A stretch of 64,000 nucleotides of DNA from the human T2T-CHM13v2.0 reference genome, Homo sapiens: assembly GCF_009914755.1 (NCBI RefSeq), contig NC_060944.1; one strand, written 5' to 3'. The notes below the pieces were generated by a model. That model saw nothing but the letters and a program-made list of their open reading frames with translations, was not told the DNA's origin and searched no databases. The translations under genes were made by a program, and so were the position numbers. Below, one piece after another: positions 1 to 64,000 of the stretch. Within the stretch, counting starts at the first letter, position 1, and each line of letters starts with the position of its first letter.

Positions 1-50
1 GACCATAGCCTGCCTGGCATCAGTGGAGTTCTGTGACTTCATTTGCTTAG

Positions 51-191
51 ATTCAGTATGATGTTGGCCGGATTAAGCAGAAGATGAAAGAATTGGCCAG
101 CCTTCATGACAAGCATTTAAACAGACCCACCCTGGATGACAGCAGCGAAGAGGAACATGCCATTGAGATAACTACCCAAGAGATCACTCAG
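51..191 (+). CDS. STX16: Syntaxin-16 internal coding exon (141 nt; [15 protein letters not shown]...EITQ, Habc region)
   Basis: ttag acceptor and gtgagg donor; phase 0-0; recognisable syntaxin-16 peptide. Upstream exons lie outside the window. Confidence 0.96.
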
Positions 192-574
192 GTGAGGAGT
201 GCAAGTGAGTCCTGGGGAAACCAGCGAGCCTTCTCATGGCAATCTCAGAAACTAGAGTGTTACTCAGAATCAGTCTCCTGGAGTCATTTCCCAACCTGAA
301 GTTCTCAGAGGGACCTCAAGAGGCCCTGAAGTCCTCCAGCTGTCAGCGTAGGTACCTGTGAGGCCTTGGAGGTATGGGGACTGTTTTTCAATTGTTGGCA
401 GATAACTGCTGTGGACGGATTAAGTAAATATGAAATTTCAAACATTATCGAGTTCAATCATTTGATTTTAAAATGTATAACTAATATCGTATACTAGTGT
501 TAAGAAATTTCAATGCTAAATTATAGTCCTCATAATTGAAAAAACAACTTAGTATCCTAGAAAAAATTTTTTAT

Positions 575-965
575 AAATATTAAATTTGATTAATTTTAAA
601 ATAATAGGACTAGTGTTGAAACCTCAGTGTTTACATTTTTTACTGAAGTCTCCTGGGTGCTAATTATCAGAGGAGTGTGGTGCTTTGAGAAAAGCCCTGG
701 GGGGTTGGAATGTTGGAACCCTGGCTCTTAGCAGTTTAACAGTTACACGATTCTCATTTAATCCCTCTGACTCTAGTGTTCTCATCTGTAAAATGGGACT
801 AATAATCATAGTACCATCCTCATAGGATGCTTGTTAGGGATTAAATGAGAGGAATGCAATAATAATATGATATATGATAATACAGGTTGAACATTCCTAA
901 TCTGAAATCCAAAATGCTCCAAAATTTGAAACTTTCTTTTGAGTGCCAATATGACACTCAAAGGA
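575..965 (+). repeat. 391-bp direct repeat, copy 1
   Basis: Matches 3553-3943 except C/T at 748/3726 and 936/3914. Confidence 0.97.
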
Positions 966-1111
966 ATGCTCATTGGAGCATTTTGGATTTCGAATTTTCA
1001 GATTGGGGTACTCAACTAGTAGGTATTCTGCAAATATTCCAAAATCTCCCGAAATTTGAAATCCTAAACATTGCCAATCCCAAGCATTTCGGATGAGGGA
1101 TACTCAGCCTG
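883..1111. mobile_element. Tigger4a/MER46A-like TcMar MITE
   Basis: TA-CAGGTTGA...ACTCAGCCTG terminal inverted repeats; internal AAATGCTCCAAAAT motifs. Confidence 0.8.
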
Positions 1112-1354
1112 TCTAACGTGATGATATGTGAGCAGCTGGGCACACAGCAGGCCCTACATAGCAGGAGCTGAAATCTAGTGAAATCTTTCTGTGTATATAA
1201 ATGAAGCCACAGATTCCTTTTATCTGTTCACCTTTCTCTAAACCAGACTGAGTGAACAGAGCCTCTCACTTCTCACTCTGGCTTGTGATGTGGCAGTGTT
1301 AGCAGAGGGGCTTCTCTCCCAGGCTTGCCCTGAGCCTCGGGCTTGTTCTCTTAG

Positions 1355-1517
1355 CTCTTCCACAGGTGCCAGCGTGCCGTGCAGGCCCTGCCGAGCCGGG
1401 CCCGGGCCTGCTCCGAGCAGGAGGGGCGGCTGCTTGGGAACGTGGTGGCCTCGCTGGCGCAGGCCCTGCAGGAACTCTCCACCAGCTTCCGGCACGCACA
1501 GTCAGGCTACCTCAAAC
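1355..1517 (+). CDS. STX16: Syntaxin-16 exon (163 nt; [15 protein letters not shown]...QSGYLK), CpG-rich
   Basis: ttctcttag acceptor, gtgagt donor; continues the previous exon in frame. Confidence 0.95.
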
Positions 1518-1902
1518 GTGAGTGCTGCCCGGGCCTAGTGAAGGGATTTTGAGTAAGAAAAGCACTTTATGTTTTCTTTTTTGCCACTATTTTTTCATTT
1601 AGTCCAGTACCTTTCATTGTTAGCTTTTGAACATGCTCATACCTTGTACAGTAAAGGGAAGCCTCCTCCCCATGTGAAACCCTGGCTTGGAATGAAGGCA
1701 CAGCGTGGGGTACCGACCAAGGCTGGGGGAGGGCACCAAGATAGTTCAGCATCTCAGCAAACAAAATTTGTTTTGTGTCAAGCTGCAAGAATTTGAAAAT
1801 CAACCAAGCACATTTTAAAAACCTGTTGTTTTCTGGATGTTGGGGTTTGGGAGAGCTGCTCTTCAATAGGTAAAAAGCAGTTGTTATTACTGAAAGCCAC
1901 AT

Positions 1903-1915
1903 ATTTGCATAACAA
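1903..1915. promoter_or_regulatory. OCT4-SOX2 composite motif (ATTTGCATAACAA), likely core of the STX16 imprinting-control enhancer
   Basis: Perfect octamer ATTTGCAT abutting the SOX core AACAA, inside the interval bracketed by the 391-bp repeats. Confidence 0.75.
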
Positions 1916-2575
1916 CCAAAGTGTTTGAGAGCACCTGAGAAAACCTCCCCAGGGTCCTTGAAACACTTCCTCTGCTGGCACCACAGGTTTCACCCAGCAG
2001 ACCTTTTCTTCCCAAATAGTGCAAAGCCAGATTTCAGCTCTCTTCTCATTCTAATCACCCTGTAAACTGGGTTTTTTAAAATTGCCCTTGCAATCAATAA
2101 AGTCCCCACATACTCCAAAAAACCTAGTTCTCCCTCCCTCTGACAACTGGCATATTTGTATTTTAATTTTATTATTTCCAAAATTTGATTAGGGCCATAT
2201 GGAATTCATACTAGAGATGCTTCTAGAGAGAAATACTGATTTTTTAAAATGTTTTGTAACAGCAGTTAGATTAAATATTTCTGCTTCACTTAGAGATTCT
2301 CAGATGGTTGTGTCATTTTTATCTTGGCATCAAGTGAATTGTGCACATTTACACTGTGACTTTTGTCTTGAGTAATCCCAAATGCCTGCATATTGTTGTA
2401 TGTTTGTAATCCTTTACTCTCCCTCCACCCCCATTGGAGATAGGCTTCTTTAAAGCGGCTAAGAATATCTCAATTTTGACTGTTGGAGTTTACTCTAGAA
2501 TTCCCCCTTTTAATGGTAGAACAATACTCAGGATGGTTTACATATTCAAGTAAAATGAATTCCTATCTGTGATAG

Positions 2576-2667
2576 GCATGAAGAATCGAGAGGAAAGATC
2601 CCAGCATTTTTTCGACACATCAGTACCACTAATGGATGATGGAGACGATAACACTCTTTACCATCGG
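2576..2667 (+). CDS. STX16: Syntaxin-16 exon (92 nt; (R)[14 protein letters not shown]...LYHR)
   Basis: atag acceptor, gtacgt donor; phase 1-0 fits both neighbours. Confidence 0.95.
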
Positions 2668-3217
2668 GTACGTGAACGGGCTGCAAAGCTGATTGCTGTG
2701 TCTGTGCACCCCATTCTGCATCTTTCACCTCCTAGACCTCGATCTTCTGTGCAGTGTCAGTGGATTGATACAGTTGACTTGTATATTCATCAGGTTGTTT
2801 TGCAGCAGGTGGAAGAACAGCCGTACTGTTTCTTCCTTTCCAAAGGCCACAGGGAGACCTTGTAATCTGCTTTCCAGAGCCTTTGGGAAAGTGGTCAACA
2901 CCCTGCCTTCTTAGGAAGAGCCCAGAGAAACAGAGGGCTATCCCGGGGGTTTTGTTTATCTGCCCTTGTGGAGTTGGCAGACGTGGGCTTCTGTCTTCCC
3001 TGCTATGGCCTCAGAGCTTTAGATCCTGCTGGTTTAGGGAATTTGAATCTTTCCTGTTAGGGAAAAATGAGTGCTTACTGTGCTTTGTAGAAATATTTTC
3101 AGAATTCATTTTCTTTAAATTATTTTCATTGTCTTTAAATTATATCTAAACAAGTATACCATAGCTTTCCTGAGAGGGAAAACAATCTATCCAACACATT
3201 GTGCACTGTCTTGCTAG

Positions 3218-3361
3218 GGTTTTACAGAGGACCAGTTAGTTCTGGTGGAGCAGAACACACTGATGGTGGAAGAGCGGGAACGAGAGATTCGCCAGATTGT
3301 ACAGTCCATTTCTGACCTGAATGAAATATTCAGGGACTTAGGGGCGATGATTGTAGAACAG
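3218..3361 (+). CDS. STX16: Syntaxin-16 exon (144 nt; [13 protein letters not shown]...AMIVEQ, Qa-SNARE motif)
   Basis: ctag acceptor, gtacgt donor; SNARE heptad sequence ending at the zero-layer Q. Confidence 0.96.
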
Positions 3362-3488
3362 GTACGTGAGCTGGCCTTCCTCGTGAATAGGTTTTCCTGC
3401 CATACTATCTGTACCTTCTTTTTCCTGTACTCCTTTCAGGGAAAAAAATTGGAGCCAATTTTCCCAACATGTGTGTGCACCTGTCCTT

Positions 3489-3490
<2 letters not shown>

Positions 3491-3540
<50 letters not shown>
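3491..3540. repeat. (TG)n microsatellite
   Basis: Directly visible. Confidence 0.95.
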
Positions 3541-3541
<1 letters not shown>

Positions 3542-3552
3542 TAATATTAATC

Positions 3553-3943
3553 AAATATTAAATTTGATTAATTTTAAAATAATAGGACTAGTGTTGAAAC
3601 CTCAGTGTTTACATTTTTTACTGAAGTCTCCTGGGTGCTAATTATCAGAGGAGTGTGGTGCTTTGAGAAAAGCCCTGGGGGGTTGGAATGTTGGAACCCT
3701 GGCTCTTAGCAGTTTAACAGTTACATGATTCTCATTTAATCCCTCTGACTCTAGTGTTCTCATCTGTAAAATGGGACTAATAATCATAGTACCATCCTCA
3801 TAGGATGCTTGTTAGGGATTAAATGAGAGGAATGCAATAATAATATGATATATGATAATACAGGTTGAACATTCCTAATCTGAAATCCAAAATGCTCCAA
3901 AATTTGAAACTTTTTTTTGAGTGCCAATATGACACTCAAAGGA
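3553..3943 (+). repeat. 391-bp direct repeat, copy 2
   Basis: Offset 2,978 bp from copy 1; 389/391 identical by eye. Confidence 0.97.
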
Positions 3944-3949
3944 TATATA

Positions 3950-4629
<680 letters not shown>

Positions 4630-5694
4630 TATATGTGTGTATTTACAAATTATATACATAGGCTACTGTCATTCCCTATAAGAATATTAATAAATCTTTT
4701 TTTGATAAATGAAGTTCTAATATTCTCTTCCCATGCCTCGAGGGTACTCATGTGAGCACCCTACTCTAGAGACCTAGTTGACTCTGACCGAGCTCAGCAA
4801 TGATTCTGACGCTATAGAAGATTTCCCTTCTAATTTTGGCAGGTTATTGTGTAATGGCAATTGGAACCACTAGCGTTCAAGTAGAATTAAATTGTTGTTC
4901 ACCGTTAAAATCTGATTAGGGCATTTTATTATCTTGCCAGCAGGGATTTGGGTCCTGATCCCCCTGAAACCAACTGCAGAATGGAGTGTTCAGGCTCTGG
5001 AAGATCCAGTTACATTAATTACTCCAGTGGTTCCCAGTGAACTGCTATCTCTTCTAATCCAGCATGTTTCCAATAAAAGCTCTGTTCTTCCTCATAGCCC
5101 AGTGTCCCCGTCTTCCAATTTAATTGTTTAAGAGATTAAACAATTAAACATCTTCCCCTTGAGTCCAAATTTTTAATTTTAGGTGGTAGACTGGAGTTTA
5201 CCATTTCCTGCTCTGACCCATAGAGATGTGGATCCACGTTTATAGACGTGATAGTCAATTTGCAGGTCTACTTATGACAGGGGCGAGCTTACCTGGTGTT
5301 CTCTGCTTACTTGAATCCAAGTACGTAGGCAGCAAATGGGCGCAGAGCTTCTGTGCTGCTCAGAGCCTCTGTCCACTGGACCATAGATTTCTTAGGGCCC
5401 CAGGAAGTCCGAATATGGCATTTCTATGGCAGCTGAAACCAATAAGGAAACCTCAGTCTGTCAGTACTTCTTTCTCGTGAGCTAGATGTGATGGCACTAA
5501 CCAGCATTCTGCCATCGAGCTCCTGACACTGCTTGAGGGTGAACTCCAGAGCCCTCCGTGTGTACCTGCAGCACACAGGGAAGGAAAACATCATCTTATG
5601 GATGATGATGTCTGTAATTTGCATATCTCATTTTTGACGTTCAGTTTTCCCAGTTGCTATTGTTGATTGTCTGTAACTGTCATTTATTACCTAG

Positions 5695-5775
5695 GGTACA
5701 GTCCTTGACAGAATTGACTATAACGTTGAACAGTCCTGTATCAAAACTGAAGATGGTTTGAAACAGCTTCACAAG
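5695..5775 (+). CDS. STX16: Syntaxin-16 exon (81 nt; [13 protein letters not shown]...KQLHK)
   Basis: ctag acceptor, gtaata donor; C-terminal half of the SNARE motif. Confidence 0.96.
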
Positions 5776-8250
5776 GTAATATGTCTTTCAAGACTTGGGA
5801 ATCTTAGGAACTATTTTCAAATAATCAAGAATTGGTAAGAGGGTTCTTTTCCACCATAACGATCTTCAGCATTCTTGTGTTGTCCACTCTCAATACAGTA
5901 GTGTAAAAAGGGATTCATCATTTCATTTAAAGCCAATTGTGGGGGCTGTTGCCGTTTTATTGCAGTTAATGATTCCAGGTGTATCTCACACTTAAATCCA
6001 AAATTGCTAAGAACTCCTTTTTGTGACAGTAAATTCTAAAGAGATTGGAGTTCTTTCTTTTAGAAAATATTTCATTCTTTTCTAATGCTTCTTGTTTTAG
6101 GAAATCAATTGGGCATTTGCTAAAATATGTGTTGAAAATCTGTCTGCTTGTTGCCGTTGACTTGGGCCTCTCTTGTGATACATTCCTGATGAATTGCTGA
6201 TGGAGAATCATTCTGCAGAAGATAAAAATCTAATCTTCTCTTTAATTACCACAGCATATCTGTATTACCTTGAGAAAAGAGAAGTTTGTTGAAGTGAGAG
6301 TAGTAATTCTTTTATTCTGTGCTAATAAGGTAGCTGTTTCAGGGATGTTTTTATGATATTCTCTTTTAAAAAAATAGATGGAAAGCATCTTAGGAATCTT
6401 ATCGGTTATAAGAAACATGCATAAACGGCTGAGACTCTCATATATAATTGGTTACGTATTTTCTTTAAAAGGAATATAACAATACTTCACAAATTAAATA
6501 ATATCCATTTCCTTGTATCTTTGAGACCCAGTGGAGTTTCTAGCCATATAATGAGTGTTTTGCCAATTCACTGTTGGACTACTCTACCATTTTTCTGAAA
6601 TCAGTCGCTTCCTATACCAGAGATCGCCCCATTTAATAGCAGTATTGGGTTTACAAAAAGTCAGCCCTTGCACTAGTCTAACCAGAAGCCCTGAGCTGTC
6701 TTTTCAGGGGGCTTGTTGCCATGTGTAGGTGGATATGAGACTCCAGCCTGTGGTGGGAAGAGAAGTCTGACCTTGTCTATGCAGGGTTTTTTTAAGCATT
6801 TAGATTAATTTGGTTGCCAAGCCCTGTCTATTAAAAGTGAAAACTAACTTAAGTTTCTCACTCTGTAATACCCAGGTTTTGATGTGCTGCTGAATTATGC
6901 ATTGGTTTTGAAGTTTCTTAAATAAAAACTAGTGAAATATGTTTTGTAATATAACACAGATAAAAGGAAAAGCTTTCTCTGCGGGAGTGAGCAAATCTAG
7001 TGGGAACTAAAAATTTTGTTTTAGGTTCTACTTTATAAATCATTTTGAGAGGTTTTACAGTATATTATTTAGTATTGGCTTCCCTGGTGTTCTGGGTTAC
7101 TTATTAGAAAAGTCAGCGTGCTCCATCTTCCCTCCAGCCACAAGGCTGTAGGCAGCACGCGCGTGCTCGGCAGTCGGCTAGTCTAAGGGTGATTGAGCGT
7201 CGGGAGCTGCTCCCCATGACCGGACTCTCGGTGCTGTCCCCGTGCCTGATGTTTCCTCCTGGTGGATGAGGGGCTCCTCCAGGTGGGCGGGCAGGCTCAC
7301 TTAGGAAACAAGCCCACCGCGGGGGATGGAGCAGGAGAGATTGCCATTCTCGCCAGGGCTGCCTTCCCGCTGTCTCCTCCTCCCTCCTGTGCCATAGCAA
7401 GGTCTGGAAGAGGCAGCGCATGCTCTCCCTGGACGTGCCTCCCGGCGCCCTCTGAACTCTGCTGTCCTCTGGCTCTCCTTTCTCAGTGCTCTGCGTCTTT
7501 CGCCAGCCAGGTGGGGCCCTTTGGCATTTCTCTAGCAGGCATGATGGAGTTCCCGCTCCTGCCGAGCTTCCAGGATGCGGTGTTAAGGTGAAGAGATGTG
7601 CAGGGTGCAGCCTCGTCCCCAGATTGAGCTTGGAGGGCTCCTTTGCTGTATCGTTAGCGGCACTGGGAGGACGCGCCTCAGAGGGATCTTTCTGCATATG
7701 ACATCCATGGGGCACACGTGTCTGTTTTTATTTCAAAGGATGAGTTTTTGTTTCCAAATTTAGGGGAGGTCGAAATGGGGCCTCTTCCGGGTGTCTGTTG
7801 CCTACCTGCCAGGTACGGTCCTCCAGCCCGTTGTTTCCTTCCGCGGTGAAGGAACTGTGCATTCGCTCCAGGAACACGGACCGGGAACAGGCGACCCGTG
7901 CTGCAGGGGCACTTGCCACGGCCTGCAGGAGGAAAAGCCGGGAGAAGCAGGCCCAGCTGCACCCGGAAGCATGAGCTTTCACTTCCCTGTCAGGCTTTGT
8001 CTTAGTAGTAGGTTTCCAACAAATCCATTTCCACGTCCAGGGTAAATAAGCAGCACCAGGATCATGGGGCTCTTCCACTCCTGGTGATTGAATTCCGTGG
8101 GATTGATTGGAGGGATTACAATCATGTAGCCTGTAGCAGAGACCTCAGTCACTGTGCAGAGAGATCTGGAAGCCTCATTCTGGAAACGAGTGGGACTTGA
8201 TTTGGGATTTTGGGGAAAATGACGGCCTTTTTTCCCTCCTCTTTTTGTAG

Positions 8251-8355
8251 GCAGAACAGTATCAAAAGAAGAATCGGAAGATGCTTGTGATTTTAATATT
8301 ATTTGTCATCATCATTGTGCTCATTGTTGTCCTCGTTGGCGTGAAGTCTCGATAA
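8251..8355 (+). CDS. STX16: Syntaxin-16 last coding exon ([10 protein letters not shown] + transmembrane anchor + stop)
   Basis: Pyrimidine tract and tag acceptor; hydrophobic [21 protein letters not shown]; TAA at 8353-8355. Confidence 0.96.
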
Positions 8356-11570
<3,215 letters not shown>

Positions 11571-13182
11571 AATCCTAGTATTAATTTTAACAATGGGTTC
11601 ATGTTTTCTTCCAGTGCATTTGTGTTAGGGGAGGGCTTGGCCAGTTTTGTGATCCTCTGGGCCCCTGACTCTGTTTTGTGCCTGAGGCCTTTGCCTCAGT
11701 GTCCGAAAGTAGATCTATCTAATGGATGCTTTCAAAGGGACAATCTATTTACTATCTGATATACAAAAAGAACAACTGCCTAAAAGGCAGATAAGTATTT
11801 TTCTTATGAAAATATATGCTTTATATACATACCAAGAAACATTTGGAAATCTCCAAATAAAACTGTGATGTGCCTTGTTGAGAAGCAATTCTTACACACA
11901 GGCTGTAAGAGACTTGACTTTCTAAATGATTTTGTTTCCTACTCTGTTACACCAAAAACTTGAGAGACAAGTGTCTGCCAGTTTAACTCAAAGCCAAGAC
12001 TATGTTTCCCCTTGATTGTGCCTGTCCTGGGGTCCTCCGAGGAGGACCTTTGTCCTGAAACTTGACTTTGATGCATTTGTTTTGCTGGTGGGAGATGTGG
12101 ACCTGAGTGATGGTAGGGGTATGTGGTTTCATCACCAGAACCTATACAAACAAAAAATAGCAGCTGTCATGCCAGGTCTCTTTGGCACCCTTGGCGTTTG
12201 GTCCTGAGGTGTTGCGGCGACTCAACAGCAGAACCCTTCAGAGCCTGTCAACAAACCACACAAAAGAAACAACCTCCTCCTCTTGCACTCTCACCGTGTT
12301 TTTTGTTAAGAAATTACATTTCCCCAACTCGCATGTTGGCCACTGGCTCTGTCCAAGAATCAAATCCACTCTCGAGGGAGAGACGTTTGCCATAGGGTTC
12401 AAGAATATTCTGACCGGCAATGCTATTTAATAACATTGAAGAAATCCTCCATCCCGAAGGGGACCACATAAAGGCGGCAACACCTCTTTGGTGACCTCTT
12501 GGGTTATGTTCTCAGCTGAGTCTTTGGTGGCCCAGTCTTGAACCAGCACTACAAGAGTATGCAGACGCAGTCTGCAGAAGCATTGCTGTCAGTGGAGAGC
12601 TGCAGGATGCCACCAATGACTTGGAGGCATGACTTGCCAAGAGGCCTGGAAGTGGGGAGCCACTGGGGTGTCCCTTTGAATGCTCACTTTGACAGCAGGT
12701 AAACAGGCTGGATATGGATTTCCTCTGTGAAATTTAGCAACCATCCTATAAGAAGTCTGATCCTGATCCAACGTTTGAGCAATCTAGAATCCTTCCTGGT
12801 CCGTCTGCCATAGTTACGTAGCCACAACAAAATTTACCTAGCCTAGCACCATTTCTATCTAAATCTAATAGGATAGCATGTCATTCTACATGGGGCCTTA
12901 ATTGTGATCAGCATCCCTTACTCTAGTCAAGCCATGTGGGACCATGTGGAGAGATCTTTTCACAGAAGGGATGTCCCTAGTTGGGTGTAGAGAAGACAGC
13001 TCATCACAAAGACTTCCTGCTTCTCTGTGGTTCTAATTCATCGATTAGTTATGGTAAGTTTCCATTCCTTCTAAGATTTAGGTAGGCAGGCCTGGTTCAT
13101 CCAACATGAACTACATTTCAGAACCTAGCACTGTGCATGCACATAAATGCATGCCTAGAATTGTATATCTTGGCGTATATTA

Positions 13183-13845
<663 letters not shown>

Positions 13846-14471
13846 TTAATTCTGTTTTGAAAACAACCTCCTCCCAAGTGATGGGTATTAGAAGGAACTA
13901 ATGAGAACCCTGGGTGCAAGCAGAGACTTTTAGCACGTATGAAAGTGCTTCTGATTTAGGACTCGGAGTTAGATGGTGGGTGTCAGCTGCGTGTGTCTTG
14001 TCCCCAACTCCATGCCACCCTCGGGCAGACGTCATGGTACCAGTCTATGGCCAGGCTTTCTTACTACACAAAGAGACATTCCATGGAGTCAAATGGCAGA
14101 GACTTGTGTACAATTATCTGGTCAGTTGAGGCAAAAGAAAATAATCATTTGTCCAATTGTCCAAATTAGCTCTGTGGATTGTCCTGAATGCTCGGGGTAA
14201 CTGTGTGGTTCTCCACTTCAGTTCCGTAACCTGGCTAAGATGGACCATTTAAATGAGGCTCCATTCAACACAATGCACATTTAAATGAGGCTCAGTTGCA
14301 AGAGACCACTGGGCTTAGCGTTTTCAATTTGTCAACTATAATTCTATAATTGCTTTTAGCTAATCATCCAAATGATTACATGTTGTAATGGAGGCAGAAG
14401 ACCCTCGTATGCATCATTTGGTCTCTTTTTCTCAGAGGAAGTGCTGAAGGATCAAATGTTTTGTGTGTCTC

Positions 14472-14496
14472 TGTGTGTGTGTGTGTGTGTGTGTGT
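14472..14496. repeat. (TG)n microsatellite
   Basis: Directly visible. Confidence 0.9.
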
Positions 14497-15677
14497 CCGT
14501 GTTTTAACTTGGTGTTCTGACGCACAACACCATAATAGACCTCCATTTTCATCAACGGTGGGGGAATGAGAACAACGCCCCCCATCCCAACATCCCCCTT
14601 TTCCAGAGGGGGAAACTGAGACCCAAGTTTCCCTCTTGCCAAGGCCACAGGACTAGAACTAGAATCGTCAGTTTTCTGATTTCCAGATCAGGACTATTTC
14701 TGCTTATGCCATTTTAATTTTTCATTTCTTTCCATAAAATTAAATGACCTTCTTCAAGAAAGATTTAATGGTCAAGATGCGATTTGGTAAAAAGCTTCCT
14801 CAAGGATTTTTTTCTTATTACAAAGATGAGACTGGCTGAGGCTGAGAGATTTGCAAGCAGTGGTATGTCATTATCCCCAGCTCAGTTTTTTGTGTAATTG
14901 GTGTGAAGAGATTGCTGCTGATGAATCAGCCTGCTGCTCAACAGAAAATAATGATTCTTTTGTGACGTGAGTCAGTGTACGTACGTGTACGTTTGTGGTT
15001 GTTTATGAAAGGTATGTGTGTACATAAAATGCTTATCAAGATGGATAATGTCATTTTAAAGTGGTAAATAATAAAAAATAGTCCTGAGCAAAACTGATTT
15101 TACAATTGCCTGAGAATGCAGCACTTCATTTTAACACTATGCAATGGCTAGAAATTGATTTTTTTTTTTTAAATCCAATTAAGCCTCAAGGTTGGTTATC
15201 CATTTAAAAGGTCGGATGAGTTAAACAATGACAGTACCTTCAGTTCGTGCTAATAAATTTGCACAGAACTTCAGCACTTACATCGTGTGCCTCACAGAGG
15301 CATACATTTTGTATGTGCACAACACTGAACTACCAAAGTCCCAGCAGTGGTACAGATACACCAGCAGACCCTGGACCCCAACTGGGGGAGTCCCTGAGCT
15401 GACCGCCGGCCCTATCACCTCTTCCACTTAGATCCCCGAAGCACCCCCCACCCCAGAGTGCTGAGTCCTTCCATCTACCTGGCCCCCTTTTCTGTGGCCC
15501 CAAGAGCACTGGGAGATGAAAAGTTGCCTCTCATTTAAAAGGGGGGAAAAAGATGTATTCACTACTTGGTTTTGTGTGCTGCTGAGTTTATAATGTAACA
15601 AATAAATCCTGTTTTAAAAATAGTACTTTATAGTGTGTATTTACTGTGTATTCATAGTGCATTAAGAAAAAGACTTC

Positions 15678-15975
15678 GGCCGGGCACAGTGGCTCATGCC
15701 TGTAATCCCAGCACTTTGGGAGGCAGAGGCAGGCGGATCACGAGGTCAGGAGATCGAGACCATCCTGGCTAACGTGGTGAAACCCTGTCTCTACTAAAAA
15801 TACAAAAAATTAGCCAGGCATGGTGGCGGGCGCCTGTAGTCCCAGCTACTAAGGAGGCTGAGGCAGGAGAATGGCGTGAACCAGGGAGGTGGAGATTGCA
15901 ACACTGCACTCCAGCCTGGGCGACAGAGCCAGACTCCGTCTCCAAAAAAAAAAAAAAAAAAAAAAAGAAAAGAAA
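15678..15975 (+). mobile_element. AluY-like
   Basis: Diagnostic gagatcgagaccatcctggctaa; target-site duplication aagaaaaagacttc. Confidence 0.9.
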
Positions 15976-15987
15976 GAAAAAGACTTC

Positions 15988-16260
15988 GGCTGGGTGCAAT
16001 GGCTCACACCTGTAATCCCAGCACTTTGGGAGGCTGAGATGGGCAGATCACCTGAGGTCAGGAGTTCGAGACCAGCCTTCCCAACATGGTGAAACCCCAT
16101 CCCTACTAAAAATACACGCCCGGCTAATTTTTGTATTTTTAGTAGAGATGGAGTTTCACCATGTTGGTCAGGCTAATTTTGAACTCCTGACCTCAGGTGA
16201 TCCACCAGCCTCGGCCTCCCAAAGTGCTGGGATTACAGGCGTGAGCCACCACGCCAGGTC
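15988..16260. mobile_element. Two Alu left arms joined in inverted orientation
   Basis: + arm 15988-16116, - arm 16117-16260. Confidence 0.9.
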
Positions 16261-16731
16261 AATTCTTTTTACTTTTTAAAAGATCTACATTCAGATACTA
16301 CAGATAGATGTATAATAAACACAAGGGTGTTTCTGGAAAAAAGGTGACTCAGGTTTTTGAAGATTGAATCATTTTCAATGCTCTAGAGAAACATACTATT
16401 TAAAAGGATCCTATAAGTGAAGGTTTTCCTAACAAAAGATTCCTTGATCAAAATAAACATTTAGCTCCTAATTTTGCTTTTCTATAAGTCTCCATTTTCT
16501 TGTACTGAGTTTGCTTAAAGGAATGCGGAACCCCATTTGGTCTGTTAATTATTTCTCTTTTCCTTCTCGCAGCCTCCCTATCCAAAGGCTCCAGGTCTTC
16601 AACATGTCCTTGAAAACTTTTGCAACTACAAAAATAATTTTGCTGGTGTTCAGAAGTAAATAGAGTTTAGTTCCTGAGACATGAAGGTTATTGCTGTATT
16701 ACACTGTGCCCTTCCTGGGAGGATAATTTAG

Positions 16732-17112
<381 letters not shown>

Positions 17113-19033
17113 TAAAAACTGATGCTAGAAGAGACGTTTTTTGTTGTTAATAAATGATTCTGCTGGTACATTTTTATTAACACATTCTCTCATCCCACTG
17201 ATCCCAGAAAGTATAGACACAGTACATGCAGATGAGGCTACCAAATGTGCTTGTCAAGCAAAGTGCAAAAGATGGCATGTAGTATGCTACCTTTTGTTTA
17301 AGATCCATGAATAATCTTATTTTTTTCAAATAGAATCATGAAAGATAAAAGCTAATACAAATGGTTACCTATGGGGGTAAAAAAAGGTTACCTGTGGGGG
17401 TAAAAAATGCTACCTATGAAGGATGACTGAGAAAAGGGGGGAAGGGCAGGATGGGGAGATCTTTGAACATTTCCTTTTTATAGGTGTGACTTGAATGATA
17501 CAAAATGTTATACGTCGTCAAAAAAGAAAATGTAGAAAAAAGGAAAATGGCAAACCTTTCTGTGAAGCACAGATTTATGAACCTAAATGTACATCAAATC
17601 AGTAAGCTGCACAAAAATCAAGTATATGTGGAATATATCCCTGGAATATACTCTTAGGAACAAAAAGTTAAAACATCTTGAACTCTGTGTTGTGGGTTTG
17701 TTGTCGGGAGCGGAGGCTATTGGTGAGTGTTGTGGGAAACAGAGTGAGAAACCCTAGGAGGGGCTGGGAACCAGGGTCCTCACTGTGGCAGAGGGAGATG
17801 CGATTATGGAAGATGGGCAGGTGAGGAAAAGCCCTGTCACGTGGATTTGAATGGGAGGAATCAGTATCAACTCATGATGTTAAAGAAAACCTGATCTTAA
17901 CAGATCCAAGAGGACCAGGAGCAATGACGCCCAAGTGGCAGGGAGCATGCCCAGCACAAGAGCTTGGTCTCTAACTCTGAAGCTGTTGGCTCTAACCAAC
18001 CATTCCCCTCACTGAATGGAGCTAGGGTTTCTCGGAGAAATGGCTGACTCTGGATTTGGGTCAAGGAAGGAACAAAGTGAGCCTGTGATCATCTTACTGT
18101 TCCAGGAAGGACAAAGTCCTTGAAAATGGATAAGAACACATCAAAAAGGAGCCTGCCTGATGCAGCTCTCATTGGCCTAAGTGGGGACACTTGGGAGCAG
18201 TGACGTTTGATGAGATGCACACACGTATGGGCTGTGGCAGGGCTGGCTTCAAGGATGTGCAGCCACCATAGCCACATGGGCCCTGTGCCTAGTTTAGTGC
18301 TCAGCTGTTGCCATCTTGAAATTGCTTTTTGAAAGAGAGGCGCTGCGTTTTCGTTTTGCACTGGACTCCACAAATCATGCTGCCAGCCCTGGGGAGGGGG
18401 AGGTCTTTGCTGAAGAACACCAGGTAGTAAGTGTAGAAGGGAGGATAGAGCTGGAAAGTCACTCAACCAATACTTGATTCAGGCAGAAATCATCACTGGA
18501 TACCAAAGACATTCAGGAATAGATGGTTGAGACCCAGACGGTTCTTAGTCTCAAAGTGTCACTCCATGGATTCTAAAGAGGAAATTATAATTCAATTAAT
18601 TATAAAAGGGGGAAATGCACTTTTACCATGAAGAGATCTGGCAGACCCCACTTGCCCAATGATGGGGGACACTTAGTTTATGTGCCTCCTGATGAGGTTC
18701 GATGGGAACCATAACCCGTATTTTTGCCAAAAACGTTCAACCCAAATCTAAGAAAACAGACGAATCCAGATGGTGAGAGCTTCTGTAGGATATACCAGTG
18801 CATGAAAGACAAGGGTAAGGACTGTTCTGGATTAAAGGAGGCCAGAGAGGCTTCACAGCCAAACGCAATGCCTTATTTGGATTCTGGATTTAAAAAGAAA
18901 AAGCCATGAAGGACAAGGGGACGATTAAAGTTTCATTGCAGACTGTATACTGGATAATAGTATTGTTTCAATGTTAAATTTCATGGGTATGATCAGCATA
19001 TGATCATGATTATGTTGGCTGGTGTCCTTGTTC

Positions 19034-20349
<1,316 letters not shown>

Positions 20350-20399
20350 TGAGGTAGGGGTGTATACAACTTACTTTAAATGGTACAGGGAAAAATATG

Positions 20400-20790
20400 T
20401 GTACATACATACATATACATATACACATATACATATACATATATACATACACACACATACACATATACGCATGTTTGTGTATATAGAGGCATACCTCACT
20501 TTACTGTGGCGGTCTGGAACTGAACCCAGAATATCTCCGAGGTGTGCCTGTATGTGTGTATATATGTGTGTGTGTGTGTCTATGTGTGTGTGTGTCTATG
20601 TGTGTGTTTGTGTGTATGTGTGTGTCTGTGTGTGTATACATGTGTGTATGTGCGTATATATGTGTATGTGTGTGTGTGGTGTGTGTGGTGTGTGTGTGTG
20701 TGGTGTGTATGTGTGTGTGGTGTGTGCGTGTATGTGTGTGTGGTGTGTGTGTGGTGTGTGTGTGTGTGTATCTGTATATATATGTATGAA
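20400..20790. repeat. Compound (TACA/CA)n and (TG/TATG)n microsatellite surrounding a 65-bp Tigger1-like remnant (20486-20550)
   Basis: Visible repeats; TA-GAGGCATACCTC...GAGGTGTGCCTG-TA. Confidence 0.85.
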
Positions 20791-20940
20791 TCTAGGTGAA
20801 GGGTATACAAGTGTTCATTATACTAGTTTTTCATCTTTTCCAAAAGTTAATGAACTTTTCAAAAAAGTTTCTAGAGAAATGTGTTTTCATGGCAACGAGT
20901 TCTCTTTCCTCCCTTCAGGGAACATTTAGTGCAAATCTAG

Positions 20941-21633
<693 letters not shown>

Positions 21634-23417
21634 TGACAGTGCCAGAATGAACCATGTCCTTTACTACTTCAGGCCTTTGCATGAACAATTCCTTGGTCAG
21701 GGATCAGACTGCCTGACACACTTTAACCGATCCCTCCAGGCCCAACTCAAAAGTCTCATCGTAGTCCAAGGGGCCTTCCCTAACTCAATCTTCTCCCAGT
21801 GACTGGATCTCTGGATTTTACTGTTCTACTTGCTTCCCCTTCCTCCTCCTGGCCACACACACATATGCGTGCACATGCACAAACACACACACACACACGC
21901 TATTGCGTCCCCAAAGCCTCACGGGTCCTGTAGCTTTTCAGAACTGATGTTCAACAAATGTATGTCAAATGAATGAATGAATGAAAATGCTAGAAAATAC
22001 GAAGCAGATGCACCGAGGAAATGTTTCTTTGAAGTATCGGATATAATGGAATCTGAGAGCCTCGTGGCAATCAGCTGAGTCTAAGCAGGCATTAGGTTTT
22101 ATAGGGGTGAAGTCTGACATGAAATTAACATATAAATGTAGATTTCAAACACCTAGAGCCATCTTACAAGATAGGATTTCAGAAATGTGTCCTAGAATGT
22201 GAACTGTACCAAAAAACATCCTAGTAAGTTCTAGGAGCTTTATTCTGATTTGTCCCAGAAGTTTTTAATCTTTTCTTCAACTTTGGAGCAAAGTCTGAAC
22301 ATCCAATTGAATGTGGAATAGGTTTCAAGCCATCAAAAACATAAGTTGATTTTTGGGTTGCATTAAAGATCTGGTAATTTGTTTTAAACTTTCATTTTTT
22401 AAGGAAAATTAAATAGAGTTGAATTTTTCATTGACAGTGAAATATATAGTAAGCCATGGATTAATACCTTCATAAAAATTTATCTAAACAAAGTGCTGCC
22501 TGTCTTATTTATGTTAAAGTCTGTAAAGTCAGCAGTGAAAAAGGGAAAGTACTTTCCTGGAATGTATTTGTATCTGTCACAAGCTGAATCTTGAGGAAAT
22601 TGGCAGGCATTTGAAGTGGAATAATTCCTTAGCGTTCTGTTTAGTTTGGATTTCTTCAATTCGGGGGTGGCTTAAAACCAGAATCACCAATATTTGCTTT
22701 TAACAAGCATCTAACGTTTTCTCTTGCTTTGTGTACACTAAGTGCTCAACAAATGTTGGTTGAATTGAATCATTTTGTTCATCCTTTCTGGGGACTGTCA
22801 GGGTTATTCAGTCTATTCTTAAATATGAAAGAATTCTAAAAGAAAAACATCTCCAAAATGACCTCTCCACCAACAGTTTATCTCATTTCCAACTCCTTGT
22901 ACACAAACCTGCTAGATCTGGCTTTCTGAAATGCTTCTTGGATCCCTCTTCAGTTTGCAAAATTCTATAGAGTGAGCCAGGCTCCCCAGTCGATCTCCTC
23001 ACCCACTCCTATTTTCCAGGAACCTTCTGTTCTAACCACACAGGTTTCAGAGCCTGCTGGACATATTCTGCGTCTGTGTTTCCTCCCAGGACTTCTCCCA
23101 CGTGGAAGGCCTTCTTTCTCAATCTCTTCGCCTGTGGAAGTCCTATTACATCTGTCAGGGCATGGCCTTAGTCTCTCACCCTCTAGGAAGATCCTCCAGC
23201 TGTCTCAGTCCTCTGGAGTGCCGTGTGCCTGTCTGCAACGTATTTGCAAACAGAAAAAAGAGTGAGAGATCTTCATACACACTGTTAGTACCCTTTACCA
23301 ATGTGTGAAAACATTCAGCTGCTGTAAAATCTTTTGAAGAAAATAAGATCCAATTAGCGTTGACTTTTATGTCGGGAAAGCTGAGGGTTTCAAAGGAATG
23401 CCTTTCAGTCATTCAAC

Positions 23418-23420
<3 letters not shown>

Positions 23421-23460
<40 letters not shown>
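23421..23460. repeat. T40 homopolymer inside an L2-like 3' end
   Basis: tcattcaacagc-(T)40-gagtgcctgctctgtgccagg. Confidence 0.85.
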
Positions 23461-23461
<1 letters not shown>

Positions 23462-23782
23462 AGTGCCTGCTCTGTGCCAGGAACTGGAGGAAAAAAAAAC
23501 AACAAAAAGTCAAAAAGACCTGCCTTCAGGATGCTGAAGCTCTAGTCTGTGGTGTTTCCAAGGGGCCAGGGACCATGGCTCAGAGCTGAGCAGACAGACC
23601 TGGAGCCTGTGGACAGGGAAGGTGAAAGCCTGGCTTGTGGCTCCCGGGGCTACAAGTTAGGGAGCTAGGGGGCCAGCTGGGAGGTCAGTGGTGGAAAACC
23701 TCTCACACCACGCCAGGGAGTTGACAGTGCTTTTTTTTCTTTTTTTCTTTTCTTTTTTTTTTTTTTTTTTTTTCATTTTTAG

Positions 23783-23839
23783 GCTGGTTATGAAGAAGAA
23801 ACTCAAAATAACAGGAGTGGCTTATGGAACTACATGGAG
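23783..23839 (+). CDS. NPEPL1: Alternative upstream/cassette exon of NPEPL1 (57 nt; AGYEEETQNNRSGLWNYME)
   Basis: About 50-nt pyrimidine tract plus AG; GAG|gtaaca donor; phase 0-0, no stop, in frame with NPEPL1 exon 2; in-frame ATG at 23834. Confidence 0.7.
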
Positions 23840-24529
23840 GTAACAGAGGAGGGTACCAACCAAAGGCCCTTGAGCAATCAGGATGTTGGGTAACAGATTT
23901 TTGCTTTTAAATGACTCCTGGGTGGAGCTTCCCCAATGCATCGTCATTCCCTGACCCTTGCATCTGACCCTGTGGGTGGGACCCTCCGCCTCCACCATCC
24001 ACTCAAGGCTCACCCCTGGCTCCTCCACCACCCGGCTCCTGCCCCACACCCCCGATGGCCTTTCCTCCCCTGTAAGGCGACTGAGGTGACTCAGGTCACC
24101 CTGCTCCTTCCTCGTCTCATCTCGTCCCTCCTTTCCTGCTTAGACTGTGCCAGATGACCCTTCTTGCAAAGGGGTGGGCGGGAAGGCCCCCCATGCAGCC
24201 AGGCAGTGCCTGGATTTGTAACTGGCCATCCCAGCAGCAGTGCCCTGGATGGAAAGCCACGTCCCTGTCACCCTCTCACATCCAGGGCAGTGCCTGGCAG
24301 AGCGGGGTCTGATAAACGCCAGGGAACCTCCGATTAAGTGAGGAGGAAGTGACCGTCCACGCTGTACCCACCATGCCAGGCAGTGGGACAAAAGGACCTG
24401 ACTCAGGTCCAAGAGTCACTGGGCCCCTCCGGCCTAACTGATGGGTGGCCAGGGTGCGGGGTCCCTGGGGATCAAAAGCAGCTGCTAAGGGACCTCGGGG
24501 GACCTGCTTGGGGCCAGCCTGAGGCCTGA

Positions 24530-25430
24530 CCGGGCGGAACTGCGTCGGGTGGGCTTGGGCCTACGTCGGCCCAGGCCCCACTGGAGGCCAGGCCCGTCCG
24601 GGAGGCGCTGCCTGGCGGGCCACGTCGCCCCGCGTGTTGGGCAGGGCCGCTAGGCCCAGGGGCGGCGCCGCTGGAGGCCGGGCGCGCGGGCCCTACTCGG
24701 CAGGGCCTGCTCGGGGCCGGCTTCGGGCCTGCCCGGCCGGGCCTGCCCGCACCCTTCCGCCCGGCCTGGCCGGCGCCCCCTCGCGCCCCGGGCGGGCCCT
24801 GCACGTCTCGCGAGCAGCCCGGAGCGGCGGGGGAGGCGGGGCCCGCGGGCTGCCGGGCAGGGCCGGGGCGGTGCCGAGGCCGGGCCGGAGCGGGGCGAAG
24901 GGGGCCGAGCGGCGGGCCGGGCCGGGCCGGGCAGGGCCGGGGCGTGGGCCGGCAGGAAGATGGCGAACGTGGGGCTGCAGTTCCAGGCGAGCGCGGGGGA
25001 CTCGGACCCACAGAGCCGGCCCCTGCTGCTGCTCGGGCAGCTGCACCACCTGCACCGCGTGCCCTGGAGCCACGTCCGCGGGAAGCTGCAGCCCCGGGTC
25101 ACCGAGGAGGTGAGCGGGCCGCCGGCCGCCATGCGACCCGCGCCGCGGAAGCCCAGGCCCGGGCGGCCCGCGGAGGCCCCGCCTCGCCCGCCGCACCCCC
25201 GCCGCCGCCGGGCCGGGCCCAACGAGGCCGGGCCGCCTCCCTGAAGGGCTCAGCCGCCAGGCCAGTCCTCGCCCGCGGAGGCCCAGCCCCAGGCCCCGTC
25301 GCCGGTGCGGCGCGGTGGTCCTCCTGTCAGCCCAGCCCTGCGCCCCGCGAGGCCGCGACACCTGCGGACGGCGGGGGGGGAGACGTGGCCGCTCCCAGGG
25401 CCGCGCGTCGGCCCCGCCTGGCGACAGGCC
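24530..25430. promoter_or_regulatory. NPEPL1: CpG island / NPEPL1 promoter with GC boxes and (GGGCC)n
   Basis: Very high GC and CpG density around the ATG at 24960. Confidence 0.9.
24960..25109 (+). CDS. NPEPL1: NPEPL1 coding exon 1 (MANVGLQFQ...RVTEE)
   Basis: Kozak aagATGG; gtgagc donor; 50 codons. Confidence 0.95.
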
Positions 25431-25795
25431 CTGGCTTCCAGAAGTTCCCATGGCAGTGTCCCCAGCTGCCTTTCCTTGGGGACACCTGGCCCCTGCCCCC
25501 TCTCTGGTGGAAGCCGCCTAAGCCCTATCCGAGTGTTGGAAGCAAAGCAGCCCCCAGCCTGGCCCTTCCAGTCTTGGTGGCTTCATCCCACCAGGGGGAT
25601 GCGAGCCAGCCTAGAGACAGTTAGCTCTGCAGAGAGGCGACACATCTCCCTAAGGATGGGAAAACGGTGGCCGGGAGCTGCGCAGTGCCCTTCCAGGACT
25701 GCAGGAGTGGTTGTGGCCGTGGCTGCAGGGCAGGGCCTCCTGGCACGTGGCCGCTGTTTGAAGCCTCTGTGTCTTGTCTCTCCCTTCTGATCTAG

Positions 25796-25981
25796 CTCTG
25801 GCAGGCTGCCCTGAGCACGCTCAACCCCAACCCCACGGACAGCTGTCCCCTCTACCTGAACTACGCCACCGTGGCTGCCCTGCCCTGCAGGGTGAGCCGG
25901 CACAACAGCCCCTCGGCCGCCCACTTCATCACGCGGCTGGTGCGGACCTGCCTGCCGCCCGGAGCGCATCGCTGCATTGTG
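25796..25981 (+). CDS. NPEPL1: NPEPL1 exon 2 (LWQAALSTLNP...HRCIV)
   Basis: AG/GT boundaries, 186 nt, phase 0. Confidence 0.95.
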
Positions 25982-26480
25982 GTGAGTGCTTCGAGAGGAG
26001 GCAGCCACGGTGCTCCTAGTCGGGCAGCGGTGAGCTCGGGCCTGGGGAGCTCACAGCCCTGCTCAGACTGCAGCGCACGCCCAGAGGGCTGTGGACGTTA
26101 TCATCCCTGCTCTGTAGACAGGGAAACAGGTCCAGAGAGACGCGGGGATTTGCCCCAGATCAGTTTTGGTGGCAAATCAGAGACTCAAACCTAGATTTCC
26201 TGAGGCCCACTTTGTGTCTGTCCCTCTGTCCCTCATTTTCATGGCTGGTCAGGCTGTTGACATCTGGTGGCCAATGTGTTATTTCTCTTGGAGCATGACC
26301 AATGGTGGTCCCATGGTTCCGGGGATGACCTGAGGGATGGGGTGGCGGCTGCTGTGGGACATCTCTGTCTAGATGTCACCTGCCAGGGAGCTGATGTTCC
26401 GGAGGCGTTCAAAGAGCAGCTCCCTGCACTCCCTGGTGGCGGCCCTTGCACCCCTCACGCCGTCTCCCTATGTGCCACAG

Positions 26481-26651
26481 ATGGTCTGCGAGCAGCCGGA
26501 GGTCTTTGCTTCCGCCTGTGCCCTGGCCCGGGCCTTCCCGCTGTTCACCCACCGCTCAGGTGCCTCTCGGCGCTTGGAGAAGAAGACGGTCACCGTGGAG
26601 TTTTTCCTGGTGGGACAAGACAACGGGCCGGTGGAGGTGTCCACATTGCAG
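26481..26651 (+). CDS. NPEPL1: NPEPL1 exon 3 (MVCEQPEVFAS...VSTLQ)
   Basis: AG/GT boundaries, 171 nt. Confidence 0.95.
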
Positions 26652-26949
26652 GTGGGTGTCTGGAAGGGCAGACACTGCCCCTGGGCCCGGGCAAGATCGG
26701 GCAGGTGGGAGGGAGGTCGGGAGAGGGAAAAGCTTGTTGCGGGGGCAGGAGGGGGTTCCTGCCCTTCCCAGGAGCTTTGGTTCCTGGGAAGCGGCAGAGG
26801 CTTTTCCAAACCCAGGCCCCCTGCCTCTGCCTCAGCGTGGTCTGTGACTTCAGGATTCTGTTGTATACAGGCAGTGTTTGTTGAGCACGTAATCAGTGCC
26901 AGGAACGTCCATGCTGTTTTCCAAATAACCCTGCCCGTTTATGTGAGCT

Positions 26950-27965
26950 CCGTGTGCACGTGTGTGATGTATGCACGTGTGTGTGTATGTGCGTGCACAT
27001 GTGTGTTGCTGTGCGTGTATGAGTGTATGTGCATGTGTTGTATGTGTGGGGGGTGTGTGTGTGCATGTGTGATGTGTGTTGCGTGTGTATGAGTGCTGGT
27101 GTGTGCATGAATGGTGTGTGTGGTGTGTTTATGTGTGGTGTGTGTTGCTGTGTGAGTGCTGGTGTGTGCATGAGTGGCGTGTGTGTGGTGTGTGTTGCTG
27201 TGTGTGTATGAGTGTTGGTGTGTGCATGAGTGGTGTGTGTGTGCTGTGTGTATGTGTGGTGTGTGTTGCTGTGTATGAGTGTTGGTGTGTGCATGAGTGG
27301 TGTGTGTGTGCTGTGTGTACGTGTGTGTGTTGCTGTGTGTGTGTTTGAGTGCTGGTGTGTGCATGAGTGGTGTGTGTGTGGTGTGTGTGGTGTCTGTTGC
27401 TGTGTGTGTTTGAGTTCTGGTATGTGCATGAGTGGTGTGTGTGTGTGCTGTGTGTGTGGTGTGTTGCTGTGTGTGTATGAGTGCTGGTGTGTGCACGAGT
27501 GGTGTGTGTATTTGCGGTGTGTGTTGCTGTGTATATGTGAGTGCTGGTGTGTGCATGAGTGGCGTGTGTGGTGTGTATGTGTGGTGTGTGTTGCTGTTTG
27601 TGTTTGAGTGCTGATGTGTGCATGAGTGGTGTGTGTGTGGTATGTGTTGCTGTGTATGTTTGCTGGTGTGTGCATGAGTGGTGTGTGTGGTGTACGTGTG
27701 GTATGTGTTGCTGTGTGTGTGTGTTTGCTGGTGTGTGCATGAGTGGTGTGTGTGTGTGGTGTGCATGTGTGGTGTGTGCATGTGTGGTGTGTGTTGTTGT
27801 GTGTGAGTACTGGTGTGTGCATGAGCAGCATGTGTTGCTGTGTGTATGAGTGCTGGTGTGTGCATGAGTGGTGTGTGTGTGTGTTGTGTGTGTTGCTGTG
27901 TGTGTATGAGTGCTAGTGTGTGCATGAGTGGTGTGTGTGTGGTGTGTGTGCATGTGTGTTGCTGC
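26950..27965. repeat. GT-rich minisatellite/VNTR (about 14 units of 50-80 bp; core gagtgctggtgtgtgcatgagtggtgtg...tgttgctgtg)
   Basis: Directly visible tandem units in NPEPL1 intron 3. Confidence 0.93.
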
Positions 27966-30900
27966 ACCCTTTACAGGGAGCACTTCTACATGTGTTATTT
28001 CACTCAATGCTGAGAATGATCCTTTTGAGGCTGCAAGGCCGGAAGTGATTTCCCAGCTCCAGATCCTTGGATGGGCCTGACATCAGGCTCCTGTCCCCAC
28101 GGCAGCGGTCCCAGCCTCTGCGCCTGCCACCTCCAGTCCCCGAGCCCACAGCGCCACCCAGGTTGTCTTTTCTCATGTGTCAGCGCTCATTCTTCACTTC
28201 TGGCTCTGGAAGGCTGTCGCCTTCACCCAGGCAAGCTCTCCCACATCAGCACTTGGGCCACACCTCATTTCTTTCACTGTGTGCTCTCTGAGGCCTGTAA
28301 CCACTGCCCCTCAACCCAAATTCTTCCATCTTCACCAGCATGAGATAGCTCCCCTTTTTTCCCTTCGTCTCTGAGCTTTTAAAAAAGTCTAACTGGTTTG
28401 CCTTGCTTAATCCTCTTTTCCCTCTTAACCCATGGAGACAGAGTTTTTGCCCCCATCCTGACATTGTTTTCTAAGGACTGCTGGATGGGGTGTTGCCGTC
28501 CCTCCTTGAAGTGCATCTGCCCCATCCAGAGGTCTCCCTCCCTCCCGCTGCTCCCCAGACTGCTGCCACCTCTCGGCATCCCCTTCATGGCCTCTCCAGC
28601 GTTCCGACCTGCTCAGCCCTCTCCGGGTCAGACACCAGCATCTGCCTCTTCTCTCTGTCTTTAGGGATTTTCTTCTGACTTCCAGGCCTGCCATCCAGGT
28701 GGGCACGGGTGCCCGCAGAGCCCACCGGGGGCTCAAGCATCACCCTTATTTCCGAGGACAGCAGGGCACCCTGACCTCTGCTGCCCTCAGTCCCTTCCCC
28801 TCCTGTGGACTTCCTGCTGTCCCTTAGACTGGCCACGCCCACTCCTGCTCTTGCTCCTCTGCAGGGGTCCTTCCCTCTCCAGCCCAGCATGGTCTCCATC
28901 CAGCCTCTGCCCACATTCCCTCCCCAGGGAGGCCTGGCCCTCTTGGCTAGCACCACCCTCCCATTTGTCAGCTAAACCATCACTACTAGACATGTCACAT
29001 CTTTGTTGATCTCCTGTGCTCCTCACTGGGTTGGGAGTCCCCAGAGGGCAGGGACCTGGTCTTGTGCACAGTGATCCCAGCACCCGACCCCACACATGAA
29101 AAAGGCCCAGTAAACATCTGGTGATGGAACCAGTGGGGGCAGTCAGTCCCCATGGCCCCCGACCCCATTGGTCCCAACTAGCTAGTGTGTCCTGTTTCTT
29201 GTCTTTGCTCTGCCCAGTGCCGTGCCTTGAGGTGCTCTCCTGGGCTGTGGCAGCAGTCTCCTGGTCACCCTGCCACAGATGGCCTCCTTCCAGCTCCTGC
29301 GTCACTCGCCTTCCAAAGGCACATCTGGGTGTGTGCAAGGTGGCATCTTCTGAGTGCTGTCAGCTGTCAGGCCCTGCGCTGAGGCAGGAGTGTGCACACA
29401 GCACGTGCTGGTGCACTGAATTCTCACTACAGCCCTGTGAGATACATCCTGTTGTCCCCACGACATTGAGTGGCTCACCGGGGCCACGGCAGCAAGGGGC
29501 AGAGCCAGGTGTTAAGCTGCAGCTGCCACCACTCAGCCCTCTTGGGTCCTGAGCACACCATCATCTGACACCCACGTGGCCTGTACTCAGCTTCTCCCTT
29601 TTCTTCCCTGCGGGAACCTTCCAGTCCCCACCCAGGACCCTGTCCCCTCTGCATCCTGTGGCCTCATCCTCTTCTGTAGCAGGGACTGGGACTGTGTACT
29701 GTGAGTCTCTGCTGAGCTTGACTCCCTTGGACGTCTCTGAATTCTCAGAGTCTTGCACGATGCCTGGCACATGTGGACAGAATGAGTGGTCCTCCTCTCA
29801 TGGTAAGGGACACCCTTCCCCAGTGCAGCATGGCTGTGTGTTGGTGGAGGGCACCCGCAGCCCTGCCCTCCCTCCCACAGGAGCGCTCTTGCGTCAGAGC
29901 CCCGAGCTCGCCGTGGTCTGGGGTCTTCCAGGTGACACCTGGCCTCCTTGGAGGCAAGTCACACAGCATTGACGCACTTCTCAGACAGTCCTTGTCGAGT
30001 CCCCACATGCCCTCACAGACAGAGAACCCGCTGACAGGCGGCAGGGACGGCTCAGGCACATTCATATCAGAGCTGTCAAGGTCCAGGTTTCTACCTTTGA
30101 GGCTTTGGGGTTTAATTACCTCGGCAGGGCGGGGGAGGTGGCCAGGCTGCAGTATCGACCCGGCGCCTGCTGCCCTGACATTATGAGACTAGAGGCAGGG
30201 ATGATAAACTTGCTGCTGTCCTGCACCCCCGCAAAACAGCGCTGCTCTTCTCTTAATATTGTCTTTCTGGTGAGCAAGGGAGGCCGTGCAAGCAGCCAGC
30301 TGTCTGAAGCTTCTGTGCCTGGGGATGCACAGTGGGGAACAGGGTGGGGAAGGGGTGCCCGCAGATTCAGCTGAGAGAGAGTGAAGCTCCCAGGGCAGAT
30401 GTGAGACACACATGAGAAGGCAAAGAATGGCCCAAGCCAGGGCTGAAGGACACATTTTTGGGACCCACGTGATGTGTGCTTTGGTGCATGTGCCCCTCTC
30501 TGCCCTGCCTTCGAGTGTGGGCTCTGAAGCCCTGCCAGGCCAGCAGGGCCCATGTTTTCAGTTCCTGGGTGGACACGTCAGTTCCATGAGGCGAGACCTC
30601 CCTCTGTGTCCTTCCCCTCCGTGCCCAGAACCGTGCTGTGTCAAGTGACAGCACTAGGGCAGCCAGACCCCCATCTGTCTTGCAGGGTTTATGAGGGACT
30701 TGCGTGGGACTCATGAGGAAAGCAACGGCCCAGAGGGAAGGCGTCTGGGAGGGCCAGCAGGTTCAAGCACTCAGGATGTAGAGTGCTTCTGCTTGGTGGG
30801 GAGGATCTGGAAAAGCTACTGGTAGATACGGCCTATGAGAAGTGCCTCGAAGGATGACTGGGATCTTGGTGGGAGGGAAAGGACTGTGGGATCTGCAGAG

Positions 30901-31293
30901 GTGAGGCGTGGGAAGCTCAGGGCATACTCAGGGGCTGGCATGAGGGCCACCTACCTTCAGTTGTAGCTGGAATCAGGGGAGAAACAGGACACAGGGCTTG
31001 GAAAAGATCCAGATACAGAAGGGCAGGACCCCAGGCTGGGGACTCCTGTATATTTGTGGAGGCGCAGGGTGGTGGCTGTGCTGAAGGTTCTTTCTACAGG
31101 TGGCCGGTGGCCCTGGGTTGCTGGGGGTGGGGCAGGCAGCGAGAGCCATGGTCCCCCTCTCCCCTCTCTTTGCTGCCCTGTCAGTAGCCCTGTGGGTGAT
31201 GTTTGCCTCTGCTGCCTTTTGTTCCTGGGGGATGGACAAGGGGAGAACATCTGCCTCCCACCTGGTCCCCAGTGATGGCCTTTTTCTCCCTAG

Positions 31294-31383
31294 TGCTTAG
31301 CGAATGCCACAGACGGCGTGCGGCTAGCAGCCCGCATCGTGGACACACCCTGCAATGAGATGAACACCGACACCTTCCTCGAG
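31294..31383 (+). CDS. NPEPL1: NPEPL1 exon 4 (CLANATDGVRLAARIVDTPCNEM...)
   Basis: AG/GT, 90 nt; M17-type AR.lv.tP.N motif. Confidence 0.95.
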
Positions 31384-31806
31384 GTTTGTGGCGTCATCAG
31401 GCCGGGGGTGGGACCAGGCTGGGGTGGGTGTCATAGACTCCCAGGAGAGCCAGAGGAAACCTGGGGCTGTCCACACCCTGACGTGGCCAGGGAACCTCAG
31501 GGCTGCCCTCGGCGGAGCGCTGCTGTCTGCCGGGCTCCAGGAAGCCTCAGGAAAGGGTGTGTGGGGAGGACAGAGCCTCCTCTTCAAGGCCCCTTGGCAG
31601 GACCACAGCCAGAGCTACAGGAAATGAGAGTGTGTGGAGGGTGAGCCCCCTCTTCTGGGTTTCATCACACGCGAAGCTGGCTCCCAAGCCCGGCTCCCCG
31701 ACGCGGCACAGGCAGCGGTTCATCCCTGGCCCCAGCCTCGGCCTCTCCTGTTTCCAGCCATCTTCATGTGTTGTTGTGCTGTTGTTTTTTCCATGAACAT
31801 GTCCAG

Positions 31807-31888
31807 GAGATTAACAAAGTTGGAAAGGAGCTGGGGATCATCCCAACCATCATCCGGGATGAGGAACTGAAGACGAGAGGATTTGGAG
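31807..31888 (+). CDS. NPEPL1: NPEPL1 exon 5 (EINKVGKELG...RGFG)
   Basis: AG/GT, 82 nt, ends in phase 1. Confidence 0.94.
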
Positions 31889-32454
31889 GTGGGTGGGGGC
31901 TGCATCCCTGCAGCTCTTGGCCTCGGGCAGTGGCCAGGGGCACTTGGGTGGCAGGGGGTCGGCGGGCCACATGGCACATTGTCCCAAACTTCATCCTGCT
32001 TGTGACCTGAAAGGAATCAGCCTGTGTCCAAGCCCAGTGCCGGACCCTGGGAAGCAGCCGTCCCTGGGGGAGAAGGGGAGGCAATCCAGATTCTGATTTG
32101 GATTCTGGAAGCTGCTAGATCCAAGTCCTTCCCTGCCTGCAGCCTCTCCAGCGTCCTCGCGTGCTGCACACCCTTACTCCTGGGACTGGCTCAGCAGGGC
32201 CTTTCTGTTCCTTGAATACACAAGTTCCCATCACGGCAGGCAGGGCCTGTGTGCGGATGGCTCTCCCTATCTGGAATACTTTCCCCCAAGATATATTTTT
32301 GGTGGAGGCCATCTCAACCAATGCCCCCTCCTCAGAGAGGCCTTCCCCAAGTCCCCAGACCCACCTTTCCCCACTGCCCAGGAACCAGAGGGGCAGATAA
32401 GTATGACTCAGCTGCCCCGTGGTGCTTGTAGACTGGCAAGAGGAAGGCGGCTGT

Positions 32455-32960
32455 CTGTGTTATGTGTGGCTACAAAACAAATCACTCGGAAGATAGCAGC
32501 TGAATGCAGCAACACTTATCCCCTCCCCGTGCTGTGGGTTGGGGATCTTCCCCTGGTGCAGCGTCTCTGCCTGCTGTTGTCAGGTTGTTGGCTGGGGCTG
32601 CAGTCATCTGAGGGCTTGCCTGGGGCTGGCGATGTGCTTCCGGGCAGGCTCACAACAGGCTGCTGGCAGGTCTCAGGGCCTCACAGGCCATTAGCTGGAG
32701 GCAGCAGGTCCTTGCTGTTTGAGCCACCCTCCGAGCAAGGTCTCTGAGCGAGAGATAGGGATAAAGAGCGAGCAAACAAGATGGAAACTCCCATCTTTTT
32801 CTGTGACCTAATCCCAGGAGTGATATCTCATCACTTCTACCTTTTTCTTTTGGTTAGAGGTGAGACATCAGGACCTGCTCACATGAGGGGGAGGGACTGC
32901 ACAAGGACATGAATACCCAGACGTGGGGGCCACAGGGGCCATCCTGGTGGTGTCTACCTA
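32455..32960 (-). mobile_element. MLT1-type MaLR LTR remnant
   Basis: Resembles MLT1 consensus (tctcatcacttctacc...caaggacatgaatacc...ggggccatc); subfamily uncertain. Confidence 0.55.
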
Positions 32961-33625
32961 GACAGGAGCCATTTACAAGTGGAGGGAGAGGCCGCTTGTG
33001 TCAGGAAAAGCTTCACAGAGGAGGTGGCATTTGCTGTGGATCTTACAGGATGAGTTGGAGTTTGTCAGGCAGCCATGATTAGCTCTCGTCATTGTTGCTA
33101 TGATTGTTTGACTCAATTATTGCAGGACTTTGAGCCATAGACTCTGCACACGCACAGGCCACAGCTTTCTTGAGAAGATGTGTCATGTAAACCAAAGAGG
33201 CAGTGGTGCAGGGACTGTGGGAGCGAGTGTGAAAGGGCGGTGCAGTCCCTGAGTGCTCAAAGGATTCAGGAAGTGGGGACGAGCATGGGCTGGGGCAGCC
33301 TTGAGGTGTTATCCAAACATCGTTTCATTCTGCAATCCTGTTCTTTTCTTTCTGGAAAGGATACAATATTTTTTTCCCTTAGTGGGTTTTCTTGCTTAAC
33401 AAACAACACTTTGCATAGAATTTGTTTGCAATCTCAGACATTGGAGCTAATTTGCATTCCCCAATCCCACACTGGCCAGGGGCAGGAGAAGGGGCAGGGA
33501 GCCCCAGGCTCAGGCAGGCGGCTCTCCAGGAGAAACACCAGCCGGCCAGAGTTTCCAGGGGCCTCTGGGAGTTCCCCGCTCAGCTCAGCCCGAGCCTAAC
33601 CCAGTTCTCCCCACGCTTTCCATAG

Positions 33626-33768
33626 GAATCTATGGGGTTGGCAAAGCCGCCCTGCATCCCCCAGCCCTGGCCGTCCTCAGCCACACCCCAGATGGAGCCA
33701 CGCAGACCATCGCCTGGGTGGGCAAAGGCATCGTCTATGACACTGGAGGCCTCAGCATCAAAGGGAAG
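33626..33768 (+). CDS. NPEPL1: NPEPL1 exon 6 (..IYGVGKAA...WVGKGIVYDTGGLSIKGK)
   Basis: M17 metal-binding GKG..yD.GG.siK motif; 143 nt restores phase 0. Confidence 0.96.
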
Positions 33769-33998
33769 GTGAGGTGCGGGCTGGCTCTCAGGGTGCCCTG
33801 GGGGAGGGGAGGGGAAGGTGAGGTGCAGGGCCCGGCTCTCCCGGGTGCCCTGGGGGTGGGGTGGGGTGGGGTGGGGAGGGGAAGGTGAGGTGTGGGCCCG
33901 GCTCTCCAGGGTGCCCTGGGGTTGGGGTGGGGTGGGGTGGGGAGGGGAAGGTGAGGTGCCGGCAGGCTCTCCAGGGTGCCCTGGGGGGGGGGGAGGGG
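33763..33998 (+). repeat. G-rich minisatellite (4 units, spacing 49/67/66 bp), each starting with the exon-6 donor GGGAAG|GTGAGGTG
   Basis: GT dinucleotides at 33769, 33818, 33885 and 33951. Confidence 0.93.
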
Positions 33999-36959
33999 CC
34001 CAGTTTGGGTCCAGCCAGCCCTCTGAGAGGTGTCATGGGGTGGGGGGCGGCGAGGTTTCTGGGGGTTCTGGGTTGGGGTGGGTTCGGGGAGAGTGCGCAG
34101 GGCGGGTTCCCATGTGCTGAGGCGACAGCTTCACGTGGCTCCCTGGGTTTCATGCCCACCCTTCAGAAGGGTCTGGAAACAAAAGCCTGGCCAGGGCCCA
34201 AGAGCAGCCCCGGAAATGACGGAAGAAATGGCAAGCAGGGCCAGGGAGGCAGGGCTTGCTGCTTGGGGGCTTTGTCCCGAGAAGAGAAGGGCAAGGGGAC
34301 GCCTGTGTCTCTGAGTCTGCCCATGGTCCCCACTGAGAAAACGCTCAGAGTGGCCACACAAGACCCTCCAAAGGCACGTGACCCCCAAGAGCGAGGGGAA
34401 TCTGGGCACGGCACAGAAGCGAGTCACCCGGGAACATCCCGGTGCGGTGGCCCTAGAAGCCTGTCCCGTGGTACGGCTTTCTGTCCTGCCATCCCAGGAG
34501 GACAGGTGCTTGTGGAGCCCCCGTCGTGGCCGAGTCTGCCCGCCCCAGCAAGCCCTGCCCTCCTCCGCACCATCTCCATCCATTCATCCTACACACCGTG
34601 TGAGCAGCCTCTGTGCTCAGGCCTGGGCTGGGAAGGACAGGGAGGGAGCAGACTGGGAAGTACATACCTCAGGAGGTCTGGAAGGAGCAGGGAGTGCATC
34701 CGCAGCAGACACTGCAAACTAGCAGCCTGCAAGGCTCACGGAGGCCTGGCATTTTTAAAATTTGAATTAGCTACCAATATTTGAAACCAGGAAGGATTCT
34801 CATCAAAGCCTGGATTTCCGGCCTTTTGTGCACTCAGAAGGTCTGCCAGTGCTGGCGTTCTGTTCCCGCCTGGCAGCATTCCCCTGCAGCCAGTGGGCCT
34901 GCCCCTGGTGTCACCCATTCTCCAGTTTGGTTTGCGGTAGGCCCCACCACTTGCTGCTGCCTTCCTGACACTGAGCCCTAGTGTCAGCTGCTGTTCAGGG
35001 TGGCGCTGGTGCAGCTCGCCGCGCTCTCTAGCACGCCTAGTTTATTTCATACCTGGAGAGGATGAGCAGTTCCCATCCCTCCTCTAAACCACAAAACTGT
35101 TTAGAACTAAGCAGAAAATGACACTAATCATAAAAAGGGTTTTTTGTTTTTTTTTAATAGAAAAAACATGCCTCCCTATGGGTCTCTTGGGGTAATAGAT
35201 GGTGGAATGAATGTTTGTTTCTGGCTTTGGGTCTTAGCATCTACACGTTTGACAATGGTTTCATTTAAATTGATCTTCTTTACTAATGTATGTTCAGTAG
35301 GCAGAGTTGCCAGCTGTCTTCACTCATAGTTGGTCCAAGAATACTATCTGTTAACTTTGATTTTGAAGAGCTCCAATCTCGTGAGGCAACAGATACACAG
35401 ATACTTAGGAAAAGTCTTTAATACGGTATCATTTGGCAGAGATTCTTAAAAATCCCATTTCACAGTAAATTCCAGCAATCACAACACCCACTGTGTGTTC
35501 AGTTCTTCAGGGTGGATTCTTGTGGCTTTCAGATGTCTGCAGAACAAAAGCATTTTGGACACAGTAACTCCAAGTGTTCACATGGAATGAGGGAAGTGAA
35601 GGAACGCAGGTTCCGCGTCTTCGTTTTGACCATCCCGCACTCTCGTGTTTTATTTTGGGTCCTCTGTTTCGACACCGGGAGGTAGGAAATCATGGGCCCT
35701 GGAGGCCCCGACTGTGCCCAGAGCCAGCCCACAGGATCTGACTGTCAGAGCGATTCTCAGAAGGAATGTGGGTAGTAGATTTTGTGTCGGGTCATTGCTA
35801 ACGTCCATGTAATGTTACTTTCAGGATAAGTAACAACGATATGCGAATTTGAAGCTTTTGTTTGTGTGATTAAAACGCAACCGTAGCCACAGCAATTTTT
35901 TAAACTTCAATCAACAACAGATTTTCGGAGGAGGAATATGTTATTGCTGACTTTGTTCAGAGATACCGGCACACGGTGGTAATAAGCAAACTGACTTCTA
36001 GTCGGTTATGATTCCTAAATTCGCCACAGATAGTGCACCCCCTACTGCCTGCACCTGGTACTGGCTGCTCCCACCCTCGCACGCACCCTCAATACCCACG
36101 GTCACCCTGGAAGCCGCTACATTCTGGCTGGTAGAGTCGTGGACCCTCTTCTCCTTGGATCAGATGCTTGTTTTTGATGTCGGCTTGTTGTGGACCAATG
36201 TGAGAAGATGAGCTTCCTGGGAATTCATTCGTTTGCTTGTGGCACTAACTCTAGTCACTTAGGGAAAATATCGTTGCACCTGACTTCATCTCATGTGGCT
36301 GTGGGTAGACCTGTGCAGTTAGTCAGCTCCCGGCCTGGAAATTAACACAAAGGAAAAACCTGACCACACAGGCCTTCCCTAGAGGCCACAGCTGCACAGC
36401 CTTCAGGGAAGCTGTGGTCTGAGGGTGGCTGGTAGAACTGCCAGAGAGTAGGGCATTTTCCATGGCTCCAGATCACCTTCTGAAAATGCGACTATAGCCC
36501 CTGCCTATTCCCGGGGTCCACCTGGTCTGCAGACCCCATAATACCAGGAAGAGCTGGGTGTTCTGGCACCAGTGAAACAATACCTGGTTTTTTATTTTAA
36601 ACCAGCCCATCTTCCCCGCTGCAGTTGGAACCGTTCTACGTGGATTTGGGATCAACCAGCAGGCCTTTCCTGAGCTGTTACTGTGTGGAGTGGGCGCTGA
36701 GGCTCCAGCCATTGATGCAAAGACCCCAATCCTGACCTGAAGGCGCTCACAATCTCTCCCCAACGGCCTGGTGTGAAACGCAGACGCAACGCAGCAGGCA
36801 TTCTCCCCAGTGGCTGCCTGTAGAGCAAATGGTGCAGAAATGGTCACTCCTCAAAAAGCAAGCCGGCTGGAGCCAGCCCAGCTCCCAGTTTTGCAAGAAA
36901 AAAAAAATCACAGCTCCATTTTCAAAGATTTCAAGGGCAGCTCAAGACCAGCCTGGACT

Positions 36960-38240
36960 AGCAGGCCTCAAATGCATTACTGGAGACCCCTTTACGCTCT
37001 TAACAAGTACCGACCCCAAAGAGGCTTTTTGTATAACAATGTCTATTGATATTTACTCTACTGGAAATTAAAAGTGAGAAATTTATAACATGTATAATTC
37101 ATTAAAAATAACATATAAATCCATTGCATGTTATCATAAATAATTTTATGAAGATAAGCATCTTCCAAAATGAAAAAATAATTTACTGAGAGAGTAGCAT
37201 TGTTGTACATTTTCACAAATCCTGTCAGTGTCTGGCTTAATAGAAGACAGCTAGGGACCTTGCGTCTGCTTCCGATGTAGTCTATGGAAATGTGTTGTTT
37301 CAGTTGAACTGTATCAAGAAAATCTGGCCTCACGCATTTTATAGTTGAAACAGGGAAAAGGATTTTAGTACCTTTTTCAGCTAACTAACTATGAACATTC
37401 TTTGCTACTACACCAAAACTCAACAAGTGGTAGCTTCTTAAAGGCTGGTTATAACATGGAATCTGAAGCCTCATGAATAGACTTTTGGGCTCTGTGGCAG
37501 TTAAATCCGCTGTTCTCTCTCACTTTGAACATGTGGTTTTTCATGGAAAAATGAATGTTCACTTGAAAAATGTTGGTTCACAGAGTTCTGCAGAAATTCA
37601 AATTTTTGACACATTACATTATATAGTATCAAAAAATCACTTAATATCACCATCCATCTCATCAGAAAACTCATTATGAGGAAGTTGTCATGGTGATAGG
37701 AGAAAGTTTTTCAAAATTCTGATTTTTGCTTAAAAGCTCAAATGTATACCATTGGCAATAAATAATGTCAGCTGTTTCTGGAAGTAAGAGGCTCAGTTTG
37801 TTCCTTTTCTGGGAAATATCTGCCAGATACCTAAATCCAATTAAATGCCATTTGTCTGTCAGTTTTTCTTTCAAGTAAAGATGGTGTCGTGGCCAGAGTG
37901 GCTCATGGAGCTCAGAACTCCCCCAGCAATCACAGCTGAGCTTCTGCTCTGACCGACCACTGCCCGTCAGCAACAGCAGGAGTACATTATGAGTCACACG
38001 GAATATGGAAAATGTATTGTACCCAAGGGTTGAGAGTTTTAAAAATTAATTTTACTGCTTCAGCAAGGAAATTCTAACGTGAAATTGGCATTGGTTCATT
38101 TTCCCAGAGGGCACGGAAACGAATACAGTGGCTCCCGGACCTCTTTGGGACTGTGGCCTGATACTCCAGCACAGGGGGTGTAAGTGTCAGCCCCGTGAAA
38201 AAGGCAGAGACCGTCTTAAATCACTGCGAAAATGGTTTCT
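36960..38240. mobile_element. hAT-Charlie (Charlie2-like) DNA transposon remnant
   Basis: gacccctttacgctctt...ccccaaagag and gtgaaaaaggca...aaaatggttt resemble Charlie2 from memory. Confidence 0.5.
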
Positions 38241-39732
38241 TCTATAAAAACAGAAACAACATATGGGGGCTGGTGAAACTTTGCACAATCAATCAGTTGA
38301 GCTGTATTTGCAAGCCCAGTCCTGGCTCCACCTGCAATTGGGAAGGAGCTGGCAGCTGTGACGGGGGAGACATGGTGTACAGTGAGCAGCCGTTTCCAGG
38401 CATTGCTGTGTGACCCATTTTGCACATGGTTTGATTCCAGATCGGAGGCCCTGTTTTTCCATTTAAACAATCCTGTGCTTTCTCAAACAGATTAGCTCAG
38501 AAGAGATGGCTTATTTTCAGTAGTACAAGATGGGTCATTTTCACTCAATTATAAAAGCAGCTCAATTTACATCTAAAAATACTTTGCACTAAAATTCAAA
38601 GCTTGTGTAATAAGATAAGGGTTCAAAAATGATTCAGTAAATTTCATACCCAAACCTTTACCTCTGAGGACCTGCTGTTAATTTAAAATATGAACTTGTG
38701 AATTTGATTTGGGAACCTGTAAAATGTAAAAATGTGTAACACTGTCAACCAGCGTATAGGAAACAGTGTGGACACTGCAGGAGAAGGGTGGCCCCTCTTT
38801 AGACCCAGGTTAACCAGGAGGTGTGAACTATTAACCAGGAGGTGTGAACTAGCAGGAGGGCAGAGGTGGCCCCTTCTTCTGGCGATAGACCTGGCAGTGA
38901 CATGAAGGAGCGACAGGTGTCCTCACTGCTGGTGGTGTCAGTGGGGGTGGATGTGACTGATTTTGGCGAAGAGTTCACATCAACCCTCACCATCATTCAA
39001 GGTTGTGATGAGGGGCAGAGAATGCTGAGCCTAAGTCTCGTTAGGTGGTAAAGCCCTCTAAGTGCCAGGGAGAGGAAGCTAGGCCCTGTTCTGGGGGGCG
39101 ACAGGTGGCCAGGGCAGGTTTGCATTGCGGCAGCAGCCCCTCAGGCTTCCTCCCTGCCATAAGCACACTAGGAATCTGCAATGGGTGCAGGAAGCACGCA
39201 AGCCCACCCAGGTCCCTGAGGTGCTGGCCAGGGACCTCCAGCAAGCCCCAGAGGCTCCCTGGACCTCAGCTTCCTTCTCACGCTGTGCGGAGGAGTGGAG
39301 AGAGTGGCCCTGCAGACAGACCCCCAGGCGGCGTGGCAGCCCGGGACTGAGGTCAGGGTGCCCGGCGTCAAAGCACGGGGTCCCTGTTTCAATGTCAGAG
39401 CCCGGCCACAGCGAATTCTGCAGCTCCGGGCATCTCCTCGGGTTCCCCCTCCGTGCAGTTACTGTTTGATAACCCCAAAGTTCTGTCAAAACAAAAGGGA
39501 GCCTCACCATCTATGGCCATGACTCCCTGTTGCTTCTGGAGAACACCCCACTTGGCCAATATGAGGTTCATGAGTTCTGTGGGTGCCCAGGAGGCCTGGT
39601 GTGGGGGCTGCCCAGGCCTGAGAGCTGGGGAAGGTGGGGCTAGCGTGGGGCCGGGTGGGGGTGGGGGGCTTCCGCTGCCAGGCCTGGACCTCACAGCTCA
39701 CCTTTGTCCTGGTCCCTTTGTACCACCCGCAG

Positions 39733-39810
39733 ACTACCATGCCGGGGATGAAGCGAGACTGCGGGGGTGCTGCGGCCGTCCTGGGGGCCTTCAGAGCCGC
39801 AATCAAGCAG
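39733..39810 (+). CDS. NPEPL1: NPEPL1 exon 7 (TTMPGMKRDCGGAAAVLGAF...)
   Basis: M17 MK.D..GAA motif; AG/GT, 78 nt. Confidence 0.96.
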
Positions 39811-40414
39811 GTGAGTGGGCCCTGCCCGCCCTCTGCAGGGGCATCCTGGGTGTGCCTCGTGGGTGCTCCCCTCTCCCCTGTCCGTCCCGCCACAGGCCCC
39901 ACCAGGGTCCTACCCGAGTCTCCCCAGCGGATGCTTGTCCCCCCTCTGCCCCCAGGCTCTTCTGGGGCCCCCAGAGCTTCCCGCCTTCATCAGAGCTGCT
40001 CTGGGAGGCCCCGAGGGCAAGGTGCAGCCATGTTCTCTGCTCAGGGCCTGCCTTGGCTCCAGAGCCCCATGAGCGGTTGGCTCAATGAGGAAGCCTGGCC
40101 TAGACCCTCATGGCATGTGGCAGGCAGAAGCTCATGGCAGGGGCACACGTTGTTCTGCGTACCCCTCCCGCAACCCTTCTTTGCAGCAGAGCTGCCTCTG
40201 GTGACTGGTCTCACCAAGTCACCACCTCCAACCCCCAGGCCTGGCCAGGCCCCCTTCCTCTCTTGCGTGGGCAGGTGCCCCAATGCTTAGCCCTTGCTCA
40301 GTGGCAGTAGTCACTCGGGGGGCGTGGGGGGGGTGGGGGGTGACCTTGAGTGACCTTCCCATGGAGCCCAGATGTCCCTGGGGCCATAAAAAGTGCTTAT
40401 TAAACAAATGAAGA

Positions 40415-40699
40415 GGCCAGCTCATGCTGGTAATCCCAGAACTTTGGGAGGCGGAGGCAGGAGGATGGCTTGAAAGCCAGAAATTCAAGACTACCCATAG
40501 CAACCTTGCAAGACCCCGTTTCTATAAAAAAAAATTTAAAAACTAGCCAGGCGTGGTGGCGCGCACCTGTAGTCTCAGCTACTTGGGAGGCTGAGGTGGC
40601 GGAGGATCGATTGAGCCCGGGAGGTTGAGGCTGCAGTGAGCTAAGATCCCACTGCTGCACTGCAGCCTGGGAGATAGAGCGAGACCCTGTCTAAAGAAA
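40415..40699 (+). mobile_element. AluJ
   Basis: Diverged Alu with AluJ diagnostics (aggaggatggcttga, gaggctgcagtgagct). Confidence 0.85.
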
Positions 40700-42642
40700 C
40701 AGGCCAATGAGGAGTGTGCATTGACTCATCAGCCGAGGTTTTACCTTCCTAGCCTACCTTTCTCAGGCCAGCAACCCAGTTCCTTGGGGTAAACTTGAAA
40801 TGGAAAAACAAAAAGGCCTTGGCAAGTAGTTTCCAATCTGGAGGGTCCTGCTCCTGGCCGTGAGGGAGGAGGAGGAATCCCAGGAGGAAGGAGCTCCTTC
40901 TGCCGGGGCTTCCCAGCTGGCCGTGCACATTCCAGACTGTGTGACGGGCTTCTGCTACCAGGCCCAGCCGGTGGGGACACGGAGGTGCGGGGCTGAGGCG
41001 GCCTGGGCAGGAGGGGCTGGCAGGCCCTCACCTGTGCTCTGCACGGGTTTGGAAACGGCCTCTTAGGGCTCACGGCTGTTTCTCTCGTGCTGAGCACACA
41101 GCTGGGGCTGTACGCAGCCTGCAAGCCCCATGCCTCCATGAGCACCTGCCGTGGCCCGTCCACTGCAGAGCCTGTCGGAAGAGGCTGGAGGAGGAGCATG
41201 TGTCCTCTGTGCGCTACTCCTTCACTGGTTATAAACTACCAAGGGACACGGCTGGCACTCAAGGAGGGTCTTGACTGCCCCAGCATCATAGGCCACGGGG
41301 CAGGGTGGCTCTGGGCTCCCACTACCTGGCCCTCCTCCTTGCCTCTGCCCAGGCCCCGTGGCTTTGGCAGATGGGCTCACCAGAAGAATGCTGAGGCGGA
41401 CGGGCCCAGCTGTGCGGTGCTCGCTGGGCAGCTCTCTCTGAAGGGAGCAGTTGCTGCTCTGGGGTGGCACGGGGGCAGGGGTGGGCAAGTGGTTCTGGAG
41501 GAGCCGTGTGGCCAGCCCTCTGTGGCCGTCTTTGCCGTTCACCCCTGGTTACTCCTCCAACAGAGGGTCTGTCCTGCCTCTGGGACAGGCTGGCTGGGAA
41601 TGCCCCAGCAGGAAGACTCTTCTGAGCTTGAATTCCCTGTTCACAGGAAGCCACTTGACAAATGATCACAGATTCATCAGGCAGCAGCCGTGAGTGTTCT
41701 CAGCACTCCTCCACCTCTAGAGGTGCTGCGGCCTCTAGAGGTGGAGGAGCACCTCTAGATTTGAGGGGTGCTGAGGACACCCCACCCCCACTCTGGACAA
41801 AGATCCCCCTCCCACAAGAGCTCCAGCCTGGAGGCTCCACTGTGAACGCGAATGTCCTGCTTGGCCTTCACATATCCTTGTTGGCCTCTTAGAAAGGAAT
41901 ACGCCTCTGTCTGAGCCACAGAATCAATCCTCAGGGTAATGCATTTACCCAGAGAATAAAATCAGCATCCACGTGTCCACACTGGTAGGAATAGATCACT
42001 GAAGGAATAAATGAATGGGGGAGAACCGTTTCTCACACTGAATCCCAGTTTCAGGCTGCAGAGGTAGTGATGGAAACAGGAAGTCGTCACCCCACAGCCA
42101 GGCTTCATTCCAGGTGAGAGTGGCCCACAGTGCTGGAACTGGAGCATGAGAGTGGGATGGGAAGAGGACAGTCAAATGCTCTCAGAGTGCCTCTCGCAGC
42201 TTTATAGTGGTGACACTCACAACCCAGCCTAACCAGGTGTCCCAGGGCATGTCACCAGGGCAGGGACAGAGCCACCTGACATGCCTCCAGAGGCAGTGTA
42301 CAGGGAAGGACAGAGCATTTCTGCAGGATTCCCACCAAAAATGCATGGCCTGCCTGTAGTCACAAGGACACGTCAGACAAACCCAGCACTGAAAGTGCCA
42401 AGGCCACAAAAGACAAAGCCAGACTATGCAGTCGCCCAGATTAAGGAGGGCAAGCAGGCCAGGCTTGATGTGTGGTCTGATCTGATCTGGACGTCTGAGG
42501 AGCACATGGAATCTGGATGGTCCCGAGAGGTGATGGTCCTGTGTTGGTGATTACTACCCCCTGCTGCCCATTGTCCCATGGCTGGACAAGATGCTGACAT
42601 TGGCAGAATCTGGGTGAAGGGTGTTGAGGAATTGTTTGTGGC

Positions 42643-42943
42643 TTTTTTTTTTTTTTTTTTTTTCCCGAGATGGTGTCTTGCTCTGTTGCCCAGGCTGGTG
42701 TGCAGTGGTGCGATCTCGGCTCACTGCAACGCCTCCCAGGTTTAAGTGATTCTCCTGCCTCAGCCTCCAGAGTAGCTGAGATTACAGGCATGTGCCACCA
42801 CCCTTGGCTAATTTTTGTATTTTTAGTAGAGACAGGGTTTCACCTTGTTGGCCAGGCTGGTCTTGAACTCCTGACCTCAAGTGATCCGCCCACCTCAGCC
42901 TCCCAAAGTGCTGGGATTCTGGCATGGGCCACTGCTCCTGGCT
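42643..42943 (-). mobile_element. AluS within an old L1M fragment
   Basis: Reverse Alu; duplication tgtttgtg(g/a)ct. Confidence 0.88.
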
Positions 42944-43659
42944 GTTTGTGACTATTTCTGCAATTTTTTTGTAAGTTTGAAATTATTTCACAGTGAAATG
43001 TTTTGAACTTTTTAGAAAGAGGATGTACCATTCAAAGATGGAAGGGTACGCCAGGAGCTCGGTGGCCCTGGGCTCTGGGGGTGTTAGCGACCCTCCAAGC
43101 CTGGCACCAAAAAAAAAAGCCCCTGACCCACTTACCAACCCAAAACCCTTGGCCGCCCTGGGGGACCAGGCCCAAGCCCTGGCGTAGCACTGGAGACCCT
43201 TCCCACGCTGTCGCTGAAGCACTCACAGTCCAGCCCCATCTTTGGCCACCCTCTTCTGTTAGACCAGCAAGTCCCAACTGTGCCAGGTAACACCCAGGAA
43301 GTGTGTGAACATTGACAGCTCCAGGGCTCACCTCCAGCTCTGCTGAGTCTTGGATTTTTTCAGCCGCTCCTGGTGATTGGAGAACACCTCCAGACTGGCC
43401 GTGAGGGCCGCAAGGGCAGGGCCGTGCCTGTGCTGTCTCTGTGTCACGTCTTCCAGCCGTGCAGACCTCAGCACTGTTTGCCCCAGGACTGCAGCTCGCT
43501 CGTCTTCTAAGCCAGCACTTCTCAAGTGGGGTCCCCATGTTGTTAGTAATATGGGTTCTCAGCTCTGCCCCAGACCTGCTGGATCAGAAATTAGGGGCAG
43601 GGCCCAGCCTTCAGCGGGTAGCAGCCCTCCCTGGGAGGCTGAAAGCATCCATTTGGGAA

Positions 43660-43746
43660 TCCTCCTCCTCCCCGCTCCTCCCTCCTCCCCCCCCGCCTCC
43701 TCTCCTCCTCCTCCTCCCCCCCTCCTCCCCCTCTCCTCCTCCTCCC
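43660..43746. repeat. (CCT)n/C-rich polypyrimidine tract
   Basis: Directly visible. Confidence 0.85.
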
Positions 43747-45083
43747 CACGCCCCAGCAGGCTACAGATCCAGAACTCTGCTTTCTAGGAGGACTTCAGGG
43801 CTCCCCTCCTTTGTTGGTGGAGCTCATCTCTGTGGCGTCCATGGCCTGGAGCCCCATGGCCTCATCCTGTGACCTCAGGGTCATGCTGTCATTTATTCGT
43901 TGTTCCTAAACACCCACTTCTCCCTGGAATGACCACAGGAGGCCTCAGCACAGGGACAGGCCGTGGTCACTGTACACACAGATGGAATGTCAGTGCTGGG
44001 GTATCTGGGGAGGAGCTCTGAGAGGAGGAGGCTGAGGGTCCTGAAGCCCCTGCCCCGTGTCCCTGACACAGGCTGGGCTGCGAGAGTGGGAGCGGGGGAC
44101 TTGGGGCCCTTGTGGAGCTGACAGGTGGCTCCGATATCATCACCCTGAGGCTGGTGGGGTTCTTTCCCCTGTGCTGCGTGGGGGTGCGGGGCCATCTGTG
44201 AGGCTCAAGGACTGAGCGGGGACCCAGGGAGGTCTCAGGGACTCGCAGCTGCCATGCCCAGCACCACTGCTGCAGCTCCTGCCACTGGCCACTCCTTGCC
44301 CTGCTGGCTGCCCCTGCCCCACCATCCCAAGTGTTTGCCTTTGGTGAGGGCTCTGCACCCGTGGTGGAAGAGTCGGCTGTTCCAGGAGATGAGAAAGACG
44401 CTGGATCCTATAGAGCTGTGTGTCCGCGCTCTCGAGGCATGCTCCATGCTAGGAGGATGTATTCTGGTTAAAGATTCGTCTGCGGGAGCAGAGGAAGGGC
44501 AGGGACAGGGGTCTGGGAGCTCTACTCCATTTGACATTGCTGCCCGGGTGTGGCCCGCTTCGGGGTCGGGGGCACCCTTAGAACCTGTGCAGGGCAGGAA
44601 CTGCCACCATCTGTTGGCCACACATTTCTCAGTGAACAAATGACTTTTGGCATCAGAAAGCCATAACTTCACACCTAAACTTCCACGAGGCTGAGCTCTT
44701 CCTGCCCCTCTGTGTGTGTGTGTGTGTGTGTGTATTGAGGGGACGCGGCTGCTGGCCACCTTCTGTCGGCACAGGTTGGCGAGGCTTCATGACTGCCCAG
44801 CCCATGCAGTCCAAGAGTCCCACAGCCCAGCCCATGCCCAGGCTCATCCACTGCGGCGGGTGGCCTCTGCCAGGGGAGGCTAGGAAACCCCAGTGGTGAG
44901 CCTTGGCCTTGGGATCTGCCAGGACTGTACCCGGGATGGCAGGGAGGGCGAGCTTTGGTCCCTGCAACTTGGAGCCATCTCTCTCTCTCCTGCTGTCTGT
45001 GGGTCTGAGAACCCCCAGCTCGTCCTCCCCCCTCCCCAAACCTATGACCTACAACTGGAGCCTCTGCCCACTTCTCCCTCCAG

Positions 45084-45184
45084 GGTTTCAAAGACAACCT
45101 CCACGCTGTGTTCTGCTTGGCTGAGAACTCGGTGGGGCCCAATGCGACAAGGCCAGATGACATCCACCTGCTGTACTCAGGGAA
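45084..45184 (+). CDS. NPEPL1: NPEPL1 exon 8 (GFKDNLHAVFCLAENSVG...YSG)
   Basis: AG/GT, 101 nt; LAEN motif. Confidence 0.95.
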
Positions 45185-45716
45185 GTACGTCTGGCCCTCC
45201 CACTCCTTCCTGCCCACTGTTGGAACTCGCGACCCTTCCCGGCCTGCAATGCCAGCTCACTCCAGGCATATCGGGAGGGCACTCAGCGTTGGGGTCCCCT
45301 GGGCAGCAGGCTCCTTGCTTCCCGGAGGGCTGGGGAGCTTTGGTAGCAGGCGCACCTCACGTTGAGGGGCCCATGGCACCTGGATGAGGTGCTAGGCTCC
45401 CGTGCAGTGCCTGGCCCAGGAGCTCGTGGTCTACCCTGCATTACCAGGACAGGTCTTTCCAAAATTTAGGCCTGAAATCTTTGGGTGTGTGAAGCTCTGA
45501 CCCCCAGATTCCCTGCTCGGGGACACCTCCTGCATCTCCCCCTTGAGATTGACCCTGGAAAGTCAAAGCTGAGCTGGCAGCTGAGGAGCAAGTGGCTCCA
45601 GAATTCAAAAGAGAAGAGCCCTCTCCCCAGCCCCATGAGCTGGTGCCTGAGTGGGCGCCTCCCCGCATCTCCTGCTCTTCCTCCCCATCTGCCGGGTGCC
45701 AGGCACAGTGTGCTGA

Positions 45717-46259
<543 letters not shown>

Positions 46260-46521
46260 TAACTGGGCACGAGGAGGCAGGAGGAGCTGCCCGTCAAGCT
46301 TGGTGTGGGCAGTACCGAGGCCCAGGCTGGATGCAGAGCCGGGAACCGCCTCCTGTGTGCTTCATGGCCATGGTCCTTTCTGCCTGTGTTTTTTCTTTTT
46401 TTCTCAACCGTCTCTTTTCTGGCTCCCTTATTTCTCTGTCTGCCTCCCGGTCCCTCTTTTGCCTTGGGTGTTTCTCTCCTGCCGTCCCGTCCACACGCTT
46501 CCCGGGTTCCTGCCCGCCCAG

Positions 46522-46698
46522 GGCATTGCCACAGGGAAGTACCACGCCGCGGTGCTCACCAACAGCGCTGAGTGGGAGGCCGCCTGTGTGAAGGCGGGCA
46601 GGAAGTGTGGGGACCTGGTGCACCCGCTGGTCTACTGCCCCGAGCTGCACTTCAGCGAGTTCACCTCAGCTGTGGCGGACATGAAGAACTCAGTGGCG
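46522..46698 (+). CDS. NPEPL1: NPEPL1 exon 10 (GIATGKYHAA...ADMKNSVA)
   Basis: AG/GT, 177 nt. Confidence 0.95.
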
Positions 46699-47164
46699 GT
46701 AGGTTTGGAGCCTCGAACCTGGAGCCTGCCACATGGGTGGAGCCGGGCAGGCGGAGCCCTGCCTTCAGGGTGCTGGTGCACCCAGGGAGCTGGGGCCCCC
46801 CAGAAGCAGCCACAGTGCAGACGAGGGCTTGAGAGGCAGGCGTCAGGGCACAGGAGTCATCCCAGACAGCGTGGGCCACTCACTGGCTTCCCTGCCACAC
46901 AGCCAAGGGTTTCTCCCCCAGTCTTGGGTCTGGCTCAGTTGCCCCATCAGGCCCTTTGCTGGCTTCCCCCTTGGCCTATGGTGGGGGCAGACTCCTTAGC
47001 TCATGGTCAAGGCCCTCCCAGCCCAGCTTCTGCTGCCTCCCCACACGCTCCCTCCCAGCCACCCCGAGCTCCTTGCAGACAGCAATAGTGACAGGCGATG
47101 GGGCAGGGTGGAGAGGGCCCGGCCGGAGCAACCCACAGGCACTGTGTCCTCCTGGCCTCCCTAG

Positions 47165-47275
47165 GACCGAGACAACAGCCCCAGCTCCTGTGCTGGCCTC
47201 TTCATCGCCTCACACATCGGCTTCGACTGGCCCGGAGTCTGGGTCCACCTGGACATTGCTGCACCGGTGCATGCT
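47165..47275 (+). CDS. NPEPL1: NPEPL1 exon 11 (DRDNSPSSCAG...WVHLDIAAPVHA)
   Basis: M17 W.HLDIA motif; 111 nt. Confidence 0.95.
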
Positions 47276-47772
47276 GTGAGTGTCTCCCCTCCCCACTGGC
47301 CCTGGCTGCTCCCGCCCGCTTGTCCAAACAGCGCCCCTCTGGCTCTGGAGCTGCTGGCAGAGCTCATCAGAAACTTCTGTCTGTGACCCAGCTTCCAGCC
47401 CGCTGTCCCCACCACCCCCAGGTCTCATCCTCCCTGGGAACAGAGTGGCTGCTGTGTGCGACCCTTCCCCAGCCAGCCTGTCCTCCATAGGGGATCCTGG
47501 GCCCTGTCTCACCCATCCCCACCCTGAGGAGCTCCCGGGGTGAAGGCAGAGCACACAGGGCCTTGCCCCCTGCCTACGCCTGGCCTGCCAGCCCTGAACG
47601 TGTCCAGCCAGCAGCATGGAAGGCTCTGGGCTCCGGCTGGTGCTCAGGATCTCCTTCCTGAGAAGGGGACTGTGGGGCACGTGGAGGGGACCCAGGAGGT
47701 GAGGGGTCCCCAGGAACCCCTCCTGTGCTGCAGCCCCACGCCCAGAGTCTGTGTCCTGCCCTTTGCTTGCAG

Positions 47773-47931
47773 GGTGAGCGAGCCACAGGCTTCGGTGTGG
47801 CCCTCCTGCTGGCGCTCTTCGGCCGTGCCTCTGAGGACCCTCTGCTGAACCTGGTGTCCCCACTGGGCTGTGAGGTGGATGTCGAGGAGGGGGACCTGGG
47901 GAGGGACTCCAAGAGACGCAGGCTTGTGTGA
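47773..47931 (+). CDS. NPEPL1: NPEPL1 exon 12 (GERATGFGVALL...SKRRRLV-stop)
   Basis: AG acceptor; the 12 exons sum to 1,572 nt = 523 aa + stop. Confidence 0.95.
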   Translation, partial: GERATGFGVALLLALFGRASEDPLLNLVSPLGCEVDVEEGDLGRDSKRRRLV

Positions 47932-48422
47932 GCCTCCTGCCTCGGCCCTGACAAACGGGGATCTTTTACCTCACTTTGCACTGATTAATTTTAAGCAATT
48001 GAAAGATTGCCCTTCATATGGGTTTTGGTTTGTCTTTCTGGTCGTCAGCGTGGTGGTGGAAACAGCTGAAGTTTTAGGAGACAGCTTAGGGTTTGGTGCG
48101 GGCCACGGGGAGGGGACCGGGAAGCGCTGGGGCTTGTTTCTGTTTGTTACTTACAGGACTGAGACATCTTCTGTAAACTGCTACCCCTGGGGCCTTCTGC
48201 ACCCCGGGGTGAGGCCTCCTGCCTGCCTGGTGCCCTGTCCCAGCCCCAGGTCCTGTGCAGGGCACCTGCGTGGCTGACAGCCAGGCTCTTACTCCAGCCG
48301 GGGCTGCCAGCGCATCCAGCCAGCCCAGCCCTGTGAAAGATGGAGCTGACTTGCTGCAGGGGACCTGATTTATAGGGCAAGAGAAGTCACACTCCGGCCT
48401 CTCAGAATTCACTTGAGGTTCA

Positions 48423-48428
48423 ATTAAA
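48423..48428 (+). terminator. NPEPL1: Candidate NPEPL1 poly(A) signal ATTAAA
   Basis: AATAAA/ATTAAA-type hexamer about 490 nt after the stop codon. Confidence 0.55.
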
Positions 48429-49869
48429 TACAGTCACACCGCCCCCTCACCTGGCCTCGTTCTTCTTTCTCCCCCTCCATTTTAGAAACGGGTCCTGGAG
48501 CCCATCTAGGGAATGTAGTGCAGGGCTGCCTCCTGCTTCTCCCAGACCGGCTCTGGCTTTGAGCCCCAGCTGGTCAACCCAGTGTTGATGACAGGAGCCC
48601 AGGACCTGGGGAGGACAGGGGGCCGCTGGGCCTAGGCCTGGCCTTCCTGACCATTTTGATTTTCTGGGTGCACACAGCACAGACTCCAGGTGGAAGTGCT
48701 GTGGGCTCCTGAACTCTCTACAGCCCGGCAGCCTGCACGGAGGCCGTTCTGTCTCTCGAGGGTCCTGGAGCCTGCGCTGTGTGAGGTCGACTGTGCTTCC
48801 GTGCCCCTGGGCACTGTCCTAGGTGATAAAGGGCAGGGCCCCGAAGCCAATTCGGATCTCCCGGGAGCCCCGCCAGGATTCAGGGAACCCCTGAACCTGG
48901 GCTCCAGGAAAAGCAGGTGAGGCGGGTCCAAGGCACCCAGGAGCCAGGCTCCCACTGGCTTGGGTGACAGTACAGGCCAGGACCTTGTCCCTGCCATACA
49001 TCCCCTTTGCTGTCAGTCGCAGCAGGGCTGCCTGGGGCCCCCCAGGAAGGGATTGGGTCTGAGGCCCCACAGGGAAGGGGACAGTGCCCACCTCTCTTCA
49101 GCTAGGGCCGAGGGTGAGGACCTGGCTGCAGATCTGTGGGACACGTGGCCCTAGGCTGTGTCCTGAGCCCCTGGCCACCCCACCCCAAGGGTCCCCAGAA
49201 TCCATGTGCCCCCACAGCCCTGGAAATCAAGGTGACTTTCTGGGCCTGATCGCAAGCAAATATTTATTAACTGCCTGCTGTGTACACAGCCCCGGCTGGG
49301 CCTGAAAAGGCAAGAACTGGCTCCAAGGTCCTGGCCCTGTCTGAGGAAACTGTCACCCAACACAATGACAGCAATTGTGGGCAGCAGCCGGGGAGACGGA
49401 GCCGGAGCTCCTGAGCAGGGGCGGCTGCAGCCGGGGTTAGGAGCCTTCACGGGTCATTAGCTTGCTTAATGGTGCTGCAGTAGGCCCCGCTTGCCGGCCT
49501 CCCCTGAGACACCCAGAAGAGGCAGAGGTCCTGAGGTGGCTGGCTCCTTCTCCAGGGCAGCTGGCACCGTCTGCTCCTGCTACCAGGGGTGCGCCCGCAT
49601 GGACACAGGATGCAGGGTCAGGGAGCAGGGGAGGAACTGAGTCTCCCTTGTGCAGGCACAAAGGCGGCCTCAGGACCAGGGACCCAGCTGGGCACCAGCT
49701 GCTGGCTGGCCTGGCCTGCCTGCCGGCGTCGGGGGGCCCACGGGGGTGAGCCAGAGGCCTGGCTTTCCCTGGGGCCAAAGGGCTCTAGGAGGCAACGGCT
49801 GCTTCCCCAGGCCCCACCAGAGCCCTGGCAACAGGGTCATGGGGCGGCTGGCGGTGCTGGGGGGCAGGT

Positions 49870-52800
49870 GGGTGCTCTGGGTCCACTTGATCATGGTTTC
49901 CGGGGAGCAGTGCAGGAAGACGAGCTTGGTGCAGAGCCCCCACAGGCAGGCTAGCGCACAGCCCCAAGGAAGTGCTCCCAGATGAACTTGGCCGAGAGCA
50001 TCACCATGGCCACGCCAAGTAGGCGGGGCTAGGACCCCACCCACACCCCCTCCCTGGAATCCCAGGGCCCACCTGGGTGATGTTATCCCAGAGACAGGGA
50101 CAAGAGATGAGAGGATGGAAATGTCTCTGGGAAAAAGGCTGCAGGAGCTGGAGGTGATGAGCAGAGCAGGCGAAGGAAAGGGAGGCCCCTCCTCCCTCCA
50201 TGTTAGAGAAGGGAGCCCTAGATCTGGCCACCAGCGGCCTGTGCACACCTGGGGCTGAGGGCACACAGGGCTGCACATACACACTCAAGGCCACTGTGAG
50301 AACAGGTGAGCAGGGCCAGAGGGCTATGGAAAGCCCGGCTGAAGGCTGCACCTCCAGGCTGAAGAGAGCTTTACCGGCATCCGCCAGGAAGCCTGGGCTC
50401 TGGGGCTGTGTCATTGTAGATGACCATTTCCAGGTCGTGGCCACAGCCCCGGTTCTGGTCACAGCTGGGCCACCAATCCTCCTGCGCCACCCACCACTTA
50501 GCCATCGGGCCGTCTTCAGGGCATCGGCCGGCCTCAGCTGCTGCAGCCAGACCCTGGCGTTGCGGAAGGCTGGCCAGTCCACATCCTGCAGCCTACGAGG
50601 GTGCGCTGTGTGAGGGGTACAGGCCCCGGCCTGGGAGAGGACCCAGATGCAGGCCCCCAGAACTGATGGAAAATCTCTCCCCAGAGGTCAGGTCTTTGTC
50701 AGCAAAGGTGGGAAACCAGGGGAGCGGCGGCACCAGGCTCCAGAGACATTTGAAATGACTTCAGAAGACCCAGGGCCACTCAGGGTGACCACATCGGACA
50801 GCTGCCTCCCACAGGCTGTGACGGATGTTTAAGCAAGGGATCGATGGTCACCTGACTCTCAGGAGTGCAGGAGAGGCCACTGAGACCCATTCAGAAGGGA
50901 CTGGGTGTTGGTCCCTGTGGACTCGGCCTCTGGCTGGTGGTGAGGAGGAGGATTTCTCACCACCCATCCTCTGGCCCCTGCTGCCCAAGGGAGCAGACTC
51001 CTGTGAGCTGGGTTCCGGGAAGTCCGTCTCCAGCAGGAACTCCAGGCCAAGCGCGCATCTCTGTGATCGTGTGTCACCATGGCGGTGCGTGCGTGAGTGC
51101 ATGCGTGTGCACTGGTCTGTGGCCTGTGGTGCGTGAGTTCCACTAGGACCCATGTGAGGTGGAGGGTCTTCCACCTCCCCTCCCATTCGGGCCCTCCCTG
51201 TGCCACACAGACACCCATCTGTGCCTTCCCCTTCTGTGCCACCAAAAATGGAAGAGATAGACACTTAAAAGAAGCAACTCAAATGGAATGAAATCGTTTC
51301 TGTTGGGGAATGCTCAAGACGTTCAATCATCTTAGAAAATCCCACCCCACCTCCCGCTGCAGATTAATTACTGTAAGTGCAACTCCAATCGGGCTGGTGA
51401 CCCCCCAGGAAACCTCTGAAGCTGTCCCAGGCTGTTCCCAACATGGGACCTCCACTCTGGCACACCAGGACCCGAGGCCCCTGACAGGCTCCTCGTTCCT
51501 GCCTCGCTCAAGGCTCAGGTCCCCCACCTGAAATACCCCCTCCCACCAGCATCTCCTGCCTCGCTCCTGCTGCCAGGTCCCCAAAAGCTCTTGTTCATGA
51601 GCTCGCCTGCCATCCACAGCCCCCACCAGAACCCAAGTGGCTGTGGAATTCGCTGCCCTGATTCTCTGCCCAGAGCCTCGGTCCAGACTGTGTTCCCTGG
51701 CGAATTAGTGTTCAGCATTTTTGTTTATTTGTTTGTTCTTTAACAAAAGTTGTTTTGGTTTGAGATTCAGCAAAAATACACACTGCATTCAGCTTCCTCT
51801 CCATTCAGGATTCAGTAAATTGGTTGTTTTCCTGTCTGCTTCGAGTCCTTGCCTCAAATGAGCCTTCAACAAGATAATGCATTGAAAAGCCCTTGGAAAA
51901 GTACCAGGCCCCGCGCACATGTACAGCCCAGGCCCCACGCACATGGACGGCATTGTCATCATGCAGCTCTCGGAGGCAAGGCCAGCAGCACACAAAGCTC
52001 CCACCTCACCCACATTAGGCTCAGCTTCTGGGGAACATTGGCCCAGGCGGGGGTCCTTCCCCACGGCCTCACAAATAGGGCTCAGGAGGGGTGGGGCTGC
52101 CTTCATGCAACCCTGCTGCTAGGCTGGTCCCCAAAGCCCAGACCTGTGCCCCTCCCCATGGCCTGGGCTTGCTTTCTTCCCTTGCACAGGGCCAAGGGGA
52201 CAAGGATGCAGCAGATGAGATGCTAACACACCCTCAGGGAGGTGACAGTCCTTCCTGACATCCAACCGATGGGCCATCTTTGCTTTCAGTGCCTGCTGGA
52301 GTCCCGAGGGCTTTGGGGATCAGTCCAGGCAGCATTCTGCAGTCAGGAAAACAACATTGAAAACCAAAACCCACAATTACAAAGCATAGAAGCCTGGTTT
52401 ACGTTCACCGATGGCACAGTTAGAACCCACGGCAGCCTCCAGCTGAAACGATCTGTTCCCATTGGCTGCATAAGAAACTCAGTGATGTCATGGACCCCTT
52501 TGCCTCCCTTAAATCAGTTTAGCAGTTACCCCAACTTCACAACCGTGAGTTCTTTTGAGGGCCTGAGACCCCCCTTTCTCCTAATGAGTTGGATAAGTTT
52601 CTGTGGCATCCATGACCCAGCTTGTTCCAGTGCATGAAGGCCCAAAGCCAGCTTCCTTGTCCAACAATATTTGCTAAACACTACTGGCATGCAGTCCCTG
52701 AAAAGCAGATCCCTCCTGCAGGTGTGTCTTCCCAGCCTGCAAGTGGAACGGCTTCCGGAAGGAGGAGCCGGCACGGCCCTGCAGGAAGCTGGAGGAGGGC

Positions 52801-54754
52801 TGTGCCCCTGGCACCCACAGGGGCGGGGGTGACTGAGGACTCCCCCCTGCCCCATCGGGGTGTTATTAGCCATTACCAGAAGAGCTAATGTGTCATCAGC
52901 AATTTGCCACATGCAAGGCAGCCCCTGGGAGGTGCTGTTATCTTCCCCCCTATTCCAGCAGGTGCAGAAGCCCCAGGTCGCACAGGTTGTTTGTGAAAGG
53001 GAAGGGGGCATCCAAACCCCGATGGCCCAGCAGATTCACGTATGCTGGCTGATGAAGGTGGGAGGGAGGGAGGGAAGTGAATAAATAGAAGGCCGGACAG
53101 AGACATACAGCCAGGCCAAAAGGACTCATTACTGTTGAATATCCCAGACTCATTACTGTTGAATACCCCGGGCCTCGGTCTCCTCATCTGTAAAATGGAT
53201 GGGCCTTGCAAAACAAAAACCTTCATGACTTTGGATTTGTCATTGATTTCTTGGCTATGACACCAAAGGCACAGGCAGCAAAAGAAAAAATAGACAAATT
53301 GGACTTCATGCAAATTAAGAAATTTTGCACATCAAAAGACAGTATTCACAGAGTAAAAAGGCAACCCACACAATGGGAAAAACATTTACAAATCATATAC
53401 CTGATAAGGCATTGATATTCAGAATATAAAAACTCCTAAAGTGCAACAACAACAATAAAAGAATCTGATTCAAAAACACTCAAAGGACGCTTCAATAGAT
53501 AAAAAAGGACACAAATGGCTCAAAAGCACAGGAAAAGATGCTCGGCATCACCGTCATTCAAAAAATAGAAATTAAAACCCCGGTGAGAAACCACGCTGCA
53601 CTCATTAGGAGGGCCACTATCACAAAAACAGAAAATAACAGGTGTTGGTAAAAATGTAGGGGAATCACAACGCTGGCGCACGGCCGGTGGGAATGGAAAA
53701 TGGGTCAGGTGCTGTGAAAAACAGTATGGCGGTTCCTCAAAAGATTACAAATAGAATGACCACGCGATGCAGCAACTCCACTTCGGGGTATACACCCCAA
53801 AGAATTGAAAGCAGGGCCTCGAAGAGATATTTGCACACTCAGGTTCACAGAAGCATTATTCACAATCGCTCAAATGTGGATGCAACCCAAATACCCATCA
53901 GTGGATGAACAAGTAATAATCAAATGTCACAAATACAAGGTGTGGATGTTCAGCCTTAAAAAGGAAGTTCCAACACAGGCTACACCGTGGATGAACCTTG
54001 AGGAATTATGCTAAGTCAAATAAGCCAGTCACAAAAACACAAATACTGTAGGATTCCACTTTTACGAGGTAAGTTAGAGCAGTCAAAATCATAGAGACAG
54101 AAAGTAGGAGGCTGGTTGCCAGGGGCTGAAGGGAGGGGGGAATGAGCAGTTAGTGTTGAACGGGGATAGAATTTCCATTTTACGAGATGAAAGGGGTCGT
54201 GGAGATGATGGTGGTGCGGGTTGTACATTATGAATGCACTTAATGCCACTTGACTATACATTCAGAAATGGGGAAGATGGCAGATTTTATGTTACGTGTA
54301 TTTTACCACAATAAAAAGATAATACATTTTAAAAAATATAGATGGGCCCTGGACTCCTCTGGCCACCTGTGCCCCGGGAGGCAGGATGGGTCCGTGTGCC
54401 ATGCCCAGGTCAGCAGAACTGGGCTCAAATCCCGACTCTGCCACTTTTGTAGCTTTGAGTCCTGGCGTCAGTCAGCCAGATTCTTCACCTGTGCAAGGGG
54501 GACATATGTCCATGAAAGTGCCATGTAAATGGGCAAAAGACGACTCCTTTGCTCACGTGGTAAACCCCACCCTGCAACAGTTGTGCTCGGCAGAAAACCC
54601 TCTGTGCCAGGGCACTGCTGGAGCAAGGAGGGGCTCCTACAGGCTCTCTCGGGTGTGCGTGAGCGTGCAGGCCAGTGGGTCTCGTGTTTCCTTATCCACG
54701 TAGTATACCACGTGCTCGCTGGCTACTTCCACATTCATGACCAGAGACTCATTC
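49870..54754 (-). pseudogene. PIEZO1P2: 3' end of an unprocessed PIEZO-family pseudogene (exon remnants 54641-54754, 50375-50592 and about 49870-50028); symbol tentative
   Basis: LCTKLVFLHCSPETMIKWTQ, WWV...LEMVIYND...SPGFLA and AKFIWEHF resemble the PIEZO1 C-terminus; exon order and splice sites preserved; frameshifts, a stop and deletions present. Confidence 0.82.
53210..54330 (+). mobile_element. L1MB-like 3' end
   Basis: Degenerate ORF2 end plus 3'UTR (cttaatgccact...ttttatgttacgtgta). Confidence 0.75.
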
Positions 54755-55124
54755 CTGAATTGGGGAAGGAAAAGCCAAGTGCAGATCCGGAGAAACAAAG
54801 GTAGCCCCAGATGCTCGGGCCCAGCTTCCTTCCCCATCCCAGTCTGCACCCTGCACCCTCTGCCCTCTCAGCTCGGCTTCCTCCATCCAATCTTCGCTTG
54901 GCCCTGAAAATTCCAGGCAGAATAGACACACATGGCTCCTGCCCACTCCTGTGCAAACTCGTGGGCCCCCGAAGGAAGACATGGTATCTTCCTATGGCTG
55001 GGAGATGTCGCAGTCCCATTTCCTCCCCATGCTATAAATAAACGACTCACAGACAGCAGTTCTAGGCAGAGGGAATGGTGTCAGGGAACACTGCAGGCCC
55101 CCACCTCCCCTCCGTGTGTAGTTT

Positions 55125-55650
55125 TGTATTCACTCATTCATTCAATGAACATTCATTGTGCTCCTGCTCTGTGTCAGGTGCTGAGAGACGAAGTTGAGGA
55201 GAGATGGCCCCTGCCCTCCCAGGGTTCACAGTCCCGCCAGGAGGACAGGTGCTCATCACAGTATTACCCAAAGAAATACACCACAAACTGGGATGACTGC
55301 CGTGAAGTATGGGCAGGTGGTGTGATGAGGACATTTTAAAGGGAGGCCTGTCCTTGCTTGGGGAGGGGACCAGGTAGGGAACGCCTCCCTGGAGGTATAG
55401 ATACATGAGCTGAGAGTGCAAGGATGTGAGTACTCAATGGTGCAGAAGATGGGAGAAATCAGTTCCAGTGCAGGGTGCAGCATGTGCAAAAGCCCAGGCT
55501 GGAGTGGGCTGTGACAAGTTACAGAAATGCAAAGGAGGCCACTGCTGCTGAAAAGGAGAGGGGGGCACGGGGATGGGGGAGTGAGATGGGGTGGGAGAGG
55601 TGGACACAGGCCTTGCAGGTCACGAGAGAGTGCTGTGTGAATATGACCAT
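55125..55650. mobile_element. L2 fragment
   Basis: cattcattcaatgaacattcattgtgctcctgctctgtgtcagg; cagcatgtgcaaaagccc. Confidence 0.6.
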
Positions 55651-56551
55651 TTCCCTGAGGACGCCCCAGTCCTCAGCACGGGGTGGCTGGAATTCCCACA
55701 GAGAGCCACAGGCTTACTGGCTTGAGAGTGAGGGAGTGGAATTTGGGCTGTCAGAGCCCAGGGAAGTCCCAGGGATGGGGGGAAGTGAGAATGTCCTGCA
55801 AGGCAAGAGACAGAGCACCCTGAAGCTCGGTCTGACTCCTGTTTCTGGTCATGGTAGAGCTGCAGGGGCTGCATTTAACTACTGCTTTAGATGAGTTAGA
55901 AAGCCAGACAAATCTATAGAAAGCATTGTTTCAGACACAAGAAACATGCAGCCCCAGAGTGATGCCTGCGAGAAATGGAACAAATGAGATGCGCCTCCAA
56001 CCAGCCCAGCTCCCTGCCTGGGGAGAGTTTCCAGGTGTGGCCCAGGGAGGAGAAACCCAAGCCAAGCCCAGGCAGGTGGCCTCCATGAGCTCAAGGGACA
56101 GAGTTGAACATCCAGGATGGCCAAGGCAGCTGGAGTTTGCTGGACACAGAACTCGGAAGAAGAGAGTGGCACAGAGAGAAAGGAATCCAGAGACGGGCAG
56201 GGGGTTCCCCTGAGTCTTCATGGAGTACTGAGTACTCCTCAGCACATGTGAGGAGGACACTACCCCAAGCTAGGGAAGGAACCATCCTAAGGTGCAGAGG
56301 GGACAAGGACCACTCACACAGCACCCAAACAGGCCACATTCCCAAGAGGCAGGAGCACAGCAAAGGCTTTGAGGTCTGAACTGCCATATACAACAGCACT
56401 CAAGCTCCAGGCTCACCTCTGAGCAGCGCATGCACTGGTCACCTGCAAGTCACACAGCCAAAGCTCTTAAGAGAGAACTAACATCTGAACCACCGCTCAT
56501 GGGAGAGAAAGAATGTGCAGTGTGAATTTCACTGGATTCATTGCCCGCTAA

Positions 56552-56665
56552 AGAGGAGGAGGAGGAGGAGGAGGAGGAGGAGGAGGAAGAGTTGGATGAT
56601 GAGGAGTGGGGGAAGGAGGAGAGAAGGAAGAGGAAGAAGAAGAAGAGAAAGGTAGAAAAGAAGGA
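56552..56665. repeat. (GAG)n/purine-rich tract
   Basis: Directly visible. Confidence 0.9.
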
Positions 56666-57800
56666 GAAATAAATTAGCATTCTCCAGAAGATTTAAACAG
56701 GATCCAGTCTTCTAACATACAAAAACTACAAGTCCAGGATGAAAACCCAACATTATTTGACATACCAAGAATCAGGAAAATCTGACCAATTCTTAAGAGA
56801 AAATACAATCAAAAGATGCCAATCCTGAGATGACCCTGATGCTGGAATTGTCGGATGAAGACTTCAGAGAAATGATTATAACTATCCTTCACGAAGTAAA
56901 ACTTAAAAACATTGAAATGGATGGAAAAATAGGAGTTTGACAAAGAAAAACTATAAAAAAGAACCACTAAATGTGATGTGGTATCCTAGAACAAAAAAGG
57001 ACATTAATGTAAAAACTGGTGAAATCTAAGTGGAATCTGGAGTTTGGTTGGTAGGAACCTACCAATGTTGGCCTGTTGGTTTTGACAAACATTCTATGGT
57101 ATGTTAATGTAAGATGTCAAAATTAGGGAAAACCGGGTGAGAAGTAAATGGAAATGCTCTGTGTTTTATCTTGGCAACTTTTCCGTAAATGGAAAATTAT
57201 TACAAAATAAAAAGTCTAAAGAATCAATATGGCAGAAGAAAGAGCCAGTAAACTTGAATATAGATCAATAGAAATTATTCTAACTGAAGAACTGACAGAA
57301 CAAAAAGATTTCAAAATATGAGTGCCTCAGGGACTTGTTAGACAATATCGAAACATCTAATACTCTTATAATTGGAATCCCTAAGAGAAGACAGATTGGT
57401 GGAGATAAATATTTTTTGAAAAGAATGATAGCAGAACCTTTCCAAATATGGGAAAAGACATAAATTTACAGGTTCAAGAAGTTTAGAGCACTCCAAACAG
57501 GATGAAATCAAAAAAATGCACACCCAAACACATCATAATCAGATTACTGAAAACCAAAGATAAAGAAAAATCTAAAAAGCAGCCAGAGAAAAAACATACC
57601 TACCGCAGTGATAAACAATGACTGAAGATTAACCAGAAAACATGGTTGTCAGAAGACATGGGAACACATCTTTAAAAACATGAAACAAAAGAACTGTCAA
57701 CTCAGAATTCTACATAGAGCAAAAATTGTCAAGAATGAAAGCAAAAAAAAAAAAAAAAAAAAGACACACTCTGAGGAAGAAGAAAAGACTTAAAGAATCC

Positions 57801-58110
<310 letters not shown>

Positions 58111-58759
58111 CTAAAAGAAAGGATGTTGTTCAGACAAAGGAATTACACCGGTATAAGACTTGGAACTTCAGGAATGAAGGAAGAACAACAGAAAAGGTAA
58201 ATATCTGGTAAATATAATGGGTTACTTTTCTTCTCCAAAGTACCTAAAATGTATATAAGCTATAAAAAGCAAATATTATAACATTATCAAGGGCATTAAA
58301 TGTATGTAGATTTAATACTTATGACAATTATAACAGAGGAGTTAAAAGTATAACATAAAGAGGGTAAAGTATGACACAGAGAAGGTAAAGATAACCACAT
58401 AGTTATAAGCCTTCTATATTTTACATGCTACGATGAAATACTAACTCTAAATAGATTATGAAAAGTTAGGTATGTATATAATGCCTAAAGCAGCAACTAA
58501 AAAGTAATGCAAAGAGATACAGCAATAAAAGCCAATAAATAAAATAAATAGAATATTAAAAATATTCACATAATTCAAAAGAAGCCAGAAAAAGGAACAT
58601 AGAAAACAATGAGAAAATAGAAAAATAATAAAATGGTAGACCTAAATGTAACTATATCAATAATGACATTAAATTGAAACAATCTAAATATAGCAATGAA
58701 AAAAATTGTCACATTGGATTGAAAAAAAAAAAAAAAACAGGATCCAATCATATGCTACA

Positions 58760-59115
58760 TGATATGGTTTGGCTGTGTCCCCACCAAAATCTCATCTTGA
58801 ATTCCCAGATGTTATGGGAGCAACCCAGTGGGACGTAATTGAATCATGGGGGCAGGCCTTTCCTGCGCTATTCTCATGATAGTGAATTACTCTCATGAGA
58901 TCTGATGGTTTTGAGAAACAGGAGTCTCCCTACACAAGCTCTCTCTTTGCCTGCTGCCATCCATGTAAGACATGATTTGCTCCTCCTTGCCTTGTGCCAT
59001 GACTGTGAGGCTTTCCCAGCCATGTGGAACTGTAAGTCCAATTAAACTTCTTTCTTTTGTAAATTGCCCAGTCTCAGATATGTCTTTATCAGCCACATGA
59101 AAACAGACTAATACA
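58760..59115 (-). mobile_element. THE1 (THE1C-like) solo LTR
   Basis: TGATATGG...ACTAATACA termini; 5-bp duplication ctaca/ctata; strand tentative. Confidence 0.85.
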
Positions 59116-59149
59116 CTATATATAAGAAATACACTTTAAATATAATTGT

Positions 59150-59352
59150 ATAGACTGGAAATTAGTAAACTATGGCTCAGAGGGCAAATGCAGCCCATGG
59201 CCTGTTTTTAAGAATGGTTTTTACATTTCTTAAGGGTCGTGAAGAAGAAAAGGAGGGGAAGAAAGAGGTAATAGAAACCATATATAGCCACAAAACCTAA
59301 AATATTTACTATTAATAACTGGCCCTTTGCAGAAAAACGTTTGCTGGCCCCT
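59150..59352. mobile_element. MER58-like hAT MITE
   Basis: aaactatggc...cctaaaatatttact...ggccctttgcagaaaaacgtttgctggcccct. Confidence 0.65.
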
Positions 59353-60845
59353 CAATTGATAGATTAAAAGTAAAAGGATAAAAATGATATACCAAGCAAA
59401 TACTCATCAAAACAAAGCAGAAGTGGCTATGTTACTATCAGATAAATAAGACTTCAGAGCAACAAAAAATTACCAGGTACAAATAGGGGTGTTACATAAT
59501 AATAAAATAATCAATTCACCAAGAAGATGTAACAGTCCTAAACAGTAGATTCCCCAATGACAGAACTTCAAACGATATGACACAAAAACTGATAGAACTA
59601 AAAGAAGAAATCCACAGTTATGTTTGGAGACTTCATCACTTCTTTCTCAGTATAGAATACATAGATGGAAATTCAGCACAAATTTAGAAGACCTGAATAA
59701 CACTGTCAACTTGACCTAACTGATGTTTATCAGCCACTTCAGCCAACAGTAATGGAACATGTATTCTTTTCAAGTACAAATGGAACATTCACCAAAATAG
59801 ATCATATTCTGGGCCATTAAAAGCTTAACAACCTTAAAAGAATTAAAAATTATATGATGTATAGTCTCTGACCATCAAGGACTTAAACTAGAAATCGACA
59901 ACAGAAGGATATCTGGAAAATTCACAAACATTTGGAAATTACACAACATACCTCTAAATAATTTGTGTGTCAAACAGAAAGTGCCAAACAAATGATCTAA
60001 GATTATACTTTAAGAAACCAGAAAAAGAACAAATTAAACCCAAAGAAAATAGAATAAAAGAAATGATAACGATAAGGGCAGAAATTCGTATACTGAAAAC
60101 AGAAAAATAGAAAAATAAATTAAACCAAATGTTAGGTTTTTGAAAATATTTAATACACTTGATAACTCTCTAGGGAGACTGACTGCAATAAATAGAGAAA
60201 AGACACAAATTATAAATATCAGAAATAAAAAAGGAGATACCACTACAGACACTACAGATATTAAAAGAATAACAAGGTGATACTATGAAGAATGCTACCC
60301 ATAAATTAACAATCTATATAAAATGATGGATTCATTGAAAGACACAAAACACCAAAATTCACCCAAGAAGAAAGTGTTAACCTGATATGCCTTTGTACTA
60401 AAGAAATTGAATTCTTATTTTAAGACATTCCAATACACAAAACTCCAGGCCCAGATGCTTTCATAGGCAAATCCCACTAAACATTTAATGATGTAATAAT
60501 ATCAATTATATCCAAGCTCTTTCAGAAAATAAGAGAGCACTTTCTAACTCACTTAATGAGGCCAACATTATCCTTCCTGATATCAAAAACAAAGACCTTA
60601 GAAGGAAACTAAAGGTCGATAACTCATACACATCTGCACAAAAATCCTCAACAAAGTAGTGGTAAGTCAAACCCAGCAATATACAAAAAGACAATGTATT
60701 ATGACCAAACGAGGTTTATCCTGGGAATGCAAAGCTGGTTCAGCATTAGGAAATACATTAATGTAATTCATCATGTTAGCATGCTAAAGAAGGAAAATCA
60801 TGTGATCATTTCAATAAATGAGGGAACAGTACTTAAGAAAATTCA

Positions 60846-61195
<350 letters not shown>

Positions 61196-62288
61196 AAAAA
61201 ACCTCTCAGCAAACTATGAACACAAAGGTTTTCAATCTGGTAAAGGGTATCTACAAAAGAACTACAGCTAACATTGCACTTAATGGCAAAAGACTCAAAG
61301 TTCTCCCAAGGCAAGGATATCTATTCACCACCATACTGAAAGCCCTAGAATGTGCAATAATGCATGAAAAAGTTAAAAAAAAAAAAAAAAAAAGAACTTG
61401 CAAGGAGGAAATAAAGGCAGATAACATGACTATCTGTGTAGAAAATGCTATAATCTACTGTATTCTACAGAAAAGTCTCTAGAATACTAAGTGATTTTAG
61501 TAAGGCCAGAGGACACAAGGCCAATATCAAAAATCAGTTGTATTTCTATATATTAACAATGAATATTTCAAATATTAATTTTAAAAATCAGCATCATACC
61601 CATGTTCATAGCAGCTTTATTTTCAATAGCCAAAAGGTAGAAGCAACCCAAGTCTCCATCAATGGATGGATGGATAAATAAAATGTGATACATGCATACA
61701 ATGTCTGTATATTCAGCGTTAAAGAGGAAGGAAATTCTGACTTATGGTTCAACTTGGATGAACCTTGAAGACATTATGCTTAAGTAAAACAAGATTGTCA
61801 CGAAAGGACAAATACTATTATTACTCCACTTATATGAGTTCCCTAGTCAGATTCATAGAGACGGAAAGCATTATGGGGTTTCCAAGGGATAGGGGAAGGG
61901 ACACTAAAGAGTTCATGTTTAACAGGGACAGGTTTAGTTTTACATCATGGAAAAGAGTTCTGTGGTTGGATGGTGGTGATGGTAGCACACCATGTGAATG
62001 TACTTACTACCACTGAATTGTACAGTTAAAAATGGTTAAGATACATTTTATATGTTCATTGTACCACCATTTTGAAAAATTTCAAAAGTCAGGTTTAAAT
62101 GGGAAGTCTAGAGCTAAAACATTGCAATATCTCACATGAAAAATTCACTAAATGTACTTAACAACATAGCAGAGACAGCAAAAGAGAGGGTCAGTAGACT
62201 TAAAACAGGTAAATAGCATAACACAGAAAAGAAAGATGAAGGAGAATGAATCGAGTTCCAGTGACCTTTCAGACAATATAAATCAGCT

Positions 62289-62292
<4 letters not shown>

Positions 62293-62335
<43 letters not shown>
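62293..62335. repeat. (CA)n microsatellite
   Basis: Directly visible. Confidence 0.95.
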
Positions 62336-62346
<11 letters not shown>

Positions 62347-62707
62347 TTAGAGGGAGAGGATGGAACTGAAAGACTATTTGAAGAAAAATAGCCAAAAATT
62401 CCCCAAATTTGGTAGAAAAAAAATCAATTAAGATCCAGAATGACCAGCAAAAACACAAGCAAGATGAATGTAAAGAAAACCATGAAAAGAAGGTCATAAT
62501 CATGTTGCTGAAAACCCAAGATAAAAAAAAGTTTCAAAAGCAGAGATAAAAGACGTTACAATCAAGGGTGACAGTACAAATGACACCGACTTTTCTCAGG
62601 AACAATGAAGATTAGGAGATAAGAGAACAACATCTTCAAATTTCTGCATTAGGAAAAAAATTTGCAAACCTCTCAACTCAGAATTCTATAGGCAGCAAAA
62701 ATATCTT

Positions 62708-63012
62708 GGCTGGGCGCAGTGGCTCACGCCCATAATCCCAGCACTTTGGGAGGCCAAGGCGGGTGGATCACCTGAGGTCAGGAGTTCAAGACCAGTCTGG
62801 CCAACATGGTGAAACCTCGTCTCTACTAAAAATACAAAAATTACCTGGGCGTGGTGGTGGCCGCCCGTAATCCCAGCTACTCAAGAGGCTGAGCTAGGAG
62901 AATCGCTTGAATCCAAAAGGCAGAGGTTGCTTTGAACCAAGATCATACCATTGCACTCCAGCCTGGGCAACAAGAGCGAAACTCGGTCTCAAACAAACAA
63001 ACAAACAAAAAA
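62708..63012 (+). mobile_element. AluS with (AAAC)n tail
   Basis: Full dimer. Confidence 0.9.
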
Positions 63013-63035
63013 TACATCTTTAAAAATGAGGATGA

Positions 63036-63514
<479 letters not shown>

Positions 63515-63612
63515 AATAGTGACATTTTCAAATGTTGAAAACAGTAACAATAGGAACAACAAAAAACTGAGAATTTATTACTAGTAGACTTGCCCCACAA
63601 GATCTTCTAAAG

Positions 63613-63833
63613 CAGGGTGTCCAATCTTTTGGCTTCCCTGGGCCACAACGGAAGAATTGTCTTGGGCCACGCATAAAATATACTCACACTAATGATAGCT
63701 GATGAGCTAAAAAAAAAAAAAAATCACAAAAAAACTCATAATGTTTTAAGAAAGTGTATGAATTTCTGTTGAGCCGCACTCTAAGCTGTCCTGGGCTGCA
63801 TGCAGCCCACAGGCCACGGGTTGGACAGGCTCA
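63613..63833. mobile_element. MER30 hAT MITE
   Basis: cagggtgtccaatcttttggcttccctgggccac...ggttggaca; 8-bp duplication ttctaaag. Confidence 0.88.
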
Positions 63834-64000
63834 TTCTAAAGGATGTTGTGACTGAAGGTAAATGACAGCAGATAGAACTCAGATCTAAAGGAAGAAATAA
63901 AAAGCAACTAAAATGGTAAAACATGGATTATTTAAAATAATTTTTTTTGAATTTTCTTAGAAGACAACTGACTGCTTAACCAAAAATTATGACATCATAT

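What the first reader, a model, noticed from the sequence alone, without database searches (positions are those of the whole stretch)
49870..54754. Fossil 3' exons of a third PIEZO channel gene antisense to NPEPL1
Seen: three spliceable remnants on the - strand, in gene order. (a) 54754-54641, ttcag|G...CT|gtagg, an open 114-nt exon: (R)NESLVMNVEVASEHVVYYVDKETRDPLACTLTHTRES. (b) 50592-50375: WPAFRNARVWLQQL / AKWWVAQEDWWPSCDQNRGCGHDLEMVIYND / QSPGFLADA, with two compensating frameshifts. (c) 50028-49870: GVAMVMLSAKFIWEHFLGAVR* / LCTKLVFLHCSPETMIKWTQ. Known (from memory): PIEZO1 ends ...YLGVRIQL...EWWVIE...LPMVIFSDKVSPPSLGFLAGYG|IMGLYVSIVLVIGKFVRGFF...LYAKLIFLYRSPETMIKWTRE, covering the cap domain, pore inner helix and C-terminal domain, with an intron near the same position. 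Inference: the retained introns and strong divergence from PIEZO1/2 point to an ancient unitary pseudogene (the lost vertebrate Piezo3 paralog), not a retrocopy. I recall a PIEZO1P2 annotation at 20q13.32 but cannot tell whether it includes these terminal exons.
Basis: partly seen in the sequence, partly recalled or inferred. Interest (0 to 1): 0.88.

Follow-up and report, generated by a model that had tools for sequence, protein, structure and literature searches.

The report
Unannotated tail of dead human PIEZO3
The blocks are the decayed last four exons of the human remnant of PIEZO3, a third mechanosensitive-channel gene lost in humans; the gene's death is already known, but current annotation stops short of these exons.

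Summary
On the minus strand, 1.3-6.3 kb beyond the 3' end of NPEPL1, lie remnants of the last four coding exons of a Piezo gene. A hedgehog Piezo3-type protein aligns to them collinearly (E 4e-8, 1e-3, 1.6e-16, 2.6e-7; reversed-sequence control: nothing below E 0.97). Two blocks are significant against the whole genome. In a maximum-likelihood tree the human sequence sits inside the third vertebrate Piezo clade (support 100/99), next to hedgehog and sheep, not in PIEZO1 or PIEZO2. The four blocks match the last four PIEZO2 exons one to one, so this is not a retrocopy. They carry at least five frame changes, two in-frame stops and an 85-nt deletion. What is new is small. RefSeq's PIEZO1P2 ends 19 kb short of these exons. 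PIEZO1P1, which the preprint suggests is a piece of PIEZO3, is a PIEZO1-derived fragment. The blocks are not antisense to NPEPL1; they are antisense to the predicted gene LOC124904942.

The parts
54641..54754 (-). Exon remnant (a), cap domain. It is homologous to the PIEZO2 exon chr18:10840004-10839867. The frame is open, with AG before and GT after, and a split first codon as in PIEZO2.
   Evidence: hedgehog residues 184-228, 50% identity, E 4.4e-8; whole-genome E 5.2e-3.
52260..52336 (-). It is homologous to the PIEZO2 exon chr18:10837408-10837322. AG lies at 52338/37 and GT at 52259/58. It joins (a) in phase. One extra base at 52278 shifts the frame.
   Evidence: vs PIEZO1, E 0.001 in a small database; 15 of 19 residues identical to hedgehog, E 1e-3; same identity to sheep.
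50375..50612 (-). Exon remnant (b), the end of the cap domain. It has two frame changes, and the GT donor follows 50375. The 5' boundary is uncertain (50585-50630). The donor phase differs by one base from PIEZO1's.
   Evidence: linked HSPs, E 1.6e-16; Piezo3-clade HMM E 1.5e-5; whole-genome E 1.8e-7.
49764..50028 (-). Terminal exon remnant (c): pore inner helix, C-terminal domain and a mammal-type tail. It has an in-frame TAG at 49953-49951. About 34 codons are replaced by 17 nt, an 85-nt deletion. There are two further frame changes and a stop in the tail.
   Evidence: vs PIEZO1, E 2.5e-5; E 2.6e-7 vs hedgehog; sheep tail 64% identity down to 49764.

Best explanation
These are the 3'-terminal exons of the human unitary pseudogene of PIEZO3. 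PIEZO3 is the third vertebrate Piezo paralog, born in the early vertebrate genome duplications and lying between NPEPL1 and GNAS. The rest of the remnant is annotated as PIEZO1P2, 19 kb and more upstream on the same strand.

Shown here: the exons kept their ancestral order, strand and intron positions. They have since decayed through frameshifts, stop codons, an 85-nt deletion and the apparent loss of two cap-domain exons.

Inferred: no channel can be made, and the sequence has drifted without protein-level constraint for tens of millions of years. It does nothing as a coding sequence. Any remaining role would be as DNA or RNA within the GNAS imprinted neighbourhood.
For: Collinearity with PIEZO1: open-frame pieces of the PIEZO1 gene hit chr20:60566431..60499868 on the minus strand. 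Of 17 HSPs at E<=1e-3, 13 (12 places) lie on one diagonal.

Collinearity with hedgehog Piezo3-type P0065: it aligns through window-scale coordinates 73901-73803, 73292-73146, 54756-54613, 52335-52279, 50612-50410 and 50019-49797. The reversed-sequence control was clean, and whole-genome E-values are 1.8e-7 and 5.2e-3 for two window blocks.

Identity of the human row:
- hedgehog 167/246 (68%)
- sheep 63%
- turtle Piezo3 51-53%
- PIEZO2 rows 34-43%
- PIEZO1 rows 32-41%

Tree: careful IQ-TREE, 48 rows by 598 columns. The Piezo3 clade including the human row has support 100/99; human with hedgehog and sheep 100/100.

Exon structure: the four blocks correspond to the last four PIEZO2 coding exons, with the same split codon before (a).

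Lesions: frames; stops.

Genome-wide: only PIEZO1, PIEZO2, PIEZO1P1 and this locus match in the human genome.

Paralogon: chr18 runs RAB31-VAPA-APCDD1-NAPG-PIEZO2-GNAL-TUBB6; chr20 runs RAB22A-VAPB-APCDD1L-...-PIEZO1P2-GNAS-TUBB1.

Relative rate: in 126 columns shared by three mammals, 21 changes are unique to human, 6 to hedgehog and 15 to sheep.

Literature: the preprint reports the gnas-piezo3-npepl1 synteny and names PIEZO1P2 as the human remnant.
Against: - Pfam and PDB do not recognise blocks (a) and (b) directly. The PF12166 genome scan missed the window. Recognition of (a) and (a') rests on mammalian Piezo3-type proteins only.
- Hedgehog residues 97-183 (two cap exons) were not found between 54756 and 73146.
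- I placed the human row in the alignment through its pairwise match to hedgehog. That inflates its closeness to hedgehog, though not its preference for turtle Piezo3 over PIEZO1 and PIEZO2.
- The mammalian comparators are short gene models (437, 221 and 491 aa), and I could not check whether they are intact genes.
- Synteny in other species comes from the preprint and was not tested here.
- The timing is a rough inference.
Confidence: 0.93

Rival explanations
1. A recent duplicate or retrocopy of PIEZO1, as the name PIEZO1P2 implies, or of PIEZO2.
For: The HGNC/RefSeq name. A 49-nt stretch of block (c) is 88% identical to PIEZO1.
Against: - Introns of about 2.3, 1.65 and 0.35 kb sit at ancestral positions.
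- Protein identity to PIEZO1 and PIEZO2 rows is only 32-43%, against 68% to hedgehog Piezo3-type.
- The tree excludes it from the PIEZO1 and PIEZO2 clades, each supported 100/100.
- The 49-nt match covers the C-terminal motif shared by all Piezo proteins.
Confidence: 0.02
2. Chance open frames and chance similarity in GC-rich DNA.
For: GC is 61-68% across 48.5-51 kb, and long ORFs occur on both strands. Single-block scores against PDB and Pfam are weak. Block (a) has a stray hit to an alpha-2-macroglobulin domain at E 0.067.
Against: - In one search, 9 of the 19 HSPs at E<=10 in the real sequence reach E<=1e-2, all on the minus strand and in gene order, against 0 of 14 in reversed sequence.
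- The Piezo3-clade HMM gives E 1.5e-5 and 7.6e-4 in the real sequence, against a best of 7.7 in reversed sequence.
- Two blocks are significant genome-wide.
Confidence: 0.01
3. The remnants have been reused, either as exons of a PIEZO1P2 non-coding transcript or as regulatory DNA of the imprinted STX16-NPEPL1-GNAS domain. On this reading they are not simply dead.
For: - Exon (a) keeps an open frame and both splice signals, and (a') keeps both splice signals.
- The preprint cites GTEx expression of PIEZO1P2 in spleen and testis.
- A parent-of-origin methylation QTL lies upstream of PIEZO1P2 (PMC6437195, passages).
- A Gnomon model is transcribed across block (b) on the other strand (finding's annotation).
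Against: No expression, splicing or conservation data could be examined here. A 38-codon open frame surviving by luck is not unlikely. The other exons carry many lesions.
Confidence: 0.08

Closest known systems
PIEZO1P2 (RefSeq/HGNC pseudogene, chr20q13.32)
   Same: Same gene remnant, same strand. Its exons continue the same collinear series.
   Different: The RefSeq span is chr20:60523803-60548945, which is window-scale 73803-98945. It stops at the end of the exon at 73961-73803. It omits the exon at 73292-73146, all four window exons, and upstream matches as far as 60566431. The name implies descent from PIEZO1, which the tree contradicts.
Vertebrate Piezo3 (zebrafish si:dkey-11f4.7; Dong et al., bioRxiv 2026, PMC13228305)
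   Same: Same clade in my tree. Same gnas-piezo3-npepl1 position as the preprint reports. The preprint shows the zebrafish protein passes calcium on mechanical stimulation.
   Different: The human copy is broken. The preprint does not describe these terminal exons, and it suggests PIEZO1P1 as a leftover part of PIEZO3. I read sections 5 and 6, the abstract and passages. Its supplements and figures were not available.
PIEZO2 and PIEZO1 (functional paralogs)
   Same: Same exon-intron layout over the last four coding exons, the same cap, inner-helix and C-terminal-domain order, and the same C-terminal motif.
   Different: Only 32-43% identity to PIEZO1 and PIEZO2 rows of other species. Mammalian Piezo3-type sequences carry a long tail after the shared C-terminal motif, which PIEZO1 and PIEZO2 lack.
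PIEZO1P1 (chr20:61244779-61244997)
   Same: A fragment covering the same last-exon region as block (c), on the same chromosome arm.
   Different: It is PIEZO1-derived. It is 83.4% identical in DNA to PIEZO1 over 493 nt, running through the stop codon and the 3'UTR to within 8 nt of the PIEZO1 gene end. It falls in the PIEZO1 clade at 100/100. It therefore cannot be the missing end of PIEZO3, which sits in this window.

Membership tests
Piezo channel family (Pfam Piezo_cap PF12166) | Significant match to the cap / inner-helix / C-terminal-domain profile | tested here: inconclusive
   Direct Pfam scan gave E 0.03 (14.4 bits, cut-off 26.9), for the (c) ORF only, and nothing for the other pieces. 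Through hedgehog P0065, itself Piezo_cap at E 1.6e-95, all four blocks match.
Piezo3 clade | Groups with Piezo3 of other vertebrates rather than PIEZO1 or PIEZO2 in a tree | tested here: met
   Careful IQ-TREE: the clade of 20 Piezo3-type rows plus the human row has support 100/99. PIEZO1 and PIEZO2 clades are each 100/100. My clade labels come from last-exon motifs and the tree, not from database names.
Piezo3 clade | Lies in the gnas-piezo3-npepl1 synteny block | tested here: met
   In the human genome the remnant lies between NPEPL1 and GNAS. Synteny in other species is taken from the preprint and was not tested here.
Unitary pseudogene | Disabling lesions in the ancestral, intron-bearing locus | tested here: met
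   In the window: at least five frame changes, a TAG at 49953-49951, a stop in the tail and an 85-nt deletion. Introns sit at PIEZO2 positions.
Unitary pseudogene | No functional copy elsewhere in the same genome | tested here: met
   The whole-genome six-frame search with P0065 gave 16 matches: PIEZO2, PIEZO1, PIEZO1P1 and this locus only. Closed regions are not shown, so absence is not absolute.
Unitary pseudogene | Intact functional ortholog in other species | not testable with these tools
   I saw only C-terminal protein fragments. [quoted passage not shown]
Processed retrocopy | Exons abut without introns; poly(A) tail | tested here: not met
   The blocks are separated by about 2.3, 1.65 and 0.35 kb, with AG and GT signals at their edges.

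The most novel reading that the evidence does not exclude
The terminal exon remnants are not inert. With splice signals intact at (a) and (a'), they may still be spliced into PIEZO1P2-derived non-coding transcripts. Alternatively they may act as regulatory DNA in the imprinted STX16-NPEPL1-GNAS domain, where parent-of-origin methylation effects map next to PIEZO1P2.
Probability: 0.08. Interest if true: 0.5.

Novelty: already known. Interest (0 to 1): 0.3.

Why it matters
It settles where the human PIEZO3 remnant really ends. The pseudogene spans at least chr20:60566431-60499764, about 66.7 kb, against 25 kb in RefSeq, and it reaches to within 1.3 kb of NPEPL1. It also corrects a suggestion in the only paper on Piezo3: PIEZO1P1 is a PIEZO1 fragment, not a stray piece of PIEZO3. 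And it flags the 'protein-coding' model LOC124904942 as an open frame lying antisense on a dead exon. A complete exon map is what is needed to date the loss across primates and other mammals. None of this changes the biology already proposed.

Tried and rejected
**What led nowhere or was discarded**
- Unmasked tblastn of PIEZO1-gene open frames was swamped by Alu and L1 matches. A loose threshold gave only noise. I kept the E<=1e-3 run on the repeat-masked sequence.
- Pfam and PDB searches of single blocks were mostly blank. The alpha-2-macroglobulin hit for block (a) (E 0.067) was set aside once hedgehog Piezo3-type matched the same block at E 4.4e-8.
- The first protein search, with PIEZO1 exon 50, returned only PIEZO1 and PIEZO2 types.
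- Placing the pieces with mafft --addfragments gave overlapping, unreliable columns, and one piece was in the wrong frame. I replaced it with pairwise mapping onto the hedgehog row.
- The 6-residue piece at 52277-52260 mapped poorly (2 of 3 residues) and carries no weight.
- The two missing cap exons were sought with tblastn and with an HMM, without success. An HMM hit at 64737-64871 (E 1.5) is out of order and was taken as chance.
- The third protein search found one further mammalian Piezo3-type model, from pilot whale. A proboscis-monkey hit proved to be PIEZO2.
- The searches see only proteins within a length window, so full-length Piezo3 proteins were out of reach. That all mammalian comparators are fragments is partly an effect of that limit.
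- I could not map the preprint's GRCh38 span onto T2T. Its length (43,290 bp) is close to the distance between the exons at 60566431 and 60523146. This suggests, but does not show, that Ensembl's model also stops before the window.
- No primate or other mammalian DNA was available, so lesions could not be dated.

**Rows dropped before the tree**
I chose 46 of the 130 proteins then on file by hand as clade representatives. Models with out-of-frame C-termini were left out, except P0003.
Full report
**What is in the sequence**

- Block (a), 54754-54641, follows ttcag and precedes gtagg. It is open in the frame that starts one base in. My frame-1 translation shows stops only because the exon opens with the last base of a split codon.
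- Block (b) runs in one frame, slips into a second and returns to the first. It ends at a GT donor after 50375.
- Block (c) begins after an AG at 50030/29 and reads through the inner-helix-like stretch. It meets a TAG at 49953-49951 and resumes in another frame at 49936 with the C-terminal motif shared by all Piezo proteins.

The blocks lie in DNA of 61-68% G+C, which explains long open frames on both strands. None falls in an annotated repeat.

**Where the blocks sit**

NPEPL1 ends at 48449 on the plus strand. The blocks are therefore downstream of it and convergent with it, not antisense to it.

RefSeq's PIEZO1P2 is chr20:60523803-60548945 on the minus strand. That is window-scale 73803-98945, entirely outside the window and 19 kb upstream of block (a). 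It is listed without exon rows. The only annotated feature overlapping the blocks is the Gnomon model LOC124904942 on the plus strand. Its first coding exon (50200-50600) lies antisense over block (b).

**Is it Piezo, and beyond chance?**

Open-frame pieces of the PIEZO1 gene were searched against repeat-masked chr20:60498001-60574000. They gave 17 HSPs at E<=1e-3. Thirteen of these (12 places) fall on one minus-strand diagonal, from chr20:60566431 to 60499868, matching PIEZO1 chr16:94806376 to 94786076. The other four (two places) are off the diagonal and look like shared repeats. Only one diagonal hit is in the window: 49868-49936 against the last 23 PIEZO1 residues, 61% identity, E 2.5e-5.

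Direct database tests were weak.
- The (c) ORF hit only Piezo1 and Piezo2 chains in the PDB: 4 of 4 hits at E<=10, with E 0.36-0.92.
- The same ORF hit only Piezo_cap in Pfam, at E 0.03 and below the cut-off.
- Block (a) and frame B of (b) found no Piezo. Block (a)'s best PDB hit was an alpha-2-macroglobulin domain at E 0.067.
- A genome scan with PF12166 listed PIEZO1, PIEZO2 and PIEZO1P1, but not the window.

**A third Piezo type**

Two protein searches returned about 130 C-terminal Piezo fragments from named public sources. Their last exons fall into three types: PIEZO1, PIEZO2 and a third. The third type is seen in shark, bichir, teleosts, turtles, crocodile, lizards and snakes. Among mammals it appears in hedgehog (P0065, 437 aa), argali sheep (P0125, 221 aa) and, from the third search, pilot whale (P0162, 491 aa).

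Hedgehog P0065 aligns to the chr20 region in one collinear minus-strand series:

| Hedgehog residues | Window-scale coordinates | Identity | E-value | Block |
|---|---|---|---|---|
| 1-33 | 73901-73803 | 67% | 8.9e-8 | upstream exon |
| 48-96 | 73292-73146 | 73% | 4.4e-16 | upstream exon, one stop |
| 184-228 | 54756-54613 | 50% | 4.4e-8 | (a) |
| 224-242 | 52335-52279 | 79% | 1e-3 | (a'), new |
| 248-315 | 50612-50410 | 56-63% | 1.6e-16 (linked) | (b) |
| 333-434 | 50019-49797, three pieces | 48-67% | 2.6e-7 | (c) |

The sheep tail extends the match to 49764.

Controls:
- The real sequence gave 9 HSPs at E<=1e-2 out of 19 at E<=10, all on the minus strand. The reversed sequence gave 0 of 14, best 0.97.
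- A profile of 17 Piezo3-type fragments scored 50404-50508 at E 1.5e-5 and 49874-49936 at E 7.6e-4. The best reversed-sequence hit was 7.7.
- Against the whole genome, P0065 gave 16 matches, all in PIEZO2, PIEZO1, PIEZO1P1 or this locus. Block (b) scored E 1.8e-7 and block (a) E 5.2e-3.

Window 52336-52260 is preceded by a pyrimidine tract and AG, and followed by GT. Its first base completes the codon left open at the end of (a), so (a) and (a') join in phase. One extra base at 52278 then shifts the frame.

Mapping a chimpanzee PIEZO2 protein onto human PIEZO2 shows that the last four coding exons correspond one to one to (a), (a'), (b) and (c). Those exons are chr18:10840004-10839867, 10837408-10837322, 10835001-10834810 and 10833905-10833651. 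The split codon before (a) is the same as in PIEZO2. PIEZO1 has short introns at the same places.

**Which Piezo?**

The translated pieces were placed in an alignment by their pairwise match to hedgehog. The human row's identity to other rows is:
- hedgehog 68% (167/246)
- sheep 63%
- turtle Piezo3-type rows 51-53%
- PIEZO2 rows 34-43%
- PIEZO1 rows 32-41%

The careful maximum-likelihood tree (48 rows, 598 columns) recovers three vertebrate clades (quick tree).
- The human row is inside the third clade (100/99), with hedgehog and sheep (100/100).
- PIEZO2 and Piezo3 are sisters with weak support (85/65), as the preprint also reports.
- The placement next to hedgehog is favoured by how I built the row. 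The preference for reptile Piezo3 over PIEZO1 and PIEZO2 is not.

Within the human genome the neighbours support an old duplication. Chr18 carries RAB31-VAPA-APCDD1-NAPG-PIEZO2-GNAL-TUBB6. Chr20 carries RAB22A-VAPB-APCDD1L-STX16-NPEPL1-PIEZO1P2-GNAS-TUBB1. That these gene pairs are paralogs is from my own knowledge.

**State of decay**

In the window I count:
- one frame change in (a')
- two in (b)
- a donor phase at the end of (b) that no longer fits the start of (c)
- a TAG in (c)
- about 34 codons replaced by 17 nt, an 85-nt deletion
- two further frame changes and a stop in the tail

Hedgehog residues 97-183, which in PIEZO2 are two exons, were not found between 54756 and 73146.

In the 126 columns shared by human, hedgehog and sheep, 21 changes are unique to human, 6 to hedgehog and 15 to sheep; 11 columns differ in all three. 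Against a tortoise, hedgehog keeps 126 of 181 residues and human 93 of 181. By recalled neutral rates for the human lineage, about 17-25% of residues replaced fits drift over much of the time since the placental radiation. This is inference and cannot date the loss.

**PIEZO1P1**

The 219-bp PIEZO1P1 at chr20:61244779-61244997 covers the same last-exon region as block (c). Its DNA is 83.4% identical to PIEZO1 over 493 nt. The match runs from inside the last exon, through the stop codon and the 3'UTR, to within 8 nt of the PIEZO1 gene end, and is followed by a short A-rich stretch. It falls in the PIEZO1 clade at 100/100, on 73 columns and a long branch. It is most likely a 5'-truncated PIEZO1 retrocopy. 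A small DNA duplication is not excluded.

**What is known**

Searches for 'PIEZO1P2' (4 papers) and 'Piezo3' (16 papers, one relevant) found Dong et al., bioRxiv, 18 May 2026. I read its abstract, outline, passages, and sections 5 and 6. The preprint:
- defines Piezo3 from zebrafish si:dkey-11f4.7
- shows the gnas-piezo3-npepl1 synteny
- names PIEZO1P2 as the human remnant
- suggests PIEZO1P1 'is likely a rudimentary part of PIEZO3'

It does not mention exons between PIEZO1P2 and NPEPL1. Its supplements were closed.

Two other papers mention PIEZO1P2 only as a landmark: one for a parent-of-origin methylation QTL, one for a GNAS deletion (passages).

**Verdict**

The increment is an exon map of the 3' end, including one new exon and a longer last exon; a longer true extent for the pseudogene; and the reassignment of PIEZO1P1 to PIEZO1.

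Noticed in passing
window 50200-50832 (+), LOC124904942: The Gnomon 'protein-coding' model has its first coding exon antisense over the dead Piezo3 exon (b). Its 137-aa ORF matches no Pfam family. It lies in 61-68% GC DNA where long ORFs occur on both strands. It looks like a chance open frame.
   Followed up: partly
L003:1231-1713 (chr20:61244515-61244997), PIEZO1P1: It is 83.4% identical to the PIEZO1 last exon plus 3'UTR, almost to the poly(A) site, with an A-rich stretch after it. It is PIEZO1-derived and retrocopy-like, contrary to the preprint's suggestion that it is part of PIEZO3.
   Followed up: yes
window 49764-49877: Mammalian Piezo3-type models run on past the shared C-terminal motif, but in different frames: hedgehog and sheep in one, pilot whale in another. 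Human DNA matches both. The tail seems conserved as DNA rather than as protein, so some of these models may be read-through of decaying genes.
   Followed up: partly
tree (no window coordinates): The stem branch of mammalian Piezo3-type rows is very long (0.49 changes per column), against 0.05-0.08 for neighbouring branches. Sheep also has many unique changes. This hints at relaxed constraint before the separate losses.
   Followed up: no
window 54643-54753: Block (a) gives a borderline PDB hit to the alpha-2-macroglobulin receptor-binding domain (E 0.067). I judged it chance once the Piezo3 match was found.
   Followed up: yes
window 54756-64000 and on to window-scale 73146 (L008): No trace was found of the two cap-domain exons expected here (hedgehog residues 97-183) by tblastn or HMM. 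They may be deleted or decayed beyond recognition.
   Followed up: partly
chr20:60549000-60566431 (L011-L013): Four PIEZO1-collinear exon matches lie upstream of RefSeq's PIEZO1P2 5' boundary: 60556789-872, 60560968-61171, 60565271-426 and 60566282-431. The annotation is therefore short at both ends.
   Followed up: no
chr18 vs chr20 gene order: The order RAB31-VAPA-APCDD1-PIEZO2-GNAL-TUBB6 on chr18 is mirrored by RAB22A-VAPB-APCDD1L-PIEZO1P2-GNAS-TUBB1 on chr20. This is a tidy paralogon visible in the human genome alone.
   Followed up: partly
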